Part shown: positions 1-64,000 of the stretch, in pieces
Position numbering within the stretch: position 1 is the first letter of the stretch
Layout: every line of letters starts with the position of its first letter
Assembly (NCBI RefSeq): GCF_964213995.1
Contig: NC_135804.1
Span: forward strand, 112,468,001-112,532,000
DNA from: Mustelus asterias
Taxonomy: Eukaryota
Reading direction: 5' to 3'
DNA length: 64,000 nucleotides
Notes under the pieces: model-generated
Databases searched by the model: none
Told to the model about the DNA's origin: nothing
What the model saw: only the letters and a program-made list of their open reading frames with translations
Position numbers and translations under genes: made by a program

Positions 1-936
1 AAGGTGTAACTGGGGTGATCAGTAAGTTTGCGGATGACACGAAAATGGCTGGACTTGCAGATAGTGAGGAACATTGTCAGAGGCTACAGAAGGATATAGA
101 TAGGCTGGAAATTTGGGCAAAGAAATGGCAGATGGAGTTCAATCCAGATAAATGCGAAGTGATGCATTTTGGTAGAACTAACGTAGGGGGGAGCTATACG
201 ATAAATGGCAGAACCATAAAGGGTGTAGATACGCAGAGGGATCTGGGTGTGCAAGTCCACAGATCCTTGAAGGTGACGTCACAGGTGGAGAAGGTAGTGA
301 ATAAGGCATATGGCATGCTTGCCTTTATAGGACGGGGCATAGAGTATAAAAGTTGGGGTCTGATGTTGCAGTTGTATAGAACGTTGGTTCGGCCGCATTT
401 GGAATACTGCGTCCAGTTCTGGTCGCCACACTACCAGAAGGACGTGGAGGCTTTAGAGAGAGTGCAGAGGAGGTTTACCAGGATGTTGCCTGGTATGGAG
501 GGGCTTAGTTATGAGGAGAGATTGGGTAAACTGGGGTTGTTCTCACTGGAAAGACGGAGGATGAGGGGTGACCTAATAGAGGTGTATAAAATTATGAAAG
601 GCATAGATAGGGTGAACAGTAGGAAGCTTTTTCCCAGATCGGTGGTTACGCTCACGAGGGGTCATAGGTTCAAGGTGAGGGCGGGGGAGGTTTAACACGG
701 ATATCAGAAGGACGTATTTTATACAGAGGGTGGTGGGGGCCTGGAATGCGCTGCCAGGCAAGGTGGTGGAGGCGGACACACTGGGAACGTTTAAGACTTA
801 TCTAGATAGCCACATGAACGGAGTGGGAATGGAGGGATACAAAAGAATGGTCTAGTTTGGACCAGGAAGTGGTGCGGGTTTGGAGGGCTGAAGGGCCTGT
901 TCCTGTGCTGTATTGTTCTTTGTTCTTTGTTCTTTG
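1..936 (+). mobile_element. CR1/HER1-type LINE, 3' part (RT C-terminus, 3' UTR, (TTCTTTG)n tail)
   Basis: ORF 15..695 has KFADDTK, WQMEFNPDKCEVMHFG and RPHLEYCVQFWSP motifs. Frameshift near 680-695, then a CR1 3' hairpin and a TTCTTTG tandem tail. Confidence 0.95.
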
Positions 937-1070
937 GTGGCTTGGTAATTGCTATTAATCATCTTGAAGAGACGCTTAGGGAGGAATCATCTGCTCCGGG
1001 ATGAGGTCCTGTGCAGGGGTGAGAGGTCCGAGGGATTCCTGCTGCAGAGTGTAGTGAGTAAACCTGTCAA

Positions 1071-1380
1071 ATCATAGAATCCCTACAGTGCAGGAGGCCA
1101 TTCGGCCCACCAAGTCTGTACCGATCATAATTCCACCCAGGCCCAATACCCGCCACCCCACACATTTATCCTGCTAATCCCCCTGACATTAGGGACAATC
1201 TAGCATGGGCAAACCACCTAACCTGCACATCTTTGGCGTGTGGGAGGAAACTGGAGCACCCGGAGGAAACCCACGCAGACACGGGGAGAAAGTGCAAACT
1301 TCACACAGACAGTGACGGAGACCAGAATTGAACCCAGTCCCTGACGCTTTGAATCAACAGTGCTAACCACCATGCCACCC
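1071..1380 (-). mobile_element. HE1-type tRNA-derived SINE with CR1-like tail
   Basis: Reverse complement has an A-box/B-box tRNA head, the conserved body GTGTCTGCGTGGGTTTCCTCCGGGTGCTCC and the tail GGCCGAATGGCCTCC..GATTCTATGAT. Confidence 0.9.
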
Positions 1381-1448
1381 CATGCAACATTCAAGTCATT
1401 AATTATGTAGCCGCGAGGTTCACGTTAAATCTTGTGGTGGCGGGTCGG

Positions 1449-1770
1449 GCAGGAAGTCGGCTACTGTCATGTTGCCATATCTGTAAGTCACCCAGATAGG
1501 CCTTCATTAATGGTATCAGAACCTTGGAAGAAGCATGCGTAGGAAAAGACAGCAGCCTCCCGCCCCCTGCTTCACCGATCCTCTCTGGATGATCTCCTCA
1601 AGAAAGGCAGAACATCCCCTTCCCCAGCGATGGCCATAGGAGGCTATGTCATCTCACCATGCCAGCGAAGGAGGAGGTTGCTAGTGTGGACAGTGTCTGT
1701 TGGGTCCAGAGGAGGACTATTCTGCAATGCAGGGAACAGGTCAATTATCTCAGGCACTCTGTGAGGGTAA
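1449..1770 (+). pseudogene. Decayed Myb/SANT-like (Harbinger-type) first exon with upstream motifs
   Basis: Fragments PCFTD..L..LL, PSDGHRRLCHLTMPAKEEVAS and RRTILQCREQVNYLRHSVR, followed by GTAAC. Aligns by eye with the copies at 14324 and 27272. Confidence 0.65.
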
Positions 1771-1862
1771 CTGAACCTTCTATTGATTGGGCTTACATTT
1801 ACATAAGATTATTTTCCTTTTGCATCTTTCAACTGCAAGGAATGTGAAGAGAATATAGGACT

Positions 1863-3948
1863 GATTTTGATTTGATTTATTATTGTCACGTGTATTAGTA
1901 TACAATGAAAAGTATTGATTCTTGCACGCTATACAGATAAAGCATACTGTTCATAAAGAAGGAAAGGGTGCGTAATGTAGTGTTACAGTCATAGCTAGGG
2001 TTTAGAGAAAGATCAACTTAATATAAGATAGGTCCATTCAAAAGCCTGATAGCAGCAGAGAAGAAACTGTTCTTGAGTTGGTTGGTACATGACCTCAGAC
2101 TTTTGTACCTTTTTCCTGATAGAAGAAACATAGAAACATAGAAAACTACAGCACAAAACAGGCCCTTCGGCCCCACAAGTTGTGCCGAAGATATCCCTAC
2201 CTTTTAGGCCTACCTATAACCCTCCATCCTATTAAGTCCCATGTACTCATCCAGGAGTCTCTTAAAAGACCCTATTGAGTTTGCCTCCACCACCACTGAC
2301 GGCAGCCGATTCCACTCGCCCACCAAGAAAGTATGTCCAGGATGCATGGGGTCCTAGATTATGTTGGCTGCTTTCCGAGGCAGTAGGAAGTGTAGAGAGT
2401 CAATGGATGGGAGGCTGGTTTGCGTGATGGGCTGGGCTTTGTTCAAAACACTGTAGTTTCTTGTGGTCTTGGTCAGAGCAGGAGCCAAACCAAGCTGTGA
2501 TACAACCAGAAAGAATGCTTTCTATGATGCATCTGTAAAAGTTGGGGAGACTGAATTTCCTTAGCCTCCTGAGAAAATGGAGGCATTGGTAGGTTTTCTT
2601 AACTATTGCGTCAGTGTGGAGGGACAAGGACAGATTGTTGGTGATCTGAGCACCTAGAAACTTGAAGCTCTCGACCATTTCCACTTCATCCCCATTGATG
2701 TAGAGAGGGGCATGTCCTCCACTGTGCCTCCTGAAGTCGATGACTATCTCCTTCATTTTACTGATATTGAAGGAGAGATTATTGTCACCGCACCAATTCA
2801 CCAGATTCTCTATCTCTTTCCTGTACTCCATCTCATCATTGTTTGAGATCTGACCCACGATGGTGGTGTCATCAGCAAACTTGAAAATCGAGTTGGAGGG
2901 GAATTTGGTCACACAGTCATAGGTGTATAAGGAGCATAATAAGGGGCTGAGAACACAGCCTTGTGGGGCATCAGTGTTGAGGATAATTATGGAAGGGGTG
3001 TTGTTGCCTATTCTTACTGATTCTGGTCTGTGGGCTAGGAAGTTCAGAGAGAGGAGCTGAGCCCTAGGCCATGGAGTTTGGAGATGTGTTTTGTAGGCAT
3101 AATGGTGTTGTAGGCTGAGCTGTAGTCAATAAATGGGTGTATGAAATAAGTGTCCTTGTTATCCAGGTGTTCCAGGTTTGAGTGTAGGGCCAGGGAGATG
3201 GCATCTGCTGTGGACCTGTTGTGGCAATAGGCGAACTGTGATGGATCCAGGCAATCTAGGAGGCCAGAATTGATTCGTGTCATGACTAAACTTTTGAAAC
3301 ACTTCATAATGATTGAAGTCAGAGCCACCAGGCGATAGTCATTAAGGCATGCTGCCTGGCTTTTCTTTGGGACAGGGATGGTGGTCGCCTTTAGGTAGGA
3401 ACCTCAGATCGGTAAAGGAGAAGTTAAAGATGTCTGCGTATACCCCCACCAGCTGGTCCGCGCAGGATCTGAGAGCTCGTCCGGGTACCCCATCCAGGCC
3501 AGTCGCTTTCTGTGGCTTGACTTTCAAGAAGGCTGATCTGAGGTCTGCGATGGTGACCTCGGATACTGGTTCAGCCGAGGCTTCAGGGGTCGAAGACGTG
3601 CTCTCGCTGACCTTTTGCTCAATACAGGCATAGAATATGTTGAGCTCATTGGGGAGGGGTGCATTGTGCCGGCGATTCTACATACCTTCATCTTGTAGCC
3701 TGTTATGTCTTGTAGACCCTGCCATAATCAGTGGGAGTCTGTGTGGATAGCTTGGGACTCTAGTTTGGCCCGGTACTGTCTCTTGACAGCTTTGACGGTT
3801 CTCCATAGATCGTATCTGGATTTCTTGTATAGGTCAGGGTCACCTGACTTGAACGCCTCAGACCTGGACTTCAGCAAGCAGTGGATATCTTTGTTCATCC
3901 ATGGTTTCTGGTTGGGAAACACATGGATTTGCTTCTTTGGCGCACAGT
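1863..3948 (-). mobile_element. Rex1/Babar-type LINE, 5'-truncated and degenerate
   Basis: ORF pieces [71 protein letters not shown]. Tail GTGACAATAATAAATCAAATCAAAATCA. Confidence 0.9.
2125..2325 (-). mobile_element. Short CR1 3' end nested in the Rex1 element
   Basis: (AGAAACAT)n tail and ACAGGCCCTTCGGCCC hairpin interrupt the Rex1 sequence. Confidence 0.8.
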
Positions 3949-3961
3949 CACTGTGTCACTG

Positions 3962-4265
3962 CGACGGTGGCACAGTGGCACAGTAGCACTGCTGCCTCAC
4001 AGCACCAGGGACTCGGGTTCAATTCCTGGCTTGGTCACTGTGTGGAGTCTGCCTGTTCTCTCCGTGTCTGTATGCATTTTCTTCAGGTGCTCTGGTTTCC
4101 TCCCACAGTCCGAAAGACGTGTTGGTTAGGTGCAATGGCCATCCTAAATTCTCCCTCTGTGTACATGAACAGGCGCCGGAGTGTGACAACTAAGGGATTT
4201 TCACAGTAACTTCATTGCAGTGTTAATGTAAGTCTACTCATGACACTAATAAATAAACTTTAAAG
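3962..4265 (+). mobile_element. HE1-head SINE with Rex1-like tail
   Basis: tRNA head, HE1 body and tail TTCACAGTAACTTCATTGCAGTGTTAATGTAAG..GACACTAATAAATAAAC. Flanked by a near-TSD, ACTGTGTCACTG / ACTGTATCACTG. Confidence 0.9.
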
Positions 4266-4499
4266 ACTGTATCACTGTTGCACACTGTCACTCTATCACC
4301 TCAACTCTGCAATTCAATTTTCTCCCTCTCACACTGGAGCATGGATATATGTCAGGCAGATTCACTGGCTAATATTAAAGGAAAGGAACTTTTCCAACTT
4401 TACTTTCCACTGTTTAGGGAAGCATAAACCCAAACTCATATCACCATTCAGTTTGTGATTCCATCATGGAATGTGAGTTAACATCTAGGCCCATTTCAC

Positions 4500-5010
4500 A
4501 ATGCCTCCAGAAGGTGATGGGCTGACACCTTCTTGAACCTCTGCAGTCTGTGTGCTGTGCTCTCAGGGAGGAAGCTGCAGGATTCTCACTCAGTCACAGT
4601 CAAAGGACTGCCATGGCTATGGAACAGGTTGCAACTTGCAGTTGCTGTTGTTCCTGTATTCAAACTGCCCTGACCCATTTAGGGGGTAGAGCTCACATGG
4701 AAGCTTACATGGAAGAGGGAGTGGAAGACGATATCAAAGGAACCTTGATGAGTTCCTGCAATGCATCCTGTTTGTGGTACACACTGCTGCCACTTGGTGT
4801 TGCTGCTGGAGAGACTGAATGTTGAACGTGGTGGATGGGTGCCAATCGAATAGGCTGCATTGCCCTGGATGATGTCAAACTTGCTGAGCCTTTTTGAAGC
4901 TGCTTTCATGCAGATAACTGGAGACAGCTCCATCGCACTCCTGACTGGGGCCTTGTGCACAGTGGTCAGACTTTGGAGAGTCAAGAGGACAGTTGGGATC
5001 CACAGGGTTA
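4500..5010 (-). mobile_element. L2-type LINE 3' fragment, degenerate
   Basis: Shares the blocks CCTTCTTGAACC.CTGCAGT, CTGGATG.TGTC.A.CTT and CTTG...GTGG.CAG with the copies at 43540, 51600 and 60526. Confidence 0.7.
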
Positions 5011-5068
5011 ACAGTGTGAAGAACCGGCTCCTTCATCCCTCACAATCCATCCATCTGTCTTTACGCAG

Positions 5069-5681
5069 GAGGGGCAGCAGGTTATGGGGAATGGGAGCAG
5101 GTTGGAGGATAGGGAGTGGGAGAGGCAGCAGGTTGGAGGGATGGGAGTTGGAGAGGCAGCAGGCTGGAGGGATGTGGAGTGGGAAAGGCAGCAGGCTGGA
5201 GGGATGTGGAGTGGGAAAGGCAGCAGGTTGGAGGGATGGGGAGTGGGAGAGGCAGCGGCTGAAGGGACGGGGAGTGGGAGAGGTATCTGGTTGGAGGGAT
5301 GGGAGTGGGAGATGCAGCAGGTTGAGGGATGGGGAGTGGGAGAGGCAGCAGGCTGGAGGGATGGGGAGTGGGAGAGGCAGGAGGCTGGAGGGATGGAGAG
5401 TGGGAGAGGCAGCGGCTGAAGGGACGGGGAGTGGGAGAGGCAGCAGGCTGTAGGGATGGGGAGTGGGAGAGGCAGCAGGTGGGAGGGACGGGGAGTGGGA
5501 GATGCAGCAGGTGGGAGGGATGGGGAGTGGGAGATGCAGCAGGTTGGAGGGATGGGGAGTGGGAGAGGTATCTGGTTGGAGGGATGGGGAGTGGGAGAGT
5601 CAGCAGGCTGGAGAGACGGGGAGTGGGAGAGGCAGGAGGCTGGAGGGATGTGGAGTCGGAGGTATCAGGATGGAGGGATGG
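5069..5681 (+). repeat. Purine-rich ~31-bp minisatellite
   Basis: About 20 imperfect copies of GGGAGTGGGAGAGGCAGCAGG(T/C)TGGAGGGATG. It produces the spurious overlapping ORFs at 4860-5794. Confidence 0.95.
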
Positions 5682-5699
5682 TGAGCAGGGATGTAGAAA

Positions 5700-5973
5700 G
5701 AGTCAAAATTAACAAAAGAAGCAATGGTGACATGAAGAAAAGCTTCTCCATGCAGCGAGGGTTTGGGTCTGGAATGCACCGCTGGAGAATGTGATAGAGA
5801 CAGATTCACTCTATGTATTCAAGAGGGATTTAAATGTTATCTGTAAAGGAAAAATAAATGGGACTATGGGGTGAAGCTCGGGGAATGTCACTAAGTAAAT
5901 TTTCCCAGGGAGAGCTAGTACAGACATATTGGGCTGAATGGCCTCATTCTGCACTCTAATAACTTTGAGATTC
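5700..5973 (+). mobile_element. Old CR1 3' end
   Basis: MKKSFSMQR..WN-like remnant and GGGCTGAATGGCCTCATTCTG terminus. Confidence 0.65.
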
Positions 5974-6179
5974 AGCATTTGAAGTAATTTGGTTTTGCTA
6001 TAGAACCCTGAAAGTTGAAAGAGAAACTGCAAAGGTGCTAGAAATTATAATTTAAGTTCGTATTGACTCTGGATAAATGCTGGGAGGTTTGGTGTGGTGA
6101 GGGAGGGTGGCTAATGTAGTAGCCATCTTGTAAAGAATAGAGATGGCACTAATCAGGCTAATTGCAATCCAGTTAACTA

Positions 6180-6630
6180 AACATTTAGGGTCTTTAATTA
6201 GGGATGAAGCAGCTCATAAAAATATTCCAAATTGACAATCTTGTTTGACAAAATTCATTTGTGGAAGTTATAGACTTGATGAATGGAGATATGCAAAGGG
6301 TGTAATATCCATAAAACCTCAGGAAGCCTTTCACAAGGTCCTGCATGGAAATTAACTGGAGATGGTTAAGGATATGGAATTAGGGGGCAGATCGCAAACA
6401 GGATTAAAAATTGGTTGAATGAGCAAACAGAGAGTAGAATTTGAGGGGAGTTTTTCAGATTAGTTGGATAGGTCCCTCATAGTTCAATTCTGGAACACTG
6501 AGTATATCAATGATTTACATATTGGTCTAAAGAAAAGAGGTGTTGACATTGCCAGATAATACTAAAATAGAAACTTCAGTTAAATATTTAAAATACTGAA
6601 TAAAATTACAAGGATATATTTATACTGTTA
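6180..6630 (+). mobile_element. Highly decayed CR1 RT fragment
   Basis: Remnants of SCLTNL, KAFHKVLH, WIKNWL and ADNTKI motifs, with frameshifts. Confidence 0.6.
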
Positions 6631-7771
6631 TGTCAAGACCAGCACTCTCTATTTTGTCTCTCACTCATGTGCTACTATCCTGAATTCTGTTTTGGCCCCC
6701 AGCAGCTGCTTTTGATGGAGTTTGAATCCTGTGCACGGTACTAAACTCCATGCCCGGCTTCCTACTCCATCTCTGCCCTGTTCTCAAATCTGCTTTCACT
6801 ACCTCAAATGACTTCCCCTCTCCTGCCAGAATGCCAATTTATTCCATTTTGCTAAAACTCTCTTAGTTTTCCTCACTGCCTTAGCTATCCATAACTTAAT
6901 TCAACAAACGACACAATCCAGATCCTTGTTCCACAACCCCTTACTACCATCCTCTCCAAGGCCCTCTGATGACCAATCACCCAGAGCAGCAACGAATCTC
7001 TCTGTGACCTTAACCCACTCCATCTTGGTGACCCACTCCAGTTTTATAGCTCCAGAAACACTCTTTCAAAATTAAGCATTTCTTGTTTTCCCCCACTCCC
7101 TGCCCCTATTTTTATCCACCCCAGCATCATGGGCCTTCAGCACCTATATTCTTGTACAGCTTCCTCCATCTTACCAACGTCCTTCCTCCTCTCAGAAACT
7201 TCCTCAAAACCTTCTCTTCAAGCCGGCCTTCGCCCCTCCATTCTAACCTTTCCTTTTCCTGCCTTCGATTCCATGGTTCCTTTTTTCTCTTTAATATAAA
7301 CACTTTGGGATGTTGTTTTGCATTTGAGAGGTGCCAGATGTATCAATTGTTTTGGATCTTGATGTACAATACAGGTAAAACATTGGATTAAAAAACAGAT
7401 CTTTTGCTAATTTCTTCTGGGGAAGAATAGGGATGTTTGTTTATCGCAAACTTTTAACTCCATTGAACATTAGAAAAGATGTGGTGAGGAAAGAGGCCAT
7501 GCAGCCCGTTGAGTCTGCATCAGGCAGAAAAAAGAAACCAGCCAGTCATTTTGATCCCATTTTCCAGCTCCCGGTCCTGAGTCTTACAGGTTAGATTACT
7601 TCAGATGCAGATCCAGGTATCTTTCAAATGAGGTGTGCTCAATGTTTAGACTTCCTTACTGTTATTAAAAGAGCAATTTTTAAAGAACCCTCCTTAAAGT
7701 CCTTTGTAAAAGATTTTTGGAACTTCTCCTGCCCAGGAGGGAAAGAAAATCTCCATTTTGCAATTCGGAAG

Positions 7772-9113
7772 TGTTAGGGACTAGATAGGAACCCCAAGGT
7801 ATATTATGAAGTTAACTTAGACTTTTCCTTTTGGTTTTGGCATTATGGTGAGCATAAGGTACTTCACTCCAGGTATGATTCAGTTGACCCACTAGGAAGC
7901 TTTATGAAGAGAAACCTTATTTAAGAATACAGTTAGAACATAACAAAAATAATTGGCATGACTTTTACCAATTAAAATACTCAAACATGACGAAGTATAA
8001 ACATGACGGTATGCTTGCCCTCATCAGCCGGGGCATTGAGTTTAAAAATTGGCAAGTCATGTTGCAGCTTTATAGAACCTTTGTTAGGCTGCATTTGGAA
8101 TATAGTGTTCAATTCTGGTCGCCACACTACCAGAAGGATGTGGAGTCTTTGGAGAGGGTACAGAAAAGATTTAGCAGGATGTTGCCTGGTATGGAGGGCA
8201 TTAGCTATGAGGAAAGGTTGGAGAAACTTGGTTTGTTCTCACTGGAACGACGGAGGTTGAGGAGCGACCTGATAGAAGTCTACAAGATTATGAGAGGCAT
8301 GGATAGAGTAGATAGTCAGAAGATTTTTCCCAGGGTGGAAGAGTCAATTACTAGGGGGCACAGGTTTAAGGTGCGAGGGGCAAGGTTTAAAGGAGATGTA
8401 CGAGACAGATATTTTACACAGAGGGTGCTGGGTGCCTGGAACTCGTTGCCGGGGGAGGTAGTGGAAACAGATACGGTGATGACTTTTAAGGGGCATCTTG
8501 ACAAATACATGAATAGGATGGGAATAGAGGGATATGGTCCCCGGAAGGGTAGGGGGTTTTAGTTCAGTCGGGCAGCATGGTTGGTGCAGGCTTGGAGGGC
8601 CGAAGGGCCTGTTCCTGTGCTGTAATTTTCTTTGTTCCTTGTTCCATAATTCTTCACAGCTAGCTATCTTTATAGTCCCAAATGAACACAGCATCCCATG
8701 AGCATAAATCCCTTTTTCAGAACTAGTTGGCACCAAAAACAAACATGCTCACATGGATGCTAGATTTCCAGCCTTTTAACATCTCTGGACAGTGATCCAG
8801 ACAGACTCTTTCTTCTAATTCTCATACAGCAACCGCCAGAGAAAGACTGACTTATTTCCTGGCAGATTCCAGTCTCTAGACTTCAGAGACTCAGAGCTAC
8901 TTCGTCTTTCTACAGCTCCCCAAAAAGCAACTGAACTGAACTCCTCTGTGTAAGCCTAGCCCTGCCCAGTCACCTGATTCTCCGATCACTCAACTTAATC
9001 AAGTCCTACTCTGTAAAACCCCAGGGGAATATGCTCAAAACAGCATAACAGCATTAGTTCAGATTAAAACAAACATTGTAGCAATTAAGATTAATTGTAC
9101 TGCTGCAGTAACA
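7772..9113 (-). mobile_element. Solo LTR with 4-bp TSD (GAAG), containing a CR1 insertion
   Basis: Ends TGTTA...TAACA, with GAAG at 7768-7771 and 9114-9117. Shares CAGGTATGATTCA..TAGGAAGCTTT..TTATTTAAG with the LTR at 17876. Strand is inferred. Confidence 0.85.
8008..8645 (+). mobile_element. CR1 LINE 3' fragment nested in LTR
   Basis: ORF 7987..8562 (GMLALISRGIEFK..HLEYSVQFWSP), CR1 hairpin and TTCTTTG-like tail. Confidence 0.95.
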
Positions 9114-10276
9114 GAAGGTATCGGTTACAGTCAAGACGACACCGGTTAGAACAGACTGTCGAAACAGAAACATGACTCAAATACATTTCTTAAAGGCACT
9201 GTATCATCACAGGAAGGGATTTGGCTTGTATCATTTTTCAGATATTTTGTAAGAAATATTTCCTTCTGTGTACCACTTGCATTTTGAGGTGTTGTGGTGC
9301 TGAGAGTTCTGCCAGTAATGCAGAACCACACAGTAGGAAGATGCACAAAATGGTGCTCGGCAGAAATTATTGAGAGAAGCCTCGAGCATCTCCTTGGTGA
9401 AAACTGAATTATCGGTGAGAAACACAACTGCTCAATTTTGTCTCCTTCCTGTGAACTGGCAGGTCTGCAGAGCAGCCTACTTATCCAGCTCTTCAGCGTT
9501 AGAAGAGGCTGAAGATGAAAGATAATTTAATTGAAAATTTCAAAAATGGTTACTGTCATCTTTTGGAAATGTTTGTGAACTTCTTCCCTGTGGTGCAATT
9601 GTGTCATTTGGTTGCAATGAGTTCATTGATTACAGCAATGGGAATGGAATTGTACAAATTTAAAGGCTATCACATAAGTTGTTTTGCAAGAGTTAGTGTC
9701 GCATCAGACATTATCTCAGAGGTGGAGATGTATTGATTGGAACACAAACTTTCGAGAGTGACTCCAAATTGCAGCTTTCAGAGCAGAGTGCTTTGGATAT
9801 TGAGCTTGTCTGGAAATGATAGTGATGCCCTTTAGGCTGAGTGACAGTAAATACTCACAGGAAAGTTATTTTCGCCACACAGACAAAGGAAGTAAGCCAG
9901 CACTGGGAGCAAAATGTTGGAGAAGGTGGTGCAATTTACTGAAGGTTATGCTGCCCTTCATTACTTTATGCCAACAAACATTGAACTTTGTGAAAACTAT
10001 ATCATTAACATCCCATAAATATCATAATGGAATATTTAAAATCTTACAAGCCTGCAGTGATACTGTTGGATAACAAATTGTTGTAGCATTTGCAACCCTC
10101 CCTTGCTGTGCACTGAAATCGAGTGGATATAATTTCAACTTCATTTGCCCAAAGTGAATCACTAGGCCTTTCACATCATGTATTATTCACGACTGAGCCT
10201 CATGGAAAACAGCAAAGAGATAATGGATGCTCTAAGTGGAGAAGATGTTTGCTTCTCTCTATGTTGATTAAACATT

Positions 10277-11130
10277 GGCCTAGATTGTCAGGTCTCTGGA
10301 TCGTCAGAGTCCGGACGTACAAGACAGAGATACAGGCCCCCTTGGCAGTCCCAATGCACTGACTCCATGGCAACTGCCTGGGAAGTTGGAATTTCTGATG
10401 TGCAATTCTCCTGTTTCCTGGGACCCTCCGAAAGAGTCTCTGGGAGAGATTTTACATCCTCGCTCGGGTGAAATCATAAAATCCCTCCCAAGGCCAACAG
10501 GGATTTCCATTCTGGGAACCTCTGAAGTGGTCGACCTCCAACTCTGAGATAGAGCCAGAGACTTTGGACAGTTCTGAATTACTTAACTGAATAGTTACCC
10601 CGGAAATGCTAGATAGAAAAATCTTAGTGTAATTCCTGAAAATCTATACAACTGACATCAGTCACTCACACTGACTCCCCCCTTGACCCTCAGACTACTC
10701 CCGAACACCATGACTCCCCAGACTCCCCCCAACCTCCAATAACCCCCTAACCCAACCTGACCCGACTTCACTTCCATTCCCAGCTACCACCTCACCCAAC
10801 TGCCACCCTTTCACCTCTTCCCGCACCCAGCCTACACTCTCACCCACTTACCTCACCCGCCCTAGCCCCTCACCCACTTAACTTGCCTCTGACAATCTTC
10901 AAAGAAGACTTGGGGACATTTAAACTCCAAAATGTGGCGGCTAGTGCTGTTAAAATGGGGAACGGCTTCTGCGTGGATTCCCTCAGCTACTGCCTCTAAG
11001 GTTTCCTACACTGTCTGAGGTTTGCAGGATCCCCCATCGGAAGGTTGCCCTGGAAAATCGGCAGAAGGTAATCTGTTTGTCCAATCAGGGTTGGAAACAG
11101 GGATGCTGACACTGATCAGAGATTTGGGCC
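10277..11130. mobile_element. PIF/Harbinger-like non-autonomous DNA transposon
   Basis: Imperfect TIRs GGCCTAGATT / GATTTGGGCC with 3-bp TSD ATT on both sides and a C-rich interior. Confidence 0.65.
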
Positions 11131-11727
11131 ATTGAGGTATTTATTTGAGTGTGGGCTCTTTTTAAAGTTTGAACTAGATAGATTTTGAGCTCCAAACAAA
11201 CCTTTCTACACTGCTACAGTTCATGTAGTTAGCGAAGAATTTGCTTTGTCAGAAGTAAAGAGTCCTGGGGTAGATCACCACCATGAGACAATAGGAAACT
11301 GATTTCATCCAGTATTTAGCTTCCTGATGCTATGCAAAGTCTTGCGGGAAGACCAGACACTTCCATCCAGGTAGAACAGAGAGAATGTCATGGCCAGAAT
11401 CAGAGTTGTCTTATTATTAGATATGTTGTTCTAAGACACAACGTAGTATTTGTGCTGCTCAACTCATTTAACTCATAACAGCACACTGAGCCTCTGTCTG
11501 CAACATATCTCTGCTGTCGACTTACCTAAGACATAGCGAGGCTGGAATTTTCCTCTCCCGCCAGTGGCAAGCAGGATTGGAGAAAATGCCAGAATGAAAA
11601 ACGTCAGTTTCCCAGTGGCTGGAAATGACAACAGGAACTTGTATCCCCGACTGCCATGTCAGGTTAATGGCGGGTCGTGTTTCCCGCCATCGGGAACTGA
11701 ATTTGCACGTCATGCATGCTAATTAAT

Positions 11728-12000
11728 GTTTAAAGTTTTATTTGTTAGCCACAAGTAAGGTTTACATTAACACTGCAATGAAGTTACTGTGAAATTCCCC
11801 TGGCTGCCACACTCTGGCATCTGTTCGGATCAATGTACCTAACCACCACATCTTTCAGACTGTGGAAGGAAACTGGAGCATCCGGAGGAAACCCACGCAG
11901 ACACGGGGAGAATATGCAAACTCCACACAGACAGTGACCCAAGCTGGGAATTGAACCTGGGTCCTTGGCGCTGTGAAGCAGCAGTGCTAACCACTGTGCC
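11728..12000 (-). mobile_element. HE1-head SINE, Rex1-like tail (short-body variant)
   Basis: Reverse complement of the same head, body and tail as 3962. Confidence 0.9.
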
Positions 12001-12084
12001 GGCAGACACAAATCGCTCAACAGCCCTCCTCTCCACGCTGTGCCCCCGGCTTATCTTCAGCTCTGCCAGAAGTTAAAAAAAAGT

Positions 12085-12385
12085 TTTAAAGTTTTATGTA
12101 TTCGTCACAAGCAGGTTTACATTAACACGGCAATGAAGTTACCGTGAAAATCCCCTAGTCGCCACACTCTGGTACCTGTTCGGTACACTGAGGGAGAGTT
12201 TACCATGGCCAATGCACCTAACCTGCACATTTTCGGACTGTGGGAGGAAACTGGAGCACCCAGAGGAAACCCACACAGACACGGGGAGAATGTGCAAACT
12301 CCACACAGACAGTGATCCAGGACGGGAATCGAACCCAGGTCCTTGGCACTGTGAGGCAGCAGTGCTAATCACTGTGCCACTGTGA
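12085..12385 (-). mobile_element. HE1-head SINE, Rex1-like tail (long-body variant)
   Basis: Same family as 3962. Confidence 0.9.
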
Positions 12386-13689
12386 TGCCCCCGGAGAAGA
12401 AATTCATGCCAATCTGATTCACAACTGGACAAACCTGGCATGCACATGGCAAGAGGACAGCGGGCATCTAGCCAAGAAGCCGCAGGCTGGAGCGCCACAG
12501 GCCCACACAATCCCAGGTATGGCCCATGTTGAGAAGATGACTGGAGGGTTGATGGGAGACACGGGATGGGGCCGTGGGGGGCAAATGGAGTGGATGAGGA
12601 TGGGTGCAGGAAGACATGGGGCTGGAATGTGAGCAGGAAGGCCTGAGCGACGGGGAGTTGTTCAGGGGGAGGGGTCAATGCTGAAGTCTTGTGTGGTGAA
12701 GCAAGGGTGTTCGGTGGTGGGAAGGAACTGTGAGGGGGGGGCAGTGGGCTGTAGTAGGGCGAGAAGGTGAGGGTTTGTATGTCGTGGGAGTTGTTCTTAT
12801 TGGGGGTTCATTCCTGGGATGTGAATCAATCTGGGGAGTGGGCAGGGTTAGGGTGGGCATGTGAACTGCAGGCCCAGCAGGGAGGGAAGGCACTATGGTG
12901 ATGTTCAAGGGTAACTAATGGGAGGCTGAAGGTAACAGCAGGGATATCGATGGAGATGATTCATATGGGATGGGTGACAGGTGGAGGGTAAAAGGTGTGG
13001 AAAATTTGTCTGGAAGGTTGCATGCACCATCCTGAGGCACCAGCAGACCCCGATCCTCAACAGAAAAACTTCTAAATGGGAGGAGGGTCATCTGGTGAGT
13101 GGAGCTGAAGGTCATCTCAACTCGACAACTGAAAGAGAACTCTGATAATATAGCCTGACAAGACAAAAGTCTCTCCACAGCCATGCTGGGCAACCTAGGC
13201 TAGTGAGTGGGCCATATGAGTGGCACCCCCTTCATCTGTAGGCTTGTTCACTCGCCATGACCCCCATGAATAAGATTAGATAGACACCAAATATTTCAGA
13301 ACAAGTTATAGAAAATGCTTAATAATGTACACACTAATAGAACTATCATAGACTTTGAATGTTAAAAGCAAAAATTGATACTTTGGATGCAGAGGAAATG
13401 CATGGCTCCCAATGTCGTGTGCAATCAGCATGCACTTCACTTCACTTCTTGCTTTAAGTGCGTATCACTTCAGTCATATCAATAGTAAAAAATCTATGTG
13501 GATGGAAATCAGTGGAACTAGCAATCCAGCACATGGGCAACAGTCAAAAAATTGTCTCAAGGGCTGCCAACTTGGCAGCCTGCTGTTGAAGCTATTTGAG
13601 AGGCCGGGTCTTGGGCATGCTCACTCCCATCATCTCCCTCTCATCTGTTGTGCACTGTCTTCTCTTGCAGAAGGATAGGCAGGTGGATT

Positions 13690-14270
13690 GTGAGGACTTC
13701 TGGTGCAGGAGCAGGTCGCATGCTGCTAATTCTGTAGCTAATATGTGATCTCCATACTCCCCAAAGCCTGCCACCCTTCGCAAGGCACAAGTGAGGAGTT
13801 TGAGGGAATACAATCCAGTTGCTTGGATAAATGTAGCACCAACAGCACTCAGGAAGATGAACACCATTCAGGATGAAGCAAGCCGCTTGATTTGACATCC
13901 CATCCAGCACCCTGAACATTCAGTCCCTCCATCACCGACCCATAGTGGCAACTGTGTGAGTGCTGTGTGAAATGTGCACGGCTGCCAGTTTTCAAGGCTA
14001 TTTCGGCAGTTCCCTCCAGACCCGCAAACTCTACAGGTAAAAGGTTAGGAGGATCAGAAGCATAGCATCAGCAGCATCTGCAAAATTGCTCTCTCCTCTA
14101 ACCTCTCCTCCCCTTCACAGTGTTTCTCCCTTCATGTGGCTGGCTCAGAAACCCACAGGTACCTCCCTACCACAGACAGCAGTGAGGGAATGAGGCAGCC
14201 CAGCACCTTCTCCAGGATTTCTAGGGATAGGTAACACAGATGCTGGCCTTGCTATTGACATCCACGACAC
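13690..14270 (+). mobile_element. L2-type LINE 3' fragment
   Basis: Reverse-complement similarity to 51600-51995 (AWINVAPTALRKMNTIQDEA) and tail AGGGATAGGTAAC..ATGCTGGCCTTGC. Confidence 0.7.
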
Positions 14271-14323
14271 ATGCCAGATTTAGAAGAATGTTGGGACGAG
14301 TTTAGAGTAGCAGCTTTACTTAC

Positions 14324-14650
14324 CCTGGCGGCACAGATTAAATAATTCATCCATTTCCTGATCCTCCTCTGCACCTGTCGAGCACTGACCACCCCCGGCG
14401 ACTTCCTCCAGGCAGTGTTAGATGTGTGGGCTGCTGTTCCCATCCCTGGGAAAGAGGATGTTCCCCCCTGTCCTCCAACGGTCCGGAGGAGAGTCTCCAG
14501 GGAGGCATCAGTGAAAGGTGGGGCCGGTGCTTGGTGCTTTCTCGAGGCTGCCTCAGTGCCTTGATGTTCTGACGTGCCCAATCACTGGCTGTCTGGGTGT
14601 CTTTTAAATATGGCACTTGGACATAATGGTGGGGCATGTGACTTCCTGCT
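14324..14650 (-). pseudogene. Decayed Myb/SANT-like (Harbinger-type) first exon
   Basis: APPFTDASLETLLRTV...AW...VVSA..QRRIRKWMNYLICAAR, followed by the donor GTAAGT. Confidence 0.7.
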
Positions 14651-14750
14651 CGTCCCACCACAAGACAGAACTTACTCAGGACCAGAAAAGTTTGGGCCAA
14701 AAAGTCTTGCAAATGGCACGCACTTCTTGTGCACCTCATTATTTCTCAGT

Positions 14751-14911
14751 GATTTGATTTGATTTATTATTGTCACATGTATTGGTATGCAGTGAAATGT
14801 ATTGTATCTTGCACGCTATACAGACAACATACTGTTCATAGAGTATATAGGGGAGAAGGAAAGGAGAGGGTGCAGAATGTACTGTTACAGTCATAGCTAG
14901 GGTGTAGAGAA
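14751..14911 (-). mobile_element. Rex1/Babar 3' terminus
   Basis: Near-identical to 1863-2010. Confidence 0.85.
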
Positions 14912-15554
14912 GTGTCACAGTGTCACAGACATAAGCAATGCTTTGTTTGTCAGCGTTTTTAATAAAAAAATTTACATTTACACTCAGTTGACTGACTCAG
15001 TGGACGAGCTGCATGTCAAAACTGAAGAGAGAGCAAATGTATGATTCAAAAAAGGTAGAAAACTGTCAATTAAAATCTACTAATAACTTGTGGAGACAAT
15101 AACTCCTACATAATGATGCAAGAGAACCTCCCAATATATGAAGGAAAAAGTGAACTGATCAAATCATTTTTGAAAAGCTCTCCATCTACCATTTTCCTCT
15201 CATTAACTGATATTTCTAATGCACAAAAGAATGGCATCTTTCACAATAATATGATTACATTTATCAGTGAATTGTCTTTTAATGCTTTTGTTAAAGCTTT
15301 GATTTGTCTCCAGTATCTTGCGTTTTGACTGTATATATCTCAGCAGAATAGAGAATTTCCAAGTGCACCAGGATATTCTGAACAGGTAGAGTTTGCAGAA
15401 TTTCCTGGCTTCTATCAGTATGATTCCTCTTAGGAGAGGGTGCCTCTCCTCATTTAGTGAGTGCATTTCTGACCTTGTGTTTTCTTCCAGAATAATTTTA
15501 AATGATGTGGAGGTTGAAATTTCAAAGCTTTACTCCTGGAAAGTCTCATATTTA

Positions 15555-15752
15555 GGCTGGAATTTTCCAGCCTCTCCCCGCCCACCCCGCTCCCTCGCGA
15601 CGGAGGTGACGAACCATTGGCCACCGGCCATTCCCTTCCAGCTCACGTCTACAGCATTTTGCATGGCTCGCCCATCCTGCCTCCGGGAATACCGCAGTGG
15701 GTCGACTTTGGTGAGTCCGGAAGATCCCACTGGCTGGAAGGAAAATCCCGCC
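15555..15752. mobile_element. Harbinger-type MITE (198 bp)
   Basis: TIRs GGCTGGAATTTTCC / GGAAAATCCCGCC with TSD TTA on both sides. Confidence 0.8.
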
Positions 15753-15777
15753 TTAACTTGGTATAGATTTCAAGAAT

Positions 15778-17320
15778 ATTTTTATTGTAAGTTTTCCATT
15801 TTACATTTGCCACAAAATGCAACAACTCCCTAAAAACTAGTGCAGTAGAGTAACCATTATTCCACATAAACATACAGAAAAGAAAAGTGAATATTCACAT
15901 GATTCCAATTATCAATCATTGCACTCATAGTAATCAACATCACCTTTCATACAGATAAAGAAAGGATACAAGGAAGAATATGGGATCGTAGGATAACAGG
16001 ATACAATCATAAATACATGGCCCATGGTTCACACCCTCCTCGACAGGATAACAGAGACAGAACTACACAATATACAGGATCCCTGTGGGATAATATACAG
16101 CCAACAGGGGCCCACCTCAGCATCCCAGGACCTCAAAACAATGTAAGCATAACCCAGAAAAAGGGAAACCTCAGGATACTGTCATCAGTACAGGATGTGG
16201 TGTGGCAGTGTACACTCTCATATACAGGAACCAGTGAGCCAAGGATTCGTACACCTCACCGAGGCTCGCAACATTACAAATCTCTCTCCTCTCCAGCCAT
16301 AACAGAGGGACCAATCAGGCTCACTATCACCGGAAAATTTAAACCATTTTCCACCAAGGAAACCCCACTAACAAGGAGAAGAAGAATTGTCAAGACACCC
16401 ATCAATGGGATATCCTTCCAACAAAATAAGGAAAACCCTCAAGGATTAATTATAACAAATCAGAGCTTATATCGACATCCCACCTACCTGGATAAAGAAA
16501 GGAAGCCCCAAAGAGAGGAGCATCATCCAATAGATGCCAGGGGTAGTTTTTCTGCATACTCTTTTGCAGGAAGGATAACAGAACAGCACAGCTTCACAAG
16601 TACAAGGCAACCCCCTCCAACGAAGACAGCATAAGGCCAGTAGTCACAGTCTTCGACTAACCCCAGGCCTCGAAGGTCAGATACAATGTGCTTCGTCGAA
16701 CTCGAGACACCCAGCCCTCAATTCAAGATCGTGAAAACATGGCAGCCAATTCTCAAACTCAGCGGATAATTCATTCCCAGTCCTTCTCAGAAGACCGGGC
16801 GCACAGATACTACTTCTCCAGTCCTGTCTCCCTAAGTGAACCAGGATGTACGACACACCACGCAGCTGGATTTCCAAGGATTGAAGGTGAGCCTTCACCA
16901 AGGAAACTGCCCTCTCCACCAAACCTCTTCTCCACTTTATCCATTCTCTTTATCATATCTTGCAGGCCCTCAAAATGAGCACCAAAAATCAGTGCTGGGG
17001 AGCTGAGACCGTCATCCACACTTTCGCTCATAATGGCGGTCATATCTCGATGTGAACAGCTTCACTGAAGAATAGGCCCGCTCACCCAGTGAAACCACCA
17101 CTGCAAACTGAGCCTCCCCTGGCCATCTCCAACTGCCTCGATCAAACAAGGGTTTTCTTGACTTAACTCAGCTATCCTTCACCAAACTTTAACCAGAATC
17201 TTCCAGGAGCATAACACAGATTATACACATCTGAATCAGGTAATTACAGGTGTGCATCAGAATAATCAGGATTAAAAGAAGAGTAGCACAAGAGCTCACA
17301 AAAATGCAACCACACCCCAA
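15778..17320 (-). mobile_element. L1-like element with decayed ORF1 and no recognisable ORF2
   Basis: ORF1p-like remnant (coiled coil DMIKRMDKVEKR; GRQDWRSSICAPGL..AEFENWLP..LEFDEAH, resembling SRRNNIRIVGLPE..FFENWLP..ELERAH). 3' end TGTAAAATGGAAAA..CAATAAAAATATT. Confidence 0.7.
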
Positions 17321-17875
17321 TTTTGTATATATTAACAACTGACCCTTTACTATTATAAAACACTGAGGTAGACACTTGAGATTAACACATGTGATTAGCA
17401 TCACCTGGAATTTATTCCCTGTATTTTCCTGCTCAGTCCTTTTTTTGAATACTGGCAGATACTGACTATTCCCAATGACTCCTACCTCTCCTGGATATCG
17501 CTGGACCCTTCCAGAAAACAGCTCCACAAACCCTTGCCCCTTTCCACATCTTCCACGTGCTCACAAATCATTATGCTGCATTTCTAATGCTCTATCTGGG
17601 ACCAAGTCTAATGCGATCATATCTTGGGGTCTCCATCTCACCATTCAGAACATAAGACCATAGAAATAGGAACAGGAGTAGGCTGTTTGGCCCCTTGAGC
17701 CTGCTCTGCCTTTCAATAGGATCTTGGTTGATCCAACACTCTTCATGTTCACTTTTCTGCCCTTTCCCCTTCATTCCCTAACTGATCAAATATCTATCTC
17801 GGCCTTAAATATACACAAGGATTCTGTACCCACAGTTCTCTTTGGAACAAGGAGTTCCAAAGCCTCACAACCCTC

Positions 17876-19007
17876 TGTTATGGTTCAGGTCAGAAACTCC
17901 AAAGTGTTTTATGGAGCCCGCCTGGATCATAAGTTTTGGATCTTGAATTTGGCTAGGATAAGCATGATGGGTGGTAAGATGGCACAGTAGTTAGCACTGC
18001 TGCCTCTCAGTGCCAGGGACCTGGGTTCAATTCCCGGCTTGGGTCACTGTCTGTGTGGAGTTTGCACGTTCTCCCCGTGTCTGTGTGGGTTTCCTCCGGG
18101 CGCTCCGGTTTCCTCCCACAGTCTGAAAAATGTGCTGGTTAGGTGGATTGACCTGAACAGATGCTGGAGTGTGGCCACTGGGGGATTTCACAGTAACTTC
18201 ATTGCAGTGTTAATGTAAGCCTTACTTGTGACCAATAAATAAACTTTACTTTTACTTTATGATAGGTTTCATTTCAGGTATGATTCAAATGACTCAATAG
18301 GAAGCTTTTATCAAAGTTTATTTAAGGATATAGTTAAAATGTATTTTAAGAATATTAGCAATAATATCTATCAATTACAAACAACATCAAAACAACCACG
18401 ATAATGTATAACCTTTAACAAATACAGGAGCTGTCCCAATCAAACCAATCCCATAAACAAAACCCTTCAAACAGGTTTAAATAGCATAGACTAATGCTCA
18501 CGTGATACTGGAATGGAGTCCTTTGGATGAAGTCTCTAGTTCTCTGGATAAACTCAGAACAGTTTGAAGTCAGAACAGTTTCCCAAAACACCAGGGACTC
18601 TAGGCAAGCCACCCACAGCAGATTCCCCCCTTCAGAAAGGCAAGACCTTGCTTTCAGATGACCAGCAGAATTTCCAAAACCAGGGAGAGGGAGAGAAACA
18701 CTACTTTCCATCTTAATGTCCTTTCCAAAACCAAACTAAACAGCAGCTCAAACTGAAACGAAAGATCTCCTGTCATCTGACCTGCCAGCCAGTTTTTCTT
18801 CTACCAGTGCAGAGTCATAAACATTCCAGTTAAAATAAACAAACCCCTGTTTAAGCAGCAATAAAAAGACTCCTGCAGACAAACCAGTGCCATAATGAGA
18901 AAATAACTGAAGTCAAAAGGCCTGCTTACATCTGTAGAAGATGATTTAGAAATGATAGAAATAAAAAATAGAAAATGATTTAGAAATAAAGGTACACTAA
19001 CATCACA
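17876..19007 (-). mobile_element. Solo LTR with 4-bp TSD (CCTC)
   Basis: TG...CA ends with CCTC at 17872-17875 and 19008-19011; related to the LTR at 7772. Confidence 0.9.
17969..18258 (+). mobile_element. HE1-head SINE (Rex1-like tail) nested in LTR
   Basis: Family match; ATGAT on both flanks. Confidence 0.9.
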
Positions 19008-19443
19008 CCTCTGAGGGAAGAAATTCCTCCTCATCTCAGTCTTAAATTGGCACCCCTTTATTCTGAGACTATGCCCTGTGTTCCGAGACTCTCCCATCAG
19101 GGGAGCATTTACCCTATCAAGCCACTTAAGAATTTGATGTGATTTAATGCAATCACCTTTCATTCTTCTAAATTCCAATGAGTAAAGTCCCAACCTGTTT
19201 AACCTTTCCTCATAAGACAATCCCTCCACATTGAGGTGTGGGGCATTTGGACAGATCTGCTCCTGGCATTAAAAATTTAGAACTATTTTCGGAATCACTT
19301 CTATGCGCACATTGTAATATATGTATACCAATATAAAGTTGGTGGTAGTTTATTTGTACTTGTTTGATTAGCATTTGAAGTTATGTTCATCCTAGTGAAC
19401 CTTCTCCAAGGTTCTCCAATGAAATAATATCTATTCTTAAATA

Positions 19444-19766
19444 TGAGATGGAGATGCCGGTGTTGGACTGGGCACAGTGAGAAGTCGCACAACACCAGGT
19501 TAAAGTCAAAAAGGTTTATTTGGAATCACAAACTTTCGGAGTGCTTCATCAGGTGAGTGGAGGTAGATTCACAAACACGGCATATATAGGCAAAGACACA
19601 ATTGCAAGATAATTACAGACTGGAATTGGATAGAGCTCTGATGAAGAATCATCTCGACTCAAAACGTTGGCTCTATTCTCTCCCCACAGGTGCTGTCAGG
19701 CCTGCTGAGATTTTCCAGCATTTTCTGTTTTTGTTTCAGATTCCAGGAAACGCAGTATTTTGCTTT
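19444..19766. mobile_element. Penelope-like terminal fragments in inverted arrangement, with hammerhead-like motif
   Basis: GGAGATGCCGG..CAACACCAGGTTAAAGTC start; AGAGCT CTGATGA..GACTC AAAA CGTT GGCTCT at ~19632-19673. Confidence 0.75.
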
Positions 19767-21295
19767 TCCCTTTCATGAAGCCATGTTGACTCTGTTTGAT
19801 TAGATTATGATTTTCCAAATGTGCTGCTATTACTTCCTTAACAATTGATTCCAACATTTTAGATATTAGTCTAATTGGCTTATTGTTACCTGATTTTTGC
19901 CTCCCTCCCTTTTTGAATAGAGGTGTCACATTGGCAGTTTTCCAATCCTCTGGTGCTTCTCCAGAATCCAAGGCTTTTTGGAAAATTGCAACCAATGCAT
20001 CCACTCCCTCTCTAGCTACTTATTTTAGGATCCTAGGATGCAAACCATCAGGGCCAGGGGATCTATCTATTATTAGCCCCATTAGTTTGTCTAATACTTC
20101 TCTAGTGATGGTGATGGTACTTAATTCCTCCCCTGTATTTTTTAGTATTAATGGGATGTTCGAAGTAACTTCCACCGTAAAATATCTGTTTAACTCCTCT
20201 ACCATTTCCTTGTGCCCCATAACTGAATGGTCTTGTTAGCTACAGACAGCATGGTTTTGTACATGGGAGGTCGTGTTTCACTAATTTAATTGAGTTTTTT
20301 GAGGAGGTGACAAAAATAATTGACGAGGGAAGGGCTGTGGATGTTGTCTACATGGACTTTAGTAAGGCATTTGACAAGGTCCCTCATGGCAGGCTGATGC
20401 AGAAGATTAAATCTCACGGGATCAGCGGTGAACTAGCTAGATGGATCCAGAACTGGCTTGGCCATAGAAGACAGAGGGTCACGGTGAAAGGGTGTTTTTC
20501 TGAATGGAAGTCTGTAACTAGGGGTGTTCCACAGGGATCAGTGCTGGGACCTCTGTTGTTTGTAATATATATAAATGACTTGGAAGAAAACATAGCTGGT
20601 CTGATTAGCAAGTTTGCGGATGATACTAAGATTGGTGGAGTTGTGGATAGTGATTGTCAGAGAATACAGCAGGATATAGATAGACTGGAAAATTGGATGG
20701 AGAAATGGCAGATAGAATTTAATCCGGACAAATGTGAGGTGATGCATTTTGGTAGATCCAATTCAGGTGGGAGCTATAAAATAAATGGCAGAACAATCAG
20801 GAGAGATTGAATAAACTGGGATTGTTCTCCCTGGAAAGATGGAGGCTGAGGGACGCCCTGATAGAAGTTTATAAAATGATGAGAGGTATAGGTAGGGTGA
20901 ACAGTTGGAAGTTTTTCCAAGGGCGGAAATGACAATTACAAGGGGGCACAAGTTCAAGATAAGGGGGAAAAGGTTCAGTGGAGATATGCAGGGGAAGCTT
21001 TTTATACAGAGGGCGGTGGGGGTTTGGAATACATTGCCAAGTGAGGTGGTTGAGGCAGTTATGTGAGCCACATTTAAGGCTTATCTTGATAGGCATGTGA
21101 ACTAATGGGGAATAAAGGGAGATAGGCGGTTGGTTTAGTTAGGTAAACGTGATCGGTTCAGGCTTGGAGGGCCGAAGGGCCTGTTCCTGTGCTGTGCTGT
21201 TCTTTGTTCTATAACAATCTCCTTAGATTCATTTTCTAAGGAGCCAATGTTCACTTTGACCTCCCTCTTCCTTTTTGTATATTTAAAGAAGCCCT
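19767..21295 (-). mobile_element. CR1 ORF2 fragment interrupted by an opposite-strand CR1
   Basis: ORFs 19696..20004 (PEDWKTANVTPLFKKG..SQHGFMKGKS) and 20020..20220 (SPGPDGLHPRILK); resumes at ~21212. Confidence 0.85.
20240..21210 (+). mobile_element. CR1 LINE fragment with internal deletion
   Basis: ORF 20307..20810 (DFSKAFDKVPH, GVPQGSVLGP, KFADDTK) jumps to the ORF2 C-terminus at ~20800; CR1 tail present. Confidence 0.95.
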
Positions 21296-21301
21296 TCAAC
21301 A

Positions 21302-21641
21302 TGGAATCATAGAATCCCTACAGTGCAGATGAGGACATTCGGCCCATCAGGTCTGCGCTGACTGTTAGAGTATCTTATTCAGGCCCTCCCCCCTGCCCTA
21401 TCCCTGTAACCCCGTGCATTTACAATGGCTAATCCATCTTTGGACACTAAGGGGCAATTTAGCATGGCCAATTCAGCTAACCTGCACATCTTTGGACTGT
21501 GGGAGGAAATCGAAAGAAACCCACCCAGACATGAGGAGAAATGTGCAAACTCCACACAGACAGCCACCCAAGGCTGGAATTGAATCCGGGTCCCTGGCGC
21601 TGTGAGACAGCAGTGCTAACCACTGTGCCACCATGCCACCC
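21302..21641 (-). mobile_element. HE1 SINE with CR1-like tail
   Basis: Same architecture as 1071. Confidence 0.9.
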
Positions 21642-23479
21642 TTACTATCTTTTTAGTGCTCTGCAGTTCTTACTGTAGGACTTCCTTCCCAGTGCAATAC
21701 TTCCATAAACCGTGATTCTACTTTCAGCATCTCTCATCCCAAGTCTTCTCCTTGTGCTCTCTGTAGAATTCTTCTCTGCAGTATTTTCAAGACTCCCTCC
21801 CAGTGCTGTCAAACCACCTTATAATCACTATCAAAACTTTGCTGGATAGTAACTTTATTCCAATACTGCTGGCCTCCAAACTCCATTCCCAGTTCCCGAA
21901 TCTGCCTCCAATGCTGGTAAATCAGTGTCACTAATACCACTATTCGATTTAACACTCCTCTTCCTATTGGATCTTTGATTCAATGTGAACAGTACACTAA
22001 GAGACTTGCTAAAGATACAAATGAAAATCTTGCTTATCACATTGCACCATCACACACTCCCTTCAGCACAGCTCAGTCACAGCTAGAAATGGGCAAATTT
22101 AGTCCGAATGTCAGCCTTGACTTTTCACTTTTTTAAGCAGCTGCATAAAACCATGAACAAGTAAGTTGGAATAATTTTAAAGCTGCAAGTTAAATGGAAA
22201 ATTAAAATTTTTTTAACAATGTTTCTTACAATTTGGAGGCTTTATATTTTCTATTTGAGATCTTGCGATGTGTCTGGTTAGTGCATCAGCAGTTAATGCC
22301 TTCACCCACCAGGGATGCTATTCAGCTAAAGATGAACAGATTTATATTCTGGTGTGTACTGTGCTTTTGATATTCCAGCTACATCAACAACCTTTTGTAG
22401 CAGAGTCTATATTGCAGAATCAAATGCATATCCTCTTCTGCTTCGCTGGGATTCACGCTTGGTTTTCTGTCAAGATTATTAACTGATAATATTTTATGCT
22501 AGTTAACAGCTTTAATTAAGTGATCCATATAGCCACAGATCACTAGACCTGTGACTTTCAGGATGAATGTCAGCCTTTGATAATGTTAAAAACCATCAAA
22601 CTCTCATGCACCGAGTTTGAACATTTTTTTTCAGTTGAGCTTGTACATGGATCACTGTGCAGCAGCTGCAAGGCAACTTAGCTCAAAAGAAGTGATGTGA
22701 ATTGTCAAGATAAATCCAGTCTGAAAGAGTTAGATGATTATTGGTGCACCTGTACAGAAAACCACCAGCTAAAGAAGGAATGTTGACTGAAGGAAACAGC
22801 AGTGTGCTTGCATAATTATAAAGTTATGATTCCTGAATTATGTTCAATCAATCAGCGCTGGCCTATAATTTTTATAACCAAGCCATTGTACCTAATTGAT
22901 TCAATTATTCAGAAGAGGATAACAGAGAGACAGAGAGCAATATATCCAATGTTTAATTTCTAGTTTCCTACAACACATACTATAAAGTGAATAAATTATT
23001 CTGAAGGGTTTATTAATAGCTTCCTGTAGTGAAATGAATTCTGATAAATGATAGGACATATTATTTTGAGAAGTAGGAAGCTACACATAATTAGTCACAA
23101 GACTAAATCCATTGGCAAATACTAGCCCAGCTGATTTGGGGAATTTGTCATTGCATTGTAAGGTAGCCATCCACAATCCGAGCTTTCCCCCGACACGTTA
23201 TAACTGCAAATTCCTGACGGTGGAAACGAATGAAAATTGTTGACATAATCAATACAAACAACCGTACAAAAATCTTTACTACAATAAATGGGTTGCACAA
23301 TTTAAGGAGATTCACTGACATCATCACCATTATATTTTTCCTGATCGTTACTGTGGGGTTGAGGATTTGCAAAGTTTCATAATTGAAGCTCGCAAATGAT
23401 CCACACTTAATATAGAAGGGCAGGAGGCTGATTATAATATTTTAATCTATTTAAATTGTGATTAAAATATTATTAATGG

Positions 23480-23953
23480 GTTCAGGATGCAATCATCCAG
23501 GTTCATTTGCCTTAGCGGCTCGCCGGTGAATGTCCTCACCGGCAAGGGTCACGTATGGTCCCCTCAATGGGGACTTGATGTGATGGCCTCACCAGGAGGA
23601 CCAGGGGCCATTGAGTCCACCCCCCCTCCCTCCAGTGGCCGGGGGCAGTGGAGAGCAGTGCACCTTGGGTAGTGCCAGCCTGGGAACCTGGCAGTGTACA
23701 CCGGGCACCCTGGCACTGACCACTGGACACTGTGCCAGAGGGGGAAGGGCCTAAGGAGTTGGGGCCATGTTGGGGCAAGGGCCTAAGGAGAGGTGGGCAG
23801 GGGAAGCTGTGCACTTTGCAACCAGGCATTGACTGGGGTGGGGGCGAGGGGGGGAAAGCTGGGCACTCTGCAACTGGCAATCAGTCGGTGGTGAGCAGGG
23901 GGCAATATCCCGTTCTCGTTCAGCATTTAGAATTTTTTGGTAAGATAGCCCCC
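23480..23953. mobile_element. Harbinger-like non-autonomous remnant
   Basis: GC-rich, with GGCA(C/G)TG / GTGCCAG motif cluster. Right end TAAGATAGCCCC resembles the end at ~62624. Confidence 0.5.
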
Positions 23954-26139
23954 AGAGAGTTTCATCAAAGCAACATCTTTAATTGAGGATGAGAAGAAGA
24001 TTACTTTAAATCTCAAGAAAAATTTCTAAGTTAAGAGAAACTAACCAACCATCTAATAACTCTGACAGTGAAAATTCACCTATTGTTTAAGAGTATATTT
24101 TATTTAAAAAATGTAACATTGAGAAACAGAAAAGAGAATGGATGGGCAGTCGACAGAGGAGAAAAGAGCCAGGACAAGAGCTGAGGAAAGACTTTGGCCT
24201 AGATATTTGCTTGTGCCCAAAAGCAGATGCACAGGAGGCAGACTGCATGGACCTGTTCATGTGGAGCAGACAGCACACTCAATGTGTGCTGGGATCTCAA
24301 TAAAATGAGCCAATCATACAGCCGGTACCACCTGCACCATTCATCAGTTGCATGCCTATAGGTGGGAAGCTTGAAATTGGGTGCCTCATGCTAGTTAAAG
24401 GCAGCCAGCCGGTCTTAAAGGGGAGGTGCACTCTGACTGTTGTCAGGACATTTTGCCCAAACAGAAGCCCATGCAGAATTCCCAATTTCCACATTATGGC
24501 AATGAAGGAATAGTTCAGTCCAAAATGAGAAAAACCTGTTGAATATCTGGCGATATTACCTAGAACATCTACTCATACTCATGCACAGGACAGATAGAGC
24601 AAACACAAATGTTAGCTGAGATCTGCAGAACATTCATTGTCAATTTTGTATTGCAACGGTACTTCTTTAAATACAGAACTTCTAGTTATTCTTTCATCAA
24701 AGACTTTAACAGAATCAAAAATTCTCTCTCTGGAAAAAAAATTACAGGTCTATGTGTAAAAACAAGGCTAGGAATATAAATACAAATCTTATTAAGAGTC
24801 TGCCTTTGTGACTTGTTTATATTCATTGAACATGAAAGTCTGATTGGGAACTGGTTTATTTTGAGTTGGAAGGATAGGTTTACATCTGATGGGTTCAATA
24901 ATATTTGAGAAATAAATATTCTATTTCCTTGAAATCTGCTTGGTGTAATTGCAGCATCAATCATTGAAGAAAACAGCTCCCTGGCTACCAAGCTTGCTCT
25001 ATGACGAAGTGGTTGTTTAGGAGTCAAGTTTCATAACAACATTTTAAACAGTTCTTTCATTGAGAATCGGTTTACATGGTGGCATGCTCATTGGAGCTAG
25101 ACTGTAAAAACTCTGGAAGGTGAAAAATATTATCAATATTAAAATATTATCAATACTACTATGTCTGTAGAATCAATGTTGATGCATTCTTTTAATTCAT
25201 CTGGCAACTTTTAAAAAATGTTTTCATTCAAACCTATAGTCAATCTAGTCAATCTTCATTTTTATCACAAAGAATAACTTTCCAAAAATAAGCTGTGTCA
25301 GTGATATCCCCAATGATGGGTGTCGCTGGCAAGGCCAGTATTTGTTGCCATTTTGCCATGCTGAACCAATTCCATCATTTCATACCACCCTTCCCATGCC
25401 ATCCCCATCACTCTCTTGCCATGCCCACCCCTCCCATCAATCTCATCCCAGCCCTCATGAAGCAGTCTCTTCAGCCAGGGTAACCTTGATGTTTGGCTTC
25501 CCTACCTTTTCCTGTTTTTAAAAATTTCCACCAACTTCTCCACTCCACCACTGCCGCCACCGTCACCAATCATTAACAGTCACACAAGGGCCACGTGCCC
25601 CAAATCCTCCGTGCACCACACATGCCTTGTGAGCAATAGGCAGCACCTATCACAGAAACCCACCAACAGGTGTGCCCCTTAAACTGACCAATCAAGATAA
25701 ATTCATACAGACAGAAATTGTGTTTATTATGATTCTAGATAGATGAAAAGGCAAAGATTTGTTGTTAGTGAACCAGAGTGTAGTGAGATTCACAGGATGT
25801 TGCATAATAAACTATGCAGCAAAATAGATGAAAGCAAAGGCAATGTGGATCTGTTTAATTTATAAATGTGAAGCACATTGACTGATAGTCCAGCTCATTC
25901 CCAATCTTGTTTTGAATAAAGTGGCAGTACGAAAGTTGAATGAAGACGTGACCTTAACTGTCACTTCCAGTGCCACCCCTTGAAATGGGTTGTCTGCAGA
26001 TTTTCCAGCTGGGTTCCTGATGATTTGAAACCACAAAGTTAGTTGTGTGCAATCACCATTACGTAGTTTGCCAGTGCCAGGGTCTGCAGATGTGTTTGGC
26101 AGCATAATGGCAAGTGTCGTCAGGTGAGTGCTTTTGTTT

Positions 26140-26560
26140 CCCTTTATTCTTTCATGCGATGTGGGCCTCGCTGGCAAGGCCAACATTTGTTTTCCATTCC
26201 CCACTGCCCTTGAACTGAGTGGCTTGCTGGGCCATTTCAGAGGGTGGTTCAGAGTCATCACATTGCTGTGGGTCTGGAGTCCCATTTAGGCCACACCAGG
26301 TAACAACAGCACATTTCCTTCCCTAAGGGAAATGGTTATGCAAGGCAATGGAACTTTAATGGATATTAAATTACATAATGAACCAGATGGGTTTTCACAA
26401 CAATCAATAAGGTTTCCATGGTCACAATTACTGAGACTGTTTTATTGATTGGATTTAAGTCTCAGCAACTCCCATGGTGGGATGTGAACCCATGTCCTCA
26501 GAGCATTAGTTCAGGGCTGCGGATTACAAGTCCAGCGATTTACCACTTTGTCATCACCTC
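26140..26560 (-). mobile_element. tRNA-derived SINE with L2-like tail
   Basis: Matches 26953-27155 and 47165-47505 (AACCCATCTGGTTCA.TAATGTCCTT); tail shared with the L2 3' ends. Confidence 0.75.
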
Positions 26561-26952
26561 CCCAACTGGTGCGTTTGCCTTCACACATCTTGTCAGTTCA
26601 ACCATGAACTACTATATTAGAAAACTTCAAAATCAACTTATTAATTTAACCTGAGCTGTCAGCTTGTTAGCTTGCTTAGAAGCTTCATACCCCCTCAGTT
26701 CCTGAGAATGATTGCATTGTAAGAATTTTGGAGGTTGTTTTCCTCTATACTTTGTTTTAGTCTGAAGCACGCTATCCGCCATCATAATTCTATATGTGCC
26801 AATATAGAAAACTAGTGAAAACCTCTCACCAGCTTCAAACAAGCTGCTTGTAATTCTGATTCTCTGAGATATTTTTAACTGACTGTTTCCGACTCTAATC
26901 TGTTTGCACATTTATTTTCTAACCCCATTCCTTGTTGTCTCATGAACAGAAA

Positions 26953-27155
26953 GAGGTAATGGTGTTGTGGTATTACCTCTAGACTAGTAATTCAGAGACT
27001 CAGAGTAATGCTCTGGGGACCTGGGTTCAAATCCCAGCAGATGATGAAATTTGAATTCAATAAAAATCTGTAATTAAAAGTCTAAGGAATGACTACAAAT
27101 TGATTGTTGTAAAAACCCATCTGGTTCACTAATGTCCTTTGTTGCCCTTACCTGG
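26953..27155 (+). mobile_element. tRNA-derived SINE 5' part (L2-tail family)
   Basis: A-box-like TGGTGTTGTGG and B-box GGTTCAAATCC. Confidence 0.75.
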
Positions 27156-27172
27156 ACCTCATAAATTGGGTG

Positions 27173-28400
27173 GCAGGAAGTTGCACATCCCATCATCATA
27201 TCTGGGCACCATATTTTAAAAGATGCTCAGACTGCAATTCGTTAATTGTGTGCTGAACCTTGGAGCAGGACATGGAAGGCAGCAGTCAATCAGCTCAAGG
27301 TTCAGCGATGCCTTGCTGAATATACTCTTGAATGCAGTGGAGGACAGGAGGGAGGTCCTTTACCTGAGGGATAGGAGCAGGAGAGCCACCCATCTCACCA
27401 CCCTTGCTTAGGAGGCAGTCACCAGGGTGATGAGTGCTAACTCCATGCACAGGAGGGTCACCCTACTATACAGGAAAAGGATGAATGACCTCATCTGTGC
27501 TTCCAGGGTAAGTGAGCCCTCTATTCCCCACACTCTTCTCACTGAATGGGAACTGCAACATGGGCCTCAGTGGCAAGGCTACCATCTGTGCTGCCCATGT
27601 ATAAAAGTTCTTCACACAGTGTTGGGGTGCTGTGCTGCACCATAGCCCTACTGTTGTCTGCTGGTAGAGAGATGACTGTGGGTCACTCTCCCAGCCACGC
27701 AAAGGGTGATTTCTTTTGGTGGGGGGGGGGGGAGTGTGGTGGGGGTGGGGAGGGGGGGGGAGGTTGGGGGGGAGGGGTGAGGGGGGTTGGGTGGGGAGGG
27801 GGGTGGGTGGGGAGGGGGGGCATTGGAGAGGAGTTGGCATGGAGGGCAACTGCAGACACTGCTGCTGCCATTCCTGCTGGAGCCCACAGCTCTGGAGGGT
27901 GCTGCTGCAGTACCCTTGGGATGGGCAGCAGTGCATCTCTCATATGGCACACAGTCACCAATAGGTTGGCGGTGAAGATAGGCAGTATGCCAACGTCACC
28001 TGCATCGGAAGTGCTCACTAGCCATCTGTTATCTTTGTGCCGGACACATTAGTACACAACAGGCATGGAGAGAGAAGACGTGAGGGAGCATGACTAGACT
28101 CCGCACACTGCCCGCCCCCTCCCACCCCCCAAGCCCTCCAGGGAAGAATTATGCTTAGTCTCTGCACATAGAAAGCTAAAGGTGTGCTTCTGTACAATGT
28201 GAGAGGCAGCTCATCCAGTCACTCATTCACTCCTCATTCCATTCCAGGTGCCAGCAGGAAGAGGGCAAGGCCAGACCTCGAACCTGAGTCCAGTAGCCAT
28301 TCCAGCTCACAGAGGAATGAGGAGGATGACAACAAGAATGAATTTTCACTTATAGAGTAATTAGGGTCAATTACAGCAGTCACCTGCACCGCCCCACCAG
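27173..28400 (+). pseudogene. Decayed spliced Myb/SANT-like gene of a Harbinger-type element
   Basis: RFSDALLNILLNAVEDRREVLY..ATHLTTLA*EAV..RRVTLLYRKRMNDLICASR then GTAAGT at 27508; G-rich intron; candidate acceptor CCATTCCAG at ~28247 followed by an acidic stretch. Confidence 0.7.
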
Positions 28401-30140
28401 CTCAGAGACACTCAGGTGGCTATTCAAGGTGACTCACTCCTCTTTGCCCTTCATACACTCCATGCCAACCTATGGCACCTCCATTCCCATATACCCAATA
28501 TACACTATGTACAGAATCAATGAATCCTATAGTAAAAATGGCATGTGGGCATAAACTTTAATAAACTGTAATTCATTACTTTCTTCAGCTTATACTGCAG
28601 CCCCATAAACGTGTCAATTGTCTCAACAGTTAAAATATCAGTAGTAGAAACTAGAAGCATTACTTCATCTTGTATAAATAAACATTGTGTAATTGATGAA
28701 ATAGAACTAAAAAAGAAAGAGCTGTCAATCAAGCAATGTTTTCCCTTGGGTTCAGCTGTTTCAACAGACTAATGGATGTCTGGGCTCTCAGCCAGGAATA
28801 TATAATGAGGCTTGCAATGAACAATAAAGAATTAACTGCTCATTCTGCAAGAAAAGGCAAAGGATTAGAGCACAGCACAGAATCCCAACTTTCTGATCTT
28901 GCTATATTATCAGAGCTTCTAAACTAATCACAGATGTCTTCAGTACATGATCCCAGTTAAATTGAGAGATCAACTCCAGCACAAGTTAGTATATCAAGAT
29001 GGAAAGGGAACAAAGAGAGCATAGATAGCATGGACATGGAACTGGCATGATAGGAAAAAAAATGACCAAATCAGACAAGAGATAAACAAGATAGCAATGA
29101 GATGTAGGGATGAAGTGGAAGAACAGATAAGAGAGTTCCATGAGCCCTGTGCAGCCTGTAGTGAAACTAGTATCAACAGTATGAAAGCAGCACTCTTACT
29201 GAGGTACAAGGTAAATGAGCTGCCATGTAGTCAATTATTGTGTTCAGAAACAGGAACCAAAAATAGTAACACTGAGCAGCAGGTGCAAAGGTATAGCTGA
29301 TGTTTTATTTGTAACTGAGTGGTGGAGTGTAATATTGTACCCAACATAAAGCACTTGTCTCCTTACTGTGGTAATTTGAAAATAATTGCACTGAAGATAT
29401 TATTTTTCTTGCATCGAGTCTTGCAATATCCAGCAATAACTATTTCAGTTTTAGGAGATTGCAAAGCAATTTGATTTGCAAGACTTCATTTGCCTCTCAT
29501 AGTTAGGAATGAAAGAACAAGCGAGGGAACTGGAAAAGAAATAAAAGGTTAGAAGTGCAGGTGTGCGTGGGTGGAGATTTCATCATGGTTGACAGTTTAC
29601 CATTGGGACAGTTCACTTTAATGAGAAAGCCTCAGTAATCAGGATAAGAGGGAATGTTACCTCCAGCATTGTAGCTCATTACAGACCTGTACTGCGCTCT
29701 CCGTCTCAACTACAGCACCAGTATTTGCTGGCCTTTAGGTACGCCTTTCATAGGCATCTAGCATGTTCAAATTGAGACTGTAAGTAAATATATTCTACTG
29801 ACTTCCTTCATAATCCCCCTTACATGCCAGCCTAGAAGACTGGTGAAAGCCTACCAAAAGCTTCTAACAAGCGGCTAACTCCTGAATAGCTCTAATTATT
29901 GGTCTAGGGTGTATAAAGATGATCTACGGTGTGAAGACAGTGGGCTAGACTGGAGGGCAGTGGGAAATGAGCTTGTCATAACCTAAGATATATGTTGGCA
30001 CAGTTAGCAGCCCTGGTGATTTAGAAATTACTGAAAAGGGAATTTGGTACTAAAAGCGTGAGAAATATTTTTTATGGGCATGCCTCAAGAATTTTATTTG
30101 TGACAACTGTTCTAGTGAACTTACTGGCATTTTCAAAGCC

Positions 30141-30613
30141 GGTAAGAGTTTTAACAACACCAGGTTAAAGTCCAACAGGTTTATTTGGTAGCAAATACCA
30201 TTTGCTTTCGGAGCACTGCTCCTTCGTCAGATGGAGTAGAAATCCACTCCATCTGATGAAGGAGCAGCGCTCCAAAAGCTAATGGTAGTTGCTACCAAAT
30301 AAACCTGTTGGAGTAGAAATCCACTCCATCTGATGAAGGAGCAGCGCTCCAAAAGCTAATGGTAGTTGCTACCAAATAAACCTGTTGGAGTAGAAATCCA
30401 CTCCATCTGATGAAGGAGCAGCGCTCCAAAAGCTAATGGTAGTTGCTACCAAATAAACCTGTTGGAGTAGAAATCCACTCCATCTGATGAAGGAGCAGCG
30501 CTCCAAAAGCTAATGGTAGTTGCTACCAAATAAACCTGTTGGACTTTAACCTGGTGTTGTTAAAACTCTTACTGTGTTCACCCCAGTTCACCCCAACGCC
30601 GGCATCTCCACAT
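30141..30613. mobile_element. Palindromic Penelope-derived mini-element with 13-bp TSD
   Basis: TSD CATTTTCAAAGCC at 30128-30140 and 30614-30626; inverted arms GTAAGAGTTTTAACAACACCAGGTTAAAGTCCAACAGGTTTATTTGGTAGCAA. Confidence 0.9.
30235..30542 (+). repeat. Four identical 77-bp tandem units, each with a hammerhead-like core
   Basis: Units start at 30235, 30312, 30389 and 30466; each contains CCAT CTGATGA A GGAGC AGC GCTCC AAAA GCTA ATGG. Confidence 0.95.
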
Positions 30614-30996
30614 CATTTTCAAAGCCCACAGTAACTCTGAGTGTGAATCTCAACATTGTTAAAATTAAAAATCATACTCACTTTCCAATCCTCTACTCAC
30701 TATTTTCTTTCTAAACAATAGCAATTTCATAAGTGACAGGAATTGTCGATAAAATATATATATATTTAGAGCTAATGCACTTAGATCATAAAATATCCAC
30801 TTCCTCTAAAGAAACAAACACTCAACATGGATGGAAATAAATTTCACAGAAAGCAACAGCTGGGAATGCCCCAGATATGTTCATTCGAAAAAAATGTATT
30901 TTAGAAGCTGTATTTTAGTCATTTATTGTATATGATTTATTGGACACAAACATCCAAAGTACAAGTTTAGGGATCAATAGATGCCCCCTCCCAAAA

Positions 30997-32291
30997 TGTC
31001 ACATGTATAAGTTGCTATCTATACCGTGACGTCTCCAACAAAACTGCTGTTAATTGTGCCCTGAGACCAATAACTCAGTTAAAAGAAACATTCTGCCTCA
31101 GGTTTGCATGCAAAAAACAATGGGAAAAAGTATTATCGGAGTGGTTCCAGTCCTGCCATCATTTTATATAGCTCTAACCAGCTCCCGTCTGACCAGACAA
31201 ACAGCCTGTTTTGTTAATAATTACACCATTTGATGCCAATGGAAAAAGGTGGATTTTTCTTGCAAAATGCAGACACCTGGGTGCAAACCTGGCAGGTTAA
31301 AACAAAACTGTCCTGAGGCTATGCCCTTTTGTTTTTGAAGATATAATTTTTCAACTATTGACTGGAAATTTTGCCTTTTGAACTGAGACAGTGTAAACTG
31401 CTTAAAATGCAAAGCCATATTCAGGGTAAAGGTGAGAAATATTACCTTCAGGGGAGTGTGAGGAGAGAGACATTTCCCATAATCCAGGCACCCATTGAAA
31501 CTTGTAAATGTCTAAGGAAGAGACAGTAAAAATGCAAAGCACTTGACATTGAAACAATGGCTGCCACAGACTGACCCACCCAAATCCTCTTGGAAATACA
31601 AAATTGGTGAAGTATTTCAAGGCTCCGTTGCTCCCAGCAGTAATTCGACACTTGAGAGAGATTGCAAGTAACACAGGCAGTGCCAAGAAGAAGACATGGG
31701 CTGAGGGTTGCTTTCTCTCCCTCTCTCTCTCTTTTAGAATGAGCATGTCATCTGGTCCGAGAGGCCAACCCAATCCAACTACCAGCGAACTGAGACCTCG
31801 TAATAATTGCAACATCTTCTACATCTGATCACATCCAAGAAACTGACTAACTTAAGTCGGCCACAGCGTTTAAAATCTATGCCTCAAGGACAGTTAAAGG
31901 ACACTTAGCCTCATATTTTATATTTTTAATTTACCTCTATCATTATTTCTGATGCCTGTGTGTGAACATTTATGTGTCAATGTTGCATGTAGTGTATGTG
32001 TTTGCGTGTGTGTGTTTGTGTATGGGCTTAAATTATTGCATGAGAACCAAATGTTCAACTTCCTATTTTTATCATTTTTCTTGGGTTTGATAACTAATAA
32101 ATTTGTTCTTTTTTAGACTCAAGAAAAGCTTGTTTGATTGGCTCCTTATTGCTCACAGCTCAAATAATTAAATATAGTCCTATTTGGAAAATGCATATCC
32201 TCACAAAAAAGAATCATAAACCTTTGCTGTGACCAACTCAGAAGTCTGAACAGAGGTGTTCCAGTTCATCCCTTCCTACCTGGTTGTAACA
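30997..32291 (+). mobile_element. Probable solo LTR (ERV/Gypsy type)
   Basis: Ends CCTGGTTGTAACA, AATAAA at ~32096 after a GT-rich tract. Left boundary and TSD not established. Confidence 0.5.
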
Positions 32292-32322
32292 AATCCTAAT
32301 TTTCATAAAAGGAGATTACTGA

Positions 32323-32626
32323 GAGCATGGTGGTACAGTGGTCAGCACTGCTGCTTCACAGCGCCAGGGACCCGGGTTTGATTCCCGGCTTGGGTCACCG
32401 TATGTGCTTGGTCTGATGTTCTCCCTGCGTCTGCGTGGATTTACTCCAGGTGACCCTGTTTCCTCCGACAGTCCAAAAGATGTGCTGGTTAGGTGCATTG
32501 GCTATGCTAAATCCTCCATCAGTGCACCCGAAAAAGTGCCAGAGTTTGGGGATTAGGGGATTTTCACAGTAACTTCATTTTAGTGTTAATGTAAACCTAC
32601 TTGCGAGACTAATAAATAGACTTAAA
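32323..32626 (+). mobile_element. HE1-head SINE, Rex1-like tail
   Basis: Family match. Confidence 0.9.
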
Positions 32627-32799
32627 TTTAGTGTTTCTCAATCACCCTGTCTGCTCTGTCTGATGGTGTCGAATTGCTGCTGAGAGAAAACAATATTTTA
32701 TGAAAATAACCATTTTGTTTGGATAGAACTGACTTATCCTCATTTATCCAATGCATTGCTGAACAATAGAGACAAATAAAGAACATTTCTACTATTGTA

Positions 32800-32935
32800 T
32801 AGAAACAAATTACTGCGGATGCTGGAATCTGAAACCAAAAGAGAAAATGCTGGAAAATCTCAGCAGGTCTGGCAGCATCTATAAGGAGAAAAAAGAGCTG
32901 ACGTTTCAAGTCCAAATGACCCTTTGTCAAAGCTA
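32800..32935 (-). mobile_element. Penelope-like terminal fragment with U3:A8 hammerhead motif
   Basis: Reverse complement AGCT TTGACAA A GGGTC ATTTG GACTT GAAA CGTC AGCT; homologous to 56618-56742. Confidence 0.8.
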
Positions 32936-32944
32936 CGTCAAATA

Positions 32945-33300
32945 TTGTGCTCTTCACAATTTTAGGACAACCCACTGCACTTCTCAAATAATGAAGTACT
33001 TCTGATGTGTCCCTACTATTACAGTGTCGGGAAACACAACCATTAATTTGCAGAGCAAACAGGCAACTCGATAAGTGACCCAGAGAACCATTTTCTTTTC
33101 CTGGTGATTTTGGTTGAGGAATAACTGCTGGTTTGGACACTTGGGAGAATTTTACTGCACATCAAGGAGTGATAAAAGACCTTTTTACATGTACCTGACA
33201 CCTCATCCGGAGGACGGCATCTCCAACAGTGCAGCATTCCCTCTGAAGTGTAAGCGTACGTTACATGCTCAAGTCTTTCACCACATAGGGTGTGTGGTCT
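32945..33300 (-). mobile_element. DeuSINE (SacSINE1/AmnSINE1-like) remnant
   Basis: Reverse complement GAGGGAATGCTGCACTGTTGGAGATGCCGTCCTCCGGATGAGG resembles the Deu-domain 5' block. Confidence 0.7.
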
Positions 33301-34378
33301 TAGGAGGGACTGGAAGGGCAAAAGATTCAGGGAAGGTGGCGCTTGACTGTTCATGAAATCAAATATTGAACTAAGCGCTGAAGCTGTATTGAATTGTTAA
33401 GCGTCAGCTTTCATCTAACCGTGTGGGATTTCAATTACCAGAATCCAAGCTGCCCTGATTTGCAATCACAATTCTGATCCGCAGAGTGAGTGTTTCCTGT
33501 TAACATCCACAAAAGAAAGGACAGTGCGGAAAGTCTCTGTCAATCAATTATCTTATTGATATTTGTGCATCAGTGCTCTCATTCTTGATAATGTTACATC
33601 CATGACTTGCGTGGCTGTAGAGATGCTTTGAAAATGCTTCTATATGAAGCAGATTCCGCAGCACACTTGTGCTGATATTGTAATGCTGATTGACCCGGTC
33701 AAATAAAGATCAATGCTGAGGAACAAATCTAAGTGGCTGCACACTTCAGTCGGTCTTACATAACTAAATTAAAAGACCACAGAAATAAATTCAATAATCC
33801 TTCTGATACTTCAGTCCTGGCTGTGACTAAAATAGAATTGATCCTAGACCAACCTCTCTGTTGATTTTGTTCTCCCAAAATGCCAAAGTACTTAATGACC
33901 CAAAAACAAAATTACAAACACATCCAAAAATATGATCCAACATAATACTTAACACGCAACAGTGCCAAAGTATTTACACAAAGTAAAATGATGTATCTGC
34001 ACGCAAAAGATTACTATGCACAGTGTTCATTCTTTTGCTTCAGCTTATCGAAGAGATTTAAGACACAACCAGGTTTACACTTAGCCATTTGCCATCCATG
34101 TTCTGTATTTATGTTTCAGATTTCCAGCCATCATGGTTTTCTTTATATCCAGTGTCTACATTGGATATTATCACAAAATCTTCAAGAAAAGATATTTTTC
34201 TCAACCCAACTCTTGCTGATTGTAATGTAAATGAGTATGTCATTTCACAGAAGCTTGTAATTTACTTAAACTACATCACATGATAGCCAAATGGCCTCCT
34301 TCCGTGCCATATCCCATTCCAGGATTCTGTGGTTGTTTGAGAAAGGCCATTGTTTAGAATATATGGGAAGAAGATGTG

Positions 34379-35930
34379 GGGGTCGATTCTCCCCAAAAAA
34401 TTGGAAGTGTCGAATTTGCGTGAAAAGTGGAGTAAATCCTGCTGGTTTTTTCAGCGGGAGTTTACAAATGAATCGCCCACACTGTGCACTGCAGAGTGCC
34501 CCAGAGTAAATCCCATTAAAAATCTGTGGGCGGGGCCTATTCCCACTGGAGAGGCTGGCAGCATAGCGCTGAGTGGTCACTGCGCATGCGCTGATCTGTC
34601 AGTGCCGAGATTGGCGCATGCGCAGTGGTCCCTGTCTGCTGGCCTCCCAATTGCTGGCTAGCTCGATCGCTGGCCAGCTCCACGATCCTCACATCACTGG
34701 CCCTCCACCCTGCCATGGCCCAATCGCTGCCCCCCCCCCAACATGCCCAGACCCAGCCTTGATCTCCCGCTCCTCCGGCAGCCCGATCTCCTGCCCACCA
34801 GCAGTCCCGGAACCACCCCCTCCGCAGTCCCAGCCCCCCAGCAGGCTGCCCCCAACCTGATGGCTAACCCCGATCACTGGCCTCCCTCCCTTCCCCACCA
34901 ATCCCGGGTGCAGAGTGGTTGCGGGACCCTCCCAAACCCACCTGCCTCCACTAGGCCCTGCCCCCTCGGCACTGCCCCATGCACAGTGGGCAATGCCAAG
35001 GTGCCCCCGGGCATTGGCACTTTGCCCTTTGGGCAGTGCCAGGGGGCCAGACTGGCACTGCCAAGGTGCCAATGCCCAGGTGCAACCCCCCCACCACACG
35101 ACCCTCTGGGCAATTGCACCCCCCTTACTCCAGTAGGGTCTGGCCGCCAGCTTCCCATTAGTGGGGAGCGACTGTAAACTCTGCTGGAATGAAATACTCC
35201 TGGCGGGAGCAGGGGGCAGGTTGGGGGGTAGAGGCTAGCGGACCAAGAGATTTCAGTCCCGGGTTCACTAATAGCATTTAGACTGCATTTAAATTACCCA
35301 CTGCATAATTTATGCAGCTCCACGCCAACTTCCGGCACGGAGCTGTTGGCGCCGGAAATCCGATGCGGGGAACAAAGAACAAAGAAAATTACAGCACAGA
35401 AACAGGCCCTTCGGCCTCCAAGCCTGCACTGACCATGCTGCCTGACTGAACTAAAACCCCCGACCCTTCTGGGGACCATATCCCTCTATTCCCATCCTAT
35501 TCATGTATTTGTCAAGATGCCCCTTAAAAGTCACTATCGTATCCGCTTCCACTACCTCCCCCGGCAACAAGTTCCAGGCACCCACCACCCTCTGTGTAAT
35601 AAATCTGCCTCGTACATCTCCTTTAAACCTTGTCCCTCGCACCTTAATCCTATGCCCCCTAGTAATTGACTCTTCCACCCTGGGAAAAAGCTTCTGACTA
35701 TCCACTCTGTCCATGCCTCTCATAATCATGTAGACTTCTATCAGGTCGCCCCTCAACCCCCATCGTTCCAGTGAGAACAAACCAAGTTTCTCCAACGTCT
35801 CCTCATAGCTAAGGAGAGAGAAGCGCTCAGGGCCGAACGCCCAACGTGAATCATACAATTCAGCCGGTGCTTGAATCTCTGGGCCCGCTGCGCTAAAACA
35901 TCAGCGCAGTGGGATGGGAGAATCGCGCTC
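34379..35930. mobile_element. PIF/Harbinger-like non-autonomous element with nested CR1
   Basis: TIRs GGGGTCGATTCTCCC / GGGAGAATCGCGCTC; TSD GTG on both sides. Confidence 0.8.
35370..35811 (-). mobile_element. CR1 3' fragment
   Basis: ORF 35451..35858 (LSYEETLEKLGLFSLE..); near-identical to 8200-8645. Confidence 0.95.
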
Positions 35931-36164
35931 GTGCTCTTGAATTACTAGAGCAGAGAAAAGGTTGGATGATGGAAGTTTTAGCCTGGTCTGGTGAAGCCCC
36001 AAGAACTTAGACTTGCTCATTTTTCCCACAATAGAGTTCTGTAAAATGTTGTTCAACTGGTCCAACACTTTTGCTTGATTTCAACCCTTGCTATCTTTCA
36101 TTCTTATATTCTGTCAAACACATTTAGGGGCATTTACACTTTCATGTGTTCCTTTCTGATGCTA

Positions 36165-36447
36165 GGTGGCACAGTGGTTAGCACTGCTGCCTCACAGTGT
36201 CAGGGACCCAGGTTCAATTCCCTGCTTGGGTCACTGTCTATGTGGAGTTTGCACGTTCTCCCCGTGTCTGCGTGGGTTTCCTTCGGGTGCTCCAGTTTTC
36301 TCCCACATTCTGAAAGACGTGCTGGTTAGGTGCATTGACCTGAACAGGCGCCAGACTGTGGCGACTAGGGGAATTTCACATTAACTTCATTGCAGTGTTA
36401 ATGTAAGCGTTACTTGTGACTAATAAACAAACTTTATTTTACTTTTA
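36165..36447 (+). mobile_element. HE1-head SINE, Rex1-like tail (short-body variant)
   Basis: Family match. Confidence 0.9.
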
Positions 36448-36596
36448 ATAGTGTCAACATGTTGTGCTGTGGAATGTCGAATTATCATCATGGCCTTCCA
36501 TATCAGCCACATTCTGCATGAAGGCCTGAATGGGCATCAGTGATGACCCCCTCCCCCTGCCTCCTCACAGCGAGGCAACAAAAATTCAGGACAGTA

Positions 36597-38828
36597 GCTG
36601 AGATTTTCCACTCCCATTCGTGTCGGGCAGGTTTGGGGATGGGCGCGGAAAATATTGCCAAAAGTCCAAAGTTGCATTTTATGTCAGTGTGAAAGCTTTC
36701 CGCGATCCTCCCCAGCCCCTATCAGTGGCGGGCCACATTTCCTGATGTTTAATGTCAGAAAACCTATAGTAATATATTAGCATATTATTATCGGCTCGAT
36801 ATGCTGGAATCATCCCCGCACCAACCTTCCCATCAAAACATCCATCCACAGGGGCACAATATCGGAACAGCACGGAGAGCAACTGGCTATAAAAGGCATA
36901 CACCTGGCAAGACCCCCTCTGAGGAGAGGTCAGAGATGAGTGTAACACTCAGGGAGCGGTTCCGTGTAATCAGAGGGTTAACTTGGTGGGGAGGGGGGGT
37001 AACCACGGTCTGATTTGGGGGTACTGGGGTTTGACTCGGGGGTACCAGGGTCTGACTTGGGCATACCAGTGTTTGACTTGGTGGGGCGGGGGGTCATAGA
37101 AAGAAAGTATCATAGAAACCCTACAGTACAGAAAGAGACCATTCGGCCCATCGAGTCTGCACCGACCACAATCCCACCCAGACCCTACCCCCATATCCCT
37201 ACATATTTTACCCACTAATCCCTCTAATCTACACATCCCAGGACACTAAGGGCAATGGGGGCTTAGTTGGGTCAGACCAAGGGTTTGAGTCCAGAGTACT
37301 AGGAGTTTGACTCCAGCTTACCAGGGTGTGACTGCAATGATTTCAGCGCTGAAGCGATGGCGGGGCGGGCGAATCAGAGGCTGCCCCAGGAGCGATATGA
37401 TATGGAACCCGTGCATGAGCATTTTGTTTGACTAAGTGCCACATTATATGGTGGGAAAAGCCGCCACTGCCATCAGTGATCTCAAAAGAACAACAAAGAA
37501 CAAAGAACAATACAGCACAGGAACAGGCCCTTCGGCCCTCCAAGCCCGCGCCGCTCCCCGGTCCAGGATTGAATCCTGAATCCAGGATCCCCGCCCAATT
37601 TTCCAGCCTATCTACATCCTAATATCCTATCCACCGAGCTGTCCCTCACAGCTACGATGCTTTGTTCATCACAACCTATTAACTCACCCCCACCCCCCCA
37701 TTCCAGACCATGTGATCTCCAGGGAGAGGCGAAAACCCAGAGTGAAAACCCCAGGGCCAATATGGGGAGAAAAAAAAATCTGGGAAATTCCTCTCCGACC
37801 CCCTGTGGCGATCGAAACGAGTCCAGGAGATCACACTGGCCCTGATCAGAAAATGCTTCCCAACCCTATTCATTTCCACTTCTGCTTTACGAACACCATC
37901 TGAATTCCCTGCCCCCGAGACAGGTTCCCAACTATCCGCAGTCTCGCTCTGTACTGGCACCAGCAAGATGATCATAGAATGAAGCCTTGAAACGAGAAAC
38001 AAAGAACAATTAGCCCGCGCCGCTCCCTGGTCCAAACTAGACCACTCTTTTGTATCCCTCCATTCCCACTCCGTTCATATAGCTGTCTAGATAAGTCTTA
38101 AACGTTCCCAGTGTGTCCGCCTCCACCACCTTGCCCGGCAACACATTCCAGGCCCCCACGACCCTCTGTGTAAAATATGTCCTTCTGATATCTGTGTTAA
38201 ACCTCCCCCCCTTCACCTTGAACCTATGACCCCTCGTGAACGTCACCACCGACCCGGGGAAAAGCTTCCCACCGTTCACCCTATCTATGCCTTTCATAAT
38301 TTTATACACCTCTATTAAGTCTCCCCTCATCCTCCGTCTTTCCAAGGAGAACAACCCCAGTTTCCTCAATCTCTCCTCATAACCAAGCCCCTCCATACCA
38401 GGCAACATCCTGGTAAACCTCCTCTGTACTCTCTCCAAAGCCTCCACGTCCTTCTGGTAGTGTGGCGACCAGAACTGGACGCAGTATTCCAAATGCGGCC
38501 GAACCAACGTTCTATACATCTGCAACATCAGACCCCAACTTTTATACTCTATGCCCCGTCCTATAAAGGCAAGCATGCCATATGCCTTCTTCACCACCTT
38601 CTCCACCTGTGACGTCACCTTCAAAGATCTGTGGACTTGCACACCCAGGTCCCTCTGCGTCTCTACACCCTTTATGGTTCTTCCATTTATCGTGTAGCTC
38701 CTCCCTACATTATTCCCACCAAAATGCATCACTTCGCATTCATCAGGATTGAACTCCATCTGCCATTTCTTTGCCCAAATTTCCAGCCTATCTCAACGCC
38801 ATTGCTGATCTCCGAGAAATTCCCACCC
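36597..38828. mobile_element. Harbinger-like element with internal ~21-bp repeats, interrupted by an HE1 tail and a CR1
   Basis: Ends GCTGAGATTTTCC / GAGAAATTCCCACCC; repeats GGGGGTACCAGGGTCTGACTT at ~36995-37080 and 37270-37333; HE1 tail at 37095-37256. Confidence 0.5.
37486..38793 (-). mobile_element. Young 5'-truncated CR1 with intact ORF2 C-terminus and extended 3' UTR
   Basis: Uninterrupted ORF 38037..38759, near-identical to 15..695; ATCTCAA on both flanks; extra ~470 bp in the 3' UTR. Confidence 0.95.
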
Positions 38829-41055
38829 AGTAACTTCAGTCTTTGTTGCCAAGGTGGATGGCTTCAGAATTGCACTTTCCTCAGAGGCAACAGAATTATC
38901 TGCCAGAAAACTCTCTATGGGAACCCATGAACTAATTAAAATCCAAGCTCAATGTCAGCTAAGGCTTGTCATAAGAGTTATCTCCCAGCAACAAACTCAA
39001 TACACTTTCATGTAAATATTGAAGAACTACCATGGTTTTCTGTTGACCATCATTTTGCTACTCCTCCATGTCCCGTTATCTAGCCTCAAAGTATTCTCTA
39101 TATATCCCATCAGTGACAAGGCCTTGCTACATTTAAAGGTCATCATGTCCCCTATTGTTGCACACTCTTTTTATTCACATTCAATTTTAACCTTCCAATT
39201 TACCCTCAGAGCAGGAGGTTCTGATGTGGCTGACTGATGGTTTCCAACAGGAGCCTGGAAGGAGTAAGGTGGTTGTGAGCTGTTTACCCCTTTCAAGAAG
39301 GAAGCAGAGAGTCAAGGCGGTGCCATTATCTGGTAAATGAGGTGAGATGACATTTAATGCCAAGGCTGTTTCCTTCCGAAGACCAAAAGACTGGTTCCAC
39401 TTCTGTTCGATTACAAACAGGTTAACTGGAATCTTTAAATTGAAAGGCTCGGTGGGCCTTGTAGAAACATTAGCCTTGGACATTGCAGTGAGCCACAAAA
39501 TGGCTGTTCATTGGCACTTTCAGCTATTGCACTAAAACTGGATTTTCTTCTTCCTTCTTATCCTGCGCAAAGGCAGAGTTCCCACGAAGAGTTTGAATAG
39601 CAAAATAAATCCACCATGTATTAAGTTCACCATGCAATGAAGAAAATTGGGATTGTTCTGAGAGGGGTCAACTCAATGGCACAAGCATAGTTCTGGTGTT
39701 ACTTTGCAGAAAACTGATAGCTAGACTGATGGAACAGAATGTCTGTCGGTGACATTGGCTGGAATGGGTTGTGTATGTTGGTGTGGATGATAGGGAGGAG
39801 CTTTAGTCCAGCTGTAGAATTTTAACCCATTGTGGTAGGGGTGTGAGTTGGATTCTGTGGTGGGACACCTGATTCCATGGGGATAGTGGATGGAGGGTTG
39901 GGGGGCACAGGAGTGCAGAGGGGGAGTGTTATAGAGGATGCTGATCATAAAGAAGAAGGTAAATTCGGGGGTGTTGGGAGGGGGACTACTCTGGCTCCTC
40001 TTAGTCCACAAGCAGTTCTTTAAACACAGTTACCTTTTCCATGATACAATCTTTGCTTCCCAAGGCCCACAAGACCCAGCTGGCTGAGATTAAACATTGG
40101 GTCATGTAGCTTCATTATCATTTTTAAATGCACAATACAGCCCCTGAAGCAGGTTGGTTACCCATCCCCATTCCCCCTCCAATAAACCTGGAAGTGGTCA
40201 AGTGGGAGGTAGGCTGAGGTCAGGTGAAAGGTTTGTAAAACTTTTACTTCACGCAACCTTAGCCCATCCATTCTCGGAGATTAAAATTCCTCCTTCTGTT
40301 TCTCCTTTCCATATGGATTATACTTAGGAATTATTTTTGTTTAATCTCAATCCAGTTCCTGGATCACTTATGTGTTCAGTGCACAATTATATACAGTTCA
40401 GTGCACATTTACAGTCTTAAGAGAGGATGGATGGCCTTTGAAATGGAGATGCCATTCTACTGTATTAAAGTATACCCTTCTGAGGTTAAGATAAAATACA
40501 TTAGTGGGACACAGTATGGATAAGCCATTTCCTGGCATCTAATGAATGGTATAACTTATCTGGGAGCGCTTGATTGAATGATACAGAAGCAGATTTCTCC
40601 TTTGTAATCTATGTTATAATGATTCTGGCAATGCTTCATCATGACATTAATTGCCAAAAAAGAGAGAAAAAAATCCATTTGCAGTATTAATATTGATTAT
40701 TGAATGCAAGCTTCACTAAAAACCTATAGTTCACCATAATAAAAAAAAACGGATGACATTTTCAGGGAAATCCTCTCAATACGATAGGCAGCAAACCCTG
40801 TGACCTTCAGGCTGTAAACACACACACAGACCTCATCTTCATCACGGCACAGACCAAGCTGTGTGAGAGAGATAGAGACCCTCCTGGAAATTAGAATCCA
40901 AAGTGACCAACATCCAAGCAGAGAAACCAAACACAGATTTAAAATTAGCTGATCTCAACAGCAAGGTTGGAGAAGCAGAGAAAAATAATCTATGCTCATC
41001 GTTTAGGGCACATTCTGATCCCCATTAGATTTCCAAAACTGACCTGAGTCCTTGA

Positions 41056-41313
41056 AGTTTATTTATTAGTCACAAGTAAGGCTTACATTAACACTGCAAT
41101 GACGTTACTGTGAAATTCCCCGTCGCCACACTCCATCGCCTGTTTGGATCAATGCACCTAACCAGGACGTCTTTCAGACTGTGGGAGAAAACCCACGCAG
41201 ACACGGGGAGAACATGCAAACTCCGCACAGACAGTGATCCAAGCACAGGAATGGAACCTGGGTCCCTGGCGCTGTGAAGTAGCAGTGCTAACCACTGTGC
41301 TACCATGCTGCCC
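41056..41313 (-). mobile_element. HE1-head SINE, Rex1-like tail
   Basis: Family match. Confidence 0.9.
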
Positions 41314-42037
41314 ATATTGCTCAGCCCATATTATTAAATCCAAAATATCCCTGTGGCATTTGTGATACAAGCTCACAACTTCCAGAGTAAATAGAAAACT
41401 TTGACATGAGAAAGAGCCAAAAGGCAGCTGTGAGTTTATGGTTCCTAGATTACATATTTTTGTTGATCCCTTCCCTGAATTTGAGGCAATAGACATTTGA
41501 AGGCATCAAACCAAACACCGAATGCTATTGGCCTGGCACTTGGGTAAGTTTGGTGACGTGAAATGAAGAAGAGGCCTGGCTCCGTGAGCAGAGAACAGGG
41601 GTTATGAATAAAGTCAACATTTGAATGGTGTGCCGTGATTCGCCCTTCGGGAGGATGCCATTCAGGTTGGGTGGGACCCTTCTGCTGATTGAAGGAGATC
41701 AAGAGCTATTCAGACATCTCTGCCGAGGAATGAGAATGGCTGATTCTGCACAACACGCATCAGCTCCATAATCTGTTTGCCGCTGCACTTCAGTGGCTCC
41801 TGAATCATAGAGGGGGGCGTCTGTTAATCACCACCCAGCGCCTTGGAGCCACGGTTCCTCGTCCAATAGGACTGTCACTTCAGCTTCAGGATTTGACTTA
41901 CATTTGGTGAGATGGCCATGGAGTGAGACATCTGTATTCCAGGATGAACCGTATAGTCTGATGTTGCCCAAGAAGAAAGGCTGTTTTTAAGTTTGTTTAT
42001 TTATTGTCACAAGTAGGTTTACATTAACATTGTAAAA

Positions 42038-42344
42038 AGTTAAAGTTTATTTATTAGTCACAAGTAGGCTTACATTAACACTGCAATGAAGTTACTGTGA
42101 AAATCCCCTTGTCGCCACACTCTGGCACCTGTTCTGGTACACTGAGGGAGAATTTAGCATGGCCAATACATCTAACAAGCACGTCTTTTGGACTGTGAGA
42201 GGAAACCGGATCACCCAGAGGAAAACCACACAGACACGGGAGAACGTGCAGATTCCGCACAGTCAGTGACCCAAGCTGGTAATCGAACTAGGGTCTCCGA
42301 CGCTGTGTGATGTTGGTGCTATCCACTGTGTCACCGTGTCACCC
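42038..42344 (-). mobile_element. HE1-head SINE, Rex1-like tail (extra tail fragment at 41985-42032)
   Basis: Family match. Confidence 0.9.
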
Positions 42345-43539
42345 TTGGTTTCTGTGTGTCATCTGGGTCGGTGGCATTACTTTGTGGATGGTTCTCGGAT
42401 TGTCTGCAGTGCTGAGGTTCTGACTGGTACAGTCCCCCTCTGTGGCAGTGGAAGCATTTGTTAGCACTCACCTGACATCAGTCCTTCCAGTGTGTGTGAC
42501 TCACACTGCGGCGCCAGCAAAGTCATTCAGGCAGGTGCTTTACGCATGGCTTACCCTGGCTTACCCAGTGCTTGTGTGACTTGATGCGGTGGACCAAGGT
42601 GTGGCTTCTTCCCCATGAAGTGCCTTCTCCTCTAGAATGGTTCTATGGTCTGACAGCTCGGACAGCCTAACCAGCTGGTTGGCTTTGTTGAGAGTAAGGC
42701 CATCTTTGGCTTGCAGAAGATCAGAGAGCAAATTGTTTGCAACACCTAAAATTCAGATGAGTTTGGATTTCAGATCACTGTATTTGCATCCTCTTGCCAC
42801 ACAGAAAAGATGATTGATAAATAATCGACAGACCCCCAGGCTGCTGGGCTCTCCTGTTAAATTTGGTGCATTCCAAAATCTTGTTAGATCTCAGATTGAA
42901 GAAAAAGTCTAAAGCTTTAAAATATCATCAAATTTTACAGATGATTCATTTATGGATTGCCTGGCAATGATATCATCCTCAATTGGCCCAATGGAGTAAA
43001 GTAACATACTGACTTATTCTGCCTCTGACTTTTTATTTAATTCAGCAGAAACTTTTTCCTCCATTAACACCAATTATGAGATTAGTCAGCGCCCGAGGTG
43101 AGGCCCATCAGTGGTAGTAGGGAAGAATCGTGCCCCATTTTTAACATATTTTAATTGTGGGTGTCCCATTCAGCATGAAGGGGATTTCAAGATTGCATCA
43201 CCAGTATCGATAATGATGAGATTTGCGTATGTGCACTTCACAGTTTCGTAGAGAAATTCAAAATGGCAGCGGTGGTCCCCTGGGGAGGAAGAAGGTTCAA
43301 AGTGGCTGCGGGTTGCATTGCTGCTGAGAGTTGTTTTAGTCACGACAACAGGTTGTGGGTTGGGAATGGGACAGGAGAGCAGAATTCTTGCTGGCTGAAT
43401 GACTGAGGATTTGCAAGGCATCTGACTTTTTAAAAAATTTCCCCATGTTTGATCAGTATTTTTCTTTGATGTTTTATGACATTCTGGAGTCAGGGTGTCA
43501 CATGGGGAGGGTGTCAAATCAGCATTTTAGCTCACGCCA

Positions 43540-43938
43540 AATTTTTTAAAAATTCATTGCTGGGATGGCAGCATTTATTGCCGATTCCTAATTGCCCTTG
43601 AGAAAGTAGTGGTGAGCTCATTGCAGTCATGTGGTGTGGGTACACCCACAGTGCTGTTAGAGAGGGTCCTCCAGGATTTTGAATCAGTGACAGTGAAGGA
43701 ACAGCAATATATTTCCAAGTCAGGGTGCTGTGTGGATTGGAGGGGAACACCCAGGCAGTTGTGTGTCTGCTGCCTTTGTCCTTTTGGATGCTAGTGGCCG
43801 TGGGTTTAAAAGGTGCTGCCTAAGAGGTCTTGGTGAACTCCTGCAGTGCACCTTGTCAATGGTACACACGGCTGCCACTGTCCATTGGTGGTGGTGGGAG
43901 TGAATGTTTGTGGATGGGGTGCCGATCAAGCTGGCTGC
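43540..43938 (-). mobile_element. L2-type LINE 3' fragment
   Basis: Tail GCATTTATTGCC.ATTCCTAATTGCCCTTGAG; homologous to 60526-61258. Confidence 0.75.
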
Positions 43939-44058
43939 ACATCATAGTTTCTGTCTGATTATTTTTTTAAAACTCGTTCGCAGGACTGGCTTGCCTGGAA
44001 TATTAAAAGAATTTTATCTCACCCTGCAGGCTGTTGGCTCTTCTCTTCTTGAAGATAA

Positions 44059-44403
44059 GGGCGGCACGGTAGCACAGTGGTTAGCATTGCTGCTTCACAG
44101 CTCCAGGGTCGCGGGTTCGATGCTCGGGTCACTGTCTGTGTGGAGTTTGCACATTCTCCTCGTGTCTGCGTGGGTTTCCTCCGAGTGCTCTGGTTTCCTC
44201 CCACAGTCCAAAGATGTGCGGGTTAGGTTGATTGGCCAGGTTAAAAAAAAAAATTGCCCCTTAGAGTCCTGGGATGTGTAGGTTAGAGGGATTAGCGGGT
44301 AAAATATGTGGGGGTAGGGCCTGGGTGGGATTGTGGTCGGTGCAGACTCGATGGGCCGAATGGCCTCCTTCTGCACTGTAGGGTTTCTATGATTTCTATG
44401 ATA
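44059..44403 (+). mobile_element. HE1 SINE with CR1-like tail
   Basis: GGGCGGCACGGTAGCACAGTGG head; GGGCCGAATGGCCTCCTTCTGCACTGTAGG and (TTTCTATGA)2 tail. Confidence 0.92.
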
Positions 44404-47164
44404 ATCTTCCAGAGGGATTCAGTGGAGGTTTTTGCTTAAGCTGAAACTATGCCTTTTCCTGCGCCAGGCTCTCAGGCCTTGGTGTTTCTGGGGTGAGTTT
44501 TCTCAGCGTCTTGCTTCTTGAGTGAGTTTGTTTCAGAGCAGAATTGTTGCTGATGTCCATTTCTTGAGTTCTTCTGTCTTTTCGAGAGAATGTGGATTTT
44601 TATACCCTGCTGCCACCATGATCTGTTCTGTTGTTGCTATTTGTGAGGTTTACTGCCTAGACAACCTCGTAACAGTACTGAACTATGTACATATTTATAA
44701 TAGAAGGTAAAGGTATCGAAATTGCCACATACTAATCCTTATACTGCCCTTAGCTCTGGGTCATGTTGCCTTCTAACATCACCATGTGGGCCATACTGTA
44801 CTCAGTCCAAGTGTTTGACTAATGAAGCCTTGTGGCAGATTGTCAGCACCCATATAATAGTTCACAAACTGTGAAAGTCCTGGTTCATAACCAAGGCTGA
44901 TGAAAGGCAGCTTCTTCCACTCCCCCAGCATTAGGTTGAACCTGAGGTTGTCTTGCTTGAGTCTCCACCATCGCCACGTGGAGATCAGCACTTTAGCCAC
45001 TTCGGCGTAGATGGAGCTGTTTCAATCCCACACCACAACTTTTAGGTACCATCTCCTTCTATTACAGTATCCACCATCAATCATCCAGATGCACCGGCAT
45101 GCTCCTGATGTAGCTACTTCAATATTATAGCCCATGACAACTCACTCAGAAAACAGAGATTACATTGATAGAGACAGTTCCCCATCATAGTGTCTCAGGC
45201 CCAGATTATGGGCTAGATTTAATGTTCCCAATGCAGGTTTCACTCACTTGTTTTGGAAATGGCAGGAGACCCACGTTGCTTCAGTGGGGGAATTCTGATT
45301 TTATTAACTGCCTGTCAGGCACAAAAGTGGCCAAGCTTTCCCTTGGATATAGGACCCTGGCAATAGAAATCCCACTCCCTGGGAACTGCCTTTCCTTTCT
45401 CCTTTTCCCTGTAAATTCTCCCTCTTCAGGTGTTTATCCAATTCTTTTGAAAGCCATAATTGAATTTGCCTCCATCACACTCTCAGACAGTGCAGTTAAG
45501 ATCCTAATCACTTACTGCATAAAAACTAAAATCTAAATTTTAAACAATGCCATGAAATCTCCTCTGAAGCTTCTTTTTTCCGAGGAGAGAAATCCCAGCA
45601 ATTTTATGGCGACTTCATAATGCACAGAGTGGCTATATATGGCCTCTGGAAGGTGTACCCCTCCCCGATCACTGGCACTACCTGCCTCACCCAAGCATGG
45701 CTCATAGAAGAAACTTACCTTGTCTTTGAAGGTGCCTCAGCATTGACGTGCCCTCTCCTCCTTCTACAGCCTCAGTAACAACAACATTGGTGGCGCTGCC
45801 AAGGATACCGAGCTGCCAGCCTCTGAAGTGACCATGCAGCTGTGGGAGGTGGGCCACCAGCCTCAATTGGATGGCAATCCCAGCTGAGGTTGCAGGTAGC
45901 TCGCTGCTCAGGGTCCTACTATCTGCCCTGGGGGTGAGGGGTGGGGGTGGGGGGGGGGTGCAAAGTTATGGCAGGCGGTGGGCAAAATCTCTGGCTTGGC
46001 ATGGCAGCAAATGTCTATCTCCGTAACACACCTTACCCTTTACTATCCCAACAGAAAATAAAATAAATGGATTATCGATGAACTAACTAGATGTTTGTAT
46101 CTAGGTGATTCCTGAGCCTTAACCTATTTTGTGGAGAAAGTGAAATTCTGAAATGATGATTATTGCTTTTGTCTAAAATTGCAGATAGAATAAAGAAATA
46201 AATGGCAACGCTGGCTAACAGTCGCTCCGATGAGACTGCAATCGCATGTCTATGGTGTCTCTTAGTATCTTCAGTTGTTTACTGTGAGGGGCAAGAGCCC
46301 AATACCAAAATCTAACACTTTATCAATAAACAAATGATAGTGCATCACAAAATGCATTTTGTTTCATAAATTATTGTGGCGAGAGAGTCCTCCCAAAGTT
46401 TTACGAGCTACCCTGACAAATTACAATGCCTGGGTGTAAATATAGATATTGATTTTGTACACCGGCAGATAATTATGCTTAGAACAGACCAGGGGTCCCA
46501 CTGGCTTTCAAAATGAAAGATGATAAAGCATCCAGTTTGTTCAGAGGTGTATCCTATTAACGGCTTATGGTGTTCTGGGCAAAATCAGTAAATTAATTTA
46601 ACAACTCGCATGTTTTGAAGTGCACTCTATCCTGTCCATTCTACTTCCACTCATTAACTGGGCATTGTGAGGAGAGGCAGGATATTGATCTCACCCAGAT
46701 GCAGGTATCGGTGGAACTTTCAAATGATAATATCTGCCAAAAGTGCATCAGGAAGCTGTTTGTTTTTGTGTCCGATTTTGCCGTGGTTTCTTAACTCAGC
46801 CATGGCATCAGTATCCTGCTTCCAGGTTTCCTGGCTAATCAATGAAGGTGGGATAATCAAGGACTTGTCAATTAAAGTTCTCTATTTAAAGGGACTCCAA
46901 CATGCATCAGAATGACTGTAGAAAATCTTACTGTGGAGCCAATCAAATTCCTGGACAATTGAAGTAGGTCGTGGGAATGTTGCCCTCCACCCCCCCCCCC
47001 CCTCCACCTCCTCCCCCCCCCCCCCCCCCAGTTTGCAAACTCGCCTCGTTTAACTGACAATGCTCACATTCAACCTCATCCTACTGCCCTCAACTTCGAT
47101 GAAGCTAGGGGAGATGAGCAAGAAAAGCCCCATGGAAACTCATTTGCACATCTCTTTAGGTTTT

Positions 47165-47505
47165 TTTAAATTGTTCATGGGGTGTGTGTGTGTCGCTGGC
47201 TGGGCCAGCATTTGTTGCCCATTCCTGAGGGCATTTGAAAGTCAACCACACTGCTGTGGATCTGGTGTCACATGTAGGCCAGACCAGGTAAGGATGGCAG
47301 ATTTCCTTCCTTAAAGGACATTAGTTAACCAGATGGGTTTTATGACAATTGACAATGGTTTCATGGTCATCATTACACATTTTCTTTCAAATTCCAGATT
47401 CCTATTGAATTCAAATTTTTGCCATGGTGGGATTTGAACCCAGTTCTCCAGAGCCCTACCCTGGGTCTCTGAATTACTAATCCAGCAAAAATACCAAAAC
47501 GTTAC
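47165..47505 (-). mobile_element. tRNA-derived SINE with L2-like tail
   Basis: Homologous to 26140-26560. Confidence 0.75.
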
Positions 47506-48139
47506 TCCCATCCTCTTTAGGTATTGAATAAGTTGTTCACTATCATGTAGCATGAACATATGCTGTTGTCTTACGCCCATTGGGAGTTGAGATGAAACAG
47601 TCGCCAAATTTATTTCATTTAGGAATCAGGCAGCTGGCCGGGGAAGGGTTTTAATCCCATTTGCCTGTTTGGTGTTTGAAATTTAATTCCCAGAGGTGAA
47701 ATGTTAATATTGTAATTTGATATTTCAGCTGCACAACTGTAAGTTAAAGCGAAGTGTGAGCAACATTTTAATGAAAAAAGCCTCCATTTTGTGCCTGTAC
47801 AGCCATTGAACATGGGTGAATGTATTTCTAAAGAAACCGATCAGGACATAACCTGGTACAGTGAATTGGAGTACCAATTCAAACAAGCAGAGAGCTATGA
47901 ATCAGGGATTGGCTTTTGTGATCCTTCACACAATGGAGGATGAAACTCAAATTTCACCGGAGAAAATCAGCTATATCGACACACTCCAGTCAATTCTTCT
48001 TTCCAAGTTTTGAAATTGATTTGAGCATGTTCTGTCCTTGGGCTTCGGTGATCTTAATGTGCTGAAAGGGCCTTTTCATTCCGCTTTATGTTGTATGGAA
48101 AGTAAAAATATAGCATACAGGACTAGCTACCAGTACTTA

Positions 48140-48550
48140 CATAGAACAGTGCCAATTATAAGGATAGGTTGAATATACTGGGCTAGTCGTCCCTTTATAG
48201 AAAATAAAGATCTGATCTAATTAAGGTGTTTATCATGATTAGAGGGTTTAATAGGATAAATTGGGAGAAACCCATTGCGCCTATTGGGAAACTCAGAACA
48301 AGGAGTATAACCATATCCCATTCCCACGCGATGCCAGGAAGCACTTCTTCATGCAAACGTTAGTGGATATCTGGAACGCTTACGCCTAAGAGGCTGATGA
48401 GGTCGGGTCAAATGAAGATTTCAAAACTGAGATGGATAGATTTTTGAAAGGCAAGTGAATTAAGGGTTACAGAACCAAAGTGAGTGGATGGAGTTAAAAT
48501 ACAGAGCATCCATGGTCTGATTGAATGGTTGAACAGATTTGGGAGTTTGA
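48140..48550 (+). mobile_element. Old CR1 3' fragment
   Basis: YKDRLNILG..DLIKVF..HFFMQTLVDIWN remnants. Confidence 0.7.
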
Positions 48551-49134
48551 CTCATTCTACCGCGTTTACACTGAGAATGTAATATAATGTGATTTAACCC
48601 TGCTACATAATGCGTCACAAACACCTAACAGGCCCTTGCACACAATTGGATTTGGATGAAGTGCTGGATGTAGTTGAGTAAGATAAAGGCAATTTGAGCT
48701 ATAATGTCTTCAGTTGTTTTTAACCCATTTTGGGTGCGAACATAAAATGGTTCCAGTTTCACACTCAAATCCATTCTTCGTCAATCAGCAGAAAAATATA
48801 GACGTTTGTTAACATAAGAAACATTTAAATAGTTCAAATAGTTTCGTGCAATTTTACAACCATTGCAATTAATTCAAATCAATTTGTGTTACTGTCCATA
48901 TGGGCACTTTGCTTGTTCATTGAAAAATTGTGTATTAATGAATATTAACAATAAAAAGGAAAAAAATCCTATTTCAGAGGTCTAACTTTAGTTAGAATGT
49001 ATTAAAAACTATTTTAATGCAATAAAGGAATGAGTTAGTGAGTCCCAGATATCATGAGTACATATCCTCATCCATTCATCAAACCTCTATCAAAAGTTCT
49101 AAAACTGATGTCAGTTTCAGGTTGAGAGCGCAGT

Positions 49135-49735
49135 TAATAAAACACACTGTATCCTCGGTTTTATTAATAGGGCAAAGACTACAAAAGTAAGGAGGTTACT
49201 TGAACATAAGACACTAGTTCAGCCTCAGCTGGAGTATCGCACCCCATTCTGGGTACTGCACTTCAGGAAGGATGTGAAGGCAGTGGAGAGACCGCAGAAA
49301 AGATTCATGAGAGAAGTCCCTATCCCCTGGAACCATACTTATGAAGATAGATTGGATAAGTTAGGACTGTTTTCCTTGGAGAAAATAATGCTTATAGGAG
49401 ATTTGATAGCTGTTTTCAAAATCATGAGGGGTCTGAGCTGAGTAGATGGGGAGGAACTGTTCCCACTCTTGAAAAGATCAAGAACGAGAGAGCACAGATT
49501 TAAAGTAATTGACAAAGGAATCCAAAGCAAAATTAGAAAACACTTTTTCACACAGCGAGTGGTTAAGGCCTGAAATGAAGAGTGTGAAGGAGGTAGGTTC
49601 AAATGAGGCATCCAAAAGGGAATTAGATTTTTATCTGAAAAGGAAGAATGCCGAGGGTTACAGGGAGAAAGTGGGAGAATGACACAATGGGCCGAATAGC
49701 CTCGTTCTGCACTGTAACAGTTCTGTGATTCTACA
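49135..49735 (+). mobile_element. Old CR1 3' fragment
   Basis: LVQPQLEYRTPFW..YEDRLDKLGLFSLE..HFFTQRVV, and GGGCCGAATAGCCTC tail. Confidence 0.8.
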
Positions 49736-50553
49736 TCTGAGGGATTGTCGCCTTGTCCCTGAATGCATCCAACAGTGATGCTGAGACAAAGAGTGATTCT
49801 CATTGTTCATGTCACTCTTTACTTTGTCAAATTATTTGAGAGCAGAATTCATCAAGGAAGACCTGCTCATCAAATACCCTTCCTGCCTGCAGGTTGAATA
49901 AACCATACCGTTAAAGAATCTAATTTCCTGAAACGACAGGAGAGATGTCTAGTCTAGCCCGTCAAAGTTTAGGTGGGGCTGTCACTTGGAAATCAGTGAT
50001 CCAGACGTTGCCATGATATTCTTGTCTCGTACTGTGAAGCCCACTCCTGGAAAGCTGATTTATTGTTCAGTTACGACTAGACAAAATTAATATCAAAGAA
50101 ACTGAGCACATCCAATAACACTGCTGTTAAAACATTCATCTGAATTTCTGAGTTAATGAGCCATGGGCATCAGTGTGTGCAGGTACTACCAGATGAAAAT
50201 ACATTGGTCAAAAAAGGTCAGTTCTCAATATTAAGTACAAAGGTCTTGCAAATGTGAAGCTTGCAATTTCTTTTAAATATCCTGCTTGGTAGTCTTCTTG
50301 CCTCGAATTATAAAATGCAGTTATCTGTTCCGTGTCTTCATTAATAATGTATGTAGATGCTGGCTTTCCAGTATTAACTAGGTAGTGAAGTTCTTTAGCT
50401 CTGTATGCTCTCTTCCCCGGGATGCCAGCTTGAAAACATCCTAGATTGATTGAAATAAAATAAAGAAAACTGGAAACGCTAGCATATCTATTCGCAGAAA
50501 GAGAAAATATTGTTTTATATGTAATCCACCATCAAATGGATTACCTCACTACT

Positions 50554-50845
50554 GGGTGGCATAGTGGTTAGCACTGCTGCCTCTCAGTGCCAGGAACCCG
50601 GGTTCAATTCCCAGCTTGGGTCACTGTCTGTGTGGAGTCTGTACGTTCTCCCTGTGTCTGCGTGGGTTTCCTCCGGGTGCTCCGGTTTCCTCCCACAGTC
50701 TGAAAGATGTGCTGGTTATTGACGATGCTAAATTCTCCCTCAGTGTACCCGAACAGATGCCGGAGTGTGGTGACGAGGGGATTTTCACAGTCACCTCATT
50801 GCAGTGTTAATGTAAGCCTACCTGTGACACGAATAAACTTTTAAA
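50554..50845 (+). mobile_element. HE1-head SINE, Rex1-like tail
   Basis: Family match; ACTACTGG on both flanks. Confidence 0.9.
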
Positions 50846-51599
50846 CTACTGGCTGCAAACCCAAGTCCAAAAGATAGAAGGGTCCTTCTAACTCTGAGGA
50901 TGGATCTTTCAATCCTTCCTGCTGGCTGGATCTTCCGGTCCTGCCAATGGTGACCCCCCTCCCCTCCCCCTCACTGCGGTGGGCACCCCATCCGGGCGGC
51001 CCATGAACAATGCAAAATGTCATAGACATCAGAAGGACTGGAAAATTCAATCACAGTCCAATGATGAGCTACCTCTGCTGCCAGAAAAATGCCATGGTGG
51101 GAGCGGTTGGTGGGGGTGGGGGGTTCCTGCTCCAAGGCTTTGACATGTATCCTTCCAGTGTTGCAGTGGGCAGTGGTTGTTCTTGCATTTCACACTCCAT
51201 TTGCAGTAGCTAATACTCTACAGGACATAGTTTATGTGCTGGGTATATAGCTGAGTCACACATGGTGCAACAACAAGTTAAAAGATGCAATAAAGGGCAA
51301 AGAAAGTCTAAGGGGGATGTTTTTAATTCAAAATACTCCCTCTTATTCAAAAAATATTTTACACAAATAGTACTAAGGTGGGATTTCATTAGTCCAATAG
51401 GAGTCTTGGCAACTGGTCAGAAAACCAGCAGGGCAATCCCTTTAGGACCACAGGAGAAGCCCAATAATATTAAGTGCCCTTCAGGCCAACCAAAAGCTGG
51501 CAGCTCCTTATTGTTGCTAGCACAACCTGTAGCGGTCGGAGCTACTGGCAGTGCAACCTTCAAAGGACCTGGATCTCTGAGGATCCCAGGTCAAAAGTG

Positions 51600-51995
51600 A
51601 GTAAGTGGATGAGGTGTCAATCAAGTGGGCTGCTTTGTCCTGGATGGTGTTAAGCTTCCTGAATTTAGTTGGAGCTGCATTCACCCAGGCAAGTGGAGAG
51701 TATTCCATCACATTCTAGACTTGTACCTTGTCGGTGGTGGACAGACTTCAGGGCATTATGAGGTGAGTTACTCACTAACATGATTCCTAGCCTCTGACCT
51801 GCTCTTGCAGCTACAGTATTTATATGGCTAGTCCCGTTCAGTTTCTGGTCAATGGTAACTCTCAGAATGTTGATAGTAGGGGAAGCGATGGTAATGCGAT
51901 TGAACGTCAAGGGGCGATGGTCAGATTCTCTCTTGTTGAAGAATGTTATTGCCTGGTGCTCGTTGATGCAAATGTTACTTGCCACTTGTCAGCGC
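51600..51995 (-). mobile_element. L2-type RT C-terminal fragment
   Basis: INILRVTIDQKLN..HINTVAARAGQRLG and MEYSPLAWVNAAPT. Confidence 0.8.
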
Positions 51996-52559
51996 AACTT
52001 GATTAAATTAACTTGCAATATTACCACAAATCCTTTACAAGGGTTCACACTACCATTGTCTGCCTCCTATAATTGTAAGGTATTTTTGTCTTAATCTTGG
52101 CAGTCCTTGTAAATTTATTTTCACATTCCCCTTTTGCAGTTCTTACTTTATTTTTGTTGTTCTTTATATCTCTCCTAGTTCCGTGAATGTACATGTGTTC
52201 TTTCCTTTAGTTTCATGTTATCCCTCACCGCTTTTATTGCCTATGGCTGTTTTATTTCATAGAGCTCTTTCACCTTAGCAGCATGTATGAGTCCTGTGTT
52301 AAGCTAAATTATTTTTCACGAACACTTCCCACGTTTCATCGGTAATGTCGCCTGGGAACAGTTTTGACCAGCTTGCTGCCGTCAGTCTCTGTCTCATCCA
52401 GTTAGAGTTAGCCTTTCCAAAATCTAGAAACGGAGTTAGCTTTCTCCTTTCCAAATTTAACATCCAATTTGATCACCTTTATGATGACTGTTGGATGTTT
52501 TCTTTCCCTTAGAATATCCCCAAAACTGTTTCATAGACATAGATACATAGGCATATAAA

Positions 52560-53980
52560 TAAATAAAGATGGCAAGAAGAGTGTGGCTGATTGGAGACAA
52601 AATGGGGGAACAATATGTGGAAACAGAGGGCCCAATTTTACCATCAAGTTGCGCCCGTTTTCAGGTGCAAAAATTTGATAAAGTCGGGCATGAGGTGAAT
52701 AGCGCGAACCGCGCCCACCTCCACCCCAGTTCCTCTTTTACCAAGGCCTAAAAATGGCCGCGATCGGGACCGCACCTGAAATGGGCATGACGGCCATTTG
52801 AATGCATTTGAATGCATTTAAATTGATTTAATGAGCTGCACGCCCAACCTTACCGGCACTTCCCCCTTTACCACCGCGTTCGCCCATCCAGAATCGGCGT
52901 GAAACAGGCATGCTCCACAAAAGTTTGATTCTGGTGCTCCAGTTAGTGAGGAGGTAGGTGCCGAGCATCCGACAGCTCTCTGCTTGAAATCAGTGGCAGG
53001 GCGGAGGGGGGGAGGTGGGTCTGACGGCTCTCTGCTTGAGATCGGTGGGGGGGAAGGGGGGTCCGCTGCCACTCTGCTTGAGATCAGTGAGGGGGAAGGG
53101 GGGAGGGGGGCTGCGGTTGGTCTGGGTGGCAGAGGGGGTGGGGGGATAAGGGGGTCAGTAATGTTGTGGGGGTGGGGCAACATTGTGGGGGACAGGGGGA
53201 GGCGTTATTCGGCCCGGGAGCGATGTGGCAGGGGAGCCGCATTCTATCTTTTTATTTCAGCGTATGCGCAGTTGAAGGCGCCGATCGGAGCTGTAAAGTT
53301 TCGGGCGGGTTAAGCCACGTCCACAAGCTTGTACAGCGCAATTCGGAATCGCTGATATTTTTTCAGGCAGAGTGCATATGGGGGTGCCTGAGAAAGGGTC
53401 TAAAAGTTGGATCTGAAACACTCCCAATTTCAAGTCCGCCCAGCACTTAGAATCAAAATGGTAAAATAGGCCCAGAGGGTATGGCTGAGGTACTAAATTA
53501 ATACTTTGCAGTTATCTTTACCAAGGAAGAAGATGTTGCCAAGGTCATAGTGAAAGAAGAAGTAGTTGAAACACTGGATGGGCTAAAAATTGATAGAGGG
53601 GTATTAGGTAGACTGGTGTTCTTGATAAGTCACCAGGATGGGATGCATCTAATTAAACTGAGAGAAGTAAGGGTGGAAATTGCAGAGGCATTGGCCATAA
53701 TCCTCAGATCCAGGATTGTTTTGTAGGACCGGTGAATTGTAAATATTACACTCATGTTCAAAAATAGGCCGAAGGATAAACTATTGGCCAGTCAGCAGTG
53801 GGAAGGCTTTTAGAAATGGTAATCCACATTGACATGAACTGTCATTTGGGTAGATGGGATCAATTAAGGAAAGCCAGCATGATTTTGTGAAGGGAAAACT
53901 GCCTTTAATTAACTTGATTGAAATTTGTGATGAGATAACAGAGGATTGATGAGGGTAATATGGTTGATGTGGTGTACATG
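52560..53980 (+). mobile_element. CR1 ORF2 fragment split by a DNA transposon
   Basis: GEQYVET|EGMAEVLN*YF rejoins across 52628-53473; later KSPG..MHL and SQHDFVKGK remnants. Confidence 0.8.
52628..53473. mobile_element. PIF/Harbinger-like non-autonomous element
   Basis: TIRs GGGCCCAATTTTACCAT / ATGGTAAAATAGGCCC; TSD AGA; clean insertion into CR1. Confidence 0.88.
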
Positions 53981-53981
53981 G

Positions 53982-54264
53982 ACAGTGGTTAGCACTGCTG
54001 CCTCACAGCAGCGGGGACCCGGCTTGGGTCACTGTCCGTGCGGAGTCTGCACATTCTCCCTGTGTCTGTGTGGGTTTCCTCCGGGAGCTCCGGTTTCCTC
54101 CCACAGTCCAAATGATTTGCTGGTTAGGTGCATTGGCCCATGCTAAATTCTCCCTCAGTGTACCCAAACAGGCGCCAGAGTGTGACGACTAGGGGATTTT
54201 CACAATAGCTACATTTCATTGTTAATGTAAACCAACTTGTGACACTAATAAATAAACTTTAAAC
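53982..54264 (+). mobile_element. HE1-head SINE, Rex1-like tail
   Basis: Family match. Confidence 0.88.
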
Positions 54265-55101
54265 TGTGCATAATGAGATTAAAAGCGGTGAAAATCTGCT
54301 TTGCACTATCAATGACCTGGAAAATACAGTTGCTGTCACACTGCCTGAGGTGTTTGCTGAAATGCAAATTATTTGCCCTAAGAAAGTTGGCAACTAATTT
54401 TTATTGGCCAACATTGACACAAGGGCAAGTGCCAACATATAACCTCTGTGAATTCTAAAAGACATATCCACAGACATGGAAGGCCATGGCGAAACTGACA
54501 ACTGTGAAACTTTCAGTATACAACAGTTCAGTAATTCCATGTGCAGGGTTCATTGTCAAGGAGATCCAGAGTGCAAGTGTGGACAACCTTCCTGGATATC
54601 ATAGACTAAATGCCCAACGATTATTGGTCTGCTGGCATTCAATGACTTGGTATTAGTAACGGTCCATGGAATTAGTCGAACATTACAAGGCAGATCTGAA
54701 CCTACTCCTAACATCTCAGCTCATGACCTAACATCGAAATACCCAGAACATTTCAACAAAACTGGCAGTTTCAAGGGAGCTGCAATATTATACTTGCAGG
54801 AGAATGCAAGTCTATTAATTGATACATTATGCACAACCTAAATGCCCGAAGATACAAGAAGAAACAGTGAAAGATTCTACAGTGAAACTGTGGGAAGCAG
54901 TGAAAGATGGCCTGATTCGAGTCACCATATCCATAAACATGCAAGATTTTGACCTTACAAGGACAAGATAGGCATCTCCTGGAGAATCATTTTTAAAAGC
55001 AGGGAGGTCATCATACTGGAATCTTTGTGACCTTTTATCCTTCACCAACTTTATCACTCTCACTTGGGCATACATCAGATGAGAAGCCTTGTGAGAGACA
55101 T

Positions 55102-55225
55102 TGGCCAGACCTCTACCACCTCGCCCACCACAGAATCGGAGCGGGCGCGGATCCAACAATGGAAATCTCCATGACCTCAGGCGGGAATTTCTGGTCTTGC
55201 TTGAATGAGGCCGTAAAGTCCCGCC
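55102..55225. mobile_element. Small Harbinger-type MITE in Gypsy integrase
   Basis: Imperfect TIRs GGCCAGACCTCTAC / GTAAAGTCCCGCC with CAT duplicated. Removal restores R-D-I-V-Y. Confidence 0.7.
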
Positions 55226-55570
55226 CATAGTATATCGACCGAGTATGAATAGTGACATTGAAATTGATGTCAAGTGCAAGGCTTGTCAAGAGCATTTGCT
55301 AAGTCAGCACAAAGAACCATTGATTCCACATGAGGTTCCTATCATCGCATCCAACCTCTTTCATGTGAATGTCACTAATGTCATTGTCATCATGGACTAC
55401 TGTACCAAGTACCCCATTACTCAACAAGTGCACAACTGTCACGCATGCTCTACATGCTATTTTCAGCTTATTTGGTGTGCCTAAAGAGATCATTATGGAT
55501 AACAATTCACAATTTATTAAGCTAGTGTGGGATATGTGAGAGAGGTTGAAAATTGACAACTCCATTTTTT

Positions 55571-55887
55571 CATAGAATTCTTACAGTGCAGAAGGAGGCC
55601 ATTTAGCCCATCAAGTTTACACCAACTCTCTGACAGAGCATCTTACCTAGCCCCCACCCCCCCACCATTTACTTTCCCCCCCTGCCATAACCCCAAAACC
55701 CCATGCATTTACCATGGTTAATCCAACTAATTTGCACATCTTTCGACTGTGGGAGGAAACCAGAGCACCCAGAGGAAACCCATGCAGACAAGAGGAGAAC
55801 GTGCAAGTTCCACACAGTCACCTAAGATCCAGAATCGAACCTGAGTCCCGAGCACTGTGAGGCAACAGTGCTGACCATTGTGCCATT
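55571..55887 (-). mobile_element. HE1 SINE with CR1-like tail, nested in Gypsy integrase
   Basis: Family match. Confidence 0.88.
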
Positions 55888-56125
55888 CTTTTTATCCTAG
55901 ATCTAACAGCCTAGCTGAACGAATTATTTACACAGTGAAATCCCTCATTCTCAAATGTAGAAAGAACAAGTAAAATCTACACATTGTAATGTTACATCTG
56001 GAAGTGACACCTTTAAGATTCAGTAATGTCAACGAGGGATGAGATGTTGCCTGAGTGAGATTGGGACTGAATGAGTATATTTGAGGATTTAGTTCAAAGT
56101 GGGAATTCGGTGTATAGGGAGAAAG

Positions 56126-56742
56126 ACATCTCACAACACCAGGTTAAAGTCCAACAGTTTTATTTGGTGGCACGAGCGCTTTCGGAGCGCTGCTCCATCA
56201 TCAGGTGAGTGGAGAGTTGGGTTCACAAACAGAGCATACATAGATACAGACTTAATTGCAAGATAATGGTTGGAAAGCGAGTTTTAATAGGTGATCAAGT
56301 CTTTACAGGTACAGACAATGCGAGTGGAGAGAGGGATAATCACAGGTTAAAGAGGTGTGAATTGTCTCAAGCCAGGACAGTTAGTTGGATTTTGCAAGCC
56401 CAAGCCAAATGGTGGGGGTTACACGTCGTGTGACATGAACATGAACATGCAGAATCGCCGAGCAGAAGCTGATAGCCAGGTTCTGCACACATGAGGATGG
56501 CCTCAACTTGGGGTTCATGTCACACTACGTGTAACCCCTACCTTGTTTCTGCGGCTTTGACTCATCTTTCATTCCCTCACCCTGCAGTATAAATATCTCC
56601 CACTTGCTATGCCTTTTAGCTTTGACAAAGGGCATCAGGACTCGAAATGTCAGCTCTTTTCTCTTTTTATAGATACTGAGATTTTCCAGCATTTTTTCTC
56701 TTTTGGTTTCAGATTCCAGCATCCGCAGTCATTTGCTTTTAT
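56126..56742. mobile_element. Penelope-like insertion: inverted terminal part plus GIY-YIG C-terminus and 3' end
   Basis: RIAEQKLIARFCTHEDGLN remnant at ~56450-56534; hammerhead motifs at 56171-56207 (-) and 56618-56655 (+). Confidence 0.85.
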
Positions 56743-57244
56743 GCTGAGTAGGGAGTTCGGGGAAGGGTGGGAAGGAGGTGTTATTTTCTTCTACTCTTCT
56801 CCAGCCTCCAGTATTTGATTTTCATTTTGGTGCAGCAGAAGCAGCAGGTAAATCACAGAGCAGGCGAGGTGCTGAATGTGGAAGTTTCTGGACATCAGCG
56901 ATCCAGGGCAAACACACCTGCAATAAGTGTGGCTGCAGGAACTTCAGTTCAATGAGGTTGAGCTGGATGCTGAGCTGCAACCACTGCAGCACATCAGGGT
57001 TGGGCAACATTACACGGACACTTTATTCCAAAAGGCAGTCACACGCCTTAGGATGAGGTTTTCTGAGTTGGTTAGTGGTCAGTGGCAGGACAATATGACT
57101 GCAAGTGAGGCCAGTAAGGGGATCCAGACGGCAGGAGTACAGGAGTGGTCAGTCTTTGGAATTGTCCAACAGGTTTTAGCTTGCTTGGATGAGAATGGAG
57201 GCTGCAGGATCGATGAGCTAATTGGCCATGGCACCATACAGGAA

Positions 57245-57725
57245 TGATGTGGAGATGCCGTGCTTGGGTGATGTTCGGGGCTGTCTTGTGAGTGCGGCTA
57301 ATTCGGGTAAGCGTTCTCCAAGGCGGCCTTCGCGACACACGATGGCGCAGAGTCGCTGAGCAGAAACTGATAGCCAAGTTCTGCACACACGAGGACGGCC
57401 TCAACTGGGATATTGGGTTCATGTCCCACTATTTGTAACCCCCACAGAGTTTCACTGGCTGTCTTGTCTGGAGACAATACACATCTTTTTAGCCTGTCTT
57501 GATGCTCTCTCCACTCATGTTGTTTTGTTTCTTAAAGACTTGATTAGTTGTAAGTATTCGCATTCCAACCATTATTCATGTAAATTGAGTTTGTGTCGTT
57601 ATATGCTCTGTTTGTGAACAGAATTCCCACTCACCTGAAGAAGGGGCTGGCAGCTCCGAAAGCTTGTGTGGCTTTTGCTACCAAATAAACCTGTTGGACT
57701 TTAACCTGGTGTTGTTAAACTTCTT
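57245..57725 (+). mobile_element. Penelope-like insertion with 12-bp TSD
   Basis: TSD ACCATACAGGAA at 57233-57244 and 57726-57737; endonuclease tail RRVAEQKLIAKFCTHEDGLNWDIGFMSHYL*. Confidence 0.92.
57632..57668 (+). ncRNA. Minimal type I hammerhead ribozyme motif with intact core
   Basis: CAC CTGAAGA A GGGGCT GGC AGCTCC GAAA GCTT GTG: stem I CAC/GTG, 6-bp stem II, palindromic AAGCTT stem III. Confidence 0.7.
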
Positions 57726-58343
57726 ACCATACAGGAAGCCATTCAAGCTGGGGGAGTAACAAGGAATGTAGTGGTAACAGGGAACAGTGCAGTCAGAGGG
57801 ATTGACACTGTTCTGTGCAGCAGAGTCCAAACAGCCATGTTGCTTACCTGATACCAGAGTTCAGGACATCCGCTCAGGGCTGGAGAGGAACATGCGGTGG
57901 GAGGGAGAGGACCCAACCATCATGTTTATGTACATAGCAATGACATGGGCAGGACAAAGGACATTTACATTGTCAATATGAAGAGCTTGGTACCAAATTT
58001 AGCAGAATTTCAAAGGTCATAATTTCTTGGTTATTGCCTGAGCCACATGCAGATTGGTATAGGCCCTATCAGATTATGGAAATGAATGCATGCCTCAAAG
58101 ACTGGTTTGGGAGAAGTGGGTTCCAGTTCATGGGCACTGGCACACCAGTACTGAGGAAGGTGGAGCTGTACCGCTGGGACAGTGCCCACCTGAACTGTCC
58201 TGGGACTGGTGTTCTCACGAGCCACATAAATAGAGAACTGGATCAATTTTAAAACTTTTGGAAGATGTGGTAAATCAAACATAAAGACCAGGCAAAAGAG
58301 AAAGGTATTTATACAAGAAATGAAAAACAGGCCGTAACAGCAA

Positions 58344-58560
58344 TGATGTGGAGGTGCTGGTGTTGTACTGGGGTAAGCACAGTAAGAAGTCTCACAACAC
58401 CAGGTTAAAGTCCAACAGGTTTGATAGGTCCAACAGGATTATTTGGAATCACAAGCTTTCGGAGTGCTGCTCCACTCATCTGAGGAAGGAGCAGCGCTCC
58501 AAAAGCTCGTGATTCCAACTAAACCTGTTGGACTTTAACCTGGTGTTGAGAGACTCCTTA
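58344..58560. mobile_element. Palindromic Penelope-derived mini-element
   Basis: Same architecture as 30141; degenerate 12-bp TSD CCGTAACAGCAA / CCGAAACAGGAA. Confidence 0.85.
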
Positions 58561-58639
58561 CCGAAACAGGAAAGGATAGAGAATAGAAATCTAACAGTAA
58601 ACCAACCGAGGAGACTAGAGGTTATAAAAATAATAAAAT

Positions 58640-58965
58640 AATAAAACTAAAGGCCCTGCATCTTAATGCACAAATCATTTGAAACAATAACAGATGAACC
58701 AAGAGCACACATAGAAATAAATGAGTTTGATTTGATAGCCATTAATGAGACATGGCTGCAGGAAAACATGGATTGGATCAAAGTATTGAAAATTACAGGG
58801 TATTTATGAAGGACAGGAGTGAGGAAAATGTGGAGGGGTGGTTGGATGTTAAAGCTCTGGTTAATGATGGTATTATCACGTTAGAGAGGGATGACCTAAG
58901 TTCAGGACACCAGGATGTGGAACATTTTGGGTAGAGATGAGAAATGATTGATTCCCTAACCACTG
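58640..58965 (+). mobile_element. CR1 ORF2 endonuclease N-terminus remnant
   Basis: LKALHLNAQII..IEINEFDLIAINETWLQ..YRVFMKDR. Confidence 0.8.
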
Positions 58966-59494
58966 TCAAAGAGGCGGATAGAACAGAAGGGAGGTTAGTG
59001 AGGTTTGCCCAATAAGTATGCACAAAGTACAGTGAAGATGCGGTGAAGGAAGAAGGAGTAAGAGTAGTGAAGAATGAAGGGAATGGATCTTGCTGAGAGG
59101 AAGGGCCAACTCCCAAAATATTTGGTGCCAACAGGAATCTTTAGGCCCAGCTTTTGAAAACAAGCGCTTTCAGACTAGTTAAAATCTTCAGTGGAAGCAC
59201 AGCAGTCCATTATAAGCCACATTAAACAGAGGAGTCCCACACTGACAATCTGATACCACCCATGGGGAAAGCAGTGAGAGTAAGTACTCGAATAGGCAAG
59301 TAAACACAAGAATCGAACAATGATCGAAAGAATAAGCATCAAGGGAGAAGAGGGTAATTTGCTCATTTCTGTTTTTGAACAATAAATATCATCCATTGTG
59401 CAGTATTATATTGATTGATGAAGCTGATTTCAGAAATGTGTTCCAAGAATAATGTTACTAAGGAACAAATAAAATGGGCTTGATCATACTATGG

Positions 59495-60270
59495 ACTATA
59501 AAATCAGAGAATAATATTGCAGGGAAAAAGGCCATCTGACCCAATGTGCTAAAACATGGCTCTCTGATAGAACAATCCAATGCCAGTCTCCTCAAGCTCC
59601 ATAAATATTTCTGCTTTAAGTATTTATCTAATTCTCTTTTGCAAATCAATATTGACTTTGCTTCCAGCATCCTTCTTGGCAGGACATTCCAGCTCACAAC
59701 AGCATACTGTCTAAACAAAGTTTCCTCACGTCACCTCTGGTTCTGATCGTATGGCACAGTGGGTAGTACCCCCACCTTTGAGCCAGAAGGTCCGGGTTTG
59801 ATTCCCACCCAAGGACTTGATAACCATAACGCTGTCAGACAGGGGTTGAGTGTTAACCAGCAAATCCTTCAAAACAGGCCAATGGCTGGCAGTAAGGGCA
59901 GGAGAGACTCCTGGTCAGCCACACTTGTGGTGGAGTGGTGCCCCTCAAAAGCTATAAGCCCTGGTGACAGACTAGCGACCTGTTCCAAAAATTACTAGCT
60001 ATGGAAGCAGACGAAGCTCTGCCTTAGTGTAGCATGAGATGTGAAAAGAGAATTGGATTGGAGCCTCTGGTTCTATTGATAATCATCTTTAAATCTGTCT
60101 CCTCTGTTTATGAGCTCTTCCGCCACTGCAAAATGTTTCTCCTTATTTACTCGATGAAAACCCTTCCTGATTTTGAACTCCTATCATATTTTCCCTCAAT
60201 CTTCTCTGCTCTAACCTTTTCTAATCTCTCTATGTCACTAGAGTTCATCAACCTTGATACCATTCTTGCC
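59495..60270 (-). mobile_element. Old CR1 3' fragment interrupted by a SINE
   Basis: WNVLPRRMLEAKS..KRELDKYLK and GGGTCAGATGGCCTT tail; resumes at ~60060. Confidence 0.7.
59745..60058 (+). mobile_element. tRNA-headed SINE of a different family
   Basis: A-box TGGCACAGTGG and B-box GGTTTGATTCC; body unlike the other SINEs here; interrupts CR1 between CCTCTGGTTCT repeats. Confidence 0.65.
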
Positions 60271-60284
60271 TCATCTAAGATTTG

Positions 60285-60525
60285 GACACCCGTCCAAAAG
60301 ATTTCATGGTAGTATTACAAAGAAGAGACCGAGATATCCTCAGTGTCCTGGCCAATATTCACCCCCAATAAACAACACAAAAACAGATTATCTAGTCATT
60401 ATCACATTGCTACTTGAGAGGGTTTGGCTGCTGTGTTTCCTGCATTACACCACTGACTACATTTCTAAAGTACTCAATTGGCTCTCAAGTATTTTGAGAC
60501 TTCATGAAAAGAACTATGTATATTT
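60285..60525 (+). mobile_element. DeuSINE 3' half remnant
   Basis: GTGTCCTGGCCAATATT..AAAACAGATTATCT.GTCATTATCACATTGCT..TTGGCTGCTGTGTTTCCT.CATTACA. Confidence 0.7.
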
Positions 60526-61258
60526 TTTAATTCATTCAAGGGATGTGGGCTTCGCTGGCCTGGCCAGCATTTTTTGCTAATCTCTAATTGCACTTCAGAA
60601 GGTGGTCGTGAGCTGCCTTCTTGAACCACTGCAGTCCCTATGGTGTAGGTACATCCTAAGTGCTGTTAGGGAGGGAGTTCCAGGATTTTGACCCACTGAC
60701 AGAGAAGGAACAGCAATCTATTTCCACGTCAAGATGGTGAATGGCTTGGAGGGGAACTTCCAGGGGGCAGTGTTCCTATGTGTTTGCTGTCCTTGTCCTT
60801 CATCAGTTTGGAAGGTGATGTCTAAGGAGCTTTGGCGAGTTCCTTCAGTGCATCTTGTAGATGGTACGCACAGCTGCGACTGTGCATCACTGGTGGGAGT
60901 GTTTCTGGAAGGGGTGCCAACCACCCATCACACTACTAACTTGTGCCTTGTAGATGGTGGATGTGCTTTGGGGAGTTATACGCCACTGGATTCCTAACCT
61001 CTGACCTGCTCTTGTAGCCACAGTATTTATATGGCAAGTCCAGTTGAGTTTCTGGTCAATAGCAAACCCCAGGATGTTGATAATTGGGGATTCAGTAATG
61101 ATATTGCCATTGAACATCAAGGGGTGATGGTTAGATTCTCTCTTGTTGAAGATAGTCATTGCCTGGCACTTGTGTGATGCAGATGTTATTTGCCACTTAT
61201 CAGCCCAAGCCTGGATAAGTCCAGGCCTTGCTGCATTTGGACATGGATTGCTCCAGTA
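60526..61258 (-). mobile_element. L2-type LINE 3' fragment
   Basis: INILGFAIDQKLNWTCHINTVATRAGQRLG and L2 tail. Confidence 0.85.
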
Positions 61259-61705
61259 TGATATGAGAAGGATAACTGGGTGGGAGGATGTGAAGGAACA
61301 AGGCTCAAAACGTATGGGATGAATTCAGGAATATTGGGTTAAAAATAACTCTTCAGTAAAACTTATAGCAGGCTACAATTTTTGCCGATGAACAAAGCTA
61401 GCTTGCAAACACAATATGGTCAATTCCCTTCACAATAATATGAAGCTGCTGATAAAAAAACACACACCTGAAAAGCAATATCCTGGGAATTCTGCTATGA
61501 CACAAGCACAAAAGCTACAATTCTGAATCTAATAAATAAAATCATAAAACAGATAAAAGAAATGCTAGCTCACAAGTTTTATTATTCTGCTGGACGCTGT
61601 ACCTTGATTAAACAGATTGACCTGTGTGACTGTTACTTACCCCCACCTTTCAAAAATAAATTCAATGTAGCAGGCAGAAGTTTCTCCGAATAATTCAAGG
61701 TGTTG

Positions 61706-62624
61706 AATAGGTGAGAAAACGAGAAGTTTTCTCGCTGGTTTTTCAGCGAGGTAGGTAATGGTAATTTACGTGATTCTGTGCAAAAAGAGGTTGTAATGTG
61801 AATCTCGCCAATAGGGGGAGGGGAGGAGTCCCAGCTCGCCTGTGAGGCCAGCACTGAGCTCTAGGGGCACCATTACACAGGCCACCGATCTCCCAGTATA
61901 TTGTATACATAGTATACTGGAAGATGTGTCACTAATCCCCCAACGGACACCCCCCCCCCCCCCCAATCGCCACTCCACTGATTGCCCCCCCAGATCACCA
62001 TACCAGCCAATCACCTCCCCCCAGATCATCACGCCGGCCCTTTGGTTGATACCGATACCCACCCTCCCCCCATTGCCGGCCCAGCCCATTCTCCCCCCCC
62101 TCCCGGATCACCACTCCAACCCACCCCCCACCCGATCGCCCACCCCCTGCAGAGTTTCTACCTTTCTTCCCCTCCTGCGGACCTCCCCTCGACATCCCAC
62201 CTCTGCCTATCCCCATCAGGTTTCCCCCGCTCCCTTAGCACTGCCAGGGTGCCTGGTTGGCAGTGCCAGGTGCCAGGCTGGCACTGTCCCATGGGCACTG
62301 CCCAGCCCTGCTCCTGACCATCCAGCAGGGTTCAATGGCCTGTGACCCGATTCACATCTGGTCTTCGCTGGTGGGGACCATCTGTGATCCTCGCTGGTGA
62401 GGACATCAACCAGTGAGGAGACTAAGATAAGTGAGCCTGGACAATTGTGTCCCAGGCTCGTTAATGACATTTTAAGCATGTCATTAATATTTAAATCAGT
62501 CTCGTGCTCCTTCGCATGCAAAACGGTGCCGTTAAGGTTGTAAGAGACGAGAAACTGGGGGCGAGCCAATTTTTTGTCTCTCTCCCTATCTTACCAGCTC
62601 GCCGTGCCGATAAGATCATGCCCC
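61706..62624. mobile_element. Harbinger-like non-autonomous remnant
   Basis: GC-rich body homologous in style to 34379-35930; right end TAAGATCATGCCCC; left TIR missing. Confidence 0.55.
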
Positions 62625-62659
62625 ACATTTCTCAGAAAATTGATCAGATAACTTTGTGA

Positions 62660-64000
62660 ATTCTGGCAGGTAAGATGAGGGAGAATTACAAGACATTCTA
62701 TAAGTATATAAAGGAAAGAGGATAGCCAGGGAAAGAGTAGAGCTCATTCAGGACCAAGGAGGCAATCTGTGCGTGGAGCCAGAGGACATTGTTCGGCTGT
62801 TAAACTAATACTTCACATCTGTCTTCATTTAGGAGAAGGAGGACATAGATACAGAATTTGGAGAGAGGGACTATGAGGTTCTTGAACAGTTTGACATAGG
62901 GAGTGAGGGGGTATTGGAGGATTTGGCAAGTTTAAAAGTGGACAAATCCCCAGGTCTGGGTGAGTTGTATCCCAAGCTGCTGTGGGAGGCAAGGGAGGAA
63001 ATTACAGAGGCTCTGACCCAAATTTTCAATTCCTCTCTGGCCATGGGGGTACCCAGTCCAACGCCGGCATCTCCACATCGTGGGGTACATGCCAGAGAAC
63101 TGTAGGACAGTTAATGTGGTTCCACCTTCAAGAAGGGTGGTAGAGATAAACCAGGGAACTACAGACCACGTAGTCTCACATCAGTGGTAGGGAAACTACT
63201 GGAGAAAATTCTGAAGGAGAAAATGAATCTCCAATTGGAGGGGTAAGGTTTGATCAGGGATAGTCAACTCGGCTTTGTCAGGGAAAGGTCAACTTAATAA
63301 TTTTTCAAGGAGGTGATCGGGTGTGTTGATGAGGATAGTGTAGCCAATGTAGTTTATATGGATTTCAGCAAATCCTTTGACAAGGTCCCATATGGGAGAT
63401 TGATAAAGATAAAAACACATAGGTTCCAGGGTAACTTGGCAAGATGGATCCAAAACTAGCGTAGTGGTAGGAAACAGAGGCTGGTAGAAGGCTGTTTATG
63501 TAACTGGAGGCCAGTAACTGGAGGCAGCTGGAATACTGTGTGCAGTATTGGTCCCCTTATTTGCGGAAGGATATATTGGCCTTGGAGGGAGTGCAGAGCA
63601 GGTTCACCAGGTTGATATCAGAGATGAGGGGTGTTGACTATGAGGAGAGACTGAGCAGATTGGGTTTGTATTCGTTGGAATTTAGAAGGCTGAGGGAGGA
63701 TCTTATGGAGACCTATAAGATAATGAAGGGGCTGGATAGGGTAGAGATGGAGAGATTCTTTCCACTTAGAAAGGAAACTAGAACTAGAGGGCACAGCCTC
63801 AAAATAAAGGGGGGTCAGTTTAGGACAGAGTTGAGGAGGAACTTCTTCTCTCAGAGGGTGGTGAATCTCTGGAATTCTCTGCCCACTGAAGTGGTGGAGG
63901 CTACCTCGTTGAATATGTTTAAATCACGGATAGATGGATTCCTGATCGGTAAGGGAATTAGGGATTATAGGGATCAGGCGGGTAAGTGGAACTGATCCAC
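62660..64000 (+). mobile_element. CR1 ORF2 fragments (internal deletion or chimera at ~63525)
   Basis: LKVDKSPGLGELYPKLL and DFSKSFDKVP, then ORF 63540..63995 encoding the CR1 C-terminus. Confidence 0.92.

Follow-up and report, generated by a model that had tools for sequence, protein, structure and literature searches.

The perfect 4 × 77-bp hammerhead array carried by a 473-bp insert in Mustelus asterias is best read, with a probability of about 0.8, as a locus-private duplication within a head-to-head stub of a Penelope-like element (PLE) end, likely expanded in genomic DNA after a likely inactivation of the hammerhead. The array resembles a minisatellite born inside a PLE stub, and the insert is a member of the truncated-PLE class.

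In the proposed course of events, the reverse transcriptase (RT) of the element would have copied only the last 100–140 nt on both sides of a staggered cut, and so left a right arm with the tail, an inverted left arm without it and 13 bp of duplicated target (step 1). Each arm then took up three mutations separately from the other, and those of the right arm include the CpG-type decay of G12 (step 2). During replication or repair a strand would have slipped back between two TGGA motifs, from 30540 to 30232, probably assisted by the fold-back hairpin, giving two units (step 3), and more slippage or unequal exchange would have raised these to four (step 4). Such units would not self-cleave, with G12 lost and stem I predicted to be sequestered. 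The architecture of step 1 is observed directly and its mechanism is drawn from published PLE work; step 2 follows from family comparison; steps 3 and 4 are what we infer from these, and the role of the hairpin is suggested by three loci picked after the fact.

Anatomy of the insert

Within the window, the 64,000-nt stretch of DNA that was analysed, the insert occupies positions 30141–30613 and is bounded by identical 13-mers at 30128–30140 and 30614–30626. Its features are as follows (+, forward strand; −, reverse strand).

30128–30140 (+): left copy of the 13-bp target-site duplication; contigs of two relatives stop fitting exactly at 30140
30141–30240 (−): inverted left arm, a short pseudo-LTR copy that ends at the proximal CTTAC end, without tail
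30232–30251 (no strand): fold-back tip, axis 30241/30242, present in each tandem unit
30232–30543 (+): perfect 4 × 77-bp array; units start at 30232, 30309, 30386 and 30463; TGGA microhomology at 30540–30543
30249–30285 (+): minimal type I hammerhead in the first unit, with further copies at +77, +154 and +231; core from 30253, predicted cut after 30281
30540–30572 (+): distal portion of the right arm, which shows no difference from the left arm
30573–30613 (+): one-sided Penelope ‘tail’ of 41 nt, lengthened by a private 5-bp duplication from the family length of about 36 nt
30614–30626 (+): right copy of the target-site duplication, whose first 3 bases also fit the family tail

The assembly sequence bears out the anatomy given in a preliminary description of this DNA: a 473-bp insert, a 13-bp target-site duplication, inverted arms and four identical 77-bp units. 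The first three bases of the right target copy (CAT) are those that end the family tail, which makes the boundary ambiguous by 3 nt, and the tail variant with the 5-bp duplication is unique in the genome by pattern search. Both the 13-bp target-site duplication and the inverted 5′-truncated copy with its one-sided tail are what insertions of EN+ Penelope-like elements display. Compared over 30142–30240 with the last unit and the sequence downstream of it, the left arm matches at 93/99 sites and differs at 6. All six differences fall in the 46 bp nearest the centre; three of them are CpG sites, and CpG sites lie only in those 46 bp. The left-arm hammerhead core (30224–30230) keeps G12 and GAAA, U16.1 has become A at 30203, and a further private change lies at 30238.

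The period-77 array comprises 4.05 copies in the assembly sequence, with 100% matches and a 4-bp TGGA overhang. Its units start about 10 nt inside the left arm, so that each includes the fold-back tip, and the array ends about 31 nt past the predicted hammerhead cut. In unit 1, N7 has changed from C to T (30257) and G12 to A (30274), with a private T>G change just downstream of the hammerhead at 30288; core position 12 is A in all four units (30274, 30351, 30428 and 30505). The earlier statement that every unit carries G12A, while the opposite arm keeps GAAA and has lost the cleavage-site U, is therefore confirmed.

The hammerhead call is based on pattern, family conservation and the published minimal consensus. 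The family state has the consensus architecture as set out in PMC4209133 (stems I and II, bulge, palindromic 15.2–16.2), which supports the earlier assignment to minimal type I hammerheads with a palindromic A-GC-U stem III. An Rfam scan gave no hammerhead family match, its six matches at E ≤ 10 being weak and unrelated; in all pattern searches of the genome the reversed control pattern had 0 matches, so the motif matches are not due to chance. With the minimal hammerheads of metazoan PLEs, as described by Cervera and De la Pena (2014, PMC4209133), the motif shares a short stem I, an extra nucleotide between A9 and G10.1, the G10.1–C11.1 pair, palindromic 15.2–16.2 and opposite-strand pairs that lie close together; it differs in G12A in four units, U16.1A in the inverted copy and a 5-bp stem II.

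Elsewhere in the window, four more ends of related Penelope subfamilies are found at 19449–19523, 56120–56213, 57623–57728 and 58346–58548, the last being another fold-back with a tail and a 12-bp internal duplication. A piece of about 30 bp at 63051–63079 consists of Penelope tail only, flanked by a short imperfect repeat, and a purine-rich 32-bp minisatellite (18.7 copies, 86% matches) spans 5096–5685. An ORF listing, as distinct from an exon search, gave 34 open reading frames (ORFs) of at least 130 aa in the window, among which no host gene was recognised; they are retroelement or low-complexity pieces.

Parent Penelope-like family

A 28-letter hammerhead pattern matched the genome 54,141 times (control, 0), and a search with the last 140 bp of the insert returned 1,046 candidates, the best 92–95% identical among the 40 scored. 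At three loci (L045, L050 and L052) an ORF with RT and a GIY-YIG-like motif, on the same strand, stops about 200 nt before the same hammerhead end, in agreement with the Penelope-like origin proposed earlier. The end sequence is thus continuous with an RT + GIY-YIG ORF, as in EN+ Penelope-like elements, with Pfam matches that fall below the curated cut-offs: those of L052 are weak (RVT_1, E = 3e-5; GIY-YIG, E = 1e-3), and none of four ORF pieces from L045 and L050 had a Pfam match. A Cys-rich linker between RT and the GIY-YIG-like motif of the parent ORF suggests the Neptune/Nematis type, and by its anatomy the ORF appears Neptune-like. Upstream of the Penelope end lie what we take to be envelope-like proviral open frames in L050 (about 1800–3300) and, presumably, gag/pol frames of an LTR element in L046 (about 570–4030).

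In an unselected subfamily sample of 30 hits (28 elements), an inverted arm is present within 1.5 kb of 14, with fold-back spacers of 21–1240 nt and arm divergence of 1–6%; the 6% of our insert lies at the top of this range. Since the spacer differs from copy to copy, fold-backs are made anew at each insertion, and the ‘mini-element’ of the preliminary description does not hold as a family. The A at position 12 occurs in 1/30 and 11/100 ordinary family copies.

For EN+ PLEs, Craig et al. (2021, PMC8557442) describe inverted truncated copies with a one-sided 30–40 bp tail, and Frangieh et al. (2024, PMC11167929) mapped in vitro two RT start sites that delimit this tail. The insert resembles the complex insertions described in these two sources in its 5′ truncation, adjacent inverted copy, one-sided tail and hammerhead in the pseudo-LTR, as well as in the RT, Cys-rich linker and GIY-YIG make-up of the parent ORF, and its two fixed ends match the two published start sites, the left arm at the proximal end and the right arm with the tail. 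Unlike the insertions described there, it retains no ORF and contains an internal, axis-crossing 77-bp unit four times over.

Order of events

Relative to the family state, the right side of the insert has two CpG changes, the T>G change and the unique 5-bp tail duplication; another three changes are confined to the left arm. Every unit carries the three right-side substitutions, G12A among them, together with the private base of the left arm at 30238. Comparison of adjacent units over 235 positions gives 0 differences, whereas the arms differ at 6/99; four unchanged units would have a chance of 8e-5 at the arms’ rate and of 0.009 at half that rate. Because all units share the decay mutations while the arms differ at 6/99 sites, the array likely grew after the decay, as had been proposed from the TGGA microhomology and the inactive core. 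On the sequence comparisons, the simplest order would be insertion, decay, duplication at the TGGA microhomology and expansion.

Contigs of two related species (X1 and X5), with 14 and 35 differences over 641 bp, stop fitting at 30140 and run on. They behave like an empty site at the left flank, and the two species appear to lack the insert. The flank differs by only 2.2% from one relative without the insert, leaving limited time for six arm changes; this, like the clustering of all six in 46 bp, speaks against the order of decay before expansion. Contigs of run X14, an independent assembly of reads that may come from the assembly’s own sample, show 0 differences over 29500–30168, spanning the left boundary into the left arm; those of run X16 leave this boundary uncovered.

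The same observations bear on a different order, in which the array was written at insertion: a single RNA that was already mutated would have been primed anew by RT three times, a second RNA would have supplied the left arm, and the insertion would be too young for divergence. Arms from two RNAs, and hence a very recent insertion, could occur, since chimeric insertions that join different subfamilies exist (L067, L069, L096 and L098); the absence of the insert from two relatives would fit, the units of most other short tandems seem no younger than the insertion that holds them, and L068, L079 and L088 are very young arrays in which units and arms are identical. However, the assembly holds no source copy with the right-arm haplotype or the tail variant, the arms of young fold-backs share rare variants, which points to one template, and the units contain 10 bases continuous with the left arm along with its private base, although these 10 bases could also be read as mutated upstream sequence of the family. 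GTAGTT was considered as a subfamily marker, which would imply two templates, and rejected: the T>G variant recurs in only 9 other copies, and 9,249 have the family state. We consider writing at insertion quite unlikely.

It is very unlikely that the extra units are an assembly artefact and that the true locus has one or another number of units. Such an error would be favoured by perfect identity beside a long palindrome, since assemblers are known to have difficulty with structures of this kind (PMC8557442), and among the listed read-assembly contigs, whose depths at this point sum thousands of family copies, no piece crosses the 77-bp junction. Yet the junction is a specific microhomology join, unlike a simple collapse or expansion, dozens of loci hold similar arrays whose units have diverged, and the left boundary is confirmed in X14.

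Privacy of the 77-bp unit

A pattern for the junction matched three times at the 77-bp array and once at an unrelated locus, L034; the latter was rejected as a second copy, being a target-site coincidence in another subfamily. The full mutated hammerhead, searched as an exact pattern, occurs genome-wide only in these four units. A mobile 77-mer was rejected, as junction and mutated hammerhead are confined to one locus, and neither the exact patterns nor 48 similarity-search rows revealed a second tandem locus to which the same unit had dispersed.

The preliminary description had also entertained a very small retrozyme-like array. Tandem non-coding units, each with one type I hammerhead and of PLE pseudo-LTR origin, are indeed the mark of metazoan non-LTR retrozymes as Cervera and de la Pena describe them (2020, PMC7229834). 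Our array differs in its 77-nt unit, against a typical 150–450 bp, and in its single locus (PMC7229834; bioRxiv 10.64898/2026.07.22.740005). None of the four units has an intact catalytic core, nor has the left arm (U16.1A). The array therefore lacks the two or more consecutive complete hammerheads that characterize non-LTR retrozymes, and its broken core falls outside the definition by two consecutive complete motifs used in the preprint of Li, Clavereau and Pollet (2026, bioRxiv 10.64898/2026.07.22.740005). The same preprint reports retrozyme arrays in one chondrichthyan and proposes post-insertion local amplification of a PLE end as a route to such arrays. With the junction at one locus and the mutated hammerhead in these four units only, the retrozyme reading of the 77-nt unit is not supported. 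That the unit is a very small non-LTR retrozyme, copied from circular RNA through rolling-circle reverse transcription and losing its activity afterwards, is highly unlikely. One hammerhead per unit, a target duplication of this length and the derivation from a PLE pseudo-LTR agree with the descriptions (PMC7229834; bioRxiv 10.64898/2026.07.22.740005) and published consensus lengths reach down to 51 bp (bioRxiv 10.64898/2026.07.22.740005), but a single locus holds the unit, a G12A common to 4/4 units would not result from independent later decay, and each unit holds a locus-specific fold-back tip predicted to block stem I.

Folding and predicted activity

G12 is the general base of the hammerhead (PMC6155905), and its change to A therefore likely stops cleavage. 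When two units are folded as one transcript, the opening base of stem I is predicted to find its partner 15 nt upstream, within the tip hairpin (p 0.82). The probability of stem I is about 0 in the 77-nt units, against 0.98–0.99 in an intact 59-nt array (L073). The tip hairpin is thus predicted to take the 5′ strand of stem I, as a second block on cleavage. Together with G12A, this predicted block favours the probable inactivity that had been suspected from the sequence. The dimer fold is geometrically possible and lies far above the minimum for both units (−17.7 versus −48.7 kcal/mol for 77 nt; −18.2 versus −37.6 kcal/mol for 59 nt); a read-through transcript of the insert is predicted to fold into one long hairpin (−242.7 kcal/mol). 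According to the published accounts, cleavage by minimal hammerheads is weak even in dimeric or trimeric form (PMC4209133), those of PLEs depend on the protein of the element and insertion in vitro can do without them (PMC11167929), and 8/9 Xenopus dimers gave no cleavage (bioRxiv 10.64898/2026.07.22.740005).

Hammerhead tandems elsewhere in the genome

Two hammerheads in close succession were matched 51, 50 and 98 times by patterns that allowed gaps of 0–24, 25–55 and 56–95 nt, respectively; the controls had 0 matches. Those of the 56–95-nt class, inspected by eye only, are mostly partial pseudo-LTR tandems. The short gap classes yielded 77 distinct loci, L097 being left out as a segmental duplicate of L096. 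At least two near-complete cores are present at 60 loci (45 with two units, 15 with 3–15), and the 17/77 without them were set aside; periods range from 26 to 89 nt, and an inverted arm accompanies 46. Tandem hammerheads are thus a by-product, on the order of 0.1–0.3% of motifs, a lower bound given the exact patterns. The preliminary description had made the choice between a retrozyme and a one-off duplication depend on other tandem loci; these do exist, but their units differ and so lend the 77-mer no retrozyme status.

Leaving aside 15/60 loci without an arm or a uniform period, unit divergence at the other 45 averages 5.4% and correlates with arm divergence (6.8%; Spearman 0.51, p 3.5e-4), a relation suggesting that most tandems form at insertion. 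By the same comparison of unit and arm divergence, the 77-bp locus is the strongest outlier among these 45. L076 closely resembles it, with a tip-spanning unit, the private base of the left arm in the junction and shared CpG changes; L110 weakly shows the same tip-spanning pattern. Identical units with arms at least 5% apart were seen by eye at 3/5 tip-spanning loci and 1/40 others (Fisher p 0.003, a post hoc comparison of few loci). About 8/76 loci, judged by eye, end within 1–2 nt of the cut and more end at +4/+5, with GTGA microhomology; automatic offsets were unreliable, the reference set being incomplete.

Among 70 spacer strings only one, from a 38-nt unit, is common to two loci. This unit recurs with the same or a near-same junction at four loci (L064, L087, L109 and L138), by either convergent microhomology or mobilisation of the unit; at L064 (C7:38052593-38052779) at least 13 × 38 nt are present, with independent decay. 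At six loci (L042, L062, L068, L071, L079 and L082) the second units seem to start with an extra G, 14–24 nt before the core and at two or three fixed points, which is possibly a capped RNA 5′ end.

Several other arrays stand out. A young fold-back at G000:C10:62280475-62280648 (L040, L073) carries 4 × 59-nt units with three cores fully intact and stem I predicted; by these predictions it would be the best natural candidate for cis-dimer cleavage. A 3 × 69 nt array at C16:62546003 also has intact cores. At G000:C18:29433260-29433448 (L083), an 8 × 32-nt array without an inverted arm alternates between variants, forming a 64-nt higher-order unit; its units end at the predicted cut and lack the 3′ strand of stem I. 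At G000:C70:4660333-4660734 (L143), 15 × 45 nt keep G12 in 15/15 units and include a block of identical units.

From these loci a wider proposal can be framed, which we hold to be unlikely: fold-back stubs would be a nursery for ultra-short hammerhead arrays, through two distinct routes, re-priming at insertion and later tip-spanning duplication, and the intact 59-, 69- and 32-nt arrays would be newborn retrozymes with their own dimer partner, releasing 32–69-nt RNAs, with the 77-mer stillborn.

Implications

The 77-bp locus is likely local repeat DNA in a stub of a very common Penelope-like element and not a new mobile ribozyme element. It offers a dated example of how a perfect tandem hammerhead array can arise without ribozyme activity, and a caution for pipelines that call retrozymes from a tandem repeat and a motif. 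The side lead lies in the intact short arrays elsewhere in the genome, and the census supplies natural constructs of two to fifteen units that bear on cis-dimer cleavage and on the origin of retrozymes from pseudo-LTRs.

Follow-up and report, generated by a model that had tools for sequence, protein, structure and literature searches.

Why does a CR1 element in the genome of the shark Mustelus asterias carry several hundred extra base pairs between two short direct repeats of its 3′ UTR, where did this sequence come from, and what could it do there? The element lies in a window of 64,000 nucleotides (the whole stretch analysed; NC_135804.1, positions 112,468,001 to 112,532,000), in a genome of 3.68 Gb with many CR1-type repeats. 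The initial annotation saw in it an optional, excisable RNA module of about 470 bp.

The carrier is a 5′-truncated CR1 copy on the minus strand (37490–38793; all features below are on the same strand), 97.7–99.7% identical to 29 other genomic copies and 0.2% from the consensus of its young, module-bearing subfamily. It is classed as a CR1 LINE from its CR1-type ORF2 end and its microsatellite tail without poly(A), the likeness to consensus being judged by eye. The C-terminal part of ORF2 is open (38037–38792, stop codon 38039–38037); its translation resembles by eye the CR1 ORF2 ends in the published excerpts consulted, and a Pfam search with this piece gave no match. Reading onward in the sense direction, ORF2 is followed by the upstream 23-bp repeat (38012–38034), which is the same as the sole, ancestral repeat of module-free subfamilies and whose variant is present in 99 of 100 module-free junctions among the matches listed; an 18-nt junction filler (37994–38011) resembling, by eye, the element's own tail repeat; a captured host piece of 364 bp (37630–37993); an ORF2-derived filler (37564–37620); the downstream repeat, with one derived base (37543–37565); and the normal CR1 3′ tail (37490–37542), which ends in (TTGTTCT)n-type repeats and has no poly(A) run. 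Neither AATAAA nor ATTAAA occurs anywhere in the element (37490–38793). As annotated initially, the repeats are 22/23 identical and offset by 469 bp, the module itself being 446 bp long. The 5′ truncation of this copy (window 38773–38793) falls inside the ORF2 stretch duplicated in the module, a single case that is possibly due to chance. Elsewhere in the window there are a 77-bp perfect tandem repeat with self-complementary arms (30142–30572), related to 56129–58572, and a degenerate tandem repeat array (5068–5685).

The module is not unique to this locus: its core 18-mer has 10,007 exact matches in the genome (reversed control, 0), and the module-free junction has 9,483. The copy at window positions 1–936 has a single repeat, decayed (19/23 by eye), and no module, as first described; it had been taken for a near-identical sister, yet its identity is only 94% over 781 bp, and it differs by 6.2% from the module-bearing consensus, hence it is assigned to an older CR1 subfamily. 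In the 483 bp upstream of the module, one haplotype is common to 51 module-bearing copies and absent from 35 module-free copies, which are 2.7–14% away from it. A tree of 660 bp, with two unclassified rows omitted and the module-bearing sample biased towards copies resembling the window copy, recovers all 45 module-bearing copies as a single clade that arises from within 58 module-free copies (SH support 0.80); here, tips are shortest in the module-bearing copies (median 0.33% vs. 1.62%). One young diagnostic base occurs at 92 module-free junctions, and the 30 of these that were typed have at most 3/7 young states; excised copies are bounded at about 9/92 (95%), compared with some 10,000 carriers. 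Taken together, the single clade, the shared haplotype, and the lack of the young haplotype in all 30 typed candidates indicate that the module is a one-time gain, fixed in the youngest CR1 subfamily; the 23-bp repeats are the scar of its capture. An optional cassette excised through these repeats, as initially proposed, is almost certainly wrong and largely refuted by the typed candidates, since the module-free relatives, abundant as they are, belong to older subfamilies, even if direct repeats do make deletion possible.

A SINE inserted with a 23-bp TSD was considered and rejected: the best 30 module copies are all at the same CR1 site, the non-CR1 copies lie in one shared host unit, and the Rfam search of the module (E up to 10) yielded three chance matches, the best with E 0.29. 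The same search found no small RNA of the kind that had been suggested as cargo. SINE domains as described in excerpts of PMC7245038 and PMC5499810, compared by description, do not match the domain either. Module-bearing CR1 copies are also seen in contigs of three other organisms. A sub-lineage (L109, L110, L154, L169; 4/70 aligned copies) has lost about 110 nt at the 5′ side of the module and retains the 125-nt domain described below. At 17.01–17.09 Mb of G000:C2 (L175–L180), tandem units of about 11.7 kb each contain a module-bearing CR1 copy.

The larger part of the module matches a multi-copy host repeat family. The alignment with the host consensus begins at module nt 19, i.e., 3′ of the 18-nt filler, which is absent from the host donor; module nt 19–382 (37630–37993) match at 88% a locus (L185) that has no CR1 ORF, 23-bp repeat, or young tail. 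The family comprises at least 22 copies with 91–95% identity over 580–680 bp, partly in tandem units about 11–17 kb apart, on several contigs. The host copies retain the old CR1 tail further than the module does, hence they are not derived from the module; in a tree of the shared piece, host copies and LINE copies are sister groups, so that the exact donor copy lies outside the sample. In all 22 host copies, AATAAA follows the domain at a distance of about 145–165 nt, with a GU-rich tract behind it. The host unit as a whole (L409–L430; G000 C2, C3, C9, C14, C16, C23, and C1761) is about 11–17 kb long and multi-copy; its copies have non-coding segments in common, together with the conserved domain and the poly(A) signal. 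Among the segments listed, the four shared non-LINE ones have no shared open frame, and three candidate frames in the unit gave no Pfam match; possibly, judging from these features, the unit represents a lncRNA family. None of the contigs from other organisms extends over the unique parts of the host unit, a result that speaks neither for nor against its transcription.

The remaining parts of the module are pieces of CR1 itself. The copy of ORF2 sequence noticed in the initial annotation is confirmed, with 26/28 positions matching ORF2 at window 91–118; in the filler, the ORF2 register is kept for about 55 nt, the middle 19 nt being replaced by a local inverted copy (hairpin 37571–37590). The filler joins the second repeat via a 2-nt overlap, and contig X5, from another organism, has a variant of this junction closer to ORF2. 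From this patchwork we infer template switching during copying or repair as a fitting mode of capture.

The core of the captured piece appears to be older still, as it contains a remnant of a CR1 3′ UTR (37630–37842) that aligns over 196 positions, at 80.6% identity, with the consensus of 46 old copies (module nt 170–382); old copies have a median identity of 74% to this consensus. A search pattern favouring non-young copies matched the genome 41 times (control, 0); of 30 loci fetched, 27 are non-young, mostly decayed copies of one family with a few chance matches. In three of the old loci (L201, L353, L355), a distant ORF2 end (29–32% identity) lies directly upstream of the domain on the same strand, and many old copies end in a tail of their own, about 100 nt further 3′; this arrangement makes the domain a native part of the 3′ UTR in an old CR1 lineage that has since decayed. 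Old-lineage copies are rare: a covariance-model scan of 600 kb of evenly spaced sequence found only two young copies. In PMC4316615, the Xenopus CR1-2_XT consensus has the 3′ arm of the domain between ORF2 and a similar tail. This is the only trace among the published CR1 consensuses in the excerpted supplement of that paper, whose alignment is trimmed at the ORF2/UTR boundary; the domain motif is absent from the excerpted supplement of PMC13343379.

The conserved RNA domain (125 nt, 37711–37835) is predicted to form a three-way junction. The minimum-energy fold, which coincides with the centroid, contains each of the four stems and the U9 tract that the initial annotation described. Stem P1 pairs 37823–37835 with 37711–37723; P2 is a hairpin (37796–37814); and P3, an ENE-like arm (37724–37795), is composed, from its base, of a lower stem (37790–37795/37724–37729), a lower loop with AAUUU (37785–37789) facing UUUUCG (37730–37735), a 6-bp middle stem (37779–37784/37736–37741), an upper U-rich loop (37768–37778/37742–37748), a top stem (37763–37767/37749–37753), and, between the strands of the latter, a 9-nt apical loop with a conserved AUUGGC. 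The lower and middle stems are 100% paired in 22 shark sequences. The lower loop is closed by G-C and C-G in 22/22 sequences (one U-G), the upper loop by A-U and C-G. The 5′ U-run of the lower loop, preceded by a conserved AA, has three U in the young family and four in old and bird-like copies, against 4–6 on the facing strand; the U-run of the upper loop has about 3–9 against 4–5, and is frequently interrupted in host copies. The folding energy is moderate, with z = −3.6 in a window of 132 nt, the ends of which were picked after seeing the fold, −1.8 in 171 nt, and −1.3 in 571 nt. The opposite strand also folds (z = −3.4), hence energy alone does not set the strand. The stems are nearly invariant within the shark copies, and covariation there does not exceed chance (145/500 shuffles).

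Conservation follows the pairing. The window copy differs from the host consensus at 0/122 domain positions and 30/238 flank positions (p 3e-6). Among the 22 host paralogs, variable columns constitute 10/74 paired, 20/48 unpaired domain, 102/238 upstream, and 68/220 downstream positions; the paired columns are less variable than the flank (10/74 vs. 170/458, p 3e-5) and than the unpaired domain (p 6e-4), these p values being approximate, as the paralogs are related. Pairwise differences show the same order for paired positions (2.1%) against the unpaired domain (7.5%), upstream (8.0%), and downstream (6.4%) sequence. Within the LINE lineage the trend is weaker: diagnostic sites fall at 0/74 paired and 14/321 flank positions (p 0.08, hand count), and in contigs of other organisms at 0/74 and 20/321 (p 0.02, weak, among the matches listed). 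These comparisons indicate purifying selection on the 125-nt core; of the structured module of some 470 bp initially described, it is only this core (37711–37835) that is conserved.

The joint history, with a single gain, a host donor, an old CR1 origin, and a selected structure, we consider highly probable. The domain was carried in an old CR1 lineage, between the ORF2 stop and the element's own tail; one remnant sits in a host unit, now with at least 22 paralogs, about 155 nt before AATAAA and a GU-rich tract, where its paired positions stayed conserved; a polymerase copying a module-free CR1 would then have switched templates, from the CR1 tail to an ORF2 piece, the host piece, and CR1 again, with 23 bp duplicated; and the product founded the youngest subfamily, of about 10,000 copies, with the module kept. 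The passage of the domain from an old LINE through a host repeat into a young LINE clearly exemplifies how a mobile element recovers a piece of RNA from its host.

Homologues outside the shark were sought with a variant motif in metagenomes, yielding 28 loci, four of vertebrate type (L088, L089, L096, L107), which we take to be bird-like from an amniote-type CR1 tail nearby; the CR1 near these loci stops before the domain. A covariance model built from shark sequences only scores exactly these four of the 28 loci (E 0.001–0.005, rough values); the other 24, not matched by the model, were set aside as unrelated, and the MALAT1 locus is not matched either. Sequence-only comparison of shark and bird-like copies by nhmmer is not significant (E 0.06–4), hence only the covariance model separates the bird-like loci. 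Folded independently, the bird-like copies have the same three-way junction in all four, with GAUCG of P2 and the apical AUUGGC loop kept between the two groups. Double changes between shark and bird-like copies number two in the lower stem, three in the middle stem, and up to five in P1, counted between two lineages in an alignment fitted to the model, with the lower-stem changes imposed by the search pattern; five more counted in the top stem were discounted for poor alignment. Instead of two U-rich loops, the bird-like copies have a single one (4/4 first copies); at the two loci whose downstream sequence extends for 1.2 kb, no AATAAA follows closely. At these four loci the domain lies outside CR1, in tandem copies that are spaced by about 173 nt and increasingly decayed (3–4 in L089 and L096), and in a multi-copy context, possibly, by this arrangement, a second host recruitment. 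The variant GGAAGG/CCTTCC has no match in the Mustelus asterias genome. In viral contigs, 97 pattern matches were read as chance, the apical motif occurring in 0/80 loci fetched. The initial annotation had pointed to a similar motif in reptile and amphibian CR1 3′ UTRs, which would be covariation: a tetrapod-type homologue with compensatory changes exists, and so does the Xenopus arm; within the shark copies the near-invariant stems offer no such signal. Its broader proposal, that LINEs carry a structured RNA domain acting in cis, is supported by the many copies, the modelled conserved structure, and the homologues.

What such a domain might do is suggested by its P3 arm. ENEs are described in excerpts of PMC13541005, PMC12501189, and PMC7583470 as U-rich internal loops that lie close to the 3′ end and are flanked by closing G-C pairs, and a plant retrotransposon ENE, according to the excerpt of PMC12501189, raises RNA level and mobility. 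The predicted arm shows this arrangement, and in 22/22 host copies AATAAA lies downstream. By analogy, the core may be an ENE-like, poly(A)-binding stability element, for which we see an even chance; a poly(A) tail from a site outside the element would fold into the U-rich loops as U-A-U triples, slowing decay of the intron-less RNA and thereby raising its level and, hence, the output of copies. Several points speak against a poly(A) clamp: neither a poly(A) signal nor an A-tract occurs in the LINE, the lower loop has only a short U-run on its 5′ strand, no close signal follows the domain at the bird-like loci, and module-free subfamilies reached about 9,500 copies although they lack the domain. 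The combined account, i.e., a one-time capture from a host repeat, likely by template switching, with a core that is likely an ENE-like clamp in the predicted fold, appears to us evenly balanced as well.

The best surviving alternative is a protein-binding element for export, RNP assembly, or translation, with the U-runs as part of the protein site. It would account for the conservation, in shark and bird-like copies, of P1, P2 with its GAUCG, the apical AUUGGC, and the junction, which are not ENE features in the descriptions available, and for the short 5′ U-run and the lack of a poly(A) signal in the LINE. What fits a clamp instead is that the U-runs face each other between G-C pairs, that a lone G precedes the lower stem, as it does in MALAT1, and that the domain stands before AATAAA in all host copies; the two roles can coexist, and, overall, we regard protein binding as unlikely, though with an appreciable share of the probability. 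Less probable, and distinctly so, is that the domain is functional in host RNAs and in the old CR1 and rides in the young LINE as a neutral passenger. The p of 0.08 within the LINE, the little time since capture (stem 1.4%), and the thousands of copies reached by module-free subfamilies agree with this; however, paired positions remain unsubstituted in LINE sub-subfamilies and in contigs of other organisms while the flanks changed, and the deletion variant spares the domain.

A processing signal, self-cleaving or nuclease-cut, that defines the 3′ end of the RNA would suit a compact conserved junction close to that end, and ribozymes occur in other non-LTR elements. Yet no Rfam family matches, and a cut here would part ORF2 from the tail needed for reverse transcription, as stated in the excerpt of PMC4176376. 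We hold this reading very improbable. A DNA-level enhancer is scarcely plausible: the arm holds what we take to be a kappaB-like 10-mer and, on the other strand, a CCAAT box, both in the most conserved stretch, but conservation tracks base pairing, not these words.

Among the above, the ENE-like clamp remains the reading we carry forward. If true, it makes the ending and protection of CR1 RNA testable, and the sister subfamilies, about 3% apart, provide a natural comparison with and without the module. A wider scenario is possible, but we doubt it more than the clamp itself: CR1 elements of jawed vertebrates would carry an ancient triple-helix clamp, domesticated independently by hosts (shark repeats, bird-like tandems), and a shark LINE lacking it would have taken it back and so become the dominant young family.

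In the excerpt of PMC7583470, the listed ENEs are in viral RNAs, MALAT1/MEN-beta, and plant, fungal, slime-mould, and stickleback retroviral elements, with no vertebrate LINEs; full-text searches, whose scope excluded four primary ENE papers and Repbase/Dfam, turned up neither a CR1 element with an ENE nor a description of the present domain. With the MALAT1/MEN-beta triple helix, in the genome's own copy, the domain shares the 3′ strand GG-U-run-G-CC, a point of ENE likeness, but differs in having no encoded A-rich tract, tRNA-like element, or C/G interruption. A triple helix of this type was rejected as a candidate, the longest A-run downstream of the domain within the element being 4 and Rfam giving no match for the tRNA-like element; RF01684 matches at one other place only. 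The genome search revealed a single MALAT1-type 3′ end (L360; G000:C113:673144-673200, minus), with a mascRNA match of 62.6 bits and a U-rich loop and A-rich tract just upstream.

According to excerpts of PMC4176376 and PMC4316615, CR1 elements terminate in a microsatellite, and a stem-loop in the tail serves for priming. This stem-loop of stringent LINEs (CR1, L2) is likewise a structured cis element of the 3′ UTR, but it is separate from the domain, about 170 nt further 3′, and module-free CR1 elements, which have no domain, still spread. The ENE of KSHV PAN, as far as described in the excerpts, shares with the domain the order stem, U-rich internal loop, stem, and a short bulge on the 3′ strand, and lies upstream of the poly(A) site, as do the host copies; it forms five U-A-U triples, compared with a lower-loop 5′ U-run here of 3–4 nt, preceded by AA. 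The dENE of plant and fungal transposons (e.g., rice TWIFB1) and the ENE of Arabidopsis Copia93/Evade, as excerpted from PMC12501189, PMC7583470, and PMC13541005, share with it the 3′ UTR of an intron-less transposon RNA and the G-C closing pairs. Of the adenosine triad and 3′-end pocket of the dENE, the domain shows only the conserved AA before the U-run. Different from the dENE, the shark domain belongs to a vertebrate non-LTR element, one that lacks its own poly(A) signal, and stands on a conserved three-way junction. As described in the excerpts, the dENE has two U-rich loops parted by a short duplex; the shark copies have likewise two loops, parted by a 6-bp duplex, and the bird-like copies one.
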